This document shows, in pieces, positions 1-60,400 of a stretch of 60,400 bases of DNA (the first letter of the stretch is position 1; every line of letters begins with the position of its first letter). Made by a program: the position numbers and the translations under genes. The DNA comes from Candidatus Saccharimonadota bacterium (GTDB lineage Bacteria > Patescibacteriota > Saccharimonadia > Saccharimonadales > OFTM59), in NCBI GenBank assembly GCA_029260875.1, contig JAJDCL010000011.1, forward strand, positions 1 through 60,400, in the 5' to 3' direction. The notes below the pieces were generated by a model, which was not told the DNA's origin, did no database searches, and saw only the letters and a program-made list of their open reading frames with translations.

Positions 1-1
1 C

Positions 2-130
2 AAACTCTATGGTTGTGTGCCAACCAATAACTTACAGGCTATCTTAAACGAATGGATGGCCAGACAGAACAGCAAAGAGTTGTTCGCTTCACCACTCAAC
101 TACCTACAAGCTACGCTTGTTCCATGTTAG
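2..130 (+). CDS. 3' end of an unidentified CDS entering from upstream of the window (partial)
   Basis: Frame 2 is open from the window edge to TAG at 128-130 (...LYGCVPTNNLQAILNEWMARQNSKELFASPLNYLQATLVPC*). No recognisable motif. Confidence 0.3.
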   Translation, partial: KLYGCVPTNNLQAILNEWMARQNSKELFASPLNYLQATLVPC

Positions 131-156
131 TTGACTGAGCCAGCATTATTGTTATT

Positions 157-402
157 TTATGTACGAATCTTGGTCATAATCCGAAGATTAGACAAGTAGT
201 CTTTAGGATTGACTTTTGGATGGCCCTTCAGATACGCCATGTGTTTTTCAATAAATGGCGCTTGGTGGTCTGGGTATAGCTCTTCATCTGTATATCCCGG
301 CTCTGTCTTAAACGATTGGTCAGACAACATGCTGGTCAGTGCATCGCGCACTTCTAGTTCTGTCATAAACGCAGCTATAGTAGTCTTGCTTTTAGATGGC
401 AC
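157..402 (-). CDS. hypothetical protein (81 aa, GTG start)
   Basis: ORF track. Same strand as the neighbouring genes. No recognisable motif. Starts 2 nt after the stop of a small upstream ORF. Confidence 0.4.
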   Translation of the reverse strand: MPSKSKTTIAAFMTELEVRDALTSMLSDQSFKTEPGYTDEELYPDHQAPFIEKHMAYLKGHPKVNPKDYLSNLRIMTKIRT

Positions 403-404
403 GA

Positions 405-461
405 CTATTCTTTGGCCTTTTTAGGCTTCTTGACTTCTTTTCTTCCTCGATCTTTTGACAT
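405..461 (-). CDS. small lysine-rich peptide (18 aa, MSKDRGRKEVKKPKKAKE) / upstream ORF
   Basis: ATG at 461 is preceded by a strong SD (AGGAGGATAAC). The TAG stop lies 2 nt before the GTG of the 81-aa ORF. Below the ORF-track size cut-off. Confidence 0.3.
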   Translation of the reverse strand: MSKDRGRKEVKKPKKAKE

Positions 462-514
462 GTTATCCTCCTACGTCCGTAATACATGTATGATTATACG
501 ATTTTAACGAACAA

Positions 515-1738
515 TTATCTAGGTACGAAGGTTAATGCTTGGCCAGCACGACCAGCTCGGCCAGCACGACCGATACGGTGCGTGTAGTCCTGATAGGTCT
601 TTGGAATTGAGTAGTTGATTACATGTGTAATGTCTACTACATCTATACCTCTAGCAGCAACATCAGTGGCCACCAATATATTGATTTGGTTCGTTTTGAA
701 ACTTTTAAGAGCTCTTTGACGCTGACCTTGAGTTTTTCCACCGTGAATAGCATCCGCAGAAAATCCACGGGCTGTCAGCTCTTTGCTGAGGCGTTCGGCG
801 CCGCGTTGTGTCTCTTCAAATACTATGGTTTTCTGAGCAACATCACTGATAAGCACGTCGTGTAGCTTGTCAAGTTTGTCTACACTTGATGCATAATGAA
901 CGACATCTTGGTTAACATTCTCGCTGGTATCACTGGTCTTTGTGGACACAAGAAGGGGTTGGTTAGAGAATGTTTCAATCAACTGGCTAATTTTTGGCTC
1001 CAGCGTCGCAGAGAAAAAGAATGACTGTCTCGGGGTAGCCAGTTTGCCCAAAATTATACGAATATCATCTATAAAGCCCATGTCTAACATTCGGTCAACT
1101 TCATCTAGAACAACAGTGTCAAACGTATCAAGACGAAGCGTATTGCGCTCCATATGGTCTTTGATGCGTCCAGGCGTACCGATAATTATGTTGGGGTTAG
1201 AGCGCAGGTCCCGAAGTTGTGGCCCCATAGACGTCCCGCCAATAAGCAAAGTTCCAAATAAGCCGCTTCCTTTGCCAATCGAGCGGCACTCGTCCTCAAT
1301 CTGCTGAGCGAGCTCACGCGTAGGCGCAACAATCAACGCACGGCTGCGCGGACTGCTCATAAGCTTGTGCAAGACCGGCACCAAGAAGGCTGCAGTCTTG
1401 CCAGTACCAGTGTTAGCAATACCGATAATATCCTTACCGAGTAGGCCTACGGGGATCGTTTGGTCCTGAATCGGTGAGGGAGTGACGTAGCCCTTGCTTG
1501 TCAGATTAGCTTTAATAACATCGTGAGCTTGGAAGTCACTGAACTTGTGCTGTGCAATATATTCAGGGTTCTCGGTAGCCGTAGCTTTACGAATGAATTT
1601 TTGCGGGTCAATGTATTGACCATGCGCGACACCGCCACCGCGCCTACCGCCAGACCGCTTAGGTCCGAATGACTGATGAGATGCGCGGGCACCCCGCTTA
1701 GTAAAAGAACGCGTACGCGTATTAGAGTTATAAGACAT
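515..1738 (-). CDS. DEAD-box ATP-dependent RNA helicase with an Arg/Gly-rich N-terminal tail
   Basis: Motifs seen: ANTGTGKTAAF (I), APTRELAQQ (Ia), DEVD (II variant), SAT (III), HRIGRAGRAG (VI). Confidence 0.9.
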   Translation of the reverse strand: MSYNSNTRTRSFTKRGARASHQSFGPKRSGGRRGGGVAHGQYIDPQKFIRKATATENPEYIAQHKFSDFQAHDVIKANLTSKGYVTPSPIQDQTIPVGLLGKDIIGIANTGTGKTAAFLVPVLHKLMSSPRSRALIVAPTRELAQQIEDECRSIGKGSGLFGTLLIGGTSMGPQLRDLRSNPNIIIGTPGRIKDHMERNTLRLDTFDTVVLDEVDRMLDMGFIDDIRIILGKLATPRQSFFFSATLEPKISQLIETFSNQPLLVSTKTSDTSENVNQDVVHYASSVDKLDKLHDVLISDVAQKTIVFEETQRGAERLSKELTARGFSADAIHGGKTQGQRQRALKSFKTNQINILVATDVAARGIDVVDITHVINYSIPKTYQDYTHRIGRAGRAGRAGQALTFVPR

Positions 1739-1856
1739 AAAAAATGAATCCTTGTTGTTTAGTTAATTACTCTGTTTGCTGCGAATGAAATCAGAGTAAC
1801 TTAGGCTAACTAAACTCGGATTCATTAATAACAATCTGCTTATACTAACACTATCG

Positions 1857-2357
1857 TTATGCGGTGTCAATGAGCTGGCCCTGGTCGGATAAAGATCGTA
1901 GCATTTCTTGCGCAACACTCGGCTTAACAACAGAAAGATATGCAGCGACCCTGCCCATACCAGCGACGATACTTAGACCCTCTAGCGCTACTTTATTAAA
2001 TTCTGGGCTTATTGTGACTAGAATTTCGGCTTCAGCAGACCGACGGGCTGCACGCTCATCAACGTCTTTCGCCCAACCCGTAGCGTGCCTTGCCCGAGCT
2101 TCCCATTCTTCTTCCCATGCTTCTTCCCGTTCTTTGAAATGCTTTCGGAAGTCAGCAACTATCGGGTCTTGGGGCGTCAACCAGCGCCTAAGCCATCCAG
2201 GAGTTAACATAGAAACATATGATTCCGCCTCCGGAGTAGGGTCTTGGGGCGTGCCCTTACTGAATCTGTGATGAAGTTTGCGGGCTCCAACTTCCAAGCA
2301 GTTTAGTTGATCTCTGCCCCGAGCAACAATCCGGATACTTGTTTTTTCTTCACGCAT
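1857..2357 (-). CDS. hypothetical protein (166 aa)
   Basis: ORF track. Downstream partner of the 271-aa ORF on the same strand. No motif recognised. Confidence 0.45.
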   Translation of the reverse strand: MREEKTSIRIVARGRDQLNCLEVGARKLHHRFSKGTPQDPTPEAESYVSMLTPGWLRRWLTPQDPIVADFRKHFKEREEAWEEEWEARARHATGWAKDVDERAARRSAEAEILVTISPEFNKVALEGLSIVAGMGRVAAYLSVVKPSVAQEMLRSLSDQGQLIDTA

Positions 2358-2448
2358 ATATCACATTGTAGCATTTTTTGAATAACTTGTCAAGGTGTTG
2401 TTGTTCCGTCTTTTTGTGAGGGCCACAGAAAGTGGTCAATGCGCGCCG

Positions 2449-3264
2449 TTATAGATGACTGGTCGGGTAGGAACTTATCGATTCTGGCAACGCGACGCTG
2501 CCCATAAGTGGGTGTTTTGGAAATGGTTTTTTTGCAAGTGTGGCACATATTTCTGACACAAGCTTGGCTCTGGTCTCTATCGATTTTTGGCTAGCAACCG
2601 GATAGCCAAGAAGGTCGTCGCTCCTTATGTTATGGCGTGCGCGAGAGCGACCTTGGGTAAAATTACTCAGCACCAATGGCTCAGGCATAATCTCATCAGT
2701 GGCAGCTGGTACTCCGTGTGGCCTTAAAACCATTCCGTCCGTAATCATTCTTTTGCCATAGAATATATGTACGCCGGGCGGGACAAAAACACTATCAACC
2801 ACCCCTTCTCGCTTTGAGGCATCTCCCCCAAAGTCTGAGCCACGCTTAATCTGTAGTGCGAAAATACCGGCTCGGAGGGCGACTGGTATGTGCAAGCCCT
2901 GTTCGTTTAGCAGATAAGCAGCGTCCGCAATTCGGACCCATCTGTTGCTATCTATCTCTATGCTGTCACTGACAAACCCTAAAGCCGCTACCTGATATGC
3001 AGCATGCAGTGCGGTTCTGCCAACATTTATGACCCTAAACGTCTCCATCCGTTCGAGATGATTCTTCATGCCCCTGGCTTGCTGCATCACATCGTCCCTC
3101 AAACTGCCTATATAGACACTGGTTGTATCAAGAATTGCGTTTGCTGCCTCACACGCCTCATGCAATGAGCGGGTTCCGGGTTGGCCCTCAGTGAGGTGGC
3201 TATAAAAACCAAGAGGGGGGGTGGAATGAGGAAGTGCGCCCACTAACGAGGATGTTGTTGCCAT
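2449..3264 (-). CDS. hypothetical protein (271 aa)
   Basis: ORF track. A sigma70-like promoter and a palindrome lie upstream. No motif recognised. Confidence 0.5.
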   Translation of the reverse strand: MATTSSLVGALPHSTPPLGFYSHLTEGQPGTRSLHEACEAANAILDTTSVYIGSLRDDVMQQARGMKNHLERMETFRVINVGRTALHAAYQVAALGFVSDSIEIDSNRWVRIADAAYLLNEQGLHIPVALRAGIFALQIKRGSDFGGDASKREGVVDSVFVPPGVHIFYGKRMITDGMVLRPHGVPAATDEIMPEPLVLSNFTQGRSRARHNIRSDDLLGYPVASQKSIETRAKLVSEICATLAKKPFPKHPLMGSVALPESISSYPTSHL

Positions 3265-3294
3265 GTTTGTTACTTAAGCTTAGCTACTACTTCC

Positions 3295-3338
3295 AATGTA
3301 TGCTTGGGAACCATCAATGTCAAGGTGAGAATTCTCAC
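3295..3338 (-). promoter_or_regulatory. sigma70-like promoter with an adjacent 14-bp perfect palindrome
   Basis: Minus strand: TTGACA (3323-3318), 17-nt spacer, TACATT (3300-3295). GTGAGAATTCTCAC (3325-3338) abuts the -35. The start codon at 3264 is ~30 nt downstream. Confidence 0.35.
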
Positions 3339-3560
3339 ACGTCAAAACAGCAACATTATTGAAAAATACCCAGGTTTCTTTGAGTGCTTTTGATAGGATT
3401 TGGCGACATCTATTTACACCCTGCGTACAAGCACTTCAATAGCAGTCTATCTCTTTTGACGAACGTAAGGGGGTGAACAAATCCTATTCAACGGCGAATT
3501 TTATATAGATAATTCTGCGAAAGTTCACACCCCCAAATTAGCAGTATTTACAGATTTGGA

Positions 3561-3595
3561 ACAAACAAAAAAGCACCAGAATATCTTCTGATGCT
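3561..3595 (-). terminator. rho-independent terminator of ssrA
   Basis: Minus-strand hairpin AGCATCAGAA-GATA-TTCTGGTGCT (10 bp, one G.U), followed by TTTTTTGTTTG. It begins 5 nt after the tmRNA CCA. Confidence 0.7.
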
Positions 3596-3599
3596 CATT

Positions 3600-3996
3600 T
3601 GGTGGAGCTGGCGGGGATTAAACCCGCGTCCGCTAGTTTAACTGGTTAGTCTATCCTACAGGTATAGGTCATTTGAATACTGTAAAACGTGAAAATGACC
3701 AAAAGGTTCTACAGGTTGATCCTGGTCTTAGTTCAGCTACGGATCAATCGCTAAAGGCAACCAGATAAATTGGCGTGCGCTAACATTATCTGATGTCACG
3801 CTAGGCACGGCTATAGACAATTAAGCTACAGCTGGTGCGAAAGTTTGTACGCTAAAAGAAGCCATAACAGCCTCTTTCATTGCAACAAGTTTTTCGCGGA
3901 ATGATGTTTTTGCATCTATTCGGTTTTGCCTATACGCTGGCAAGCGACCTGCTGATCTAACCGTTAAAGTCCAACGTCGAGCTAAATATCAGCCCC
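3600..3996 (-). ncRNA. ssrA: tmRNA (SsrA)
   Basis: Minus strand starts GGGGCTGATATTTAGCTCGACG and ends GCGGGTTTAATCCCCGCCAGCTCCACCA (tRNA-Ala-like acceptor/T-arm with CCA). An internal reading frame ends ...TFAPAVA-TAA. Confidence 0.85.
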
Positions 3997-4054
3997 TCGT
4001 CAATGCCACCTCTCGGGGTGGTCACATAATTATAACACTTATGTCAGCAAGCTG

Positions 4055-4498
4055 CTAGTGCTCTAACTGGTCGGCTGCGCAAATTGCGCTATGCATAATA
4101 CCAAGAATCTCCGCCAGCTGGAGCTGTTGTTTTTCGCTCAGGCGGGCAAATACAGGGGCATGATAATTGTTAAGAGTAACCATCGCCTTTTCAGCAATTT
4201 GTTGCCCTTTAAGTGTTAAGGATGTTACGTGTTCCCTGCGATTTTTAGGATTAACTCTACTCTCAATCCAACCCTTATCCTTCATAGAAACTATCTGGCG
4301 GCTAATACTTGCCTCTGTCTGACCGAGGTAACTCGCGATCTGCTTTTGTTGTATTCCTTCACGCCATTTTAGAGCAACCAAGATCTTGAACTGGGAGAAC
4401 CCTAGCCCTAGACGTTCGCGCAAGATTTGATCAGATTGCTGGTCTATGACAAAAGACAGGTGGTGTAGCAAATAACCGGTCTGTTTTGCAGGATTCAT
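4055..4498 (-). CDS. MarR-family transcriptional regulator
   Basis: 147 aa. Winged-HTH segment QKQIASYLGQTEASISRQIVSMKDKGWIESRVNPKNRREHVTSLTLKG is typical of MarR. Confidence 0.8.
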   Translation of the reverse strand: MNPAKQTGYLLHHLSFVIDQQSDQILRERLGLGFSQFKILVALKWREGIQQKQIASYLGQTEASISRQIVSMKDKGWIESRVNPKNRREHVTSLTLKGQQIAEKAMVTLNNYHAPVFARLSEKQQLQLAEILGIMHSAICAADQLEH

Positions 4499-4578
4499 AG
4501 CTTTACTTTACTAGTTAAGTGTTAACGTGTAAAGATTTGTCGAGATCGACTGCTAGAAATCAGGTTGGGCGACATTGC

Positions 4579-5346
4579 TCAAGGATGTTTTTTAAGGGTG
4601 ATACTTTCAAACATTCTGATGACAGTCTGGGCGTCGTCGCTAGTAAGAAATTCCGCATTTTCTGAACTGGCGATCATGCGAAAGTCAAAGCGAGGAGTTA
4701 CAACACTCCCGCATGGGAAAATTACGGCTCCCATTTCAGGTTTATTCACAACTTGTTCAATCCAGAACTCTTCATTTGTCAGGCACAGGGAGTACAAAGT
4801 CTTCGGTTCACTTAGCACGCTGTGCTTGCTTGGTGTGTACTTTGTAGTAATCAGCGTTACGGGTGCCCGACCATCAAGATAGCCGGTGTTCTGCGGGTCG
4901 ATATCTACAACCTCGCCTCTGGAGAGTAACTCCCATGTTGCGCATTCGTTAGTTATTTTGTGCGGTATATCTTGTGGCTGTGGCTCGCACCACCCGCCTC
5001 GACCACCTTGCTCATACGAAATGGTCAGTTTCGTGCCCGTTGGCGAAACGAACGACACTTCCCCGCTAAGGTATGTTTCGCTCTCGCCAACGATCTCTTC
5101 TTGTTTATCCGTTATCTTCCAATCGTCAGGATAGTCAATACTAAAGCCCGGATTATCGTCAACATAAGTAAGCATTCCTGTCTTTTCAGCTTCTTGAATA
5201 TTTTGAGATTCTGTCGGCTTAGATGACCCGGTCTTCTGCTCACTATTCTTGTAAACCCTGTAACCAACCGCGCCTATTATCACCAAGACCACCGACAGCA
5301 TGATAGCCGCCACATGAGCTACGCCGCTGTCTTGAAGCTTTTTCAT
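4579..5346 (-). CDS. membrane-anchored/secreted hypothetical protein
   Basis: The N-terminal hydrophobic segment VAHVAAIMLSVVLVIIGAVGY is followed by a soluble domain. No motif recognised. Confidence 0.55.
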   Translation of the reverse strand: MKKLQDSGVAHVAAIMLSVVLVIIGAVGYRVYKNSEQKTGSSKPTESQNIQEAEKTGMLTYVDDNPGFSIDYPDDWKITDKQEEIVGESETYLSGEVSFVSPTGTKLTISYEQGGRGGWCEPQPQDIPHKITNECATWELLSRGEVVDIDPQNTGYLDGRAPVTLITTKYTPSKHSVLSEPKTLYSLCLTNEEFWIEQVVNKPEMGAVIFPCGSVVTPRFDFRMIASSENAEFLTSDDAQTVIRMFESITLKKHP

Positions 5347-5356
5347 CGTGCTTATC

Positions 5357-6154
5357 CTAATTAATTATCGTTATTGTAATATATATATATAGTCTGTGCC
5401 AGTCGTCCAGGCTTAATTCCTGCGCCCGTACGCCAGGGTCTATGCCGGCGGCTTCCAGTATAGCTAAGGTTTCCGGCTTGCTCAGGTGCAGCCCGCCGCT
5501 CAAAGAATTGTGAAGGGTTTTGCGCCGACTGCTAAAACCAGCTTTTACAATACGAAAGAATTTTTTGGGCTCAATATCCGAGAAAAGTGGTTTTGCGCGT
5601 CTTTTAAGAATCAGGATCTGTGAATCTACTTTTGGTGCTGGCTCAAAGAGATTGGCCGATACCATGCGCCCCAGACTTGCCTCCCAATAGAACTGCGCGC
5701 TAACGCTTAGGAGTGACATCTTTCCGGGAACAGCAGTGACTCGCTCTGCCACTTCTTTTTGCACTAAAAGCACAGCCACGCTTGGCGGGTTGGACGATTC
5801 GCTAAGAACCCTGATAAGATTGCTTGTCAGATAATATGGGATATTTGCTACTACCTTGTAGTCTGCCGGAAGTGCCGTGAAGTCAAACTTTAGAATGTCC
5901 TGATTAATAACTATGAGGTTATCTGCTGACAGTTGACGGGGGAGCTTATCAGCGAGCGCTTCATCAAACTCAATGGCCACCACATCTTTGGCCTGGCGCA
6001 ACAAATATCGCGTTAATGAGCCCTGGCCTGGCCCAATTTCTACAACTGTATCCTCAGCATTTATGTTGGCTGCTGCACACATTGCTTTTAGGCTCCCTGG
6101 GTCGTTCAGCCAATGTTGGCCTAGTGACTTTTTGGCCTGAGGCAACTCGCTCAT
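5357..6154 (-). CDS. rsmA: 16S rRNA (adenine1518/1519-N6)-dimethyltransferase
   Basis: KKSLGQHWL start and SAM motif VVEIGPGQGSLT. The length (265 aa) is typical. Confidence 0.9.
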   Translation of the reverse strand: MSELPQAKKSLGQHWLNDPGSLKAMCAAANINAEDTVVEIGPGQGSLTRYLLRQAKDVVAIEFDEALADKLPRQLSADNLIVINQDILKFDFTALPADYKVVANIPYYLTSNLIRVLSESSNPPSVAVLLVQKEVAERVTAVPGKMSLLSVSAQFYWEASLGRMVSANLFEPAPKVDSQILILKRRAKPLFSDIEPKKFFRIVKAGFSSRRKTLHNSLSGGLHLSKPETLAILEAAGIDPGVRAQELSLDDWHRLYIYITITIIN

Positions 6155-6573
6155 AGGTCCAGGAGTGTTAGGCCGGTCACGTCATCTATTGAGCGGGTCA
6201 ACTTATCGTGGAACCAATTATGTATAAATATCTCACAAGTACCACCAACTCGCAGTTCCTTAACGTGCCCGCCAATGCTTTGCATATTAGCGTCGCTGAA
6301 TGTCCCATGAATATGAACGACGGGGTCTTTATCGACCCATGCAATATTGCCCTGCAGACTGGTGATTTCCAGCAACTTGTCAAATTCTTTGATTTTATAG
6401 CTTTTCGCTGGCAAATCATAAAACGCCAATTCAACTGAAAGAGCCCCGCCAATACCACTGATCCAACCGCCGCGTATATTTTCTTGCCTTGCAAATTTTA
6501 TTAAGTTTTCGACCAGACTCTCCCCCTTTTGAAGACGGATCATCCAGTTAAACCCATCGTACTGGTGTTTCAT
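6151..6573 (-). CDS. PPC (DUF296) domain protein
   Basis: 140 aa with GIGGALSVELAFYD ... LEITSLQGNIA ... HIHGTFSD ... GGHV, the PPC/DUF296 pattern. Its stop overlaps the rsmA start. Confidence 0.7.
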   Translation of the reverse strand: MKHQYDGFNWMIRLQKGESLVENLIKFARQENIRGGWISGIGGALSVELAFYDLPAKSYKIKEFDKLLEITSLQGNIAWVDKDPVVHIHGTFSDANMQSIGGHVKELRVGGTCEIFIHNWFHDKLTRSIDDVTGLTLLDL

Positions 6574-6596
6574 AAACTTAGTGTATCAAATCTCTC

Positions 6597-7853
6597 TTAC
6601 CACCAACGGTTTGCCTGCCAATGATTAAATGCTCCCTGCCAACCCCCGCCATACCTATTGAAGCGGACTCCTTGTGCATATCCGTGAAAGAAGCGTATTT
6701 GGCAAACTGGATCTGATTGCCAGTTCGGGCATGCAGCAGCCAACTTACTGCCAGGACAGGCTTGGCCAAGTCCCGCGCAGCCACTTGGATTTACGGCGTT
6801 AACGCGCCAGCCAGACTCATGACTTATGATAAAGTCAACGTAGTAAAAATCATTAGGGCTTATACCTGCAGCTGCCATAATCTCGGCCTTGTTGCCGGCT
6901 ACAACCGGGGCTTTTTTACCCCTGGCTACTACACGAACAGTTGGTTGTTCAATAATTACTTCCTGAATTAGTTTGCGAGAAGTCTCTATGCCATTTGTTA
7001 GGCCTATTTCGTAAGTTACAATTCGCTTACCTGGCTGACCTGGCTCGCGTACTTGCGACGACCCGAGTGTGAGGTTAAAATCGTCAACATACTCAATCGG
7101 CGGATCAATCGCCTCTTCTAACTGTTCAAGCTGAGTCCCAAACCTTGCGATAAAAACTTGGGTGTCCGGAGTCAATGCCGTCCCCGGGGACGGCAGTATA
7201 CTGTCTCCTTCGTTAATTTTTATACCCTTTTCCTCCAGCAATGCCTCAACTGTAGTAGCGTGCGTACGCACGGTCACAACATTACCATATAGGTTGATAG
7301 TAGCTGGTGTGGCGCGGTCAATTACAACTTTTTCAGAAATAACATTTTGCGTATTAATTGCTTCCAACGGGTCCACAATGTCGGCCGCCACTTTGGTTAC
7401 TTTATCCTCTGGGTACACTTTCAAACCAACCTTTTCAGCTACACGTTGGGGCGTAGGCTCGGCAGTAACTATGATCTTTTGCTCGCCTTCATCGTCTACC
7501 AGCACTGTCCGCGCCCGGTAAACATTAACCTGAAATCCCGTATCAGTAATCTCCGTTGTGACCCCTGGCTCAACAATATCGCTCTCGTACACACTGATAG
7601 CCAGGCGGTCAAGTAGGTCCTTTACAGTTTTCGCTCTGGTAGGTACTACTTGTTCTCGCCCCTCAACAAACAGCCGAACAACCCGTGTGTCAGATGCTCC
7701 GATCGTTTGTCCGCCCGTAGAAATGACAAAGCCTATGCTAAGAAAAAACAGCACCAAGAAGACTGTCACCGGTAAAACAAAGGGGTGGTTACGAAGACGC
7801 CGAGTCTTCGATTTTTTAGTTTTGACGATTCCACGTTTTCTGATGTTTAACAT
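6597..7853 (-). CDS. DUF348/G5-domain cell-wall hydrolase (RpfB/YabE-like)
   Basis: N-terminal TM, repeated DUF348-like segments, a G5-like segment (...VRVVARGKK) and a C-terminal lysozyme-like block ISHESGWRVNAVNPSGCAGLGQA. Confidence 0.7.
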   Translation of the reverse strand: MLNIRKRGIVKTKKSKTRRLRNHPFVLPVTVFLVLFFLSIGFVISTGGQTIGASDTRVVRLFVEGREQVVPTRAKTVKDLLDRLAISVYESDIVEPGVTTEITDTGFQVNVYRARTVLVDDEGEQKIIVTAEPTPQRVAEKVGLKVYPEDKVTKVAADIVDPLEAINTQNVISEKVVIDRATPATINLYGNVVTVRTHATTVEALLEEKGIKINEGDSILPSPGTALTPDTQVFIARFGTQLEQLEEAIDPPIEYVDDFNLTLGSSQVREPGQPGKRIVTYEIGLTNGIETSRKLIQEVIIEQPTVRVVARGKKAPVVAGNKAEIMAAAGISPNDFYYVDFIISHESGWRVNAVNPSGCAGLGQACPGSKLAAACPNWQSDPVCQIRFFHGYAQGVRFNRYGGGWQGAFNHWQANRWW

Positions 7854-7915
7854 ACGTAAAAGTTAGCTAGTTGGTCGTAAATCTTGGAAACTTAGCCAGC
7901 CCTCATTTTAACAGT

Positions 7916-8383
7916 TTAATTTGATTGTCGCCATGCACGTATAAGCTCTTTGCTGGCTTTGCAAATATCGCTTCTGTCTGCCAGCTCTTTTTCCTGAAAC
8001 CATCGCCCCTCTACAAGCTCAAACTTTCGCGGATGTAGCGTTGGGCGTTTTGATAGCTCCGTGGCATAAGTTATCAGAGTGGGCACAAGACCGCTTTCGC
8101 TCATGCGATGTTTGCTTAAGAACTTCAGTTTTTTGGGTTCAACTTGTATGCCGGTCTCTTCTTTGAGCTCCCTTAGTGCCCCCTTGATGGCATCCTCACC
8201 GCTGTGCAGACCGCCCCCGGGTAGTTTCCATAATCCTGGCCCAAGCCAGCTTTTTACAAGCAAAACCTCGCCCTTATAACTTATAATAATACGTGTTCTT
8301 TTGGACGTATAAACATATATGAACAGTACTGGCCAGCTGAGCCAGAACACAGTCTTGCCTGCCCAAACCCAAATGTTTCTCAT
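7916..8383 (-). CDS. NUDIX hydrolase with N-terminal TM segment
   Basis: Nudix box GGGLHSGEDAIKGALRELKEETGI. Confidence 0.8.
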   Translation of the reverse strand: MRNIWVWAGKTVFWLSWPVLFIYVYTSKRTRIIISYKGEVLLVKSWLGPGLWKLPGGGLHSGEDAIKGALRELKEETGIQVEPKKLKFLSKHRMSESGLVPTLITYATELSKRPTLHPRKFELVEGRWFQEKELADRSDICKASKELIRAWRQSN

Positions 8384-10530
8384 AATTTCTCCAGAGGGGC
8401 GAATGAAATATTGAGTCGCTTTGAACCCTTGCCTTTAAAATATATGGTAGCGTTTTCACCTTCAATACTTAACACCACGCCAGTACCAAAAGTTTGGTGC
8501 CGAACTTCATCGCCCTCGTTTAATTCGGGAACTATTTGCGAAAAATCATCTTTATAGACCTGATCCTGAAACTGATTTTGAAAGTTTTGAGGGTTAGGAG
8601 CCTCCCCGTGCACAAACTCTGCATCAATCTCACTTAAAAAACGACTAGGCGGATTATGCTGCATGCCCCCATAGAGCAACCTTGATGTAGCATGCAATAA
8701 ATACAGCTCTTGCTTCGCCCGAGTAATCCCAACATAGCAAAGCCGACGCTCCTCTTCCATTTCTTGTGGTTCATAAAATGCTCGTGAATGTGGGAACACA
8801 GACTCTTCCATACCAGCTATGAACACGACCGGAAATTCTAATCCTTTTGCAGCGTGCATGGTCATAAGGGTTACTGAGCTACCTGATGACGCGCCTGTTT
8901 CAATATCGGTAACCAGAGCCACTTCTTCCAGAAACCCGTCCAGCCCTAAATCTTGATACTCTTGTGCGACGCTTAAAAGTTCTTTTACGTTTTCTTGGCG
9001 TGATTCGCCCTGCAAGGTATTGTCATCCAAGTGGGCCATATAGTCTAGGCGGCGAATCAGCGAATCTAGTAAGCCTGTGAGGTTCGTCTCGTCGATTAGT
9101 GCTCGGAGCGCACTCAGCATTTCGCCAAGTTCAGTTAGGCCCTGGCGTGCTTTCCCAGTCAGCTCTGGGTAGTTTGTTACGGATTCTAATGCAGCTTGCA
9201 GCCCTAAGCCGTTATTGCTCTGCCAGGCATAGAACTTCTCTAGAGATTTGGTGCCAATGCCACGAGTGGGCACGTTCACAATGCGCTCAAAACTAATGTG
9301 GTCCTCTGGTTGGTACAAAAGTCTCAGATACGCAATGATATCTTTGATTTCTTTACGATCATAAAAACGCACCCCACCAACAACCCGGTATGGTATACCG
9401 TAGCGCACAAAAGCTTCTTCTATTGAACGGCTCTGAGCATTTGTCCGGTACAGTACCGCATAATCTTTATAGTTTCTAAGCTTTGCCTCTGTGGCGTTTT
9501 GAATGCGTCGAATGATCGTTTCGCCTTCACTACGCTCGTTGCTGACTTGTAGCACTTGGACCGGATGGCCATCGCCTAGATCAGTCCACAGCTTTTTGTC
9601 CGAGCGCTGCTGGTTTTTACTAATTACGGCGTGGGCTGCGTCTAGGATAAATTTTGTACTACGATAATTTTGCTCGAGCTTTATGGTGCAGGTTTTTGGA
9701 TAATCTTTTTCAAAGTTTAAGATGTTGCGAAAGTCCGCTCCACGCCACGAATAAATACTCTGCCAGTCATCACCGACAACTGCAATATTATTCTGCTCAT
9801 TGACTAGCAGCTTCACGAGCTTGTATTGCGCAGCGTTAGTATCCTGGTACTCATCAATCATTATGTACTTAAATTGACGGCACCATTTTTGTCGCACTTC
9901 TTGATTCGCCTGCAATAAGTGCACCGTCCTGCCGATAAGATCATCAAAGTCCAACGCCCCTGCGTCTTTTAGTAGCTTTTGGTACAGCGGAAAAACCTGT
10001 GTAGCAGCCCGATGGATTGGACCGCTACCAATTCCGGCGTACTCTTCTGGTGTCACGAGTTCGTTTTTCGCTGAGCTTATGAGCCCTGCGATCGTTCTGG
10101 CTGGAAAAGCTTTTTCATCTAACATAAGCCGTTTACTGGCTTGTTTGACTGCACTGACCCGATCGGTCTCGTCAAAAATAACAAAATTCTTTGGCAAACC
10201 GATATGTTCGCCGTCTTGTCTAAGTAATCTCACGCAAATACTATGGAACGTACCCATGAACGGCATAAAAGACCGGTTATCGGGGTTTTCTCCTAGCAGC
10301 CTAGCAACTCGCTCGCGCATTTCTCGCGCAGCTTTGTTAGTAAACGTTACAGACAGGATATTAAATGGTGTGGCTTTTTTTGTAGCAATTAAATATGCGA
10401 TGCGATGAGTCAGGGTTTTTGTCTTGCCAGAACCAGCGCCAGCTAGAATCAGCAATGGCCCTTCAGTAACCTCTACAGCACGTTGTTGTTCAGGGTTTAA
10501 CCCAACTAAAAGCTCGTCACTCTGCATCAA
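8380..10530 (-). CDS. pcrA: ATP-dependent DNA helicase PcrA/UvrD family
   Basis: AGAGSGKTKTL (Walker A), DEYQDTN, TMHAAKGLEF, YVGITRAK. 716 aa. Confidence 0.9.
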   Translation of the reverse strand: MMQSDELLVGLNPEQQRAVEVTEGPLLILAGAGSGKTKTLTHRIAYLIATKKATPFNILSVTFTNKAAREMRERVARLLGENPDNRSFMPFMGTFHSICVRLLRQDGEHIGLPKNFVIFDETDRVSAVKQASKRLMLDEKAFPARTIAGLISSAKNELVTPEEYAGIGSGPIHRAATQVFPLYQKLLKDAGALDFDDLIGRTVHLLQANQEVRQKWCRQFKYIMIDEYQDTNAAQYKLVKLLVNEQNNIAVVGDDWQSIYSWRGADFRNILNFEKDYPKTCTIKLEQNYRSTKFILDAAHAVISKNQQRSDKKLWTDLGDGHPVQVLQVSNERSEGETIIRRIQNATEAKLRNYKDYAVLYRTNAQSRSIEEAFVRYGIPYRVVGGVRFYDRKEIKDIIAYLRLLYQPEDHISFERIVNVPTRGIGTKSLEKFYAWQSNNGLGLQAALESVTNYPELTGKARQGLTELGEMLSALRALIDETNLTGLLDSLIRRLDYMAHLDDNTLQGESRQENVKELLSVAQEYQDLGLDGFLEEVALVTDIETGASSGSSVTLMTMHAAKGLEFPVVFIAGMEESVFPHSRAFYEPQEMEEERRLCYVGITRAKQELYLLHATSRLLYGGMQHNPPSRFLSEIDAEFVHGEAPNPQNFQNQFQDQVYKDDFSQIVPELNEGDEVRHQTFGTGVVLSIEGENATIYFKGKGSKRLNISFAPLEKL

Positions 10531-10554
10531 GTTATTCTACCAGTTCGAGCAGCC

Positions 10555-11130
10555 TTATGGGATAAGCTCGTACGGTAATTTTATGCCCAGATCAAGTATA
10601 TTAGCGTCAACCGCTGCATATACCGCAACAGCCGAGAGCAGTAGCAGGATGAATGTTGCCCAAAACCATCTTTTATTCCTGCGACGGTTAACCTGGCCTA
10701 TTGGCACAAAATACTTTTTGTCTTCTATCATTTTTTCAAGCTCAGCTTTACGCGCCATATCCTCCTTGGTTGATTCGTTCTTTTTCTTTTTCCCAGCTTG
10801 TTCGGCCACGGCATCAACTACAGCTGCTTCTGATTCTTTTTTGGTGGCCTCTGCGGCTTCGTCTTCTGAGGCGGTAGTTGATTTTGCATCTTCAGCCTCA
10901 GAAGTCACTGTCTGTTCGGTAATTGGCGCTATGACTTTTTCTCTGCTTACCGTTAAGGGTTTTGGGTCATCCGTTCGGTTTGGCTCCGAACTATCTTTCA
11001 TCATTGGGTCTTTCAGTATGGGGTTGTGTGTTGTAATAACCGGACGCGAGGTTGCCGAGGGCGCGGTGTTGTTTGGTTTGCTTATATCAAACACCGGCTC
11101 TTTATTATGTGTTGTTGTCATCGCCATCAC
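10555..11130 (-). CDS. hypothetical protein, disordered N-terminus with a C-terminal TM anchor
   Basis: Co-directional with the operon. C-terminal WFWATFILLLLSAVAVYAAV. The 240-aa plus-strand ORF here is its antisense shadow. Confidence 0.5.
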   Translation of the reverse strand: MMAMTTTHNKEPVFDISKPNNTAPSATSRPVITTHNPILKDPMMKDSSEPNRTDDPKPLTVSREKVIAPITEQTVTSEAEDAKSTTASEDEAAEATKKESEAAVVDAVAEQAGKKKKNESTKEDMARKAELEKMIEDKKYFVPIGQVNRRRNKRWFWATFILLLLSAVAVYAAVDANILDLGIKLPYELIP

Positions 11131-11908
11131 CCCGTTCTTGACTTAACTGATACGCAACATCAACGATACCTGCGAATTTGTGATAATTCAGACTTGCACC
11201 GCCAACCAGCACACCATCACAATCTTCAAGTTCTAGATAGCCACGCACAATCTGATCATCTACGCTTCCGCCATATAATAATCGTAGCGCTTTTGCGGTC
11301 TTTTCTCCGTACAGCTCGGCTACTTGTTTTCTGATAAATTTTAAACTTAGCCCGACATCGTCTGGTTTAGCTATCTCGCCTTCAAACGTACTAATAGCCC
11401 AGACGGGCTCATAGGCTATAACAACTTCTTCTATCTCATCAGCAGTTAAATTGCTAAGCGCCGTAGTGATCTGGTCGTGTAAAACTTGTTTGGTTTCGCC
11501 GGCATGGCGCTCCTGGCCGGTCTCTCCAACACAGAGCAGCGGTGTAATACCATTGCGGACTGCAGAGGCGACCTTATCCCGTACAACTTCTAGGCCTTCT
11601 TCAAAATGGAGCCGACGCTCTGAGTGGCCAATAATCACATAATGCACTAGGTCTTGCAACATACTAAAGCTTACCTCGCCGGTAAACGCCCCTTCATCTT
11701 TGTGATAAGCATTTTGTGCCGCCAAGCGAAATTTTCTTCTATCTAGCTGCATTGATAGTGGTTGCAGCACGAGCATACTGGGAGCCAACACAACCTCTAT
11801 GGCCCTGTGTATTTTGATGCGCTCGTGTAAACGATGGAGTAACACGCTAGCCTGACTTGCATTCAGGTGCATTTTCCAGTTGCCCACGATCAGTATTCTT
11901 TTAGACAT
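11105..11908 (-). CDS. tpiA: triosephosphate isomerase
   Basis: GNWKMH, GHSERR, AYEPVWAI, YGGSV. Confidence 0.92.
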   Translation of the reverse strand: MSKRILIVGNWKMHLNASQASVLLHRLHERIKIHRAIEVVLAPSMLVLQPLSMQLDRRKFRLAAQNAYHKDEGAFTGEVSFSMLQDLVHYVIIGHSERRLHFEEGLEVVRDKVASAVRNGITPLLCVGETGQERHAGETKQVLHDQITTALSNLTADEIEEVVIAYEPVWAISTFEGEIAKPDDVGLSLKFIRKQVAELYGEKTAKALRLLYGGSVDDQIVRGYLELEDCDGVLVGGASLNYHKFAGIVDVAYQLSQERGDGDDNNT

Positions 11909-11944
11909 TATGGTTATGCTTTCTTGTCGTTATTGTACCACTTA

Positions 11945-13234
11945 TCATCCTTTGTCCATCAACGCTTCTACGCCTGGCAACAACTTGCCGCTCATTAATT
12001 CCATACTTGCGCCTCCGCCTGTAGACACATGATTGAAGCCCTTTACAAGTTGGCGATCTTCCAGGTAGCCCACCGTGTCACCACCACCCACAACGCTGAA
12101 CGGCCTATGACCGTATTGGCCCAGCATAGAATCTACGATCAGTTCGGTTCCGTGGGCAAAAGGCCCGACTGGGCCCTGCAGTCCGTCCGTTTCCGTAACA
12201 CCCATGGCTCCGTTCCAAATAACCGTGTTAGCAAGCTGCATGCCACCTGCCATGAACGCCCCCGAAAACGGCCCGATATCTAGGATCATTTCGTCATCTG
12301 CAATATGACGACTTTCTCTTGGTGGGCGGTTGGGATAGTTTTCTACGCTTGCGATTACATGCGCGTCCCAGTCCACTATCCGAGTTTTAGCTGTCTTGTC
12401 CAGCTTGCTAGCCACTACTCCGTCCTGTGGCAGATAAAACACGAAGTGCTGCTGCTTTGACTTTTCCCGAGCTCGCTCCATGATCTCCTTTGCCAGTGGC
12501 ACGTCATCTCTATCGACCTTACTTTTAGCAACATCCATGCCTGATGCCAATAAGAATGTATTTGCCATAGCGCCACCAACCGCCACAAAATCAGCAATAT
12601 CAATAAATCGGTTAATAATATCCAACTTGTCGGAGATCTTGGCACCGCCTATGATCGCCATGAGTGGTCTCTGCGGACTTTCCATAACATTGGTGATGGT
12701 GTCCACTTCTTTTTCAAGGAGTAGGCCAGCCACACTAGGGAGGTAGCGCGTCACCGAATCCGTTGTGGCATGTGTTCGATGGGCGTTACCAAAAGCATCC
12801 TGCACAAAAACATCAGTATGCTCTGCTAATTGCTTCGCAAAGTCTTTGTCGTTTGCTTCTTCACCAGGATAAAAGCGTGTGTTCTCAAGCAATAAAATCT
12901 GTCCAGGTTGTAGCGACTGTTTTGCCTTAACAACTCTGCCGCCTATGCAATCATCTATAAACTGAACTTCCTGGTCCAGAAGCTTACTGAGTATACGGCT
13001 GACTGGTTCCAGCGAAAAACGCTTGACCACCTTACCACCGGGCCTATCACGGTGGCTAACCAATATAATCGAACACCGCTTGCTAATAAGGTATTGTAGC
13101 GTGGGCAAAGAAGCTTCAATCCGCTCATCACTCGTCACATTACCGTCCGCATCGCCGGGCACATTATAGTCCACACTTAGCAAAACGCGCTTGCCTGATA
13201 TATCAATATCTTTTACTGTTTTCTTTGTAAACAT
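11945..13234 (-). CDS. pgk: phosphoglycerate kinase
   Basis: 429 aa. GGAKISDK, VVGGGDT, STGGGASMEL. Confidence 0.92.
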   Translation of the reverse strand: MFTKKTVKDIDISGKRVLLSVDYNVPGDADGNVTSDERIEASLPTLQYLISKRCSIILVSHRDRPGGKVVKRFSLEPVSRILSKLLDQEVQFIDDCIGGRVVKAKQSLQPGQILLLENTRFYPGEEANDKDFAKQLAEHTDVFVQDAFGNAHRTHATTDSVTRYLPSVAGLLLEKEVDTITNVMESPQRPLMAIIGGAKISDKLDIINRFIDIADFVAVGGAMANTFLLASGMDVAKSKVDRDDVPLAKEIMERAREKSKQQHFVFYLPQDGVVASKLDKTAKTRIVDWDAHVIASVENYPNRPPRESRHIADDEMILDIGPFSGAFMAGGMQLANTVIWNGAMGVTETDGLQGPVGPFAHGTELIVDSMLGQYGHRPFSVVGGGDTVGYLEDRQLVKGFNHVSTGGGASMELMSGKLLPGVEALMDKG

Positions 13235-13249
13235 GCCACCCTTTTACGT

Positions 13250-14683
13250 CTATTCTAACACTCTTACTTTTATGGTGTCTGTGGTACCAACCATACCGGG
13301 GTGCCTGCCCGAAGCGGTCACTACGATGTCGCCCTTTGCCAGTACTTTATGGCGCCACAACCAGTCTGTTAGTTTGGTAGCTGCATGCGCGTCAATAGGC
13401 CGGACAAAGCTTTTCGCCCCATAAACAATTGCCAGCTGCTGAGCCACGCGGGCTTCATTGGTTACGGCAATTACAGAAATATCCGGGCGCCGAGTGGCTA
13501 TATTAAGCGCAGTTGCCCCAGAACGCGTTTCTGCAACGATAGCTTTTGCGCCCAGTGAATCCGCTAAGTTGATGACAGCGGCAGAAATCGCGGTCTGGCG
13601 CGTGTAGTCTTCGTACTGCGGAAAAGAGATTCGTAAAGGATTGTGAGATTGCGTATACAAGATAACTCGCTTCATAACCTTGACTGCATCAATCGGGTAT
13701 TTACCGGTGGCTGTTTCGTCGCTTAGCATTACGGCATCGCTGCCCAGAATTGCTGCGGTCGCTACATCCGACACCTCAGCCCTAGTCGGCTCTGGCTCAT
13801 CCACCATACTCATCATCATTTGTGTAGCCACTATGGTCGGCTTCGCATATCGCATACCAAGCCCAATTATTTGGCGCTGCACAATAGGAACCGATTCCGA
13901 ACTTGTTTCAATTGCCAAATCCCCACGGGCGACCATAACTGCATCAGCTTCCTGGATTATCTGTTCTAGGTTCTCAAGCCCCGCCTTGGTTTCAATCTTG
14001 GCGATGATTTTTGACTTACTGCCTAAGTTGCGCAGTATTGCGCGTAATTTGCGAATGTCGTCACTATGCTGGACAAAACTAAGTGCAACATAATCTATGT
14101 CCTGCGTAGACCCAAAAGCCAAGTCCTCTCTGTCCTTTTTAGTGATAATGTCGCCCTCAAAGTCTGTATCAGGAAGGTTAATGCCTTTTCGCTTGATCAG
14201 AATCCCGTTATTCTCAACATGCACGTGCACCGTACCATCCTGAACACTTGTTACGGTTGTCTTCACCTTGCCGTCAAACAGGTATAACCGATGGCCGCGT
14301 TTTACTTTCTTAGAAAGGTCGTATTGGGTTGGAATAGTCCCAGACCTCTCATAGTCCGCTTTTAATTTAAAACTAAGGCTTTGGCCTTTTTGCACATTTA
14401 TAATCGCATCAAAATCACCGAGCCGAAGCTTGGGACCCTGCAGATCCTGAATAATTGCCACTGGCTTACCGTATTCTCGTGCAGCTTTTCGGATCCAGCC
14501 TATCTGCTGTACCCGTTCTTCATGTGTCCCATGACTAAAGTTAAGCCGTAGCCCATTTGCCCCGGCCATTATCAACTCAAGGATAGATTCGTAACTGTTT
14601 GTCGCAGGGCCCAATGTAGCGATAATTTTTGTACGTTTAAATTCAGCAAGTGGCACGTTCGGTGCTTTGGATGTTAGTTCCAT
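13250..14683 (-). CDS. pyk: pyruvate kinase
   Basis: TKIIATLGPA, NFSHG, IAKIET, MVARGDLAIE. 477 aa. Confidence 0.92.
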   Translation of the reverse strand: MELTSKAPNVPLAEFKRTKIIATLGPATNSYESILELIMAGANGLRLNFSHGTHEERVQQIGWIRKAAREYGKPVAIIQDLQGPKLRLGDFDAIINVQKGQSLSFKLKADYERSGTIPTQYDLSKKVKRGHRLYLFDGKVKTTVTSVQDGTVHVHVENNGILIKRKGINLPDTDFEGDIITKKDREDLAFGSTQDIDYVALSFVQHSDDIRKLRAILRNLGSKSKIIAKIETKAGLENLEQIIQEADAVMVARGDLAIETSSESVPIVQRQIIGLGMRYAKPTIVATQMMMSMVDEPEPTRAEVSDVATAAILGSDAVMLSDETATGKYPIDAVKVMKRVILYTQSHNPLRISFPQYEDYTRQTAISAAVINLADSLGAKAIVAETRSGATALNIATRRPDISVIAVTNEARVAQQLAIVYGAKSFVRPIDAHAATKLTDWLWRHKVLAKGDIVVTASGRHPGMVGTTDTIKVRVLE

Positions 14684-14750
14684 AATTATACTAAGTGTAA
14701 CTGGTTATGCTTAGCTTGAACAAGGCTGAACTTATTTATTTAAAAACATT

Positions 14751-14825
14751 TGGTGATCCCGAGGGGAATCGAACCCCTGTTGCCAGGATGAAAACCTGGT
14801 GTCCTAACCGTTAGACGACGGGACC
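14751..14825 (-). tRNA. tRNA-Glu(UUC), CCA encoded
   Basis: Minus strand GGTCCCGTCGTCTAACGGTTAGGACACCAGGTTTTCATCCTGGCAACAGGGGTTCGATTCCCCTCGGGATCACCA folds as a cloverleaf. Anticodon loop UU-UUC-AU. Confidence 0.9.
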
Positions 14826-15039
14826 TCGTCAGAATCGACGGTCGGCTTCCATAAACACCGCTCGCGATGTTTATTCTACCCTCTGGTCGTTTCTTCCTCT
14901 TAGTCTTCCATGCAGTCGCTAAAGCTCCTTGGTTTGGAAAACTGATTTAAAACAAAAACTTAACTGATAGATTGTAGCATAACAGAGGCGGAATTGAAAT
15001 CGTTTGGCGACCAAATAAAGCAATTGTTATGATATCCCT

Positions 15040-15309
15040 ATGTCTAATAAAGAATCTTTTGAGGGGCTGGCGCGAAAAATTACCGAAACCGCGCAAAAAA
15101 TAACAGTGGGCGCTACGTATTTGCACTACAAGAAACTGCATCCGTATAAAGTACTAGATATTGTTATCTCAGAATTTGATCAACAACCTTATGTGGTATA
15201 CCAATCGCAAAGAGAGTTGGGCATCAAATTTACCCGCTCGGCAGCAAGCTGGCTTGATGAAGTTGAATGGCAGGGGAAGAAAACGCTGCGCTTTATTAAA
15301 TCAGATTAA
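15040..15309 (+). CDS. DUF1653-like small protein
   Basis: YLHYKKLHPYKVLDIVISEFDQQPYVVYQS...WLDEVEWQGKKTLRF resembles the DUF1653 pattern, recalled from memory. Confidence 0.6.
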   Translation: MSNKESFEGLARKITETAQKITVGATYLHYKKLHPYKVLDIVISEFDQQPYVVYQSQRELGIKFTRSAASWLDEVEWQGKKTLRFIKSD

Positions 15310-15429
15310 AGGCAAATCCCCCGCCTTTATAACGAGGGATTTGTTTTGAGAGCGGTCAGTCATGCTCTTGTTCTGTAGTGGATACTAGCACGTTTTTGAC
15401 AAACGCGCTAGGGTTTATCCACAACTTTC

Positions 15430-16761
15430 TTAGAAGTAGCGACGGCTAAGAACCAGCTTGTGAGCCAATGAGCCGGCAATAGTCGTAGCAACGAACAAGC
15501 CGATCATTTCACCAGGACCCGTACTAGGCAACTTACCACTAGGCGGAGTCACAGGAGGGACATCCTTACAGTCGGGGTGGTTCTTAGGAAGATGCTGCTT
15601 GCCTGGCACCGGACATTTCTCTTCCTCTGTAGGTTTACAGTCTTTGCGCACAACAACGCTAGCATCATCTTCATCTTCGGGGATATCATCAGCTCGGCTA
15701 CCAGCGATGTTGCGTAGCGTAACCACACATTCCGGTAACTTATCTGCACTGGCGACTTTGGTCTCAAATGTAATGTAGCCATTGGAGCCCGCCGTGTACG
15801 AACCTGCGTTGACACCGTTTGCGTCAAACATGTCACCATCCGTAATTGTCATGCCGTTGGGGTGCTTGGCGTCAACTAGCTTGACGGAACCGGGCACCAA
15901 AGTCAGGTGATTAGGCAGCTTGTCGCGAATAACCGTGTTGTTGATTTGCTGTGTGCCGCTGTTTTTGTAAGACAGCAACCACTTAACTGTATCGCCTGGC
16001 TTAGCTTCGACTTGTTCCTGGAAGCTGCCGTTGCCAATCTGAACCTTCTTTTCAAAATCCAGTTTTGGAGCTTTTACCTTGACTTTTATGTATACGAAAG
16101 CCTGGTATTCAAAACAGCCAGGGACCTTGCCGTTAACTTGATCGTAACCTATCTGGGCACCACTTTTAACAATATCGTCGCTAAGCTTGAAGTTCTTACC
16201 ACCGTTAACTCCAGTAACTAATGTGGCCGAACCTGGGATATACTCTACGCTGAAGGGCTGATTGCTCTTTAGGTCACCAGTATCTGACACACTGCCTGGT
16301 ACGGCGTTATCTGCCGTAATGAAGCTGGTTGCGCGCAGGTGTTTCGCCGTGCCAGTTGGCAAGAGAAAGCGCACTCGAGCATTACTAGCCACGGTCGGTC
16401 CATCAAAATTCTCACCGTTGAGTGACTGGTTACCGTTATTGTGTACATAGGCGCGAAGAGTTACAGTGTCGCCGTCCTTTACACCCTCTAGAACATCTTT
16501 GTAGTTGTCAGCTGCGTCATTACCACTGCCTACACGTGAGTCCAAAAAATGTCGCTCATCACCGTAAAACGGTGTATTGATGAAAGAGTTGAACACAACG
16601 TGATCAAAACCGCTACGGTCGGCTACATTGTTCCAGTCTTTGACCGGACGTTCCGGAAAGAAGCTGGCCATTGCCAGCGGGGACGCCAGCAATACGAGTG
16701 CTAGTGCAGCACCGATTGCTTTCTTGGCTGTTTGTTTGATGTAAGTCTTGAAATTCTTCAT
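15430..16761 (-). CDS. secreted surface protein with LPXTG-type sorting signal
   Basis: N-terminal signal peptide (AIGAALALVLLASPLAMA). C-terminal LPSTG, then a hydrophobic stretch, then SRRYF. Confidence 0.75.
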   Translation of the reverse strand: MKNFKTYIKQTAKKAIGAALALVLLASPLAMASFFPERPVKDWNNVADRSGFDHVVFNSFINTPFYGDERHFLDSRVGSGNDAADNYKDVLEGVKDGDTVTLRAYVHNNGNQSLNGENFDGPTVASNARVRFLLPTGTAKHLRATSFITADNAVPGSVSDTGDLKSNQPFSVEYIPGSATLVTGVNGGKNFKLSDDIVKSGAQIGYDQVNGKVPGCFEYQAFVYIKVKVKAPKLDFEKKVQIGNGSFQEQVEAKPGDTVKWLLSYKNSGTQQINNTVIRDKLPNHLTLVPGSVKLVDAKHPNGMTITDGDMFDANGVNAGSYTAGSNGYITFETKVASADKLPECVVTLRNIAGSRADDIPEDEDDASVVVRKDCKPTEEEKCPVPGKQHLPKNHPDCKDVPPVTPPSGKLPSTGPGEMIGLFVATTIAGSLAHKLVLSRRYF

Positions 16762-16788
16762 AGCTTTAGTCTCCTTTGATAGCTAGGA

Positions 16789-18258
16789 TTACTGTTCTTC
16801 CTTGTTAATTTCTAGTTCTAAAGGCCTTAATCCATTTGGAGCTGATACATAGCGCCGGCGACGGATCAATTTTCCAAGCGCTACCGGACTAATCCCAGCT
16901 ATCATACCTGGTAATGGCACATTGCCGTCACTTGGATCTTTATTAATTGGATCGTCTGGTTCTTCTGCGGGTGGCAGTTCAGGTTTTTCCTCGCCAGAAG
17001 GTGGTTGTTCATCGGGTTGTTCTTCATTAGGGTTTTCGCCAGGTAGGAAACCATCTTCATCTTGGCCAGCGTCACTTTCATCCAGCACGTCAGGGTTCTC
17101 ATCAGGATCGCCTGGTTCATCGTCAGGGAACTCTGGAGTCGTAGGCAATGGTTCAGGTGATTTTGGTGGCAATGATGGTGTGGGTGTAGGTGTCGGGGTT
17201 GGGGTTGGGGTAGGTGTAGGAGTCGGTGTTGGCGTTGGTGTAGGCGTAGGAGTCGGTGTTGGTGTAGGTGTCGGAGTCGGTGTTGGCGTTGGCGTTGGTG
17301 TGGGCGTAGGTGTCGGTGTCGGTGTCGGAGTTGGGGTTGGTTTTTTTGGCTGTTTCGGTTGTTTAGGTTGCTCAGGTTTTTCCTCTTCTTCCGGTACTTC
17401 AAATTCTGCGACCTGACCACCACATGCGGTTTTCATGTCAACAACATCTCCATCAGGCATATCTGTCTCTAGGAATTGAGTTGATAACGTTATTGTTTTT
17501 TCATAGCCAAGCACGTAATCAGGCATACCGTCAGTAGTACCGTTGATGGTACCATCATTTGCTGCATATACAGTTTTATATGTTCCGGTTTTTTGAACTA
17601 AACTGTGCGCTCCTTCAGCTCTACGCTCTTCCAGGAAGTTCACTAGTTCCTGACCGTCTTTTTCCCAATCAGCTTCATTACTTTCATAATGCTTTGCCTT
17701 GGCTGCTAATTCTGAGCCAGAATTTATTGTGTCTAATTTATAAGTGGCACGGAATCCAGCGAGCGCCGTACCGCTGTGGCTTGAACGGTCGTAAATTGCA
17801 GCAAGCGCTTCATCAACATTGCTAGCTTCAATCTCAGGGCCGATTTCATTACCAACGGTTAGATCTTCATAACGAATAATATTATCTATCTGGGGAGTAA
17901 ACTTCTTTGATTTGTCATATTCCGGCTCGCTATCTGTAGTGCCCGGTGTAGTTTCGTTGTGGCTAAGCGGTTGTACGCCTTCAAGAACGTCAAAACCTTC
18001 ACCAAAACCAGAGCTAGCAGTAAGTGGTGCTGGGTTGTTTGATTCAGGGCTCACTGACCTAGAGTTGCCAAAAGTTGCAAGACTGCCAACAGCTACTAGA
18101 AAAGCAGCTGGAGCGATCATCCATTTTGGTCGTTTTTGCTCCATAACTGATACGGGTACCTGTTCAACCGCCAGCGTTTCAGGCGCCATGAAAATACGCA
18201 CCCATCGCTCTGCTAGAGCATCTTGTTGTTGTTCACTAAGACCTAATCCTTGACTCAT
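16789..18258 (-). CDS. membrane protein with a long (Thr-Pro)n linker and an acidic Pro-rich tail
   Basis: One TM near residue 50 and roughly 27 consecutive TP dipeptides. C-terminal hydrophobic segment followed by RRRRY. Confidence 0.65.
   Translation of the reverse strand: MSQGLGLSEQQQDALAERWVRIFMAPETLAVEQVPVSVMEQKRPKWMIAPAAFLVAVGSLATFGNSRSVSPESNNPAPLTASSGFGEGFDVLEGVQPLSHNETTPGTTDSEPEYDKSKKFTPQIDNIIRYEDLTVGNEIGPEIEASNVDEALAAIYDRSSHSGTALAGFRATYKLDTINSGSELAAKAKHYESNEADWEKDGQELVNFLEERRAEGAHSLVQKTGTYKTVYAANDGTINGTTDGMPDYVLGYEKTITLSTQFLETDMPDGDVVDMKTACGGQVAEFEVPEEEEKPEQPKQPKQPKKPTPTPTPTPTPTPTPTPTPTPTPTPTPTPTPTPTPTPTPTPTPTPTPTPTPTPTPSLPPKSPEPLPTTPEFPDDEPGDPDENPDVLDESDAGQDEDGFLPGENPNEEQPDEQPPSGEEKPELPPAEEPDDPINKDPSDGNVPLPGMIAGISPVALGKLIRRRRYVSAPNGLRPLELEINKEEQ
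17177..17340. repeat. degenerate hexanucleotide tandem repeat (GGTGTN)n encoding (TP)n on the minus strand
   Basis: Direct reading: ggtgtgggtgtaggtgtcggggttggggttggggtaggtgtagg... runs for ~164 nt. Confidence 0.9.
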
Positions 18259-18489
18259 TCAGATTCTCCCTTTACTACTTTATGCTCCGTCTCACCGTGA
18301 CCCACCTCTTCTCACGAGAGTGTTTTCACGTATAGGTACTACTCTAACACAAGCTTTTCGTTATGTCAATACATTCTGCAATGTTTCCATGTAAACACAA
18401 GCGTATTCAGGAGAAACGCCGCAGCTAATGATTAATAGCAGGTAGCGAATACCGTTTAGGTCCTGATTGTCTGGTAGAAGCTTAGCCTG

Positions 18490-20697
18490 CTAAGCGTTTT
18501 GGTTGTGCAGGTCGGGTGCGAGGAGTTTTGCTTTGGCAAATGTAAAGCCAAATGTACTGCCTCTGCCTTCTTGGCTGCTGAATATAAGACTCCCGCCCTG
18601 GGCAATAATAACTTTCTTTGCCATAAACAACCCCAACCCGGTTCCGTCCGGCCGGGCTTTACGCGCGTTACCTGCCCTGTAAAACTTGTTAAATAATTCG
18701 TGCTGTTCAGCTTTGGGCACACCCATACCGTCATCAGTGACCGTAAACTCTATACTGTTTGGTTTGTCCTCTAGCTTAACTGTTATGTGCCCGCCTTTAG
18801 GTGTGTAGTAAATGGCATTGTCAACAAAGTTCATAATAACTTGGCGTATTTTTGTTTCGTCCAGCATCAGGTCTGGGAACTTAGCTGGCTTATCATAAGC
18901 CAATGAAAGGCTGCGAACCCTGGCTGCTTCTGTTAGCTGACCGATTTCGCCCTCAACAACCTGCGCCAAGTTCGTAGCCTTACGCTCAACTATAAATTTG
19001 CCCGTCCGAAGACGAGAGACATTCAGCAAATCGGCTATCAGGTAAACCATGCGCTGCGAACTAGTAAAAGCCTGGCTCAATAGTTTTTGTTGCATATCTG
19101 TCAGCTTGCCGGCATCCCCATCTAAAACCATGCTCAAATATCCCTTAACAGAAGTCAGGGGTGTCCGCAGCTGGTGAGACGCCATACTAATAAATTCATC
19201 TTTGCTCGCATCCAGCGCTTTAAGCTTCAGGTTCGCCGCCTTTAATTCTGCCGTAGCCTCGTTGACCTTTGCCTGCAATGTAGCCGCAAACCCTTGAATC
19301 TCCTCAAACCGCAGCGCATTCTGAATCGCTATCACCAGCTCATCCGAGACAATCTGAATAATACGAAGGTCTTCCTTGCCATACATGTTGCCACTTTTTT
19401 TGGGACCTAGCCCCAAATAAGCCATGGCGCGTTTATGGTTGACAGAACTCCCCGAGGATATTGGAACAATAACAGCAATGTTATTAGTGGCAAGCGCCGC
19501 CTTAAGATCAGTGTCTGACTCGTCTACATTATCGGCAACTATTAAACGATCACCGAGCCTCTGTAGCTCTGACCCAAAAAAATGTAAATCAGCGTTATTC
19601 ACAACCTTGTTATTGCTGCTAAATACGCGGGGCGGCATATTATCTGTTTTTCTAGTAATCACAAAACACGCTTCACACTTTAGCGTTTCTTGGATAGTAG
19701 TACAGGTGCGGCGTAGCAAAACCTCAAGTTCAATGTTAGTAACTAATTCACTGTTTAACTCTTTAAGAAATACCTCTGGATCGTAAGCATCGCGATAAAA
19801 AATCTTATTGGTTATTCTGTCAAAGAAGCGCTTGATTGGCTGAAATGTCACGGCTGAAAATAGGGTATAGAATATAAAGAACAATCTGTGGCTGAGAGAG
19901 ATATTCTGTTCGTTAAACAGGGTGCCTGACAAAACAAACAACACCAAAGAATAAATAAGTGCGAGCGCGGCTAGTGCGATAACATAAGCCAAAGCTCTAG
20001 CTACAGTACGGCGAAAATCAAACAATTTGTGTTTTGCAATCGCGTAAACCACAAAAGCGGTAAATGTAATTGACGACAAGGGCCCTACCCATATTTGGCT
20101 ATAGCGCCCAAACCAGGGCATTACCAAGTTAAATATTACTCCTATAATTCCCGCCGTAACAGAGCCCAGAATTATAAACTTGGTCTGAGAACGGCGGGAC
20201 CTCGTTTCGGCTGGCAAGTTACTCGCCAGCTTGACCATAGCACTAATGAACAGGCTCAGAAACAAGAGGCTGTAAATAACTTGCCCGCCAACATTAAAGT
20301 TAACATTTTTCAGCCCTTCTTCATTGATCACTACTTCTTTTAGAATAAAATCAGGGTAGATAGATACCACGGCACAATAGCCTATAAATACAGTGGTTAG
20401 CCCGGTCAGCCATATTAATCCTGGCTGTTCATTTGTTCTGTAAAGCGCAAAGGCCGCCACAGCAACAGCTATACCAAGAGCTGCAGCGTAATATATGTTG
20501 GCGTAAACTGCCGCTTCAGAAAGTTCTCTTGTGTATAGAAATGCAGCTATGCCGAAACTCCAGACAGCTAGTGAAAGCGCCAGCAACAAAAACATGATAT
20601 TGGTCTTTTTAGTACGGTCACGGCTCAATACTGCAAGCCCGAGCAATAAGTTAAGACTACCGACAAATATAAGTCCACCCACCTCTAAAAAAATCAT
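18490..20697 (-). CDS. sensor histidine kinase (polytopic membrane N-terminus, GAF-like middle, HisKA + HATPase_c)
   Basis: H-box SMASHQLRTPLTSVKG, N-box VDNAIYYTP, G1 DDGMGV, G2 GTGLGL. About 7 N-terminal TM segments. Confidence 0.88.
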   Translation of the reverse strand: MIFLEVGGLIFVGSLNLLLGLAVLSRDRTKKTNIMFLLLALSLAVWSFGIAAFLYTRELSEAAVYANIYYAAALGIAVAVAAFALYRTNEQPGLIWLTGLTTVFIGYCAVVSIYPDFILKEVVINEEGLKNVNFNVGGQVIYSLLFLSLFISAMVKLASNLPAETRSRRSQTKFIILGSVTAGIIGVIFNLVMPWFGRYSQIWVGPLSSITFTAFVVYAIAKHKLFDFRRTVARALAYVIALAALALIYSLVLFVLSGTLFNEQNISLSHRLFFIFYTLFSAVTFQPIKRFFDRITNKIFYRDAYDPEVFLKELNSELVTNIELEVLLRRTCTTIQETLKCEACFVITRKTDNMPPRVFSSNNKVVNNADLHFFGSELQRLGDRLIVADNVDESDTDLKAALATNNIAVIVPISSGSSVNHKRAMAYLGLGPKKSGNMYGKEDLRIIQIVSDELVIAIQNALRFEEIQGFAATLQAKVNEATAELKAANLKLKALDASKDEFISMASHQLRTPLTSVKGYLSMVLDGDAGKLTDMQQKLLSQAFTSSQRMVYLIADLLNVSRLRTGKFIVERKATNLAQVVEGEIGQLTEAARVRSLSLAYDKPAKFPDLMLDETKIRQVIMNFVDNAIYYTPKGGHITVKLEDKPNSIEFTVTDDGMGVPKAEQHELFNKFYRAGNARKARPDGTGLGLFMAKKVIIAQGGSLIFSSQEGRGSTFGFTFAKAKLLAPDLHNQNA

Positions 20698-20700
20698 GTG

Positions 20701-21726
20701 TTAAGGCTTTCTAACCCTAAGTACGTTATAGACTCCATCTTTTGGCTGATAAACACTTAGACACTCATTGCTAATGCCCGCCTGTTGGCAAATTAAAAGC
20801 AATTCATCAACCTTGCGCGGTATAACGTGCGGCCAGCCAATACCACGCTTATGAACGTTTAGTTCCGGATGCTCTATGCGCATATTGCTTAATATCAATA
20901 TGCCACCCGCTTTCAGCAAACCGTAGGCAAGCTTTAAGAGTTTGACTGCCCGATCTGTATCCAGGTATTCAAAAATACCCATTAGCTCTATAATGTCAAC
21001 TTGTTTGGAACCAGTTGCCTGCGTTAGTAAGTCGCCATTCAATATATCGCCCACCAATAGCTTGATGTTATTAGGGTTAAGCTTCTCAACTAGAGTAATT
21101 TCTTTAGCAATCTTAATAGCTCGTTGATCAATATCAACATTCGAGTAGTGGAGCAAGCTTTTGTCTATCCCTGAAGCACCGATCATTATCATTGAAGACG
21201 CAGCGGTACCGCCACCCAAACTAAGCCAACGAACAGGTAGCTTTGCTCGCCCGTTGACGTAGTGATGTGCAATCCAGCCCCCCACAAGAGTTCTTGTGCG
21301 CACCCCTACGGGATCAAGAGCATGACGAAACAGTCGTCTTGTTATTGGGTCTAGACGCTTGCCACTAGGCAATCTCTTAAGCCCTGGGTGATGTATAGGC
21401 TCAAGAGCCAGCGCGCCTGGCATTAGAGTTGCCCAATCTGAAAAGCTGGGCAGGCTATACAAAAGCTTTCTTGCAAAGTTTTTGGAATGACGGAAATCAA
21501 GGTGTTGTCGTTTGGCTAGATATGCTTCTAACTGCCTACCAAAGATGCGTGACCCAAAGCGCTCCACCCGGTACCGTAACTGATGATATCCGTCGTGCAC
21601 TCTAAGCTCGTAAACATCAACACCATTACGGTTTGTACGAGTAACTTCTTTTACGGCATGGGTTATACCGTGCTTCATAGCATGGCGCTGGACTTTGGGC
21701 GTTCTTTTATCTTTATGCGACAACAT
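20701..21726 (-). CDS. class I SAM-dependent methyltransferase with an N-terminal extension
   Basis: Motif I-like LSLGGGTAASS, a later DIIELMGIFEYLD, and GGILILSN. Confidence 0.6.
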   Translation of the reverse strand: MLSHKDKRTPKVQRHAMKHGITHAVKEVTRTNRNGVDVYELRVHDGYHQLRYRVERFGSRIFGRQLEAYLAKRQHLDFRHSKNFARKLLYSLPSFSDWATLMPGALALEPIHHPGLKRLPSGKRLDPITRRLFRHALDPVGVRTRTLVGGWIAHHYVNGRAKLPVRWLSLGGGTAASSMIMIGASGIDKSLLHYSNVDIDQRAIKIAKEITLVEKLNPNNIKLLVGDILNGDLLTQATGSKQVDIIELMGIFEYLDTDRAVKLLKLAYGLLKAGGILILSNMRIEHPELNVHKRGIGWPHVIPRKVDELLLICQQAGISNECLSVYQPKDGVYNVLRVRKP

Positions 21727-21762
21727 CTTTGACCTTATTGTAGCGCACTATTTGCCTAAATC

Positions 21763-22521
21763 TTACCCCACCATCAGTTCGTCATTATGAGGATGACTGG
21801 ACTTTGGGTATTTTAAACCAATGAAAAACGGCAACCACAGAACAGGCTCTTTAAATACCTTTAGTATGGTGGTGCTGTGGCGCTTTGCACTTACACGTCT
21901 TACCAACAACTTGATCCCGTGTCTTTTAGCCTCGTCAATAAAAAGCTGGGTGTTGCTAAAGCGAATTACTGGGTCTCGTTCGTTGGCATATAAAAGAATG
22001 CTACGATCAGCAATTAGGTCCAAGTGGCTCATGGGTTCCAGAAATCCAAAAACGGCTGCCGCATCCTTAATGTCACGACCGGTGGACTCAAATTTATCCC
22101 GTATCTTTCTTAGTTGGGGGTGCTCCCATACATGCATAGCGCTGCTGCCGTATACAGTTACAAGCATGATTTTTTCCAATTCTTTAATAGTCTTTGCTGC
22201 ATAAAGAGCTAGAGCTGAGCCTACACTCACCCCTATAATTCCAAAACGAGTGCCAGGATATTTGCTTGTTTCGCTTCTAATATTTGTGGCAATGTCGCGT
22301 GCTAATCTTTCCGTCACCTCTACCCATTCCTCTGGCTGGGCAGTAAGTAGAGGACGGGATGGATAATCATAGATGTAGACGTTAAATCCTTTTTTATTTA
22401 GGGCGTTTACGATTGGACCGTAGTGCCATCTTCTGGTTCTAAAGGCAGCTATGATAAAAACCGTGCCACCAGTAAATTCTCGTGGCCTGTAACTCTTACA
22501 TTCAAATATAAGCTGGCCCAT
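21763..22521 (-). CDS. alpha/beta hydrolase
   Basis: Nucleophile elbow GIIGVSVGSALAL (GxSxG). 252 aa. Confidence 0.65.
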   Translation of the reverse strand: MGQLIFECKSYRPREFTGGTVFIIAAFRTRRWHYGPIVNALNKKGFNVYIYDYPSRPLLTAQPEEWVEVTERLARDIATNIRSETSKYPGTRFGIIGVSVGSALALYAAKTIKELEKIMLVTVYGSSAMHVWEHPQLRKIRDKFESTGRDIKDAAAVFGFLEPMSHLDLIADRSILLYANERDPVIRFSNTQLFIDEAKRHGIKLLVRRVSAKRHSTTILKVFKEPVLWLPFFIGLKYPKSSHPHNDELMVG

Positions 22522-22571
22522 GTTTTGTTTTCAAGTATTGATTTGAATTAATCACGTTTATAATACTGCAT

Positions 22572-22955
22572 ATGGCTAAGATTGTCATTGTTGAAGATGA
22601 CCAGATGTTGGCTGAGATATATCAGACCAGGATGCAGCTTGCTGGATACCTGTGCCATGTAGCCTACGACGGCTTATCGGGTCTAGCATTAATCCGCCAA
22701 GTCCAGCCTGACCTTGTTTTATTAGATCTTATGCTCCCTCAGCTCTCAGGCGATGCGGTGTTGGCACAGATGCGCAAAAATACATGGGGCAAAAATATTA
22801 AAGTTATCGTGCTGACCAACATTAGTGAGGCAGAGGCCCCTGATGGATTGCGTGAACTTGGCATAGAAAGCTATATAGTCAAGGCGAACATCTCAAACGA
22901 CCAGCTGGATAAGGTTGTAGCGGACACCCTCGCGGGCGCAGGGACCAGAACATAA
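22572..22955 (+). CDS. single-domain response regulator (receiver only)
   Basis: IVEDD...DLVLLDLMLPQLSGD...KVIVLTN...KA. No output domain. Confidence 0.85.
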   Translation: MAKIVIVEDDQMLAEIYQTRMQLAGYLCHVAYDGLSGLALIRQVQPDLVLLDLMLPQLSGDAVLAQMRKNTWGKNIKVIVLTNISEAEAPDGLRELGIESYIVKANISNDQLDKVVADTLAGAGTRT

Positions 22956-22974
22956 CCCGTGTTAAGATAGCAAT

Positions 22975-23343
22975 ATGATCAAAGTTGCGATAATTGAAGA
23001 TGACCTTGCTATTGCCCAGATGTACCGCATTAAGTTTGAGGCGGAAGGTTTTGATGTTGAGACGGCTGAAAACGGGAAATTAGGACTTGAGCTAGCAGAA
23101 AAAATAAGACCAAAGATTATCCTGCTGGACATCATGATGCCAGAGATGACAGGTGATGTCATGCTTAAGCTTATGCGACAAACTCAATGGGGCAAAAATA
23201 TTAAAGTTATCGTGCTGACCAACACTGGTGAACAAGAACTCCCTTCAGCGCTAAAAAGGCTCGGTGTTAGCGCAGTCATACTTAAGGCTGACATGACCCC
23301 GCGGCAGGTCGTAGAGCTGGTCAAACAACAACTCGCCGCCTAA
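22975..23343 (+). CDS. single-domain response regulator (receiver only), tandem paralogue
   Basis: IIEDD...KIILLDIMMPEMTGD...KVIVLTN...LKAD. Shares a 38-nt identical DNA block with the upstream paralogue. Confidence 0.85.
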   Translation: MIKVAIIEDDLAIAQMYRIKFEAEGFDVETAENGKLGLELAEKIRPKIILLDIMMPEMTGDVMLKLMRQTQWGKNIKVIVLTNTGEQELPSALKRLGVSAVILKADMTPRQVVELVKQQLAA

Positions 23344-23368
23344 GTGTGAAAGGTTTATCCTTTCACAC
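23344..23368. repeat. REP-like hairpin copy 1 (GTGTGAAAGG TTTAT CCTTTCACAC)
   Basis: 10-bp perfect stem and 5-nt loop. Sits between the response-regulator stop (23343) and the transposase stop (23363-5). Confidence 0.9.
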
Positions 23369-23995
23369 TGCTTCAGGGTCATTTGCAAGCTGCCACTTTA
23401 AGACCGACAGCTCTTGTTTGGAGTTTTCATAGTCCTTTATAAATTCTTCGTAAGCCCCTGGGTTATTATCAAAAAGCTCCAGTACAACTTGCGGGTTAAG
23501 CCAGGCAGGCGCTTTTTGGGGTTCTTTGTAATATTTTAAGCTTGAATAAGGCCAGGCTTGGTAGTCGTCGGCGTTCATATGAATATAGCGAGAAATATGA
23601 TGCAGATAGGCATCAGCATTGATGTGGGAAGCCCTATATGTGCCCTGGAACAAGGTTCCAACTCTTGAATATTTGTTATTAAAGTACATTACGTAGCCCG
23701 TCACGATACGACGCATCAGCTTCGTGATGGCATCCTGGCTCGTCTGATATAAAAGCAAATGAAAGTGATTCGGCATTAAACAATAGGCCAGAAGGCTTAC
23801 CTGACCCGATAGATTGTCAAATTTATGCCGATGAGTTTTTGTTCCACTATCACCTGTTAAGTATTTTTTTAGTAAGCCCAAAAACACAGTGTAGTCCTGT
23901 TGATCAAGGAAAACGTCCCGCTTCTCGACCCCACGATTGTATAAATGATAGTACTGGTCTTCGGCAAATTCTTTAACTATATTCTTGCTTGGCAT
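23363..23995 (-). CDS. IS200/IS605-family Y1 (HUH) transposase, RayT-like
   Basis: HUH motif in LMPNHFHLLLY. Tyr-containing helix ISRYIHMNA. 210 aa. Confidence 0.8.
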   Translation of the reverse strand: MPSKNIVKEFAEDQYYHLYNRGVEKRDVFLDQQDYTVFLGLLKKYLTGDSGTKTHRHKFDNLSGQVSLLAYCLMPNHFHLLLYQTSQDAITKLMRRIVTGYVMYFNNKYSRVGTLFQGTYRASHINADAYLHHISRYIHMNADDYQAWPYSSLKYYKEPQKAPAWLNPQVVLELFDNNPGAYEEFIKDYENSKQELSVLKWQLANDPEAV

Positions 23996-24018
23996 GTGAA
24001 AGGTTTATCCTTTCACAT
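23994..24018. repeat. REP-like hairpin copy 2 (ATGTGAAAGG TTTAT CCTTTCACAT)
   Basis: 10-bp perfect stem. On the minus strand its 3' arm ends in the AT of the transposase ATG, and its 5' arm contains the only SD-like AAAGGA. Confidence 0.9.
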
Positions 24019-24059
24019 TATTACATTTCTGTATCTTGAGAGCAAACCGCTATTTGGTT

Positions 24060-24080
24060 GTGAAAGGTTTATCCTTTCAC
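24060..24080. repeat. REP-like hairpin copy 3 (GTGAAAGG TTTAT CCTTTCAC), solo
   Basis: Identical 21-nt core located 27 nt upstream of the murD ATG. Confidence 0.9.
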
Positions 24081-24106
24081 GCTACGGAGTGGGGTATGCT
24101 GAGGGT

Positions 24107-25414
24107 ATGAAAATCGCAATCCTAGGTTATGAAGGTCAGGGTCAGGCCGCCTATCAATATTGGAACCGTGACGACAATACGCTCGTAATCTGCGATATGG
24201 ACGACAATAAAATCACTCCGCCGGGCGCAGGAGCACGCCTGGGCAAGGATTATCTGAAAAGCTTGGATGAATTTGACATGCTCGTCCGCACTCCAGGGCT
24301 GCACCCGCGCGACATAATTGTCGCCAACCCTGGCTCTCCCAATATCCTAGACAAGGTCACCGCTGTAACTAATGAATTTTTCCGTGTTTGCCCTACTCAA
24401 AACATCATCGGTGTAACCGGCACAAAAGGCAAAGGCACCACTAGTACTCTAGTAGCGAAAATGCTGGAGGCTTCAGGCAAAAATGTGCACCTTGGTGGCA
24501 ATATTGGCGTACCGCCACTTGAGATGCTAAAAAACGACATTCAGCCCGATGATTGGGTCGTGTTGGAGCTGGCTAACTTTCAGCTAATTGACCTTAAGTA
24601 TTCACCGCCTCTTGCAATCTGCTTGATGGTCGTGCCAGAGCACCTTAACTGGCACGAAGATTTTGACGAGTACATCCGCGCCAAAAAGCAACTATTCCGC
24701 TGGCAAAAAGCAAGCGACAAAGCCATTTACTTTGCCGGCAATGATAATTCCCAAAAAATTGTGTCAATCAGCAAAGGGACGAAAGTTCCGTACTACAAAT
24801 CACCGGGCGCAGAGGTTGTTAATAATGAAGTTGTTATTGACGGTCGGTCTGTATGCTCTGTCGGAGAGATAAAATTACTGGGCAAACATAACTGGCAGAA
24901 CGCCTGCGCGGCAGTCACAGCCGTTTGGCAAGTAGCCCAAAATATTGAAGCAATCCGCTCTGTTCTCACCAGCTTTACCGGGCTTGAGCATAGGTTAGAA
25001 TTTGTGAGGGAACTGAATGGGGTCAAGTACTATGACGATTCGTTCGGGACCACTCCTGAGACTGCTATCGTAGCGTTTGAGGCTTTCAAGGAGCCCAAGG
25101 TTGTCATACTTGGCGGTTCAGATAAAGGTTCTTCGTATGAAGAATTAGCCCAAGCAGTAATTAATAACAATGTGCGCAGTGTCATAAGTATAGGTGATAC
25201 GGGTTCCAAGATAGCTGAAATACTCAGAGGCAGGGGGTACGTGAATATTGTTGAAGGCGGAGCAAGCATGAGAGAGATTGTTGCTGCGGCCCAGGCACAA
25301 GCCCAGCCTGGCGATGTAGTGTTACTTTCAACTGGCTGTGCAAGCTTCGGCTTGTTCGAGAACTATAAGGATCGTGGCGACAAATTTATCCAAGCCGTGA
25401 AAGCACTCGTCTGA
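24107..25414 (+). CDS. murD: UDP-N-acetylmuramoylalanine--D-glutamate ligase
   Basis: MKIAILGYEGQG... start preceded by GGAGTGGGG/GAGGG. P-loop GVTGTKGKGTT. The track ORF start at 23945 runs through the REP hairpins and is not used. Confidence 0.88.
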   Translation: MKIAILGYEGQGQAAYQYWNRDDNTLVICDMDDNKITPPGAGARLGKDYLKSLDEFDMLVRTPGLHPRDIIVANPGSPNILDKVTAVTNEFFRVCPTQNIIGVTGTKGKGTTSTLVAKMLEASGKNVHLGGNIGVPPLEMLKNDIQPDDWVVLELANFQLIDLKYSPPLAICLMVVPEHLNWHEDFDEYIRAKKQLFRWQKASDKAIYFAGNDNSQKIVSISKGTKVPYYKSPGAEVVNNEVVIDGRSVCSVGEIKLLGKHNWQNACAAVTAVWQVAQNIEAIRSVLTSFTGLEHRLEFVRELNGVKYYDDSFGTTPETAIVAFEAFKEPKVVILGGSDKGSSYEELAQAVINNNVRSVISIGDTGSKIAEILRGRGYVNIVEGGASMREIVAAAQAQAQPGDVVLLSTGCASFGLFENYKDRGDKFIQAVKALV

Positions 25415-26033
25415 TCTGACCGATAATGGCCTTCTCAGGCTGGATAACTGTGGCTTTAAACCTATTTGCAATTGCCTGGATGTCATCTTCAATCCAGTGG
25501 TAGTGCGTACAGCCTAAGACAATTATGTCAGCGCCACTCTCACAGACTTCGGCGATACGCTGTTCAATCTGCTTATGGTCAGTCGTGTTTGATTCAATCA
25601 TGTATGCCCAGTCGCTGCAATCCGGTTCTATTACCCTAACATTTTTGGCATACTGCGCTTTAAGCCATAGATACCTTTTGCTGCTAAGCGTCGTTGGCGT
25701 TGCACACACCGCTATTGTTCTTGTCTGTGTCTGTTCGGCCGCCGGCTTGATCATGGGCTCCATTGCAATTAGTGGTACATCTAATTTTTCTCTCAGCGCA
25801 TCAATCAATGTGGTGCTAACCGTGTTACAAGCAATTACGATTAAGTCTACTTTGGTAGCAAGCTCCATCAATAGTGGAAGGACTAACTCAAGAAGCTCCG
25901 CCGGGGCTTTTGTGCCGTAAGGAATATTTTCATGGTCTTCCTTGTATACAACCTGAAGCTCGGGGAGTTCTTTTCTGATCAAATTAACGAGTGATTGCCC
26001 GCCAACCCCCGAATCAAAAACCCCAACCCTCAC
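25386..26033 (-). CDS. murI: glutamate racemase (short form)
   Basis: VFDSGVGG, IACNTVS and LGCTHY catalytic-Cys motifs. Confidence 0.8.
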   Translation of the reverse strand: MRVGVFDSGVGGQSLVNLIRKELPELQVVYKEDHENIPYGTKAPAELLELVLPLLMELATKVDLIVIACNTVSTTLIDALREKLDVPLIAMEPMIKPAAEQTQTRTIAVCATPTTLSSKRYLWLKAQYAKNVRVIEPDCSDWAYMIESNTTDHKQIEQRIAEVCESGADIIVLGCTHYHWIEDDIQAIANRFKATVIQPEKAIIGQIRRVLSRLG

Positions 26034-26842
26034 CTTGGATCCACTTTAAGCCGTGCAGCACGGATGACGTTATCAAACAACGCGCAAACTGTTAGCGGGC
26101 CAACACCGCCTTTGGTGGGTGTGATTGTTAAGTCGTCGCGCTCATAAACGCTTTCGTGCAAGTCACCTACTGTCTTACCAGATTCGCTTGCCACGCCTGC
26201 ATCAACAACTACTGCGCCATGCTTAATCATATTTGGAGACAAAATTCCCGGGCTGCCTGTCGCGGTGATTATAATATCTGCGTTAATTGTGTGTGCAGCT
26301 AAATCATCTACGGAACGATCAACAACTTCTACATCATACCCAGAATTTAAAAGCATTTTTTCTAGTGGCGCACCGACCAACTTGCCGCGCCCTATAAGCA
26401 AAATATGCCTACCATTCAGTTCAACATTGTAGCCAGACAACAGCCACATAATTGCCATCGGGGTAGCCGGGTCAAAGGCCGCGTTTTCGCCAAGCGCGTC
26501 AACGTCTTTATCCGCGCTTACTAAATTGACAACCTCGTCCGTCTTTGACGAATCGGCCAATGGCAGCTGCACAATTATGCCGTGAACAGAACTATCTGAA
26601 TTTAAATTTTCCAGCAGCTGACTTATCTGAGATTGATTAATATTATGGACGTCCACTTCTATGCCGATGTCTGCACCGTAAGCTTTCTTTAACCGCACAT
26701 AAGTATTAATAATCGGGTCATCTTTACACTGGACTATAGCCAGCTTTGGCTGGGTGTCATAACCTTGTCGCAGACTGCGCACCTGCTTGGCCTGCCGCTC
26801 CTTAATAAACTCAGACAACTCTTTGCCGTTTAGCAATTTCAT
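26030..26842 (-). CDS. folD: bifunctional methylene-THF dehydrogenase / methenyl-THF cyclohydrolase
   Basis: 270 aa. GRGKLVGAPL (NADP site) and TPTKGGVGPLTV. Confidence 0.88.
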   Translation of the reverse strand: MKLLNGKELSEFIKERQAKQVRSLRQGYDTQPKLAIVQCKDDPIINTYVRLKKAYGADIGIEVDVHNINQSQISQLLENLNSDSSVHGIIVQLPLADSSKTDEVVNLVSADKDVDALGENAAFDPATPMAIMWLLSGYNVELNGRHILLIGRGKLVGAPLEKMLLNSGYDVEVVDRSVDDLAAHTINADIIITATGSPGILSPNMIKHGAVVVDAGVASESGKTVGDLHESVYERDDLTITPTKGGVGPLTVCALFDNVIRAARLKVDPR

Positions 26843-26980
26843 AGACCTTATATTACCCTATCCCTTCAACAAATACGCCTCATTGTTCTGCCCACATTTT
26901 CATAATTGATCCGGCCGGAGAAATAATGAATGTAGTTTGTGTTAAAAACTGTTTGTGAATATAAGCGTTAGCGTTATCAT

Positions 26981-28675
26981 TTGAATATGCTGGATAGGCT
27001 GGCCTCACTTGCTATTGGGTTCGTTCTAATTATTGCTGCTATTGGGATTGCACCCCCGTCAGCCGTGGTTTATGCGTCAGATGATAGCGGCATAGTCATT
27101 CATCGTTTTCAGGCTGGGGGTGCGATCACAAACACAACCGATCACGAGTACATTGAGCTCTACAACAACAGCAGCATAGATATAGAAGTCAGCAATTGGT
27201 GTGTGCTGTTTGGGGCGGATACGGTCGCCTGTATTAGCCCGCCAGACTTAATGACAAAAATTTTTCTGGAAGCGCATAAATCTATCCCCATAATGAACCC
27301 AGCCTTGGAAAGCAATATCAAGAAAACTATCCCAGAGTTTAATGCCGATATTTTGTTCACCATAAAGAGCAATTTGCCCACCACCAACGGCTCTCTGAAA
27401 TTGGTTGATCAAAACGGGCTTATCGTTGACTCTCTGGGTTGGGGCACCGGAGTCGGTGAAGGTACTTCTGCGCCTGGGAATATTACAAGCGGTAAAATAT
27501 TACAACGCATTAGTTTTGATGAAAACATGCTGCAGGACACGAACAACAACAGTACTGACTTTGAGATGACAACCGCTCCAGGCACATTTGTGCTGGGAGG
27601 CCTGTATGAGCAAATTACATCCGTAGATGCCTGCCCGAATACTCCTGAATTCGACGTAATTTTGCCAGTTGGCTATCTACACGATGAAGCAGGAAGTTGC
27701 TATGAGGACCTGTGCGATAACATGTCTGGCTTACAAAAAACTGTTCCGAACGGATACGTGCGCGAGTCTTTCGACTGTTTGATTGGCCAAATCAAAATAA
27801 CAGAGCTGCTGCCTAATACTGCTGGCAGCGACACCGGCAATGAGTATATCGAGTTACACAACCCTTCTGCTACACACATAAGTTTAGATGGTTACTATCT
27901 ACAGGTAGGCTCAGAAAGCAAAAAGTATACGCTCCCACCTGGCACCATAATCGGCCCTGGCGAACTAACAGTCATCAAGGCCTCGCAACCTCAATTTACC
28001 CTACCCAACTCTTCTAGTAGCGTAGCTCTGTTCACGCCTGATGATATATTGCTGTACGAAACGCCTGTGTACGTGCAGCCAGCCGACGATGAAGCTTGGG
28101 CTGAAATAAACGGCACATGGCAATACACAAACCAGCCAACGCCCGGAATAACAAATCTGCCAAGTCTGTCCGAGCCCATTCTCGTTAGCGAAGAAAAGGT
28201 GGCGCTTGAACCATGCCCGCCGGACAAAATAAGAAACCCTGAGACTAACCGCTGTAGAAATATAGTTCAGGCAGCCAGCAGTTTGCTGCCTTGTGAAATA
28301 GGGGAAACGCGTAACCCTGAAACAAATAGGTGCCGAAAAATTGTATCAGCTACGCCCACACTAACTCCCTGCAAACCTGGTCAGGAGCGTAACCCTGAAA
28401 CAAATCGGTGCAGGCAACTTGCATCAGAAGATACATCACCGGTTCCGTGTCAGGAAGGTTATGAGCGCAACCCAGATACAAATCGGTGCCGAAAAACTAC
28501 GACCGGCAGTGTTGCCGGAGCGGCAACCTTCCCTGTCACCAGCCAAGCCCCGCTGCACCCGGGCATATTATTTAGCCTAACATTATTAACTATTGCTTAC
28601 GGAATTTATGAATACCGCTACGATTTAGGCAATCTGGCTCACAAACTACGATCAAAACATGCCAAAAATAAATAA
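26981..28675 (+). CDS. lamin-tail-domain (LTD) surface protein with four 26-aa Cys-containing repeats and a C-terminal TM
   Basis: LTD-like IKITELLPNTAGSDTGNEYIELHNPS. Four C-x6-RNP(E/D)TNRCR repeats. C-terminal hydrophobic anchor. The ATG at 26987 may be the true start. Confidence 0.75.
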   Translation: MNMLDRLASLAIGFVLIIAAIGIAPPSAVVYASDDSGIVIHRFQAGGAITNTTDHEYIELYNNSSIDIEVSNWCVLFGADTVACISPPDLMTKIFLEAHKSIPIMNPALESNIKKTIPEFNADILFTIKSNLPTTNGSLKLVDQNGLIVDSLGWGTGVGEGTSAPGNITSGKILQRISFDENMLQDTNNNSTDFEMTTAPGTFVLGGLYEQITSVDACPNTPEFDVILPVGYLHDEAGSCYEDLCDNMSGLQKTVPNGYVRESFDCLIGQIKITELLPNTAGSDTGNEYIELHNPSATHISLDGYYLQVGSESKKYTLPPGTIIGPGELTVIKASQPQFTLPNSSSSVALFTPDDILLYETPVYVQPADDEAWAEINGTWQYTNQPTPGITNLPSLSEPILVSEEKVALEPCPPDKIRNPETNRCRNIVQAASSLLPCEIGETRNPETNRCRKIVSATPTLTPCKPGQERNPETNRCRQLASEDTSPVPCQEGYERNPDTNRCRKTTTGSVAGAATFPVTSQAPLHPGILFSLTLLTIAYGIYEYRYDLGNLAHKLRSKHAKNK

Positions 28676-28754
28676 GCCCTGGCCTTTTAGCCAAGTTTTT
28701 TACGCTCACGACTATATAAGCCCGTAGTACTAGAGGTGAGGAGTGATAATAAAT

Positions 28755-28916
28755 TTAAAGTTGTTTGGTGTTCTGGTTAGCTTCTACAGAATTACGAGTA
28801 ATTTCTAAGTTGCACGCATGGTTAGCACTACAAAACGCTTCGCATTGTTTGGCCAGGTTTTTGTCAACGTAGTGGAGGCCACACTCAGAACATTTATATA
28901 GTGTTGTTTCCGACAT
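28755..28916 (-). CDS. small Cys-rich (zinc-ribbon-like) protein, 53 aa
   Basis: My own translation: MSETTLYKCSECGLHYVDKNLAKQCEAFCSANHACNLEITRNSVEANQNTKQL*. CxxC...CxxxC pattern. Below the ORF-track cut-off. Confidence 0.45.
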   Translation of the reverse strand: MSETTLYKCSECGLHYVDKNLAKQCEAFCSANHACNLEITRNSVEANQNTKQL

Positions 28917-28988
28917 AGTTATATTTTAACAAAAGCGACCTCATTATAACGAAGTCGCTAGATAAGAAGATGTGTTTTATAACGGAAT

Positions 28989-29127
28989 TGGGGGGCCAGG
29001 AGGGACTCGCCTTGCCACCAAAACAAAATTAGTTTTGGTTAATGCAATCCTAGAACATGCCACCAGGCATCTTCTAGGACTAAAGGTTCGGGGACTGCCA
29101 TTCAAGGCAGTCCCGTTCGAGCCCCTG
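28989..29127 (-). repeat. tRNA-3'-end-associated structured repeat, copy 1
   Basis: ~134 nt, ~95% identical (by eye) to 54325-54464 in inverted orientation. Ends (minus strand) in CGAGTCCCTCCTGGCCCCCCA, a 20/21 copy of the tRNA-Lys 3' end. Confidence 0.85.
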
Positions 29128-29144
29128 CCTGGACTCGGCAAAAT

Positions 29145-29178
29145 AAAAATACTCTAACTTTTCAGTCAGAGTATTTTT
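29145..29178 (-). terminator. bidirectional terminator-like hairpin immediately 3' of tRNA-Lys
   Basis: AAAAATACTCT / AGAGTATTTTT 11-bp stem with T-runs on both strands. Starts 3 nt after the tRNA CCA. Confidence 0.6.
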
Positions 29179-29181
29179 ATT

Positions 29182-29258
29182 TGGAGGGCCAGGAGGGACT
29201 CGAACCCTCGACATTCTGCTTAAGAGGCAGACGCTCTAACCAGCTGAGCTACTGGCCC
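29182..29258 (-). tRNA. tRNA-Lys(CUU), CCA encoded
   Basis: GGGCCAGTAGCTCAGCTGGTTAGAGCGTCTGCCTCTTAAGCAGAATGTCGAGGGTTCGAGTCCCTCCTGGCCCTCCA. All four stems pair. Anticodon loop CU-CUU-AA. Confidence 0.9.
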
Positions 29259-29330
29259 GGGTAGGGCTTATAAATACAACAGGGGAACTTTAGCAAATTA
29301 CATCTGTTTTTTCAATGGTAGACTGTCATT

Positions 29331-29924
29331 ATGACAATTGGCGAACAAAAGGATGTAATAAGACGAAAGTTAATGCAGCAAAGGCAGTCATTACAAGCCG
29401 CTTATGTAAACGACGCAAGTCAAAAGATTGTTAACCATTTAATCAATCTTGTTCCTTGGAACAAAGTGCGCTGCCTGCATACCTACGCTCCCATTGAAAG
29501 CAAGAAAGAGGTAGACACATGGCCCCTACTGAGATATGTCTGGGAACATCAACCGCATGTTACGGCTCTGGCGCCAACCATAGTTAAACAACAAATGATC
29601 AATGTTGCCGTTGATACTAAAACCAAATGGCACAAAAATAAGCTTGGCGTTCCAGAGCCCACTAATGCGCCTGTGTCAGTTTTGTTTCATCAATTTGATA
29701 TTATAATCGTACCCGCAGTTGGCTTTGACAAAAACGGATACCGGCTGGGCTACGGTCAAGGCTATTACGACAAATTTCTGACAAACCAACCCCACGCTAC
29801 AACCATTGGTCTTGCCTACGCAAACTCAGAAGTCAAGCTCGGCCTCCCTGTTGAACCACACGATGTTAGGCTGGACTGCGTGGTTACCGAGGATGGCGTA
29901 TTAGAATTTCGTACCAAAATCTAA
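29331..29924 (+). CDS. 5-formyltetrahydrofolate cyclo-ligase
   Basis: IIVPAVGFDKNGYRLGYGQGYYDKFL signature. 197 aa. Confidence 0.85.
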   Translation: MTIGEQKDVIRRKLMQQRQSLQAAYVNDASQKIVNHLINLVPWNKVRCLHTYAPIESKKEVDTWPLLRYVWEHQPHVTALAPTIVKQQMINVAVDTKTKWHKNKLGVPEPTNAPVSVLFHQFDIIIVPAVGFDKNGYRLGYGQGYYDKFLTNQPHATTIGLAYANSEVKLGLPVEPHDVRLDCVVTEDGVLEFRTKI

Positions 29925-30353
29925 GTCCGTTTTGCTCTTTTGCTTCGCTTCGCCATTTTTGCTTGAAGTGTCTTTTGTAGGCAGGGAAGAATTGGTCGTA
30001 CTGAAAGTCAGCTTCGATGTGAGTAAGATAAAGTTCGTCGGCGCGATTAATCGTTTGCTTATATACCGCTTCCCCGCCTATTACCCATACATTACTTAAC
30101 ATGTTAAGTAATGATAAATTATTAACAACTTCAATTCCTGGCACAGTTTTTGACTGATTAGACAGAATAATATTACGACGATTTTTAGCGGATGTCCGAT
30201 TACTTCAAATGTCCTGCTGCCCATTAAAACTCTAGCACCCTTGGAGCTGGTCATCTCACGGAAGAAACGACGATCATCCGGAATATCCCATGGTACGGCT
30301 CCGTCCTTGGCAATACCTAATTGATTGTCTAGGGCTGCAATCAGACGTATCAC
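29884..30353 (-). pseudogene. folA: dihydrofolate reductase interrupted by a -1 frameshift in an A5 run
   Basis: The N-terminal half (MIRLIAALDNQLGIAKDGAVPWDIPDDRRFF...RTFEVIGHPLK) and C-terminal half (...VWVIGGEAVYKQ...LYLTHIEADFQ) are in different frames. One extra A at 30182-30186 would restore PLKNRRNIILS. Confidence 0.8.
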
Positions 30354-31621
30354 TTACTACCCCAGATTAGTGGTCGGATGTGGTTCATTAAATAGAAAGA
30401 GCCGGTAACAAGAAGTATTGGCTCAGGACGTTTTATAAGTGCCCTGTAAGCGTCTTCGGGGTTTTTAACCACGGCGACGTCACTATAGCCGAGCAGTCGG
30501 CAGTATTCGGCGACTTGCTCGGGGCCCACGGAAGTTTTTGGCATATCCTGCTCGCCACCAAAACTAGTTAAAATAACGTAGCTGGACAGCTCAGCGATCG
30601 CCATTATGTCCGTACGAGCCTTATAATCATGGCTTTCAACCACAGCGAGCAATGTAGCAATTTTTTGCCCTTCATACTTCGCTTTTAGGCTTTCCGCCAA
30701 ACTCCTCATTTTTTGCGCGTTATGGGCGCCATCCATAACAATCGTCTTGTCATTATGCTCAACTATTTCCATGCGGGCCGGTATATAGGTCTTGGTTAAC
30801 TGTTGAATCGCCAGATCATCCAGCTTGCGCAAATTATCTCGTACTTGTAAGTGCTCGTATACAGCAAGGGCAAGCTTAAAATTGCGCTGCTGATAAAAGG
30901 GCAGAGCGGTTGTCATATTATCAAGCGGACTTCCTTCTAATACCGTTAATTCCCCGCCTTGCTCAGCAACTTTTTCTTTTACTATTTGCATAACTTCATC
31001 TGGCTGCTTATGCATTATCACTTGGTTGTTTTTCTGAATAATTCCGGCTTTTTGGGCGGTGATCTCTGCAATAGTATTGCCCAGAATCTCTGTATGATCT
31101 AGGTCAATATCCGTAATAACGCACAATTTGTCACCTCTGGTAATCACATTTGTGCCGTCTAATAACCCGCCTAAGCCCACTTCAATTACTGCGTACTCGA
31201 CCCCTGCCCTTTTAAACCGCCAAAACGCAAAGGCAACCAAAATCTCAAAATAAGTAGGCATAATATCTATACTTTCCAGTAGATCCATAAATATACTCAG
31301 TTCACTGCAGAATTGATGTTCTGGTAATGGTGTTAAGTTTATCTGCACGCGTTCGTTGACCCCGTCTATGTGTGGCGAAACTGTCAGCCCGACCTGCTTG
31401 CCTGTAGCTTTAAGCATCGCCGCTATGTAATAACTCGTTGAGGTTTTGCCGCTAGTGCCCGCTACATGAATGCACTTATAAGAATCCTGTGGGTTGCCAA
31501 GTCTATCCATTAGGTTGCGCATGCGGTCAAGTTTATAAGCATCTCTAGTAAATCGGTCCGGTCGGGCCACATACCGAGATAGTAATTGGTTTACATCTTC
31601 AAGGGTTCTTAATTTATACAT
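30350..31621 (-). CDS. folC: folylpolyglutamate synthase / dihydrofolate synthase
   Basis: P-loop HVAGTSGKTSTS. Mur-ligase-like layout. 423 aa. Confidence 0.85.
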   Translation of the reverse strand: MYKLRTLEDVNQLLSRYVARPDRFTRDAYKLDRMRNLMDRLGNPQDSYKCIHVAGTSGKTSTSYYIAAMLKATGKQVGLTVSPHIDGVNERVQINLTPLPEHQFCSELSIFMDLLESIDIMPTYFEILVAFAFWRFKRAGVEYAVIEVGLGGLLDGTNVITRGDKLCVITDIDLDHTEILGNTIAEITAQKAGIIQKNNQVIMHKQPDEVMQIVKEKVAEQGGELTVLEGSPLDNMTTALPFYQQRNFKLALAVYEHLQVRDNLRKLDDLAIQQLTKTYIPARMEIVEHNDKTIVMDGAHNAQKMRSLAESLKAKYEGQKIATLLAVVESHDYKARTDIMAIAELSSYVILTSFGGEQDMPKTSVGPEQVAEYCRLLGYSDVAVVKNPEDAYRALIKRPEPILLVTGSFYLMNHIRPLIWGSK

Positions 31622-31665
31622 CGTTTAACTTCTCTCATAAGATGATACACTAGTACGGCAAATAT

Positions 31666-31742
31666 GCGCCCGTAGCTCAGCGGATTAGAGCGACTGGCTT
31701 CGGACCAGTAGGTCGGGGGTTCGAATCCCTCCGGGCGTACCA
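31666..31742 (+). tRNA. tRNA-Arg(UCG), CCA encoded
   Basis: GCGCCCGTAGCTCAGCGGATTAGAGCGACTGGCTTCGGACCAGTAGGTCGGGGGTTCGAATCCCTCCGGGCGTACCA. Anticodon loop CU-UCG-GA. G1.U72 wobble. Confidence 0.88.
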
Positions 31743-33338
31743 TTCTAGACGTAAAGCGTCTAATAGGTCAGTTTTCATCTGTTGTGACATTGTTCTAACC
31801 TGTTCTAATTGTTCAACAAAGCGTTTTGTATTATCACGAAGTGGCATAAGCCACTCGTTAGGTGTTATTTGTAGTTTTCCGTCTATTAACACAGGGTTCT
31901 GACCGATTGCTAACAGTATTTCCTTTTTATCAGCAATATCGCCGTTTACGAACTTAGCGTTAGCGTTCATGAACTTACTAATCAGGTCTGTCATGTAATC
32001 GTACCAGTTTTCGGTACTCTCATTTTTAGTAGCCTGTTGCTTATGCAGCTCTTTTAATTCACCCTTGAGCTTTGCTGCTTTTTCTATAAAGGTACTCTCC
32101 TCTACGAGTTTACGAGTAGACATGTCTAACAGCGTGTCGTATTGGTCTTTTAAGCTCTTTATAGCTTGTTCTTGCATAGTTTCTACACTCTTACGCTCTG
32201 GTATGTCGGCTTGAGCCATTTGGTTAATAGCATCCATGCTCCAATCATAGAGTTCTGGTATTAGCTCCCAGTTATTGAGTTCATCTACACATTCCTTGAA
32301 TAGTTCATCTTCCGTTTTATAGCCATACTTCTTAATCTGACCGCATGGGCGTTTACCAGTACAGTGATAATACGTATGGGTACGAGTAGTACCATTTATG
32401 TTCTTACGCTCTTTGCTTTGAGCAGTAATCATACAGCCACACTCACCACAGCGTATAAAGCCACGCAGTACGAATTGTTTACGAGCAGCAAAGCGTTTAC
32501 CACCATGACGACCTAACAATACTTGGATTTTGTCGTATTCTACTTGTGTCATTAAGGCTGGGAAATCTGCTGGGTACAATTTTTCTTCATCATAAGGATC
32601 AGGCACCCAACCTGCATAACGGACGTTACGGAACATGTAATAGAGTGACGAGCGACCAATTGGACCACCGCCTTTTTTCTTACGTTGAACGGTGCGATAG
32701 CCCCACTCATTATTCATAATATTTAGGATTTGCTGGACACTGTACTCACCAGTCAGCATCAAATCTACAGCCTTACGCAGTAGCGGAAAGCGTTCGGGGT
32801 CTTTGTAGACGGTTTTGTTAATACGGTCATTTAAGTAGCCCTCTGGTGCGATACCAGTAATGCCACCAATCTTACGCTTCTTCTCGTTACCACGCTTCAC
32901 GTCCTTACTCAGCTTTGCTGAGAAGTATTGGGACTGACTCATAGTCATCTGTAACATCATCAGACCCTCTGGCGAGTTTTCAAAGCTAAAGCTGGCGAAC
33001 TTTAGGTCTTTAATTACACCCGTACGAATACGCCACGTAATAGTTGAGGCATCTACCTCATTACGAGACAAACGGTCGGGGTGCCAAGCAATAATGCCGT
33101 CAGCCTCACCGTTATCTATCATTTCTATGACTTTCTTAAATACATCACGCTTATCAGGTTCAAAAGCACTTTTACTCTCGTCTAAGGTCGCTACAATATT
33201 CAGGTCTTTGAATTGTTCGTTACACTTATCTTTTTGTGCGTCTTTAGACAGCACTTGTTTTTCTTCGTCCTCAGTAGACTTACGCAAGTACAGTACGTAG
33301 CGTAGTTTATTAGTCTTGTCGTTTGGATATTCACTCAT
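31677..33338 (-). CDS. large serine recombinase (resolvase catalytic domain + recombinase domain + zinc ribbon + coiled coil)
   Basis: YVLYLRKSTEDEEKQ (Ser nucleophile), HPDRLSRN, CGECGCMITA...YYHCTG. The last 22 codons (YARRDSNPRPTGPKPVALIR) are the antisense of tRNA-Arg. Confidence 0.88.
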   Translation of the reverse strand: MSEYPNDKTNKLRYVLYLRKSTEDEEKQVLSKDAQKDKCNEQFKDLNIVATLDESKSAFEPDKRDVFKKVIEMIDNGEADGIIAWHPDRLSRNEVDASTITWRIRTGVIKDLKFASFSFENSPEGLMMLQMTMSQSQYFSAKLSKDVKRGNEKKRKIGGITGIAPEGYLNDRINKTVYKDPERFPLLRKAVDLMLTGEYSVQQILNIMNNEWGYRTVQRKKKGGGPIGRSSLYYMFRNVRYAGWVPDPYDEEKLYPADFPALMTQVEYDKIQVLLGRHGGKRFAARKQFVLRGFIRCGECGCMITAQSKERKNINGTTRTHTYYHCTGKRPCGQIKKYGYKTEDELFKECVDELNNWELIPELYDWSMDAINQMAQADIPERKSVETMQEQAIKSLKDQYDTLLDMSTRKLVEESTFIEKAAKLKGELKELHKQQATKNESTENWYDYMTDLISKFMNANAKFVNGDIADKKEILLAIGQNPVLIDGKLQITPNEWLMPLRDNTKRFVEQLEQVRTMSQQMKTDLLDALRLEWYARRDSNPRPTGPKPVALIR

Positions 33339-33577
33339 GTTTTATTCCTATCAAAAGGGCGACTCGGTTGTTCACACGTCCAGATGCTGAAAGCAACTTT
33401 CCGATACCAAGCCGCCCTTACGGTGCGGAAATAAAAACACTTTCAGCGTGTCTTCTGGTTGTGTGAACCCTTACATTATATATTGTTAAAATTTGCCTGT
33501 ATAGCCATATTTGCTTTCGCTTACGACTACTTATTTGTTACTGATTTACATACTTACTCCTCTCTGTTAATTGACGT

Positions 33578-33603
33578 ACCCACCGTACTTACCTATATAG
33601 TTT
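33578..33603. repeat. 26-bp inverted repeat, left copy
   Basis: The reverse complement AAACTATATAGGTAAGTACGGTGGGT matches 43193-43218 at 25/26 positions. Overlaps the TAG stop of the P-loop gene. Confidence 0.9.
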
Positions 33604-34864
33604 GCTCAGGGAACCACTGGGGGTAGATGAGCTTGCTACGCTTATCACCGAACTCTGGTGCTTGCTGAATAATCAGACCACCGTTTTCAAGCTGCGGCAG
33701 AATCTGCTTACGCAAATATGTATCGGGTAGTACGGTCTTTTCTAGACGCAGGTAGTAGTGAGAAAGCTGCTCACGGCTCACGCCTAATGCGTAGGTTGCT
33801 TTGGAGCTGGACTCCCTCACTTCATAGTAGGCGGGTAAGATGTATTGCTTGTAGAAGTGAACGGCTGTTGGTGGAATGCCTAAGTTCTGGCTTTGAGCTA
33901 ACTGCTCCCACAACTCAAAGGCTTGGTCAATATCTGACTGATTAGCCACAATAGAGCCGTCGGACTGCTTACGGTGCCACAGGTTGAGTAACGCAATAAC
34001 CTTAATTAGCTGTTGTAATTGTGTAAAGTCACGAGTATGACGCTGCTTTAGCTTTGGAAAGCTGCCGTGGAAACGCTCCATAATCTCATTATCGTCAGGC
34101 AGTTTGATGTACTCCACATAAGCGTCACGGATCGCCACGATACGCTCTTTAAGAGCTATGCGTTCTGGGCGTGATTCCAGCCACTCATCATGGGCTTTCT
34201 CATCTTTACCACGCTTGTTTTGTTGCTCAATGGCTGCCTGTATTTTCTCCTGAGTTGGTTCGGGGCTAAGCAATATCGCTCTGGTAGCCTCTTGCTCATC
34301 CAGCTTCAGCCCAGCCGAACAGAACACGGTCGCAGGAAAACCCTGTAGAATAATCAGCTCGGTATGGTTTTTTCCTGACTTGCTTTTGTTAGTAATGCGA
34401 TAGTTAATTTCCCAGCTATCGTGCGATAGGATTGGACGCAGTTTTGTTTGTATAGCTGAATTACCTTGTTCGTAGAACAATAAAATCTTACGTTCAAACG
34501 AGATAACCTTGGCATTGCGTTCCTCGTCTTCTTCACCCTCAGTGTGGTAAAAAGATGTTGGGCTGGCACCACTTGATTCAATTTTATCTTCTTCTGGGAA
34601 TAGCTTGGCGACTTCAGTAGTTATATGGGTCTTGCCTGATGCACTAGGTGCGTTGAAGCTGACGTTAATTTGTGAGTTGTGGGTATAGGCTGACAACATA
34701 CAGTAGAACGTGATGAGCTTGCAGACATCATCTTTCTTAATAGTGAGGTCAAGTACGTCTAGTAGCTGCTGCATGGACAGTTCGCCGTAGAGCTTTTGGT
34801 CTATGCCGTTCAGTGCCTCATGCACTTCTTCTTTAGTCGTTTGAGTTTGTGGATTCATTTTCAT
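33593..34864 (-). CDS. P-loop NTPase, putative replication/helicase-type protein of the element
   Basis: Walker A NAPSASGKTH, a hydrophobic strand ending in E (KILLFYEQ), and a C-terminal winged-helix-like segment. Family not recognised. Confidence 0.5.
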   Translation of the reverse strand: MKMNPQTQTTKEEVHEALNGIDQKLYGELSMQQLLDVLDLTIKKDDVCKLITFYCMLSAYTHNSQINVSFNAPSASGKTHITTEVAKLFPEEDKIESSGASPTSFYHTEGEEDEERNAKVISFERKILLFYEQGNSAIQTKLRPILSHDSWEINYRITNKSKSGKNHTELIILQGFPATVFCSAGLKLDEQEATRAILLSPEPTQEKIQAAIEQQNKRGKDEKAHDEWLESRPERIALKERIVAIRDAYVEYIKLPDDNEIMERFHGSFPKLKQRHTRDFTQLQQLIKVIALLNLWHRKQSDGSIVANQSDIDQAFELWEQLAQSQNLGIPPTAVHFYKQYILPAYYEVRESSSKATYALGVSREQLSHYYLRLEKTVLPDTYLRKQILPQLENGGLIIQQAPEFGDKRSKLIYPQWFPEQTI

Positions 34865-35015
34865 ATTCCTTGCTTAATTGTTGTTGTAGTTTCAGGCCAA
34901 CCAGACGCAATATTGCACGTCCAGCAGCTTGTGCTTTTTCGGTGTCGTAGTCCAAGTTATGGTGTTTCTTCAGAATCACTTGGAGCTTACTAATGCTGTC
35001 TTCACTAATCCTCAT
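34833..35015 (-). CDS. small hypothetical protein (60 aa, MRISEDSISKL...)
   Basis: The ATG at 35015 overlaps the end of the upstream ORF by 11 nt, and the 3' end overlaps the P-loop gene start, giving phage-like tight packing. The longer track ORF start is implausible. Confidence 0.4.
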   Translation of the reverse strand: MRISEDSISKLQVILKKHHNLDYDTEKAQAAGRAILRLVGLKLQQQLSKEYENESTNSND

Positions 35016-35289
35016 GGCACAGCACCTTGTACATATATGCCGATAGGTTTTTGTATTCATGCCAATGCTCATGAGGATCCACCTGTAGCATCCCGTCCCA
35101 GTAGTCTTCCACGTCTTGCTCAATACCACTCGCTGCTGCAAAGTGAAAAACAACAATGCCAGAACAGCAACCTACTGGGTGCATAAAGATAACTTCGTAA
35201 CCCTTTGCTGACAAGGCTACTGCTAAACCAAAATCCTCTGTATCAAAGGTTGTCATGCCTTCACCTTCTTTTCTTATTACTTTGCCCAT
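35005..35289 (-). CDS. small hypothetical protein (94 aa)
   Basis: ORF track. First gene downstream of a TTGACA-18-TTATAA promoter-like pair at 35443-35414. Confidence 0.45.
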   Translation of the reverse strand: MGKVIRKEGEGMTTFDTEDFGLAVALSAKGYEVIFMHPVGCCSGIVVFHFAAASGIEQDVEDYWDGMLQVDPHEHWHEYKNLSAYMYKVLCHED

Positions 35290-35466
35290 CTCTTTTGTCC
35301 TTTCTAAGACGCACTGAACAAGCCGTTAGAGCGTATAGCTCTACCGTTCTGTTCGTTAATATTTAGTTTGTGACCACCAAGTTTTTAGCTAACTTGAATG
35401 TTACATTCTAATTTTATAACACCATATAAAATACGTCTGTCAATGCCGAATTATTCCGAAAACCCG

Positions 35467-36276
35467 TTATGAACCCGCCAGTTTGATTGCTTCTAGCTGC
35501 TCATCACTAAGCTCTGTGGTTTTTCTGACCAATATTGCCTTAGGAAATGCTTGAATAAAGGGACTAAGCGGGTTCTTCCCGCCGAAATGTGAGTTACGAA
35601 TATTCTCACGCAGATTATTCAATCCAGGTACTTTTATCTCTGCTTCGTTAAATTCAGATTTAAGTGTTTTTAAGTCTATTTGCTTATTAGGGTGATGTTT
35701 TAAGCAGTAAGAAATAACTGTTTGTGCCAAGCCGTCACGCATAGCTGATAGGTAGTACTTATCATCGCCAACAGACACTACTGGTCTACCAGAAACATAT
35801 TCAATGGATAACGTAGCGTACATCTTGTCTAGTTCGTGCTTAAATTGAGTGTAATTCTTATCAGCTTCATCAAGTAGTTTCTGAATTTGGGGCGTTAAGT
35901 CTGGTTTCTCTTTGTCGGCCTTGATACATAACATACCGACCCTTGCATTATGCTCCTCGCCATAGTCAGCCCCTGAATGCGTATAATCAAATGCTAATGA
36001 TTTGTACTCTCCAATATTTTCATGAAACAGCTCAATGTTGTCCATAACTCGCCAGCAGATAGTCCCACCAACTTTCTGTAGTTCGGGTTGGCGTGCGTAA
36101 ATTTGTTTTAGCTCATTAGCCAGCAAGACGTAGCTACGATTAACGGCTGTAGTGTCAGGTATGTCCCTATAGTTATCCAAAAGCGTAAATATCTTAATGA
36201 CATACTCGTTAAGCAATCTTGCTAATGCGTAATCGTTGGCTGGATCATTCTGTTTATTAGCTTCTTCCATTACCAT
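35467..36276 (-). CDS. hypothetical protein (269 aa)
   Basis: ORF track. No motif recognised. Confidence 0.5.
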   Translation of the reverse strand: MVMEEANKQNDPANDYALARLLNEYVIKIFTLLDNYRDIPDTTAVNRSYVLLANELKQIYARQPELQKVGGTICWRVMDNIELFHENIGEYKSLAFDYTHSGADYGEEHNARVGMLCIKADKEKPDLTPQIQKLLDEADKNYTQFKHELDKMYATLSIEYVSGRPVVSVGDDKYYLSAMRDGLAQTVISYCLKHHPNKQIDLKTLKSEFNEAEIKVPGLNNLRENIRNSHFGGKNPLSPFIQAFPKAILVRKTTELSDEQLEAIKLAGS

Positions 36277-36550
36277 AGATTATAGGGTAAATGTACCAGT
36301 CAGGTATATGGGCAAGGTTGGTTGGTGGTAACATTAAAGTATTATGATTGTCGCAATCACCGCAACACTTACAGCACTCCTGTACGCTGTCTTTAGGAAG
36401 AAGACACCACCCAAAAGAACCCCACAGCAAAAGCAAGATGACGAACTGATAACCACGATTCTGCCTACTATCAACAGCGACCAGTAAAGCTCCTAAAAAG
36501 CCCAATCTGTCATAATAATAAGAGAAGGACTAATACAAAAAAGGAGTTTT

Positions 36551-36784
36551 ATGACCTATACGAAAGGCGTGGGACGACCCACTAAAATGAATATAAGAAC
36601 AATGGTGAAGTTGGCAGATGCCTTGAAGAACAATTACAGTGTGAGTGATGCTTGTAAATGGGCAAGGATCGGCAGGACCACTTACTACCGACACATGAAC
36701 AATAATGTAGTCTTCGCAACTAAGATGAGTTATGCGATAGAATGCCGTGACAAAGTGTCGTTTAATTTTGGTACAAGTTACTAA
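36551..36784 (+). CDS. small helix-turn-helix DNA-binding protein
   Basis: GRPTKMNIRTMVKLADALKNNYSVSDACKWARIGRTTYYRHM is a resolvase/terminase-small-subunit-style HTH. Confidence 0.55.
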   Translation: MTYTKGVGRPTKMNIRTMVKLADALKNNYSVSDACKWARIGRTTYYRHMNNNVVFATKMSYAIECRDKVSFNFGTSY

Positions 36785-37006
36785 CTTAACTAGTTGAGCC
36801 GTTTACGATTTTAATAAAAGTGGTGTTTCAAAATTGGTAGCTGGTTAAGGGCGACAAATGACGTTAGGGTGCGGAAATCTGGCCAAAAATTATGTATGGC
36901 GTTACACGGCATCTTTTAGCAGTAAAAGATGAACGGGTTTTTACTGACCTCTGTGGGCTCTCTGGAGCGTCTAGGACGGGTTTTTCTACCGAAGTTGAGG
37001 AAAGGG

Positions 37007-38005
37007 TTATGTGCCGAATAACTTCATAGCACTACGTACTTCTTGCATTGTTTTTGCCACGGTAATTCTGGCCTGTTGCGTGCCGTTGCTCAGGATTGTT
37101 TTGACTAGTTCTGGCTGTGCTTCATAGTACCGTCTTCGTTCCCGAATTGGCTCTAAGAACTCATTTAGAACATCTGACAAGTATTGTTTCACCTCAACAT
37201 CACCAACTTTGCCAGCAGCGTAACGTTCTTTTAGCTCGCTAAGCTTAGCTTTGTCTTTGCAAAAAGCGTCTAGGTATATGAAAACAGGGTTGCCTTTAAC
37301 CTTGCCGGGATCAGTTGCATGTTTCCGATTTGGGTCAGTGTACATAGCCATCACTTTCTTCCTGACCGTTTCTTCAGTGTCAGACAGGTAAATAACATTG
37401 CCGAGACTTTTGCTCATCTTAGCATTACCGTCTGTACCTACTAGGCGTGCTACTCGGCCTACCATGATTTCAGGCATACGAAACGAATAGCCATAGATGT
37501 TGCTAAATTTCGCCACGACTTCACGGCTCAGCTCAAGCATAGGTGATTGGTCATCACCAACAGGTACAATATCTGCATTAAATGCTAAGATGTCTGCCGC
37601 CTGTGACAGCGGGTAATTTACAAATCCTACGGGAACATTACTACCGAAGCCTTTTTGCTTCATCTCTGACTTTACAGTTGGGTTGCGCTGCAAACGCTCA
37701 AGGCTGACTAAGTTCATAAAATAAACGGTCAGTTCGGCTAATTCTGGTATTTGCGACTGTACAAAAAGCACTGATTTTTCGGGGTCTAACCCTGCTGCAA
37801 GGTTATCAAGGGCGACTTCGTATACACTATCCCGCACTTTTTCAGGCTTATCAAAATTATCAGTCAGTGCCTGTACGTCTGCCACCATGATGTACGTTTC
37901 GTAATCGTCTTGGAGGCTAACTCTGTTCTCAAGCGTGCCCAAGTAGTGGCCAAGATGTAGCTTACCAGTTGGTCTATCCCCAGTTAAAATACGTTTCTTA
38001 GTCAT
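37007..38005 (-). CDS. trpS: tryptophan--tRNA ligase
   Basis: HIGH-type TGKLHLGHY and KMSKS. 332 aa, class Ic length. Confidence 0.9.
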   Translation of the reverse strand: MTKKRILTGDRPTGKLHLGHYLGTLENRVSLQDDYETYIMVADVQALTDNFDKPEKVRDSVYEVALDNLAAGLDPEKSVLFVQSQIPELAELTVYFMNLVSLERLQRNPTVKSEMKQKGFGSNVPVGFVNYPLSQAADILAFNADIVPVGDDQSPMLELSREVVAKFSNIYGYSFRMPEIMVGRVARLVGTDGNAKMSKSLGNVIYLSDTEETVRKKVMAMYTDPNRKHATDPGKVKGNPVFIYLDAFCKDKAKLSELKERYAAGKVGDVEVKQYLSDVLNEFLEPIRERRRYYEAQPELVKTILSNGTQQARITVAKTMQEVRSAMKLFGT

Positions 38006-38618
38006 TGTTTTCTCCTTGTGTGTAAGTAAAGCCTTGCAGGTAGTCGTAATTTACTGCCTGCTTCTGGTCACTTACGCTAAATGTTAATCTATTACGCAAC
38101 AAAGCTATCTGTAAAAGCCGCATAAAGAAGCCATGGGTAACTATAATTATAGTTCGGCCACTATTATCAGCTATCAGACTTTGTATCTGGTGAATGCGTG
38201 CCACAATCGCTGGTGTAGCTTCATCAGCCGTGTTTTGTTCAACCGCTTTATATACAGCTTCTCTTACGGCGTCCATACCCTTACTCTCAAACGTAGAATC
38301 GGAGATAAGTTTCTTGGGGCTGAAGGCGATTTCGTGTAGGCACTCAAGCTCCTTGATTTCTTTAACGTTGAGTTCGTCAGCAAGCAGGGCTGCAGTTTCT
38401 ATGGCTCGTGGGGTAGAGCTGTAGTAAATAGCGTCTACCCCGTCTCTGTTCAAGAAGCCATCAGCTATGTGCTTTTTAATTTTAGACTTCGCAAGTTTGC
38501 TGTTAATTGCGGGCTGAATTTTTTCAGTTGCTAACAAGTCCAGCTGTTGTAGGCTCAGCCTATCGTAGTTGTTATATGGGTATTTTAGGTCGGCGTGTCG
38601 GACAAAAATAACTTTCAT
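37998..38618 (-). CDS. histidine phosphatase family protein (phosphoglycerate-mutase-like)
   Basis: N-terminal VIFVRHAD (RH catalytic pair) and C-terminal IIVTHGFF. Overlaps the trpS start by 8 nt. Confidence 0.75.
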   Translation of the reverse strand: MKVIFVRHADLKYPYNNYDRLSLQQLDLLATEKIQPAINSKLAKSKIKKHIADGFLNRDGVDAIYYSSTPRAIETAALLADELNVKEIKELECLHEIAFSPKKLISDSTFESKGMDAVREAVYKAVEQNTADEATPAIVARIHQIQSLIADNSGRTIIIVTHGFFMRLLQIALLRNRLTFSVSDQKQAVNYDYLQGFTYTQGENND

Positions 38619-38621
38619 AAT

Positions 38622-41222
38622 TTAGTCCTCCATAACCCTGATTATTTTTCTATTAGCAGGATCAAAGCTTACTCGTTCACCAGTCTTTAAGTGTTTTGAT
38701 TTAACGCCGCCGATTGCACCACGTCCAAGCTCACGGGCACGTTGTGCGCCGTGTGAAACAAGCCCAGCATTCTCAATTACAATGCCGTCTGCGGCTACAA
38801 TCAGTGGGTCGTGACTTAGGTTCATTTGTGACGCAACCAATATGACTTGAGAGCCTTCGGCCTTAGCTTTTTCTATAGTTTCCATAGCTGCTTTCGGGTC
38901 ATCGTAGTCATCAATGTTTACAATAACACCGTTAGCAATTAACGCCCCCTGTGCCAGTAGCTTACCAGCCATTTCTCTAACCAGCTCGTCTTTATCTGAT
39001 GTAAGTTCAAGGTTTGCTATGTCTACTTCTCTTATGACGGCAGGCATTTCAAGTTCTGGGTAGTTGGCAAACGCTTGCTGGCGTTCGTTAATGGTCAGTC
39101 TGAAGCTTGCAGTACTGGTAGCAAGTTGCGGTATTTCTCTAGGGTACACAGAAAATATTGCATCTGGCTCTAAGCCTAAGCCGCTACTTAATTCCAGCAG
39201 GGCTTTTCTGGCCAAGCCATACTCAGCCACAAAATAGTATTTAACGGTTTCACGCAGAGCCATATACGTCTGTGTAGCCGTTAATATCTGGTCAAAGTCT
39301 GCTGTTTTTTCAGCTCCCAGCTTGTCACGGACTTCCTTTTCTAGCACAAGTCGTGCATGTTGCTGTTTTGCAAATTCGCCAATATACAAATCTTTATTTT
39401 GATATATACCCTCAACATAAGTCTTTAGATTTTCTTCATCTTCGCTCAATCGTGGGTGACGTATTTCAAGCATTTCACCCGTGCTGTAGTGACCCACTTG
39501 ATCCCTACCAATTGCTAAGGCTTCTTCAAATGAACTAACGTTGGCTATCGCAAGATTGGCGTCCGTAATTGCGCTGCCATTTAGTCCCTGCGTTAGCTTA
39601 CTGAATAAATCTTCTGCTTGGTCGGGTGTAACAGCCATTTCTTCCTGCAAGTAGCTTTGAAGCCGCTGGGAATAGTAAAATCCAAGTCTTGCCGCTTTCA
39701 CAAAATTCACACACGACTCATTACGCAAATGTTCCAAGACATCAAAAATGTAGTTTTGTAACTCGTCATTACTAAGCTCTTGCAAGGGAACTTTCGCCAT
39801 ACTTTCCAGATAGTTTACCTCGGCAGGTAAATGAATGGTTTGGTAGTCACCTAAAAAGGTGTCAGCGTGTCCAGCCAATGAATCACGGAATCGTAAGTAA
39901 GTAGCGTAGTACGCATCTGCTTGGTCACCAAACCGCTCTTGAAGCTGTTCAAGTGTCGGGTCTTGTAAGTACAAACCCATCTCTGGATATTCACCTTTTG
40001 AGGGGTCGTCTTCTACGGCGTTTAGATACTCCGCTACTAAAGATTTGTTGTACTCCTCTATGCTGGCAGGGTAGCCCGCATAAAAAGTATGTGCGTCTCT
40101 AGCTAAGCTAAAGTATGGCTTGCCACCAATCAGGTGCATAAAGCCTACTGACTGGTCGCCAAGTGGATAGTTCATTTGCTTACGGCCAATTTGTATAGCA
40201 CCTGCGACACCATCACTACCAGTGAATATGTATGCAAATATGCCGATGTCCATCTCCTTTGGTCTTGGCATAATTTCACTAAAGTTGCTGTCACTAAATG
40301 TGACGCTCTCACTGCTAAGTTCGTCTTTCTCTGCCTGAACTAAAGCAGTAATTTGTGACTTCACGGCTGTTAGTGTTTCGGCTGGCGTTTCACATAGCTC
40401 AACGTCACTAAGCTCTGCTGTAAGCGGGCGGGCTTGCAGTATTTGCAGCCTGCCATCTTCTATGGCAAACTCAATGTCCTGCGGTAAGCCACCGAAAAGT
40501 TGTTTGATAGTCTGAGCGTTGGCATTAAGTTGCTCTAAATTTTCCGCTGTAAGCGGGTTAGTAGTGAAGCCCTTGGATTGGGTAATTGCTCCGGCCTGAT
40601 TTACCAAAATTGAGCTGCCTTCCTTAACACCATCCACTAGTTCCGCCCCGAAGCCATCAACATACTGCACTAATACGTTGTCGCCAGCTACATCTGTGTA
40701 AAGCACGCCTGATTTATCTGCTGGAACGAGTCGCTGTACTACAAGCCCCATTTTTACTTGGTCGGGTTCGTAGCCGTGCAGGCTCAGTAAGTCGGCTACA
40801 TCGGCTGAACGTGACTGGTCATATATCGCTGCCATAGCCGAGCTAACTTCTTGGTCTTCGTCAAATAGGTAGTGCGTATCAAACACACCAGCCATACTCA
40901 CATCAGCACCATCTTCACAGGTTGCTGAACTACGCACCGCTATTTGCCCACCAAGGCTACTGCGAATGGCTTCAAGTTCCCCAACGAGTGACGGGTCAAT
41001 GACGCCATTTTGCAAGTAATAGTCGTGAGCGGAGGCACTTATACAAACACCTTCAGGAACAGCTATGCCGTGGTTAGCCATAGTCGCTAGGTGTAAGGCT
41101 TTGCCGCCAACAACTGCTCGGTCTCTGTCACTAATCTGGTTAAATGTTTTTACGAACGGGTGGTCAGCCACTAAAGGCTCACCTTGTTCGTAATAGTTAA
41201 TTGTTTCGTAGTTATTCATCAT
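38622..41222 (-). CDS. PEP-utilising-enzyme family phosphotransferase with rifampicin-phosphotransferase (RPH) architecture
   Basis: 866 aa. N-terminal PPDK_N/ATP-grasp (VGGKALHL..., AVRSSATCEDG, LVVQRLV), a long middle domain, and the swivel domain at the extreme C-terminus (GLVSHGAQRARELG). No PEP/pyruvate TIM-barrel domain. Confidence 0.8.
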   Translation of the reverse strand: MMNNYETINYYEQGEPLVADHPFVKTFNQISDRDRAVVGGKALHLATMANHGIAVPEGVCISASAHDYYLQNGVIDPSLVGELEAIRSSLGGQIAVRSSATCEDGADVSMAGVFDTHYLFDEDQEVSSAMAAIYDQSRSADVADLLSLHGYEPDQVKMGLVVQRLVPADKSGVLYTDVAGDNVLVQYVDGFGAELVDGVKEGSSILVNQAGAITQSKGFTTNPLTAENLEQLNANAQTIKQLFGGLPQDIEFAIEDGRLQILQARPLTAELSDVELCETPAETLTAVKSQITALVQAEKDELSSESVTFSDSNFSEIMPRPKEMDIGIFAYIFTGSDGVAGAIQIGRKQMNYPLGDQSVGFMHLIGGKPYFSLARDAHTFYAGYPASIEEYNKSLVAEYLNAVEDDPSKGEYPEMGLYLQDPTLEQLQERFGDQADAYYATYLRFRDSLAGHADTFLGDYQTIHLPAEVNYLESMAKVPLQELSNDELQNYIFDVLEHLRNESCVNFVKAARLGFYYSQRLQSYLQEEMAVTPDQAEDLFSKLTQGLNGSAITDANLAIANVSSFEEALAIGRDQVGHYSTGEMLEIRHPRLSEDEENLKTYVEGIYQNKDLYIGEFAKQQHARLVLEKEVRDKLGAEKTADFDQILTATQTYMALRETVKYYFVAEYGLARKALLELSSGLGLEPDAIFSVYPREIPQLATSTASFRLTINERQQAFANYPELEMPAVIREVDIANLELTSDKDELVREMAGKLLAQGALIANGVIVNIDDYDDPKAAMETIEKAKAEGSQVILVASQMNLSHDPLIVAADGIVIENAGLVSHGAQRARELGRGAIGGVKSKHLKTGERVSFDPANRKIIRVMED

Positions 41223-41230
41223 ATTCTCCT

Positions 41231-41258
41231 TAAATTAAAAAGCTCCCTTTCGGGAGCT
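41231..41258 (-). terminator. intrinsic terminator abutting the RBS of the dikinase-like gene (candidate attenuator)
   Basis: Minus strand: AGCTCCC-GAAA-GGGAGCT, then TTTTTAATTT, then AAGGAGAA and the ATG at 41222. There is no room for a promoter between the hairpin and the start. Confidence 0.65.
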
Positions 41259-41366
41259 AGCTTTGCTGTAATAAAATTCTACAAACTTAAATAGACTCCC
41301 TTAAATAGCGAGAACTTTGCCAAGCACCTTGCTGGCCAAAATTAGTAATTATTGTGGTCGTCTTCA

Positions 41367-41621
41367 TTATTGTTTCCTCAAGACTTTGAACCTGCCCTGT
41401 GATAGCTCTTTAGAGCCACGAGTAACAGTAGCTATGCCTACACCCAAATCACTAGCGATCTTAGCTTGGGCTTCACCAGCCAGCAGCCGCTTAATAATCT
41501 CAAGCCGCTGGGCAAGCTCTCGCCTTTCTTTATCGGTTGTAATACCAACAAGGAAGTCTGCAAGCAGTTGCTTGTCACGGGTAGAGTAGGTTAGTTCTAT
41601 AAAGTCATTAAAATCTGACAT
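41367..41621 (-). CDS. Trp-repressor (TrpR/YerC-YecD) family protein
   Basis: LTTDKERRELAQRLEIIKRLLAGEAQAKIASDLGVGIATVTRGSKEL parallels E. coli TrpR ...[23 protein letters not shown]...GAGIATITRGSNSL (from memory). Confidence 0.8.
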   Translation of the reverse strand: MSDFNDFIELTYSTRDKQLLADFLVGITTDKERRELAQRLEIIKRLLAGEAQAKIASDLGVGIATVTRGSKELSQGRFKVLRKQ

Positions 41622-41636
41622 AAGGTATATACTAGC

Positions 41637-41654
41637 ACACTAGTACGCTAGTGT
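41637..41654. promoter_or_regulatory. CTAG-containing 18-bp palindrome ACACTAG-TACG-CTAGTGT (TrpR-type operator candidate)
   Basis: Perfect 7+7 inverted repeat 16 nt upstream of the TrpR-like ATG, with a third ACTAG at 41631-41635. It lies in the 114-bp divergent region shared with the AbiEii-like gene. Confidence 0.55.
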
Positions 41655-41735
41655 CAATACTAATCATTATGTTATTGGTGAGAACCTTACTAATTAACAA
41701 TAGTTTAGCTAGCTTGAAAATTGTATTATTAGATA

Positions 41736-43193
41736 GTGATAACCCCTGATGAAATCCTGTCTAAGGCTAACTCCGAAGGCATAAATACCAGTAATGTCCA
41801 ACGTGACTATATATTTAGCTGGATTCTTGCTGGTTTGTATCGCCAGAGCAGCCTCGCTAACCAGCTAGTTCTAAAGGGCGGTAACTTGTATCGCAAAGCG
41901 TATTACCCATCAACCAGATTTTCTAATGACCTAGACTTTACTACCGAAACGGGTGTGGACGAATCAAACCTGCTGAACGAACTTAACGGCATCTGCGAGT
42001 ACATTACTTCCGAAACGGGAATCCAATTTGAGTACGACAAAAACGCCATCATTGACGAGCATTTCATCAGCGATACCAAATCAGCCTATAAAATTCGGTT
42101 GTATTTTAAGGACTTCTTCGGGCAAGAAAGCAACATGGTACTAAAAGTGAACCTTGATATTGCTCAGTTTGATAAAATCTACTTGCAACCAATTAAAACA
42201 CCTCTTATACACCCGTACTCAGACGCTACTTTGCTTAGTACAGATATTATGGCAATGAGGCTTGAGGAAGCACTGGCAGACAAGCTCAAATGCTTAATCC
42301 AGCGAAGGCACTCGTTTGACTTGTTTGACCTTGTACACGCTATTTTTATAGATAAAACCATTGAGGTTGATAAATCGGAGATGGTTCGGGTATTTTTGAA
42401 GAAAACCATTTTTGAGCGAAGCCCCGGTGCCGCAAAAAATCTATTGGTTGGTGTGCCCTTTGACCTGATGAAGGACTTTTGGTCAAAACTCGTATGCCCG
42501 AAGGATACACTCTTTGCATTTGACGAAGCAGTCGGTATGTTCAGCTCTAGTCTGGCAGGTCTTTTTGATAGTTTCGGTGTGGGTCATGCCTCGGAGTTGG
42601 CATTTTATCCAGCCGGCCTACGTAACAAAATTATGGACGCCGGACAGAGTAAGAAGCTCCTGAGAATGACGTATCAGGGTGCAACTAGAGACGTTGAACC
42701 ATACTCGCTGAAGTATCAAACTACTAAAGATGGTACAGGCCGTGAGTATTTCTGGGGCTACGATAGAACTGGTGGCAACAGTGGTCATGTTGGTATAAAA
42801 GCATTCCTCAACCAGAGTGTTCAATCCTTAGAAGTAACTGACAAGACGTTTGAGCCACGCTTTGAAATTGAAGTTTCAAAAGCTGGCGAGATACATGACA
42901 GTCTTAGTTTTAGTAAGAGTGGCCGCCGAGTTGCTAACATTCTCGGTACGCCCTCTAGCAATCGCAGAGTTCCACCTAAAGGGCTTGGTAGGCGAAGAAC
43001 AAGAGGCTTCAGCGGCTTTGGTGAAGACAAGAAGTATATTATCCAGTGTACTGTCTGCTACAAAAAGTTTTATCGTACAAATCAATTTGATACTACACTC
43101 AATTCACATAAGCGGCCAAAGGCAGGACGGTCTCACTACGCACAAGATTGTTATGGTAGCTACGGCAGGTATATTGGGCAAAAGAGACGCTGA
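41736..43193 (+). CDS. AbiEii/AbiGii (DUF1814, MenT-like) nucleotidyltransferase fused to a WYL-like domain and a basic Cys/His tail
   Basis: N-terminus LVLKGGNLYRKAYYPSTRFSNDLDFT (AbiEii signature). Residues ~310-380 read LRMTYQGATRDVEPYSLKY...REYFWGYDR...IKAFLNQSVQSLEVTDKTFEPRF (WYL-like). Tail CTVCYKKFY...H...C. GTG start. Confidence 0.7.
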   Translation: MITPDEILSKANSEGINTSNVQRDYIFSWILAGLYRQSSLANQLVLKGGNLYRKAYYPSTRFSNDLDFTTETGVDESNLLNELNGICEYITSETGIQFEYDKNAIIDEHFISDTKSAYKIRLYFKDFFGQESNMVLKVNLDIAQFDKIYLQPIKTPLIHPYSDATLLSTDIMAMRLEEALADKLKCLIQRRHSFDLFDLVHAIFIDKTIEVDKSEMVRVFLKKTIFERSPGAAKNLLVGVPFDLMKDFWSKLVCPKDTLFAFDEAVGMFSSSLAGLFDSFGVGHASELAFYPAGLRNKIMDAGQSKKLLRMTYQGATRDVEPYSLKYQTTKDGTGREYFWGYDRTGGNSGHVGIKAFLNQSVQSLEVTDKTFEPRFEIEVSKAGEIHDSLSFSKSGRRVANILGTPSSNRRVPPKGLGRRRTRGFSGFGEDKKYIIQCTVCYKKFYRTNQFDTTLNSHKRPKAGRSHYAQDCYGSYGRYIGQKRR

Positions 43194-43218
43194 AACTATA
43201 TAGGTAAGCACGGTGGGT
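43193..43218. repeat. 26-bp inverted repeat, right copy
   Basis: AAACTATATAGGTAAGCACGGTGGGT starts at the last base of the AbiEii-like gene's TGA stop. Confidence 0.9.
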
Positions 43219-43340
43219 GGGCAGTTTATATTGGATTTGAGCTATTATAGGTAAGGAACAGTGACCTAACCTGTTCTATAATGCTGTACCAAACGAGATT
43301 GATTAGTAGACACTAGAACGGTGTCTCTTGTTATACTGAA

Positions 43341-43832
43341 GTGATGGAAGACCTAACGCAAAAATGGGCAATTATTGCCCTAATGGAAAACGTGCAAGAT
43401 GGCGCGGAATTCTACTATACCGATTTTCCACTTCACATAACCCTTGCTGGAGTCTTCGCAATAAATAAGAAAGGTTTGTGGCTTGCAGAAAGGCTAACAA
43501 ATTTATTAATGGACCAGAAGACGTTTAAGATTCAGACGGGTAAAAAAGATATGTTTGGGCCAAATAAAGATGTGGCTGTCATGAAAATTATGAAATCTCC
43601 AGAACTATTGGGTATGTACAATAAAATCCACAGTTGGCTGCTAGAATCGGGAGCTATTTATAACGAGCCTCAATACCAAGGGTATGGTTATCTACCTCAT
43701 AGTACTTTTCAAAAGTCGGGTTTACTCAATGAAAACGAAGTACGACAAATAAAATCAGTTTCGATAATTGACTTGTTTCCAAACGGTGACGGTTATAAGC
43801 GCAAAGTATTTAAAACTATAGAGCTCAAATAA
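43341..43832 (+). CDS. 2H phosphoesterase superfamily protein (LigT / 2'-5' RNA ligase-like)
   Basis: Two H-x-T/S motifs at the expected spacing: FPLHITLAG and YLPHSTFQ. 163 aa. Confidence 0.6.
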   Translation: MMEDLTQKWAIIALMENVQDGAEFYYTDFPLHITLAGVFAINKKGLWLAERLTNLLMDQKTFKIQTGKKDMFGPNKDVAVMKIMKSPELLGMYNKIHSWLLESGAIYNEPQYQGYGYLPHSTFQKSGLLNENEVRQIKSVSIIDLFPNGDGYKRKVFKTIELK

Positions 43833-44027
43833 ACAGTTCTAACTTTGTTAATGATATTGTGCCATTATGTTTGTGTTTGCTTAGAAGTTAATTGATCAAG
43901 GTACAAGACTGGTCTAGAACCTCTGCAGTATGTTGCTACAGCCGGCAAACAAGGATCTCTATCGTTCACATATCTCTTAGGCTAAGCCCAAACAGGTTGG
44001 GCTTCCAGACTTTCGTGGTGTGGCGCT

Positions 44028-44201
44028 GAGAACTTCTGGGGTATTGCCAGAGTCCAGCTAGCGAAACTCATAGGACTCAAACAGGACCATTTCAATCTGC
44101 ACTTAAAGGAATGCGGTTTAGGTATGATGTATGTTATGAAGACATGTATCACAAATTACATAAAATCTTACGAAAGGACACATCGGGCCAGGCTCAACTA
44201 G
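44028..44201 (+). pseudogene. C-terminal remnant of an IS1595 (ISXO2-like) family transposase
   Basis: My own translation ENFWGIARVQLAKLIGLKQDHFNLHLKECGLGMMYV...* matches the family C-terminal pattern IE(N/G)FWS..K..L.K..G.....F.L(H/Y)LKE(C)EFR(F)N (from memory). No intact upstream ORF. Confidence 0.5.
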
Positions 44202-44545
44202 TCTTGAACCATTTTTCGTTTAAGCAATCTTAGCCCCAAGACTAAAGGCAGAGAATCTAGCAATACTGCCAATAACTTCTGGAGGGCAGTATTGTGGGCA
44301 AAGTTAGCGACAAATGGAAAGCCCGCAAGGTCATCACTGGCACCACAGCTAGAATTACCCGTGTTAACACGTTCAAGATAACTAATCGCACCAGAGTAGC
44401 AGCTCGTATCAAAATTCAGAGCCAACGAGTATCCCAGCCTCGGCATAGCCAGTTGTGCCACTGTGTATATGACAGAAAGGCTTATTAGTATGATTTTCAG
44501 TGAGCTTTTCGATTGTAAGCGTGTTGTTTTAAGATTATAATTCAT
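44198..44545 (-). CDS. small membrane protein (115 aa from MNYNLK...)
   Basis: Internal ATG chosen to avoid overlap with the upstream gene. Hydrophobic segments at both ends. Confidence 0.35.
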   Translation of the reverse strand: MNYNLKTTRLQSKSSLKIILISLSVIYTVAQLAMPRLGYSLALNFDTSCYSGAISYLERVNTGNSSCGASDDLAGFPFVANFAHNTALQKLLAVLLDSLPLVLGLRLLKRKMVQD

Positions 44546-44555
44546 GGTGCGACAC

Positions 44556-45839
44556 TTAATACCTTTGCATGGCATAAATATGCTGGTTATCGAAATGCCT
44601 ATTGTCAAGATAATTGACAGAACCTGCTACACTCACAACCAGATTATCCCCGACGCTTAATGGTTTGTGGTTCCTGCCAAAGGACTGCTGATTACTACGA
44701 CTATAGTCAAGCGTCCAAAGTGTGCCAGATGAACTTTTAATAACAATCGAGGAATTGGTTATGCTTGTAATTTTCCCTTGTGTATTACGAATGATAAGGT
44801 CTTTCGGAGCGCGAGATGAATCAAGCACTGCCCCACCAAATGGTATAACGTCTGGGTTGTTGTAGGGCTGCTTAGGTGACTTGGTGAATACATATAGACT
44901 TTCACCGTCAGTGGAGCCTTGCTTGTCTGAGTCACACAGATCAGCACCATTGTTTAGGCAGATATTCGTAGCACCACCCCAAGAAGGCTCAAAGATTGTT
45001 CTAGTCTCGTCCTTTTCACCTTTAGTGCCTTGGGCTGATTCCTGAATACTGGCAAGGTCATGTGATAGCCCGAATACAAAGTATTGTGTAATTGAAGATG
45101 GTTTGCTGAATGATCCAACGCGGTGCTCCAAGTATGCATCTTGGTACACAATAACCACATCGCCTATAGTTAACGCACTTGGGTCGGCAATTTCACCTTG
45201 TTTATAGAAGCTTACTCGCTCCTTGGGTATGTCGATATATTCAACAACCTGTCTACTAGGCTCTATTTTATCACCAACAATAAATTGTTTATAAATTCTT
45301 ACCGTTTGAGCATTTACACTTTCGATAGTACCTGTCCAAGGATATACATATTTCGTATTGTATGGGTCACTAACATGCTCAACACCATTTTTAGGAATTT
45401 GAAAAGCGTTGCTAGCCCGAAAGTGCAAGTCTGATACAGTATTTAGTTCGGCGTATGCCGTAATTGCTGCGTCGCTATAGTTGTGCTTAGATCCATACTG
45501 AAATTTCCGTCCTTCATATTCTACTTCTACAGTCTTGCCTCCATTTATAAGTTTGCGGATTAAGGCTACGGGGTTGGTGCCCGAAGCGTAGGCATAGCCA
45601 GTAAATGACAACGACATAGCCATAACAATTACTATACCGACTGCTAATGCTCGATGTACTTTAACGAATCTCATGAACAAGTTCTCCTTCTGGTTTACCT
45701 TCGTTGTACGAAGAACTTCGCCAAAAGTTTCACTAGTCTTTGCTTTTTTAATCGCATTTAGAGTACGTGTAACAAATTCCTTATTCCCACGACCATGTGG
45801 TTGGGAGTCGATAATTCGTGTTTCTATATTATCTTTCAT
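44556..45839 (-). CDS. putative anti-sigma factor / membrane-anchored extracytoplasmic protein
   Basis: The start ATG overlaps the sigma-factor stop (ATGA at 45836-45839). Single TM ALAVGIVIVMAMSLSFTGYAYA after a ~70-aa cytoplasmic segment. Confidence 0.5.
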   Translation of the reverse strand: MKDNIETRIIDSQPHGRGNKEFVTRTLNAIKKAKTSETFGEVLRTTKVNQKENLFMRFVKVHRALAVGIVIVMAMSLSFTGYAYASGTNPVALIRKLINGGKTVEVEYEGRKFQYGSKHNYSDAAITAYAELNTVSDLHFRASNAFQIPKNGVEHVSDPYNTKYVYPWTGTIESVNAQTVRIYKQFIVGDKIEPSRQVVEYIDIPKERVSFYKQGEIADPSALTIGDVVIVYQDAYLEHRVGSFSKPSSITQYFVFGLSHDLASIQESAQGTKGEKDETRTIFEPSWGGATNICLNNGADLCDSDKQGSTDGESLYVFTKSPKQPYNNPDVIPFGGAVLDSSRAPKDLIIRNTQGKITSITNSSIVIKSSSGTLWTLDYSRSNQQSFGRNHKPLSVGDNLVVSVAGSVNYLDNRHFDNQHIYAMQRY

Positions 45840-46354
45840 GACATCTTCTCCTTTAGTTGGAGTTTCGCTCTTCGAATCCAAGTTCGAGTGGTGTTTAGGG
45901 GCACGCCCTCTGCCTCGGCTATTTCTTGATAGCTCTTACCGTCCCAATAATATGCCTCAATTACTCGTTGGTACTCTGGGGGGACTAAGCTTTCCACCGC
46001 TCTCCTCATTTCTGCACGTTCCTCATCTTCCATATAAGTCGGCATAGTAGCTTCAGCTAAGCTTTCAACATCTTCTACGGTCATAGTACGTCTGTTTTTT
46101 CTAAGATGATCCAGTGCCAAGTTGGTAGCAATTTTGTACAGCCATGTAGAAAAACGTGATTTATCTGAATCGTATGTTTTAAGTTGCAAATAAGCCTTCA
46201 CAAAGGCTTCTTGTGCTATATCTTCAGCATCGTGACGGTCTTTAACAATTCGTTCACAATGAATGATAAGACCAACATGATACCGCTCAACTAGCTCAGC
46301 ATATCGATCAGCACCAGCAATAATTTCTTTTATAGTTTGTTCTTCATTTTTCAT
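45836..46354 (-). CDS. ECF-type sigma-70 family RNA polymerase sigma factor
   Basis: Region 2 DAEDIAQEAFVKAY...FSTWLYKIATN. Region 4 SYQEIAEAEGVPLNTTRTWIRRAKLQLKE. Confidence 0.85.
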   Translation of the reverse strand: MKNEEQTIKEIIAGADRYAELVERYHVGLIIHCERIVKDRHDAEDIAQEAFVKAYLQLKTYDSDKSRFSTWLYKIATNLALDHLRKNRRTMTVEDVESLAEATMPTYMEDEERAEMRRAVESLVPPEYQRVIEAYYWDGKSYQEIAEAEGVPLNTTRTWIRRAKLQLKEKMS

Positions 46355-46548
46355 ATCTACTATACGTATTAAACACTAAAAAGTTTCAATGGGCTAAAAC
46401 GAAGTGCAAGATCCTTAATTCGCTCCGGGATGCTGTGTTACCTAGTTCGGAAAATCCATCGCCCAGGAACTCTTAAGCGATTCCCGAAAATTTGCATAGA
46501 ATTCCAAAACACTTTTTAGGTAGCACATAAGGTAGGTGGAGCTAAAAA

Positions 46549-46989
46549 TTACAACTCTAGAGGTTCGTGGGGGAAACCGTATTTGAGCGCATAGTTAATG
46601 GCACTTTGTAGTTGCGGAGTACGAAACGGCAGCCGTGAAAATGCTCTAAGTTCAACCCAGAGTGGTGTATGGACGTTAATATCAATCTTGTTTAGAAAGG
46701 CTTCTTCGGAGGCGTCTTGTATAGACACAGAATCATGCGGAGCTGCTTGGCATAGAAAAATGTATTGGTCGTTATACGGTGGTTCATGTTGCTCGGTAAA
46801 CACCAGCTGCGCTGCGGTTATGTCTAGCCCCGTTTCTTCCTTAACCTCTCTTGCAAGACCTTGTTCAATAGTTTCATCATCCTTAACGCGTCCGCCTACC
46901 AAGGTGTAATATTGACTGCCTCGTTTGTTACGGTGCATCACCAATATCTTGCCGTTTTCAATAATAATCGCCCTAGCTGCTTTTGCCAT
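46549..46989 (-). CDS. NUDIX hydrolase
   Basis: Nudix box GGRVKDDETIEQGLAREVKEETGL. Confidence 0.8.
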   Translation of the reverse strand: MAKAARAIIIENGKILVMHRNKRGSQYYTLVGGRVKDDETIEQGLAREVKEETGLDITAAQLVFTEQHEPPYNDQYIFLCQAAPHDSVSIQDASEEAFLNKIDINVHTPLWVELRAFSRLPFRTPQLQSAINYALKYGFPHEPLEL

Positions 46990-47091
46990 TGGTTTTAGTA
47001 TAGCAAGTGATCTTGTATTTAATGGCTAATAAAATACTATACTCTCACCTCTTATGCTTGTGTAATGACCATTTATTGCGGAGAATATCTT

Positions 47092-48345
47092 ATGGAGAGA
47101 TCACTGGTAGTAGACGGTGGTGGACGCGAGCATGCACTAGGGTGGCGATTGCAGGGTGACGTTTCAGAGCTATACTTCGCGCCTGGAAATGCTGGAACCG
47201 AAACCATAGGCCAAAACGTAGATATTAGTCCAGTAGATGTACTACGGCTTGTAGATTTTGCCACCCAAAACAGTATAGATATGGTGGTAGTTGGTTCTGA
47301 GGATGCCTTGGCCAACGGACTGATTGATGAACTATACAAAAAAGGAATCCCTGCTTTTGGTCCAACCCAAAGGGCCGCAAGGATAGAGACGTCAAAAGAT
47401 TATGCAAAAACTGTGATGTCAGAGGCTGGGGTGCCGACAGCAGAATACAAAAGTTTTACTTAGTACCGTATGGCCCTTAGGTACTTAGCTAAGATTGCGC
47501 TTCCCTGCATAGTAAAAGCTGACGGACTCGCCCTTGGCAAGGGCGTATTTGTGTGCGACAGGCTTGCTGCCACAGAATCAGTTGTAAATGACCTTCTTGT
47601 TAAGAAAAGCTTGGGACGGGCTGGCCAAAAGATTATTATTGAATCATTCGTTGGTGGCCCGGAACTATCCCTGCACGCATTATGTGACGGCCAAAATTAC
47701 GTCATGCTTCCGGCCGTACGCGACTACAAAACACTTAATGGCAAGATGACAGGCGGCATGGGTGCTTTTGGGCCTATACCGGGTATTAGCGACAGTGAAC
47801 TTACGAGCTACGGCGAGAGGTTTGTTGCTCCAATATTGAAAGCATCTTCAGATAATGGTGCGCCGTTTCACGGTATTCTTTTCCCTGGGCTTAAGGGCTT
47901 TGTTGCAAATGAAAAAATGCTTGAAGCTAACGCACGCTGGGGCGACCCTGAAACTCAAGTGCACATGAGACGCCTAAAAGGCAGCCTACTAGATAGTTTA
48001 GTGGCTTGTATAGACGGCGATATTCGTACCGCTCCGCCCGAGTGGGATGATCAGTACGCTATTTGTGGTGTTATTGCTGCTGAAGGTTATCCGGATGCTC
48101 CTGTAAGGGGCGATGTAATTGAAGGTCTAGATGAAGCTAACGCCATTGACGGCGTAGTAGTTTTTCATGCTGGCACAAGACGGCAAGGCCAAAACATTGT
48201 CACTAACGGTGGGCGTGTACTGAGTGTTACGGTTACCGCAGATACTCTAGAGGCCGCACACACTAAATTATATGAGGCAATTGCACAGATAAATTTTAGA
48301 GGTATGCAGTTCAGGCGAGATATTGGGAAATTGACCGTTCGTTAA
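47092..48345 (+). pseudogene. purD: phosphoribosylamine--glycine ligase interrupted by one in-frame TAG (47461-47463)
   Basis: MERSLVVDGGGREHAL...AEYKSFT-TAG-YRMALRYLAKIALPCIVKADGLALGKGV... Both halves are in the same frame and together give a full-length PurD (~417 codons). Confidence 0.8.
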
Positions 48346-48360
48346 TGAGCATGGCCAAGC

Positions 48361-48945
48361 TCAATGGTCGGTTTTTTCTTGGGACTTCTTTTTAGATTTT
48401 TTGGGTGGAGGTAATGCTTTTGTGACTGGACCGTTTAGAACCACTGTCAATACTTCAATCAAGCTTCTGGCGTGCTCTTTACTCATACCTACTCGCGATA
48501 CTATGAGGGGGCGCCCTGTAGGGCCTGCTTCCTGCATGAAGTTAATGACCACGCCATATTGGTTAGCGGTAGTATGGACCATATCAGTGTATGAAATACG
48601 AGCTTCGCCTGGCATTGCTAGGACATTGTGCTGTCTAGCCCCCGCATCTTTGTTTGCTGTCTTACCGTACTCGGCTAATTCCCATAGTTTTGTAGCCTCG
48701 TCTTCTTTGGCACCAAAATGGCTAATAAGCAAAAGCAATATATCTTCGCTGGGGCGTTCAGCTCCTTGCTCAAAACTACCTAGAACCTCAATCTCAATCT
48801 CAACCGCGCCGGATACTTCAGCCAAAGTTTCTCGTCGTTTCTCCCTCATCACACGCAAGCATTTACCAAGATCCTCAAAGGGGTAATGTCGTGTGTTTTC
48901 CTCGCTCATTAATCCCATGGTACCCCGCATGATGCGAGCATGCAA
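48361..48945 (-). CDS. HTH (XRE-like) protein with a DUF3467-like C-terminal domain
   Basis: N-terminus LGKCLRVMREKRRETLAEVSGAVEIE. C-terminus ISYTDMVHTTANQYGVVINFMQ...IVSRVGMSKEHARSLIEVL. The true start is probably an internal Met (MGLMSEEN). Confidence 0.55.
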   Translation of the reverse strand: MHARIMRGTMGLMSEENTRHYPFEDLGKCLRVMREKRRETLAEVSGAVEIEIEVLGSFEQGAERPSEDILLLLISHFGAKEDEATKLWELAEYGKTANKDAGARQHNVLAMPGEARISYTDMVHTTANQYGVVINFMQEAGPTGRPLIVSRVGMSKEHARSLIEVLTVVLNGPVTKALPPPKKSKKKSQEKTDH

Positions 48946-48980
48946 GTAGAACCGAATCTTTGTTCTATACTATCTACATA

Positions 48981-50009
48981 ATGCAAATACAAGAAAACGT
49001 ACCCCTCAATAGTCATTCAGCCATGCGTTTAGGTGGAAATGCCAGATATCTTTCTAATATAAATGATCGTTTTGAGATTGCGCCACTTATTGCCTGGGCA
49101 GCTCAAAATAGGGTGCCTGTGATTATGGTCGGAGATGGCACCAATATTGTCTGGCGAGACGAGGGATTCCCCGGACTCGTACTAGTAAATAGAATTAAAC
49201 GCTTTGAGACGCTTAACGTAGATGACGACAACATGTACTTAACCGTAGGTGGTGGTGAACACTGGGATTCCGTGGTTGAGCGAACGGTGGATATGGGTTT
49301 TAGCGGGCTAGAAGAGCTTTCGCTAATCCCCGGCACCGCTGGTGCAACACCCGTACAAAACGTCGGCGCTTACGGTAAAGAAATAAAAGACGTCATGATG
49401 ACACTAGAAGCCTACGATATCATGCAGGGCAAGCTGGTCACCCTACCGGCCAGCGAGTGTGCTTTTGGGTATCGGACCAGCCGGTTTAAAACGACTGATC
49501 GCGGACGGTTTTTGATTACATCCGTGACGTTTCATTTAGCTCGTACCAATCCCGCACCGCCATTTTATGACTCACTTAGGCTGTACTTTGCCGATAAAGG
49601 CATCACTGCGTTCACCCCCAAGGTTGTGCGAGATGCGGTTATAGCTATCCGTTCGGCAAAATTACCTGACCCGAAAGTTGTGGCCAACAATGGATCATTT
49701 TTTTTCAATCCGTTTGTTTCATCAGAAAAGTTATCGCAATTATTAGAAGACTTTCCTACCCTAGCCTACTCGGTCACGTCTGACGATAAAATTAAGGTTT
49801 CAGCAGCTTGGTTAGTAGAACAAGCTGGGTTCAAAGACGCTCATGACACAGAAACCGGTATGGCCACCTGGGCCAAACAACCGCTCATTCTTGTGAACGA
49901 AGGTGCCAAATCTACGGCCGACTTATTAAAATTCAAGCAAAAAATTACGGATGCAGTCAAAGAAAAGTTCGGCATCACACTACAGCAAGAACCCGAGCTA
50001 TTACCCTAA
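48981..50009 (+). CDS. murB: UDP-N-acetylenolpyruvoylglucosamine reductase
   Basis: FAD-binding N-terminus (MRLGGNARY...VGDGTNIVW) and C-terminal SAAWLVEQAGFKD. ATG at 48981 chosen over the upstream TTG. Confidence 0.82.
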   Translation: MQIQENVPLNSHSAMRLGGNARYLSNINDRFEIAPLIAWAAQNRVPVIMVGDGTNIVWRDEGFPGLVLVNRIKRFETLNVDDDNMYLTVGGGEHWDSVVERTVDMGFSGLEELSLIPGTAGATPVQNVGAYGKEIKDVMMTLEAYDIMQGKLVTLPASECAFGYRTSRFKTTDRGRFLITSVTFHLARTNPAPPFYDSLRLYFADKGITAFTPKVVRDAVIAIRSAKLPDPKVVANNGSFFFNPFVSSEKLSQLLEDFPTLAYSVTSDDKIKVSAAWLVEQAGFKDAHDTETGMATWAKQPLILVNEGAKSTADLLKFKQKITDAVKEKFGITLQQEPELLP

Positions 50010-50129
50010 TTCACTAATTGTCACACCTTTTAATGCGCTTAAACATCTTTAACGCTGCAGTTAATATCACATCACTATCATAACCTTTAAGAATTGACTA
50101 ATTTATTGTTACGGATTTAAATATAAACA

Positions 50130-50744
50130 ATGACTCAGGAAGTTGATGGTGAATTACCGCCCGAACTGGCTGATTTAGAGCGGGTTGCTTGTTGCTATGA
50201 CCAGCTCGTAGCTGCACGCTCAGAACACCTGAATTGGCTTAAGAGGTTTGGGCAATTACCTACAAGTAACACTCTTAGTGGGCTTGAGGTCTCCGTTAAT
50301 AACCATCTACATACAATTCATCACTCGTTCTTGACTATTTTATCTACAGACCAGCCCGTTCGCGTGCAAGCAACTATGATCGTAGGTGTTATAGAACGAG
50401 ATACCTGCAGCCGGCAAGAAGGTTATTGTGCTATCTTGGGGACACCTCAAGAAGAAGTGATTACCGATCGAGGCAGAGAAGAATTTATACAGGGTGTTGA
50501 AGCTGCAATTGGCGAGGATGCTGAGAGTGCTAGACTGTTAATTGATTCTCTTATGGTAACTATCGCGACTAATATTACAGGTAATCTTGGGGGTGTTTTA
50601 GAAGAGCTTAGTAACACGCCTCGTGCTCGCTTGGTGAGAGTCGCGGGCACAGTTGGTCAAGCCACGCTCATATTGGCTAGCGCCGCAACCGCAATTGCAG
50701 GTGGGGTCTGCTTGTATGAAAGGTTAAGGGGCCGAAGTAGATAA
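50130..50744 (+). CDS. hypothetical protein with a C-terminal TM
   Basis: ORF track. C-terminal ATLILASAATAIAGGVCLY. No motif recognised. Confidence 0.45.
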   Translation: MTQEVDGELPPELADLERVACCYDQLVAARSEHLNWLKRFGQLPTSNTLSGLEVSVNNHLHTIHHSFLTILSTDQPVRVQATMIVGVIERDTCSRQEGYCAILGTPQEEVITDRGREEFIQGVEAAIGEDAESARLLIDSLMVTIATNITGNLGGVLEELSNTPRARLVRVAGTVGQATLILASAATAIAGGVCLYERLRGRSR

Positions 50745-50746
50745 GC

Positions 50747-52042
50747 CTATGCCAGTTCGTTAGGTAGCGGGAAGTCCAAGGCAAATGTTTTGACTTCGTT
50801 TCTTAATGAGTTCAGTTTTTTTTCATCATTTCTGCTTTGGATCGCTTGTAGGATCCAGCCCGCTATTAGATCCATGTCTGATTCTTTTAATCCCCTAGTT
50901 GTCATGGCTGGAGTACCCAGGCGTATGCCACTTGGTTTATACGGTGGCAGGGGGTCGTCTGGCGTAATTTGCTTATTCAGCGTTAGGCCGATTTTATCCA
51001 GAATCTCTTCGGCGTCTTTACCATCAATCCCGAACGATGCCATGACGTCTGCAACCATCATATGGTTATCTGTACCGTTGGTAACAAGTTTGAACCCGCG
51101 CTTCATTAATTGAGCAGCCAGGGCTTGGGAGTTCTTAAGTATCTGCCTAGTGTAAGTTTGGAACTCTGGCCGTAGTGCCTCCCCAAAGGCCACAGCCTTC
51201 GCAGCAATAGTGTGCATGTGCGGTCCGCCTTGAATGCCCGGGAAGACCGTACGGTCAATAAGCGTAGGCAAATTATCAACAGTTTTATCTACGGCTTTAA
51301 ACGGGTTAGAAACTTGGCCGTTGGAACAGATTAATGCACCGCGGGGGCCACGTAAAGTTTTGTGCGTGGTAGTGGTCATGACATGAAAACCGAAGTCCAG
51401 TGGGTTTGGCAACGCTTTTCCTGCTATAAGGCCGGCAATATGAGCCATATCTGCCATTAACACCGCACCAACTTCATCGCCGATCTCTGCAAACTTCTTG
51501 TAGTCGAGCTGTCTTGGATAAGACGAAAAGCCAGCAATAATTATTTTTGGCTTAGTTTTTTTGGCAACAACAAGCATTTCGTCATAGTCAATTTCACCTG
51601 TTTCAATATCCTTCATGCCGTAGCGTACAAAATTAAAGATCTTTGCCGGCATAGTGCCCGGACGACCATGAGTCAGGTGCCCACCATGGCTAAGTTCCAT
51701 CCCCATGATCGTATCTCCAGGTTCAGCCCATGCGTAATAAACAGCTTCGTTAGCAGGCGCTCCAGAATGTGATTGAACGTTCGCATGGTCTGACCCAAAC
51801 AATTGTTTAGCACGATCAATGGCAAGCTGTTCAATCTGGTCTGTGTTTTCTTGCCCCCCATAATACCTCTTTCCAGGAAAGCCCTCAGAATATTTATTTG
51901 TAAATATACTGCCCATGGCTGTCAGCACATCTCGGCTGACATAATTTTCTGAGGGAATCAGCTCAAGCCCCTCGCGCTGTCGCTTTTCTTCGGCTTTTAT
52001 TAAGTCCTCAATCAATTCGTCTTTCATGTCAGGTTCTCCCAA
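50747..52042 (-). CDS. glyA: serine hydroxymethyltransferase
   Basis: SHGGHLTHG and the PLP-Lys block TTTTHKTLRGPRG. The start is probably the Met at 52027 (MKDELIEDL). Confidence 0.92.
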   Translation of the reverse strand: MGEPDMKDELIEDLIKAEEKRQREGLELIPSENYVSRDVLTAMGSIFTNKYSEGFPGKRYYGGQENTDQIEQLAIDRAKQLFGSDHANVQSHSGAPANEAVYYAWAEPGDTIMGMELSHGGHLTHGRPGTMPAKIFNFVRYGMKDIETGEIDYDEMLVVAKKTKPKIIIAGFSSYPRQLDYKKFAEIGDEVGAVLMADMAHIAGLIAGKALPNPLDFGFHVMTTTTHKTLRGPRGALICSNGQVSNPFKAVDKTVDNLPTLIDRTVFPGIQGGPHMHTIAAKAVAFGEALRPEFQTYTRQILKNSQALAAQLMKRGFKLVTNGTDNHMMVADVMASFGIDGKDAEEILDKIGLTLNKQITPDDPLPPYKPSGIRLGTPAMTTRGLKESDMDLIAGWILQAIQSRNDEKKLNSLRNEVKTFALDFPLPNELA

Positions 52043-52162
52043 ATACTTATTTTAATCTCGTCTGAAAGAGTAAGTATTTGTTATATCATAGCCACATTTT
52101 AGCAGTTATAAGGTGTTAAGAAAATCTTGTTTTTTATATCGCAGGGAGTATAATTTTAGCTT

Positions 52163-53680
52163 GTGCTAACAACAAACGAAAAAATTGGCCAACTAATTTA
52201 TCAGATACGACAAGACCGGCGACTTACCCAGGCCGAGTTTGCGCGCAAACTAGGTACTAGCCAATCCGCCGTCAACCGAATTGAACACGGCAAACAAAAC
52301 TTAAGCCTAGAGACACTTGGGCGTATTAGTGATGTCTTAAACAAGCCACTGATTAGCATCGCAGGGCAGTCTACCAACTTCCGCGTAGAGGGTGGCCATG
52401 AACTAAAGGGCACTGTAGAGACTAAGACCGCCAAGAACAGCGCGGTCGCACTCCTTTGCGCAAGCTTGCTTAATAAAGGCAAAACCAGGCTACTTAAAGT
52501 GCCACGCATAGAAGAAGTTAACCGCATCATAGAAGTGCTAGTAAGTATGGGCGTAAAGGTCAATTGGTTTGGTGGCAATAACCTAGAAATTAAACCGCCA
52601 GCTAAATTATCACTAGGCACTATGGATACAAACTCCGCGCGCAGGACCAGAAGTGTGATCATGTTAGCGGGACCATTAATGCACGAATTCAAAGAGTTTA
52701 AGATCCCTTATGCTGGTGGCTGCAAGCTTGGTAAACGCTCTGTTCAGGCTCACCTGTACGGATTAGAGGAGTTTGGCGTAAAAACAGATGTGCGTGTGGG
52801 CCATTACCATATGTCTGTTAAGCAAAAAACACCAGAAAAAGTGGTCATGTACGAAATGGGTGAAACGCCGATTGAAAACATATTAATGGTCGCGGCACGT
52901 CAGGCAAATACCGTTTCTATTCACCAGGCATCGTCAAACTACAATGTCCAAGACTTATGCCATTTCCTGGTAAAGCTTGGCGTCAAGATCACGGGGATTG
53001 GCAGCTCGCGACTTACTGTCACGGGCCTGGCAAATATAAACAAGACGGTCACCTATACTATTGGCGAGGATCCGGTAGATAGCATGTTCTTTATTGCTGC
53101 TGCTGTCGTAACAAATTCCGAGCTCACGGTCACGCGCTGCCCAATTGAATTTTTAGAATTAGAACTCCTAAAACTTGAGAAAATGGGGTTAAGATTCACG
53201 ACTAGCAAAGAATATCTTAGCGACAACAACCACACCAAGCTCGCTGATGTCACAATTTATAAACACGACACCTTGCTTGCCCCCGGTGACAAGATCCATC
53301 CACTGCCCTTCCCGGGCTTGCTGCCGGATAACCTTCCATTCTTTGTGGTCATCGCGGCTGCTTGTAAGGGTCGTACCCTTATACATGACTGGATGTATGA
53401 AAACCGCGCCATTTACTTTACGGAACTAAGCCGGCTGGGGGCCAATGTTGAACTTATCGATGCTCACAGAGTGTATGTAAGCGGTCCAGCTAACTTTACT
53501 AGCGCAGACGTAACTTGCCCACCAGCCTTGAGACCAGCCGCAATATTATTGATAGGCATGCTACAGGCGGATGGCACTTCCGTACTTAGAAACGTTTACT
53601 CTATAAATCGCGGATACGAAGACATAGCCGAGCGGCTTAACAAGCTAGGCGCACAAATTACCGTGGTACACGAGCTTTAA
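52163..53680 (+). CDS. murA: UDP-N-acetylglucosamine 1-carboxyvinyltransferase with an N-terminal XRE-type HTH domain fused in frame
   Basis: Residues 1-65 read IRQDRRLTQAEFARKLGTSQSAVNRIEHGKQNLSLETL (HTH_3-like). The rest is MurA: FRVEGGHELKGTV..KNSAVALLCASLL, active-site loop YAGGCKLGKRSV. GTG start. Confidence 0.8.
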   Translation: MLTTNEKIGQLIYQIRQDRRLTQAEFARKLGTSQSAVNRIEHGKQNLSLETLGRISDVLNKPLISIAGQSTNFRVEGGHELKGTVETKTAKNSAVALLCASLLNKGKTRLLKVPRIEEVNRIIEVLVSMGVKVNWFGGNNLEIKPPAKLSLGTMDTNSARRTRSVIMLAGPLMHEFKEFKIPYAGGCKLGKRSVQAHLYGLEEFGVKTDVRVGHYHMSVKQKTPEKVVMYEMGETPIENILMVAARQANTVSIHQASSNYNVQDLCHFLVKLGVKITGIGSSRLTVTGLANINKTVTYTIGEDPVDSMFFIAAAVVTNSELTVTRCPIEFLELELLKLEKMGLRFTTSKEYLSDNNHTKLADVTIYKHDTLLAPGDKIHPLPFPGLLPDNLPFFVVIAAACKGRTLIHDWMYENRAIYFTELSRLGANVELIDAHRVYVSGPANFTSADVTCPPALRPAAILLIGMLQADGTSVLRNVYSINRGYEDIAERLNKLGAQITVVHEL

Positions 53681-54000
53681 CGACGAACTTTTTTGACAGC
53701 CACAGAATCCTCGGGAGCTAGAGCGGCCATGAGCCAAATCAAAATCATGCCGACAATCGCAAACATCAACATTGCAAACAAAGTATTAAACTCAAACACA
53801 AATTGATTCTCAAAAACACGTGTCGGGAAAATGCCTCGGAATGGTTCTAGTAAAACACCGCTCATTTCATATATCCAGTTGACAAAACCATTATTTGCAT
53901 TGGCGCCGAACAGCCGTAGCACAAACCTAAGACCTAGGACTGTCTCTACGGCTGCGAAAAATATATTTAGCAAGTTGACGGCAAGAAACTTAAAGCTCAT
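53677..54000 (-). CDS. YggT-family membrane protein
   Basis: 107 aa with two hydrophobic helices flanking VNWIYEMSGVLLEPFRGIFP (YggT-like motif). Confidence 0.6.
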   Translation of the reverse strand: MSFKFLAVNLLNIFFAAVETVLGLRFVLRLFGANANNGFVNWIYEMSGVLLEPFRGIFPTRVFENQFVFEFNTLFAMLMFAIVGMILIWLMAALAPEDSVAVKKVRR

Positions 54001-54088
54001 AATCTCCTCCTTATCGCTTTATGGCCTATACCTGCAGTATACGCTCTATTATAAGCTCGTAAATAGGTTCTGTGGATAAAGCAAAAGG

Positions 54089-54097
54089 TGCTATAAT
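54089..54097 (+). promoter_or_regulatory. extended -10 promoter element (TGcTATAAT) for the tRNA-Gly/tRNA-Arg pair
   Basis: TGCTATAAT lies ~33 nt upstream of tRNA-Gly position 1. No good -35. Confidence 0.35.
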
Positions 54098-54129
54098 TAC
54101 CCCTGTTGTTGGCACTGTGCCATTGATGC

Positions 54130-54204
54130 GCGGGATTCGTATAGCGGTTAATATAAAAGTTTTCCAAACTTTGGACACCGGTTCGACTCCGGTATCCCGC
54201 ACCA
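54130..54204 (+). tRNA. tRNA-Gly(UCC), CCA encoded
   Basis: GCGGGATTCGTATAGCGGTTAATATAAAAGTTTTCCAAACTTTGGACACCGGTTCGACTCCGGTATCCCGCACCA. Anticodon loop UU-UCC-AA. Confidence 0.88.
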
Positions 54205-54281
54205 GCCCCGGTAGCTCAGCGGATTAGAGCAAGTGGGTTCTAACCATTAGGTCGGGGGTTCGAATCCCTCCCGGGGTACCA
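54205..54281 (+). tRNA. tRNA-Arg(UCU), CCA encoded
   Basis: GCCCCGGTAGCTCAGCGGATTAGAGCAAGTGGGTTCTAACCATTAGGTCGGGGGTTCGAATCCCTCCCGGGGTACCA. Anticodon loop GU-UCU-AA. Starts on the base after the tRNA-Gly CCA. Confidence 0.85.
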
Positions 54282-54290
54282 AATTTTGAA

Positions 54291-54324
54291 GTGGTCCATT
54301 GGGACCGCTTTTAAATTTGATTTT
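54291..54324 (+). terminator. rho-independent terminator after tRNA-Arg(UCU)
   Basis: GTGGTCC-ATTG-GGACCGC followed by TTTTAAATTTGATTTT. Confidence 0.6.
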
Positions 54325-54464
54325 CAGGGGATTCGAACGGGACTGCCCTGAATGACAGTCCCCGAACCTTTAGTCCTAGAAGATGCCTGGTGGCATGTTC
54401 TAGGATTGCATTAGCCAAAACTAATTTTGTTTTGGCGGCAAGGCGAGTCCCTCCTGAGGTACCA
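54325..54464 (+). repeat. tRNA-3'-end-associated structured repeat, copy 2
   Basis: Inverted-orientation copy of 28989-29127. Ends CGAGTCCCTCCTGAGGTACCA, an 18/21 match to the tRNA-Arg(UCU) 3' end CGAATCCCTCCCGGGGTACCA. Confidence 0.85.
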
Positions 54465-54717
54465 AGTCTATTATTTGAATTTCGCATCTGTAATGTACTG
54501 GCTTTTTGTTTTCAGAAACAAAACTCACAACTACTCCAAAACAGTTGCGAGCTGGCAAACTGGCATCATTGTGTCCTGGTCAATTTGAGCTATCACAAAA
54601 CCTCGCCCTCCAGTTTTAGAAGATATGAAGCAATTATTTATTTTTGGTTTTGTGTTGCCGATTTATTGGAGTTTGGGTTGTAGAAACAGGGGTAGTGTGA
54701 TAGTATTTCGGGGTTAC

Positions 54718-54792
54718 GGTGCCCGTAGTTCAATGGTAGAACGCCGCTTTGTGGAGGCGGTCACGGGAGTTCGATTCTCCTCGGGCACCCCA
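54718..54792 (+). tRNA. tRNA-His(GUG) with encoded G-1 and CCA
   Basis: G-GTGCCCGTAGTTCAATGGTAGAACGCCGCTTTGTGGAGGCGGTCACGGGAGTTCGATTCTCCTCGGGCAC-C-CCA. G-1 lies opposite C73. Anticodon loop UU-GUG-GA. Confidence 0.88.
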
Positions 54793-54806
54793 AATTATTT
54801 CAAGAC

Positions 54807-55355
54807 CTAAGTTACAATTATGCGCTCTAGTACATTACCCACAAAGTAGGCAAAAAGAGCAGCTATAACCCCAAGTATTACGGTTTCAGACACACCTCGT
54901 ATAACTGATGTCTCAGCCACACGACTCTTAAGTATCCCAATCCCCGTAAATGCAACAGTGGTCAGCAGACAAGCTAACCCGAACAAATTATCCAGGTTCA
55001 GATTAAAAACCATGTCAATCACATAGGCCAGTAAGGGCACCAATCCGATCAGTATAAAGGCGGCGTAAGTCATTAAGCCATTCATCACTGATGACGGAGA
55101 ATGTGCAGTGGACTTACCATGCTTTTCTAACAACTGTTGCTCTGATTTCGTAGAAAGATAAGAACCAACGCCCATAGAGAAGCCGTCCGCAATTAAGTTT
55201 GCAAAGCCCAGCACGAGCAGAATTTTAGCCTCAAACCCGGCACCGGTAGCGCCAGCTACAACCGCAAACGTCGTAACGGCACCATCTATACCACCGTAAA
55301 CAAATTCACTTAAGTAGTCTTCAATGTGGCGAGTTTTTTCAGGCATAATTGGCAA
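54807..55355 (-). CDS. VIT1/CCC1-family iron/manganese transporter
   Basis: YLSEFVYGGIDGAVTTFAVVAGATGA plus multiple TM helices. Confidence 0.75.
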   Translation of the reverse strand: MPIMPEKTRHIEDYLSEFVYGGIDGAVTTFAVVAGATGAGFEAKILLVLGFANLIADGFSMGVGSYLSTKSEQQLLEKHGKSTAHSPSSVMNGLMTYAAFILIGLVPLLAYVIDMVFNLNLDNLFGLACLLTTVAFTGIGILKSRVAETSVIRGVSETVILGVIAALFAYFVGNVLERIIVT

Positions 55356-55358
55356 ATC

Positions 55359-56021
55359 TCAGTATAGCATCATGACCAGTTCAGCGACTTGATTTAAAAT
55401 CATAGCCACAAACAATGGTACAAAAATATTATCAGTACCTCTGATTGATAAATTCTCTACGCAAGTAGCAATAAGGGGTAAAAGAATTAATAGCTGCCAG
55501 TAGAACTCTCTGAATACAGCGGGGCCAAAAACAACGAAACCAACCATGATCAATACCGAAAAACTTAAAAAAGTGAGGCTGCCTGCGACTGATTTTATTT
55601 CACCGAATATCTTGTAACGATTGTTTTTGCCCCAACGGTCGCCCACCACTGCAGCCATGCCGTCAGCTAGACCAAGATGCAGCATCGCCACCGCAAAAAT
55701 CCACTCTGAGGCAGCAATGCTAGCTATAAGGGCTACTGTAACCGGGAAGAGTATGTCACCAACCGTACGGCGACGTACACCATGAATCCCCTGAAAAATA
55801 TTAAGGACCCTAGACAACAAGATCACCGCTATCATCCCCATGCTAAGGATTTGTATAGTCCTAAATGACATAAACCAGGGCCAAAACGCGATAAAAGTAC
55901 CAGCAGCCACATGAACAAGCTTACGAGCTCTTTCGCCCCGCAGACGTTTTGTGCGCCATAAATATTCGGACATCACTAGCAATAAAAAAACCGGGCTTAT
56001 GCCCAAGATTACGTCAGCCAT
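55359..56021 (-). CDS. polyprenol/phytol (dolichol) kinase - CTP-transferase family membrane protein
   Basis: RKLVHVAAGTF... and LGLADGMAAVVGDRWGK in a polytopic membrane protein of 220 aa. Confidence 0.6.
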   Translation of the reverse strand: MADVILGISPVFLLLVMSEYLWRTKRLRGERARKLVHVAAGTFIAFWPWFMSFRTIQILSMGMIAVILLSRVLNIFQGIHGVRRRTVGDILFPVTVALIASIAASEWIFAVAMLHLGLADGMAAVVGDRWGKNNRYKIFGEIKSVAGSLTFLSFSVLIMVGFVVFGPAVFREFYWQLLILLPLIATCVENLSIRGTDNIFVPLFVAMILNQVAELVMMLY

Positions 56022-56064
56022 GAATTATATTGTAGCCTATGCGGATACATAAACACTAGGGATT

Positions 56065-56141
56065 TGGTCGGAATGGGCGGATTCGAACCGCCGACCTCCG
56101 CGTCCCGAACGCGGCGCGCTACCAAGCTGCGCTACACTCCG
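56065..56141 (-). tRNA. tRNA-Pro(CGG), CCA encoded
   Basis: CGGAGTGTAGCGCAGCTTGGTAGCGCGCCGCGTTCGGGACGCGGAGGTCGGCGGTTCGAATCCGCCCATTCCGACCA. Anticodon loop UU-CGG-GA. Confidence 0.88.
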
Positions 56142-56297
56142 TTAGATAAGCGTATTATAACAACGAATGGCTATAGACAGATGCAGATTTACACACCGCA
56201 ATAGTCAATCCATATCTTGAACAAGAACAGCGCAAGGCTGCAAAACGCTCAAAAAACTTATCAAGTAATCTATACCAGTAACTTGTAGAACCTGAGA

Positions 56298-56534
56298 TTA
56301 GATGTATATATTCTTTTTAACCTTTTCTGGGTCTAGTGGCTCACCAGTGAATGGGTTCTCGTAACTAGAAAGAGGTGGTTCATCAGGCAAAGGAAACTTG
56401 CCGACCAAGCGAAATGGCTGGGCTGGCGGTGTTTCATCGCCAAGTTCTTCCCATTCGCTTATCTTGTCAATTTCTAGCAGATCTACTGGCACCAGACCAA
56501 CTCGGTGAGGCTGAAGCCCAGGCGTTGCCAGCAC
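56298..56534 (-). CDS. hypothetical acidic/Pro-rich small protein (possibly the 3' part of a frameshifted gene)
   Basis: ORF track (GTG start). The overlapping ORF 56483-56668 on the same strand in another frame could be its N-terminal half. Confidence 0.3.
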   Translation of the reverse strand: MLATPGLQPHRVGLVPVDLLEIDKISEWEELGDETPPAQPFRLVGKFPLPDEPPLSSYENPFTGEPLDPEKVKKNIYI

Positions 56535-56801
56535 CGAACGTCAAGATGATCCGGACTGCCGAGGTCCGAAATGACAAACGTCCTGGAAATCAGTCCAGGA
56601 CGTATCATCGAATTTCTTATGCTGACGGTTGGAACGTCAATCGTTTGGTCGGGGTACTGGTACGTCAAACGAACCTATTTTAGATTCCTTACACAGCTTA
56701 CTGCTCAACTACAGCAACATCAAGACTAGGTTGGACAACCTTAATCTGTTAATCAACGATTTTACACTATCAGAACGTGCGTCTAAAATGCAGTTTTTGC
56801 T

Positions 56802-57071
56802 ATGATAAAGGCTATGGACGATATAAAGCTACCAGATTTAAGTGAGCTAAGAAGTGGTCGGAAGCGTAGCAAAAAGCTACCACCACAAACATCTGCCGAA
56901 GATACTTCAAATTGGGACGATAGAGCATTCTCTGCGCCAATTATTGAAGTAGACCGTGAGTTTCTATTCAAAGTTGAACCTACACAAGTCCCATTTAACC
57001 CCTATGAAGAACAAGAATCTGTAAAGGCTTTTCTACGGGACACAATAGCAGAAGATGATACTAACCAGTAA
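56802..57071 (+). CDS. hypothetical protein (89 aa)
   Basis: ORF track only. Confidence 0.35.
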   Translation: MIKAMDDIKLPDLSELRSGRKRSKKLPPQTSAEDTSNWDDRAFSAPIIEVDREFLFKVEPTQVPFNPYEEQESVKAFLRDTIAEDDTNQ

Positions 57072-57082
57072 TGTGTTGAACC

Positions 57083-57694
57083 TTAGTGTCCTTGTGGCAG
57101 TAAACCAGTTTCAGTCTGTACGGCTTTTTCTGCTCTAAGAACAAGTGCTGTATCAAAAGCGTTGATTAGCCCTTTGATAGCCAGACCTTCTTCATCAGTT
57201 TCTACTGGTCTTGCAGCGTCTAAAAAGTATTCAGTCGTTTGTGTCCAATAGTTGTCAGATGAGTTGCCAAAAGCGTCAAAGGCTCGCCATAGACCGTCTT
57301 CACCTTGTGTAAATACATATTCACGAGAGTCTTCGTTACTAAGCGTTACGTGTTCTTCGGAGTGCAGACCCTCATCGCCTTCTGCTCCTACGTGGTGTTT
57401 CACTATTGCAAGTTCAGGACGGAATACGGGTACTGTTGGCTCTGGTGCGTCAGGATACATAAGCTGACCTTTTTTATCGCCACCGCTATAGGCGTGTGTT
57501 CTTCGCCGTGCTTCATAATTTTCTTCATAAGAATGTACGGGAGTTACAATTCCGCCCCTAGATAAGGCAACTGAACCAAACCGCTCACGATACGTACTAG
57601 TATTAACTGACTTTTCACCGACCCTACCCACTCTTGCTTCAATGTTTGCAACTATTTCGGCTGCAAGTTCAAAATCCATTACTTTATTTGCCAT
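57083..57694 (-). CDS. hypothetical protein (203 aa)
   Basis: ORF track. No motif recognised. Confidence 0.45.
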   Translation of the reverse strand: MANKVMDFELAAEIVANIEARVGRVGEKSVNTSTYRERFGSVALSRGGIVTPVHSYEENYEARRRTHAYSGGDKKGQLMYPDAPEPTVPVFRPELAIVKHHVGAEGDEGLHSEEHVTLSNEDSREYVFTQGEDGLWRAFDAFGNSSDNYWTQTTEYFLDAARPVETDEEGLAIKGLINAFDTALVLRAEKAVQTETGLLPQGH

Positions 57695-57819
57695 ACAAAC
57701 TCCTAAGGTTAATCGGTTTCTTACCTAAAACTTGTATTTACATATAGTCCTTTTGGACAAGAATTGCAAGGTTAAGCAGAATAGTATAAAGCTATGTCTT
57801 AACTGTTAAAACTTATATA

Positions 57820-58758
57820 ATGTTGGCAATGAATAAATACATACTAGAAGTCCAACTTAATACGTCCCAAAGTATTTTGATGTTGGTAGAGGGTATTGCG
57901 CAGGAGTTTACCGTAAAAGAATATACGTTCAGGAGCGCAAGTCGGGAGTTTGATAAGCGGGCTGGTTACAGATATTACGTTAGCCGTGAAGTAGAAGCTG
58001 AAAATATGTTTGAAGCCTACGACATTTTTATGAAGCGTCTTATGAAAGTTACCGATTCAATGGCATATTTTTATTCGCAGCCTATGAGCGTTGAGTTCTG
58101 GAACTTACTCATTAAAAAAGAGGGTGACGCAGGAGCATATTTTAGTGCGCATAAACCCATACCAGCTACTTCTATGTCTGACTACGACGGAATAGATGAA
58201 AGATTGAATGACATTATAGATAAATGCGAATCAGACGAAGACCTTGAAAATAGTTTGTGGCTTTACAATAATCTCGCAAAAATAGACGGTGTTGAATATG
58301 ACCCGTCAAGCCACCAATTTGGGTTGTGCCAGTTAGTAGAATCATTGTCTGAAAAAAATGAAGTTCCTAAATGCGAAGCCTGTTCACAAAGTGGATATAT
58401 AAAAACTTCTCGCCCCGATATGAAGGCACTTCTCGGTAATGATTTATACGAAAAGCTGTATGGTGGTGGCGATATTTTAAGAAATAGGCTAGGACACGGT
58501 AGGCTTGTTGGTGGTAAGTTCCTAGACAACCAAGATGTAGAGGACACTATCTTAAAAATCACTGAAAGATTAAATACAAAATACAGCGTAGAAAACAAAG
58601 TGACATCTTTAATGACCGATAGAATTATAGGAACTATGCGCTGGAACGGCACAACTTACGGCATAGAGCATAACTCTATGGGCTTAGAAGAATGTTTGGA
58701 TATACAGTTTGACGATAATCGTAGGCACGTTCAAAAACCAATCGTTAAAGGCTGGTAA
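57820..58758 (+). CDS. hypothetical protein with a HEPN-type R-N-x3-H motif
   Basis: 312 aa. GGGDILRNRLGHGRL contains RNxxxH in a predicted helical C-terminal half. Nothing else recognised. Confidence 0.45.
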   Translation: MLAMNKYILEVQLNTSQSILMLVEGIAQEFTVKEYTFRSASREFDKRAGYRYYVSREVEAENMFEAYDIFMKRLMKVTDSMAYFYSQPMSVEFWNLLIKKEGDAGAYFSAHKPIPATSMSDYDGIDERLNDIIDKCESDEDLENSLWLYNNLAKIDGVEYDPSSHQFGLCQLVESLSEKNEVPKCEACSQSGYIKTSRPDMKALLGNDLYEKLYGGGDILRNRLGHGRLVGGKFLDNQDVEDTILKITERLNTKYSVENKVTSLMTDRIIGTMRWNGTTYGIEHNSMGLEECLDIQFDDNRRHVQKPIVKGW

Positions 58759-58768
58759 TAGTTAACTG

Positions 58769-59239
58769 TCATATAGCTGACTGATGAATTGCACTCTTGC
58801 CTTCTGTTCCTAGTGGACTACTAAACCTACTGCGCCAACTCTGGGTGTCTAATGCTGGTACGGGTCGCTTATGTAATAGCTGGTTAAAGTCTGCTCTAGC
58901 TTGCTTAACAACGTCTTCTATTATTATATCCGTCAGATGAAGCTGTGGACTTAGTAGCACTTGCACATACTGCCCGACTTGGTAGTTATCGTAAATGTTG
59001 TAGTACAAGTCAGCCTGAAAGATGTATAAGCCTTGCTTCAAATAGTCTTCGTCTTCAATACGGAAGTTACCACCTATATTAGTTATGAATAAATACCGTA
59101 AATTGGTATTAGTCAGTAAGCCACCACGCAGCCAAGAAGCCACTACTGGCTTATATTCGTAGATGAAATCGCCTACTTTGTAGCTTTCCACAATAGACGG
59201 ACTGACGTGCTGGTCTTGGTAGAGAAACTTATATTTCAT
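58769..59239 (-). CDS. hypothetical protein (156 aa)
   Basis: ORF track. No motif recognised. Confidence 0.45.
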   Translation of the reverse strand: MKYKFLYQDQHVSPSIVESYKVGDFIYEYKPVVASWLRGGLLTNTNLRYLFITNIGGNFRIEDEDYLKQGLYIFQADLYYNIYDNYQVGQYVQVLLSPQLHLTDIIIEDVVKQARADFNQLLHKRPVPALDTQSWRSRFSSPLGTEGKSAIHQSAI

Positions 59240-59357
59240 TACTTCTAATTATAAAGAAAATAGTTTTTTCAAAACTTGACCATTATTTAACCGAAGGGCA
59301 TTTTTTATTGTCTTATTCGTTGTACACTATTGTTATTAAAAGGTATATATAACTTCT

Positions 59358-59534
59358 ATGGAAAAATTGCCACAATTCCTTACTCTTAAGCAAGCGTCAG
59401 AGCTGCTTCAAGTCCACCCAAACACATTACGCAACTGGGACAAGAAGGGGGTGTTAAAAGCCACCAGAATAGGTCTAAGGGGCATTAGGCGGTACAAGCG
59501 AGAAGTACTATTAAAGTATATGGAGCAAAAATAA
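59358..59534 (+). CDS. MerR/excisionase-type HTH protein (58 aa)
   Basis: My own translation MEKLPQFLTLKQASELLQVHPNTLRNWDKKGVLKATRIGLRGIRRYKREVLLKYMEQK*. The stop overlaps the next ATG (TAATG). Below the ORF-track cut-off. Confidence 0.6.
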   Translation: MEKLPQFLTLKQASELLQVHPNTLRNWDKKGVLKATRIGLRGIRRYKREVLLKYMEQK

Positions 59535-60319
59535 TGGCAACTGACCCAAACACAGTAAAAGGCTATAACGAAAACGCAGAAGCGTACAATAATCACGCTT
59601 CAGACCCGACCGACAGTATCTTTCACTCCTACTATGAGAAACCCGCTATTCGTGCTGAACTTCCTAAACTAGAAGGTCTTGAAGTGGTAAGTATTGGTTG
59701 TGGCAGTGGTGTAGATACTCGTTGGCTTGCAGACAATGGCGCAAAAAAAGTTGTCGGCGTAGATATTTCGGAAGGCTTGTTAAAAATCGCCAAAGCCAAC
59801 AACCCAGATATTGAGTACCACGAAATGGATATGGAACACCTAGACTTTCCTGACGAAAGTTTTGATTTAGCGTATTCCAGCTTAGCCATTCACTATGTTG
59901 ACGACTGGACTAAATCATTAAAGGAAGCATACAGAGTGCTGCGCAGTGGTGGTGCATATATATTTTCCTGTGGACACCCGATAGATACTGCTATGGAATA
60001 TGCAGTAGAAGATGATACAAAATATGCAAGGTTAGGCAGAATGGTTGACCAAGTAACTCAAAAACGAACTACTTTTGGTGATTATCTTGCTAATGAAGGT
60101 AAAGGCGTAAAACCAGTCGGTGGCACACTTGGCACTATTGACGTTATTGTTTATCACCGTACTTTTGGCAAGATGATTGAAGAAGTATTAACATCAGGCT
60201 TTAGCATTGAACGAGTCGTAGAACCGCAACCAACAACTGAAATGCAACAAGCGAATCCAGATATGTTTGAGCAGTTATCAAGGATACCCACCTTTATGAT
60301 TTGGGTTCTAAGAAAATAG
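59534..60319 (+). CDS. class I SAM-dependent methyltransferase
   Basis: Motif I VVSIGCGSGVDTRWLA, motif II-like FDLAYSSLAIHYV, and GGAYIFS. Confidence 0.75.
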   Translation: MATDPNTVKGYNENAEAYNNHASDPTDSIFHSYYEKPAIRAELPKLEGLEVVSIGCGSGVDTRWLADNGAKKVVGVDISEGLLKIAKANNPDIEYHEMDMEHLDFPDESFDLAYSSLAIHYVDDWTKSLKEAYRVLRSGGAYIFSCGHPIDTAMEYAVEDDTKYARLGRMVDQVTQKRTTFGDYLANEGKGVKPVGGTLGTIDVIVYHRTFGKMIEEVLTSGFSIERVVEPQPTTEMQQANPDMFEQLSRIPTFMIWVLRK

Positions 60320-60320
60320 T

Positions 60321-60400
60321 ATGAAAATCCTTATTATTGAAGGTGTTGCCACAAGTGGTAAGTCCACACTTACGGAAGCTATCGTTAAGTTATTAAATGG
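60321..60400 (+). CDS. P-loop kinase/NTPase, 5' fragment (runs off the window)
   Basis: MKILIIEGVATSGKSTLTEAIVKLLN... Walker A sits at the N-terminus, as in nucleoside/nucleotide kinases. Confidence 0.5.
   Translation, partial: MKILIIEGVATSGKSTLTEAIVKLLN

What the first reader, a model, noticed from the sequence alone, without database searches (positions are those of the whole stretch)
41736..43193. AbiEii/MenT-type nucleotidyltransferase fused to a WYL-like sensor and a Cys/His basic tail, with no AbiEi antitoxin
The N-terminal ~280 aa carry the AbiEii signature (KGGNLYRKAYYPSTRFSNDLDF). Residues ~310-380 look like a WYL/Sm-fold domain (RDVEPYSLKY...YFWGYDR...FEPRF). The last ~60 aa are very basic and contain CxxC...H...C. 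Canonical AbiEii toxins are ~300 aa and sit downstream of an AbiEi (wHTH) antitoxin gene. Here the upstream neighbour is a divergently transcribed TrpR-like gene. A toxin-sensor fusion suggests cis auto-regulation by a ligand.
Basis: partly seen in the sequence, partly recalled or inferred. Interest (0 to 1): 0.7.

Follow-up and report, generated by a model that had tools for sequence, protein, structure and literature searches.

The report
Antitoxin-less AbiEii–WYL–zinc-finger nucleotidyltransferase
This gene encodes a toxin-type nucleotidyltransferase fused to a WYL domain and a zinc finger; the fusion is common and already catalogued, but this branch of the family has lost the antitoxin gene that accompanies the same fusion in its sister branch.

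Summary
ORF 41736-43193 (+, 485 aa, GTG start) has four parts. An AbiEii/MenT nucleotidyltransferase (NTase) with every catalytic motif invariant. A WYL/Sm-like barrel: the top 17 Foldseek hits are DriD, BrxR and CapW. A disordered basic linker. An invariant C-C-H-C zinc finger. It is one gene, not a frameshift: over 100 homologues from many phyla keep the whole layout.

No AbiEi gene lies in the 60 kb window or beside about 80 homologues. No neighbouring gene is conserved at all. The TrpR-like neighbour belongs to its own TrpRS operon.

The fusion itself is not new. Makarova et al. 2014 list WYL fused to AbiGII-like NTases. A large sister clade has the same three-part layout (hhalign probability 100%), passes Pfam's WYL threshold, and was preceded by an overlapping AbiEi-like gene in all five independent loci examined. 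So WYL and the zinc finger did not arise as an antitoxin replacement.

What remains of interest is a horizontally spread, antitoxin-less clade with a divergent WYL domain. My best reading is a self-contained defence or toxin NTase, gated or targeted by its C-terminal nucleic-acid-binding module. That mechanism is inferred, not shown. Interest is moderate.

The parts
41736..43193 (+). Whole gene: 485-aa AbiEii-WYL-zinc-finger protein (GTG start, stop at 43191-43193)
   Evidence: ORF list. Full-length homologues at 98-100% coverage down to about 40% identity. AF2 model pLDDT 87.7, pTM 0.77.
41736..42605 (+). Residues 1-290: AbiEii/MenT-type nucleotidyltransferase domain, made of the NTase core plus a helical subdomain
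   Evidence: PF08843, 70.4 bits. PADLOC AbiEii E 1e-43. Foldseek MenT4 6y56 E 2.4e-8 and TglT/MenT3 6j7p E 7.8e-8. Motif alignment to MenT4.
41874..41939 (+). Residues 47-68, KGGNLYRKAYYPSTRFSNDLDF: the active-site motifs. They include the invariant K47 G48 G49 N50, R61, S63 (the position of the MenT/AbiEii phospho-acceptor Ser/Thr), D65 and D67.
   Evidence: Invariant in 112 sequences. Aligned to MenT4 KGGTSLRK...RFSTDLDF. The role of the Ser/Thr comes from PMC11375011 and bioRxiv 10.64898/2026.01.19.700257.
42606..42851 (+). Residues 291-372: divergent WYL (Sm-like) domain, a helix 293-304 followed by five strands
   Evidence: Secondary structure and pLDDT above 90. Foldseek top 17 are DriD, BrxR and CapW, probability 1.00. 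PADLOC WYL E 7e-4. Pfam WYL matched by 13 of 36 family members, sub-threshold. Homologous over its full length to clade A, whose WYL passes Pfam's threshold.
42852..42899 (+). Residues 373-388: conserved extension after the barrel (FEPRFEIEVSKAGE; F372, P374, E379, K382, A383 and G384 nearly invariant)
   Evidence: Alignments A1 and A2. Also conserved in clade A as F.PRYAVELTP.GP.
42900..43022 (+). Residues 389-429: Arg/Lys-rich linker of variable length, predicted disordered
   Evidence: pLDDT below 50 over residues 389-429. Poorly conserved in A1. It is the fastest-evolving segment against the more distant relatives.
43023..43190 (+). Residues 430-485: C2HC zinc-finger module (C438, C441, H458, C472), BED/C2H2-like by sequence
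   Evidence: The four ligands are invariant in 112 sequences. zf-BED is matched by 24 of 36 members, best E 1.3e-5, and zf-C2H2 by 18 of 36. Weak PDB C2H2 hits. pLDDT about 87-91 in the full model.
41367..41621 (-). Neighbour, not part of the system: a divergently transcribed 84-aa TrpR-like gene. It heads the gene order TrpR-like, PPDK-like, histidine phosphatase, TrpRS.
   Evidence: PF01371 E 2e-15. The same gene order is found in L096 and L097. In L096 a different gene occupies the site of the NTase.
41630..41653 (.). Operator-like array of three CTAG motifs at 8-bp spacing inside the minus-strand promoter of the TrpR-like gene. This is context, not part of the NTase system.
   Evidence: Sequence. 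Promoter-like site with -35 at 41657-41652 and -10 at 41634-41629.
43341..43832 (+). Downstream neighbour: a 163-aa 2H/LigT-like phosphoesterase. It is not conserved next to homologues and is probably unrelated.
   Evidence: PF13563 E 2.6e-8. Terminator-like hairpin at 43308-43326 between the two genes. Absent downstream in L002, L084 and L088.

Best explanation
The gene encodes a member of the long AbiEii family. The N-terminus is a MenT/AbiEii-class nucleotidyltransferase. These enzymes, where studied, add nucleotides to tRNA 3' ends and arrest translation. It is followed by a WYL (Sm-like) domain, a basic disordered linker and a C2HC zinc finger.

The family has two clades. The large clade A keeps an overlapping upstream AbiEi-like antitoxin gene. 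The window's clade B has no AbiEi and no other conserved partner, and moves as a single-gene cassette between unrelated genomes and variable, often defence-rich, sites.

Most likely clade B is a self-contained toxin/abortive-infection-type effector. The catalytic centre is intact. The C-terminal WYL-linker-zinc-finger half binds single-stranded nucleic acid. That binding either releases an intramolecular block on the NTase or brings the substrate to it, so that no separate antitoxin is needed.

Shown here: domain identities, conservation, absence of AbiEi, mobility, purifying selection. Inferred: toxicity, tRNA or RNA as substrate, a nucleic-acid ligand for WYL and the zinc finger, cis gating, a defence role.
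For: NTase identity and intact catalytic motifs. WYL fold. Full-length homology to clade A, hhalign probability 100%, E 3e-58; clade A's WYL passes the Pfam threshold. Invariant CCHC ligands and BED/C2H2-like hits.

In five of five independent clade A loci there is an overlapping AbiEi-like gene, 61-75% identical between loci. An HMM built from those proteins finds nothing in the window's six frames or in about 90 clade B loci. Pfam and PADLOC scans of 79 upstream and 143 flanking ORFs find no AbiEi and no family in more than 3 loci. BLAST clustering gives no conserved neighbour.

The context differs even among relatives 71-88% identical. Homologues occur in Saccharibacteria, Actinomycetota, Acidobacteriota, Proteobacteria, Chloroflexota, Planctomycetota, Parcubacteria and one archaeal MAG. 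Flanks often carry RM, TIR, AbiV, CBASS, IrrE, recombinase or integrase genes.

dN/dS is about 0.02 against the 88% relative.

From the literature: WYL domains of DriD, CapW and PafBC bind ssDNA (PMC10853764, PMC11662680, PMC11804915). MenT/AbiEii toxins act on tRNA and are switched off by antitoxin-induced autophosphorylation of the Ser/Thr before DxD (PMC10435456, PMC11375011, bioRxiv 10.64898/2026.01.19.700257). Here S63 is invariant.
Against: No experiment exists for any AbiEii-WYL protein in the literature searched.

Clade A has the same WYL and zinc finger and still keeps an antitoxin. The C-terminal half is therefore not sufficient evidence for self-regulation.

The clade B WYL is divergent. 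It is sub-threshold in Pfam and has an invariant Glu (E337) beside the motif position where CapW has an ssDNA-contacting Arg (against PMC11662680). This mapping was done by eye, not by structural alignment. The ligand may not be ssDNA.

I could not inspect inter-domain contacts in the model. Many flanking genes are housekeeping, so the defence-island context is suggestive and was not quantified against a baseline. Only 60 kb of the genome is visible, so an unlinked antitoxin cannot be excluded. S. agalactiae AbiE gave no phage protection in E. coli in the one screen read (bioRxiv 10.64898/2026.01.19.700257).
Confidence: 0.5

Rival explanations
1. Substrate-targeting model. The WYL-linker-zinc-finger half is not a sensor but a nucleic-acid-binding arm. 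It directs a constitutively active NTase to a particular, non-essential or foreign single-stranded RNA or DNA 3' end. The enzyme is then not toxic to its host and needs no antitoxin.
For: In enzymes, WYL domains are known as accessory single-strand binding modules; PIF1 helicase and the Cas13d accessory protein WYL1 are examples (my own knowledge). A basic disordered linker plus a BED/C2H2-like finger is typical of nucleic-acid binding. Clade A keeps AbiEi in addition to the same C-terminal half, so that half must do something other than antitoxin work.
Against: The closest characterised NTases (MenT1/3/4, AbiEii) are growth-arresting toxins (PMC10435456, PMC11375011). The distribution is patchy and mobile. 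The frequent defence or mobile-element context fits conflict systems better than a benign RNA-processing enzyme.
Confidence: 0.25
2. The antitoxin exists but is unlinked or non-homologous. Candidates are an AbiEi or MenA-type protein elsewhere in the genome, a host kinase/phosphatase circuit acting on S63, or lineage-specific small upstream genes.
For: Only 60.4 kb of a 128-kb contig is visible. About a quarter to a third of clade B loci have some upstream ORF that overlaps or abuts the start, but of unrelated families. MenA antitoxins are structurally diverse (PMC11375011).
Against: In the window the upstream 114 bp is non-coding and the next gene is divergent. No family recurs in more than 3 of about 78 loci. 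TA genes are almost always linked because they move together, and this gene clearly moves alone.
Confidence: 0.15
3. Orphan, functionally decaying or domesticated toxin remnant left after loss of AbiEi, with no current role in conflict.
For: Frameshifted or truncated copies exist (L091, L094, L095), though two of the three sit in error-prone assemblies.
Against: All catalytic residues, the WYL core and the four zinc ligands are invariant across 112 sequences from many phyla. dN/dS is about 0.02. The reading frame is intact in about 80 genomes.
Confidence: 0.05
4. Assembly or frameshift artefact: two genes (an AbiEii toxin and a downstream WYL antitoxin/regulator) wrongly read as one ORF.
For: None beyond the unusual length.
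Against: The same contiguous architecture is found in more than 100 independent homologues and in clade A. The identical protein is found in a second assembly (L097). The apparent standalone C-terminal proteins examined were broken copies: two frameshift-split genes and one truncated remnant.
Confidence: 0.01

Closest known systems
Clade A long AbiEii proteins (AbiEi-like + AbiEii-WYL-zinc-finger operons), e.g. WP_100922825.1 on Candidatus Thiodictyon syntrophicum plasmid pTs417, and Defluviimonas and Neorhizobium 'WYL domain-containing protein'
   Same: Same length (about 475-490 aa) and the same order: NTase, WYL, FxPRYxVEL extension, basic linker, CxxC...H...C finger. Homologous over the full length: 26% identity, BLASTP E 2e-50; hhalign probability 100%.
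   Different: Clade A has an overlapping upstream AbiEi-like gene in five of five independent loci examined, and a canonical WYL that passes Pfam. The window's clade has no AbiEi, a divergent WYL with an inserted TGG..G loop, and a different helical subdomain over residues 226-290.
AbiE / MenAT toxin-antitoxin systems (AbiEi-AbiEii of Lactococcus and S. agalactiae; MenA-MenT1/3/4 of M. tuberculosis; AbiGi-AbiGii)
   Same: DUF1814/PF08843 NTase fold and catalytic motifs, including the Ser/Thr before DxD.
   Different: Canonical toxins are about 290-300 aa, have no WYL or zinc finger, and are always paired with an adjacent antitoxin. Here there is a 195-aa C-terminal extension and no partner gene.
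WYL-domain regulators that sense ssDNA (DriD, CapW, BrxR, PafBC)
   Same: The Sm-like WYL barrel is the best structural match for residues 291-372. These proteins share an association with defence and DNA-damage signalling.
   Different: Those are wHTH-WYL-WCX transcription factors. Here the WYL sits on an enzyme with no HTH and no WCX, and the CapW-type RWHVR arginines are not evident (E337 is invariant).
   Same: Conceptual analogue only: a single polypeptide, an N-terminal enzyme acting on tRNA 3' ends, a C-terminal regulatory half with a zinc-finger-like element, and no separate antitoxin.
   Different: Unrelated folds (RelA/SpoT-type against DUF1814 NTase). Autoinhibition and a phage trigger are demonstrated for CapRel and only hypothesised here.

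Membership tests
AbiEii/MenT (DUF1814, PF08843) nucleotidyltransferase toxins | Significant match to the family profile | tested here: met
   PF08843 70.4 bits against a cut-off of 22.5. PADLOC AbiEii E 1e-43.
AbiEii/MenT (DUF1814, PF08843) nucleotidyltransferase toxins | Catalytic motifs: GG-x motif, R-x-S/T-x-D-x-D, a third acidic residue, and a Lys followed by acidic residues in the helical motif | tested here: met
   K47 G48 G49 N50, R61, S63, D65, D67, D141, E177 E178, K183, R190, D195 and D198 are invariant in 112 sequences. Aligned to MenT4 motifs.
AbiEii/MenT (DUF1814, PF08843) nucleotidyltransferase toxins | MenT-like three-dimensional fold | tested here: met
   Foldseek on the AF2 model: MenT4 6y56 E 2.4e-8; TglT/MenT3 6j7p E 7.8e-8.
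AbiEii/MenT (DUF1814, PF08843) nucleotidyltransferase toxins | Growth-arresting NTase activity on tRNA | not testable with these tools
   Needs expression and biochemical assays.
AbiE / MenAT two-gene toxin-antitoxin system | Adjacent cognate antitoxin gene (AbiEi/COG5340 or MenA) | tested here: not met
   No AbiEi in the window neighbours. None in 79 upstream or 143 flanking ORFs of homologues. The clade A AbiEi HMM finds nothing in the window or in about 90 loci.
WYL domain (PF13280) | Match to the Pfam profile above the gathering score | tested here: not met
   Window protein: 13.4 bits against 21.8, E 0.08. PADLOC WYL E 7e-4. 13 of 36 family members give sub-threshold hits.
WYL domain (PF13280) | Homology to bona fide WYL domains | tested here: met
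   Full-length hhalign probability 100%, E 3e-58, to clade A. Clade A's domain scores 33.6 bits against 21.8 and is annotated PF13280 in all 120 listed members.
WYL domain (PF13280) | Sm-like fold: N-terminal helix plus a five-stranded bent sheet | tested here: met
   Helix 293-304 and five strands, pLDDT above 90. Foldseek top 17 hits are DriD, BrxR and CapW, followed by Sm, LSm and Hfq proteins.
WYL domain (PF13280) | Conserved ligand-contacting residues (e.g. CapW S144, R164, R168, R184) and ligand binding | tested here: inconclusive
   The family has its own invariant set (R296, Y313, R318, E321, P322, E337, Y338, D343). No residue-level structural alignment was available. E337 sits beside the motif position where CapW has an Arg (PMC11662680). 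Binding itself cannot be tested here.
C2H2/BED-type zinc finger | Four conserved metal ligands with CxxC ... H ... C/H spacing | tested here: met
   C438, C441, H458 and C472 are invariant. The H-to-C spacing is 7 residues in most members and 13 in the Saccharibacteria subgroup.
C2H2/BED-type zinc finger | Profile match and beta-beta-alpha fold | tested here: inconclusive
   zf-BED in 24 of 36 members, best E 1.3e-5; zf-C2H2 in 18 of 36. PDB C2H2 hits at E 0.016-0.5. The AF2 model shows a beta-hairpin knuckle but no helix.
Fused (single-polypeptide) toxin-antitoxin, CapRel-like logic | The C-terminal domain autoinhibits the N-terminal toxin and is released by a phage cue | not testable with these tools
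   Only the architecture and the lack of a partner gene are shown. Truncation, toxicity and phage assays are needed.

The most novel reading that the evidence does not exclude
Clade B, including this gene, is a true single-gene immune sensor-effector. After loss of AbiEi, the divergent WYL-zinc-finger half took over both jobs. It holds the AbiEii NTase off, perhaps by promoting S63 autophosphorylation in cis. It releases the NTase on binding a phage-derived single-stranded nucleic acid. This would be a DUF1814 counterpart of the CapRel fused toxin-antitoxin. The mosaic, faster-changing WYL segment among close relatives would then reflect an arms race at the sensor.
Probability: 0.3. Interest if true: 0.65.

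Novelty: new variant of a known kind. Interest (0 to 1): 0.4.

Why it matters
AbiEii/MenT toxins are currently understood as two-gene systems in which the antitoxin switches the toxin off by inducing its autophosphorylation. This clade keeps every catalytic residue and the phospho-acceptor serine. It has nonetheless discarded the antitoxin in about 200 species across many phyla, including reduced-genome Saccharibacteria.

It therefore gives a natural test of whether a WYL domain can gate an enzyme directly, rather than a transcription factor. It also tests what keeps a DUF1814 NTase harmless without AbiEi.

It has practical value for annotation as well. These genes are labelled 'AbiEii/AbiGii toxin family protein'. 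Defence-system finders that require the AbiEi+AbiEii pair would be expected to miss them.

Tried and rejected
- Frameshift or two-gene reading: rejected by conservation of the whole architecture.
- TrpR-like gene as regulator or antitoxin: rejected. It is absent next to every other homologue examined and belongs to a conserved gene order with PPDK-like and TrpRS genes. In L096 a different gene occupies the NTase site.
- LigT-like downstream gene as partner: not conserved next to homologues.
- RNA antitoxin (type III repeats) or a known RNA element in the flanks: none found.
- Standalone WYL-zinc-finger proteins as evidence of a split system: the short hits were contig-end fragments, frameshift-split genes (L094, L095) or a truncated remnant (L091).
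- Other N-terminal partners for this WYL-zinc-finger module: a profile search of 1.84 billion representatives found only this family, its forms without the zinc finger, and fragments among the strong hits.
- Phage-encoded relatives: none by tblastn against 50,697 phage records and none meaningful in BFVD. Only 5 plasmid records match.
- A broad literature query using the term 'MenT' was uninformative because of word-fragment matches.
- dS is saturated, so per-domain dN/dS could not be obtained beyond the closest pair.
- Organism name: the cluster look-up gave no names. Saccharibacteria is inferred from the closest named homologues, at 75-78% identity.
Full report
**1. The observation**

The window holds an uninterrupted ORF at 41736-43193 (+), 485 aa, with a GTG start. 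Its N-terminus, MITPDEI, coincides with the N-termini of its homologues.

- Pfam places an AbiEii nucleotidyltransferase (NTase) domain on residues 31-220: PF08843, 70.4 bits against a cut-off of 22.5. PADLOC's best AbiEii model covers residues 1-237 at E 1e-43.
- The same PADLOC scan gives a weak WYL hit on residues 291-379, E 7e-4.
- The upstream neighbour is a divergent 84-aa TrpR-like gene. The downstream neighbour is a LigT/2H-like phosphoesterase.

**2. One gene, widely conserved**

A search of 5.8 billion proteins returned more than 1,600 hits. The best 120 are nearly all 450-485 aa and cover 98-100% of the query down to 43% identity. Named examples are a Saccharimonadales MAG (77%) and Kribbella (46%).

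Alignments of 31 and 112 sequences show these invariant features:
- NTase motifs: KGGN 47-50, R53, K54, R61, S63, D65, D67, D141, E177, E178, K183, R190, D195, D198.
- A conserved middle domain: R296, Y313, R318, E321, P322, E337, Y338, D343. Residues K382, A383 and G384 in the extension that follows are nearly invariant.
- A variable basic stretch over residues about 389-430.
- Four invariant metal ligands: C438, C441, H458, C472.

This rules out the frameshift, two-gene alternative.

A scan of one genome per species (185,579 species) found 207 relatives. The 80 loci retrieved span Saccharibacteria, Parcubacteria, Actinomycetota, Acidobacteriota, Alpha- and Gammaproteobacteria, Chloroflexota, Planctomycetota, Bdellovibrionota and one Promethearchaeota MAG. 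A subset in Amycolatopsis, Streptomyces, Kribbella and Poribacteria ends at about residue 400 and lacks the zinc finger.

**3. Domain identities**

An AF2 model built on the 112-sequence alignment is confident: pLDDT 87.7, pTM 0.77. Only residues 389-429 are disordered.

- NTase. Foldseek against the PDB matches it to MenT4 (6y56, E 2.4e-8) and TglT/MenT3 (6j7p, E 7.8e-8). A profile search aligns the KGG...RFSxDLDF and EKL...DLYDL motifs to MenT4.
- Middle domain. Residues 293-371 form a helix followed by five strands. A separate model of residues 283-485 gave, as its top 17 PDB matches, only WYL proteins: DriD, BrxR and CapW. These have probability 1.00, 90-100 aligned columns and rmsd 2-4 Å. 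Sm, LSm and Hfq proteins follow. At sequence level the WYL signal is sub-threshold: Pfam E 0.08 for this protein, and 13 of 36 relatives hit with best E 2.7e-3.
- Tail. It matches zf-BED in 24 of 36 relatives (best E 1.3e-5) and C2H2 families in 18 of 36. PDB C2H2 hits are weak. The model shows a CxxC beta-hairpin knuckle but no helix, so the exact finger class is open.

**4. No antitoxin, no conserved partner**

In the window, 114 non-coding bases separate the gene from the divergent TrpR-like gene.

Across the homologous loci:
- BLAST clustering of all ORFs within 4 kb found no family shared beyond scattered recombinases and XRE regulators at varying positions.
- Pfam scans of 79 same-strand upstream ORFs, and of the 143 nearest flanking ORFs, found no AbiEi family and nothing present in more than three loci. 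PADLOC agreed.
- Relatives 88%, 77% and 71% identical sit in three entirely different neighbourhoods: AAA_5/VWA; HTH-methyltransferase-TraG-like; and Hypoth_Ymh/DUF4747/IrrE.
- Only the 99% identical copy shares the window's context.
- A relative whose PPDK-like protein is 83% identical keeps the TrpR-like to PPDK-like order. It has a different small NTase where the window has this gene.

The gene is thus a mobile single-gene cassette in a variable site. The TrpR-like gene belongs to its own unit. It even has three CTAG motifs at 8-bp spacing between the -35 and -10 of its promoter-like site.

No repeats or Rfam elements that could be an RNA antitoxin flank the gene.

**5. The finding that changes the interpretation**

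A tblastn search of plasmids found a 26%-identical, 482-aa homologue on a Thiodictyon plasmid. It aligns over 95% of the query, including the zinc finger (...YIYQCGLCGKKFRR...LNPHK...). Its WYL domain passes Pfam's threshold at 33.6 bits. It is preceded, 10 nt upstream, by an annotated AbiEi-family gene that hits AbiEi_4.

Searching with it returned a saturated list. The best 120 are all 444-491 aa and all annotated AbiEii+WYL. Some are named 'WYL domain-containing protein'.

In five independent loci (Thiodictyon, Rhizobium sullae, Defluviimonas, an unnamed 3.6-Mb contig, Phyllobacteriaceae) the upstream gene overlaps or abuts the NTase gene. These upstream genes are 61-75% identical between loci.

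Profile-profile comparison of the two clades gives probability 100%, E 3e-58, over 443 columns. It spans the NTase, the WYL domain, the extension and the finger.

An HMM of the clade A AbiEi-like proteins recovers them at E about 1e-154. It finds nothing at E up to 1 in the six-frame translation of the whole window or of about 90 clade B loci.

Hence the three-part fusion predates the split of the two clades. One clade is a two-gene AbiE-type system. The other, the window's, is antitoxin-less.

**6. Prior knowledge**

- Makarova et al. 2014 (PMC4012209) already list WYL fused to 'AbiGII-like nucleotidyltransferase (DUF1814)' and propose it as a ligand sensor regulating AbiG-like systems.
- I found no experimental work on any such fusion.
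- MenT toxins extend tRNA acceptor stems (PMC10435456).
- MenT and AbiEii are neutralised when the antitoxin induces autophosphorylation of the Ser/Thr just before DxD (PMC11375011; bioRxiv 10.64898/2026.01.19.700257). The equivalent S63 is invariant here.
- WYL domains of DriD, CapW and PafBC bind ssDNA (PMC10853764, PMC11662680, PMC11804915).
- The CapW-type RWHVR arginines are not obvious in this family. E337 is invariant next to the motif. I treat the ligand as unknown.

**7. How it most likely works**

Shown:
- An intact MenT/AbiEii catalytic centre.
- A conserved WYL barrel, a basic linker and a CCHC finger.
- Strong purifying selection: dN/dS about 0.02 against the 88% relative, with dS saturated.
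- Solitary mobility, often beside defence or mobile genes: TIR, AbiV, HsdM, S_4TM, NADAR-DarT1, IrrE, recombinases, and CBASS next to a remnant copy. Housekeeping genes are also among the neighbours.

Inferred:
- The NTase is a translation-arresting effector.
- The C-terminal half binds single-stranded nucleic acid.
- In the antitoxin-less clade that half gates the enzyme (sensor model, preferred) or delivers its substrate (rival).

Because clade A retains AbiEi with the same C-terminal half, that half cannot simply be a fused antitoxin. Clade B must have gained tighter self-control or lost self-toxicity.

One hint of sensor-like evolution is a mosaic pattern. The closest relative is 93% identical in the NTase and 86-89% in the linker and finger, but only 74% in WYL. 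A relative with a 73% NTase has an 80% WYL.

**8. Verdict**

The architecture is known and common. The antitoxin-less clade with a divergent WYL domain is, as far as the searched literature shows, undescribed and uncharacterised. I rate it a new variant of a known kind, of moderate interest (0.4). The organism is probably a Saccharibacterium, judged from the nearest named homologues. The cluster look-up gave no names.

Noticed in passing
window 41630-41653 (with promoter-like -35 at 41657-41652 and -10 at 41634-41629, minus strand): Three CTAG motifs at exact 8-bp spacing (tACTAGcacACTAGtacgCTAGTg) lie between the -35 and -10 upstream of the TrpR-like gene. This resembles tandem Trp-repressor operator half-sites. 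It suggests autoregulation of a TrpR-like, PPDK-like, histidine phosphatase, TrpRS unit in this probable Saccharibacterium.
   Followed up: partly
L100-L106 (clade A loci), e.g. L100:4194-6449: A very large sister clade of about 480-aa AbiEii+WYL+zinc-finger proteins. In all five independent loci examined it is preceded by an overlapping or abutting gene of about 215-269 aa, AbiEi-like and 61-75% identical between loci. No experimental study of this two-gene variant was found.
   Followed up: yes
window 42606-42899 compared with P0002, P0003, P0012, P0013: Mosaic similarity. The WYL segment of the window protein is only 74% identical to its otherwise closest relative (93% in the NTase). It is 78-88% identical to relatives with more distant NTase domains. 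This suggests recombination or accelerated change confined to the WYL module.
   Followed up: partly
L037, L041, L042, L054, L055, L072, L074; P0311, P0334, P0338, P0339: A sub-group of about 385-415 aa in Amycolatopsis, Streptomyces, Kribbella and Poribacteria ends just after the WYL domain. It lacks the basic linker and zinc finger, so the finger is dispensable in some lineages.
   Followed up: partly
L091:3908-4594: A truncated copy (equivalent to residues 229-480 only) is seen on 12 contigs from one study. It sits beside a CBASS operon (SMODS, HORMA, Cap8, AAA) and an IrrE/HTH pair. The 183-aa ORF in front of it has no detectable similarity to the NTase.
   Followed up: partly
L096:8-703: In a relative with the same TrpR-like to PPDK-like arrangement, the position of the AbiEii-WYL gene is taken by a 231-aa minimal nucleotidyltransferase (NTP_transf_2/Polbeta). 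This marks the site as a variable locus.
   Followed up: partly
window 44556-46354 (minus strand): An ECF-type sigma factor (172 aa) overlaps by 46 nt a downstream 441-aa protein with no Pfam match. This is possibly a sigma/anti-sigma pair. GC content drops to 0.39-0.43 across 43-47 kb.
   Followed up: no
window 3600-3996 (-); 14754-14825, 29185-29258, 31666-31739, 54130-54278, 54719-54789, 56068-56141: A tmRNA gene and seven tRNA genes were detected by Rfam.
   Followed up: no
window 38622-41222 (-): An 866-aa protein with PPDK_N and PEP-utilizer mobile domains lies between the TrpR-like gene and the histidine phosphatase/TrpRS genes. This is an unusual partner for a Trp-related operon.
   Followed up: no
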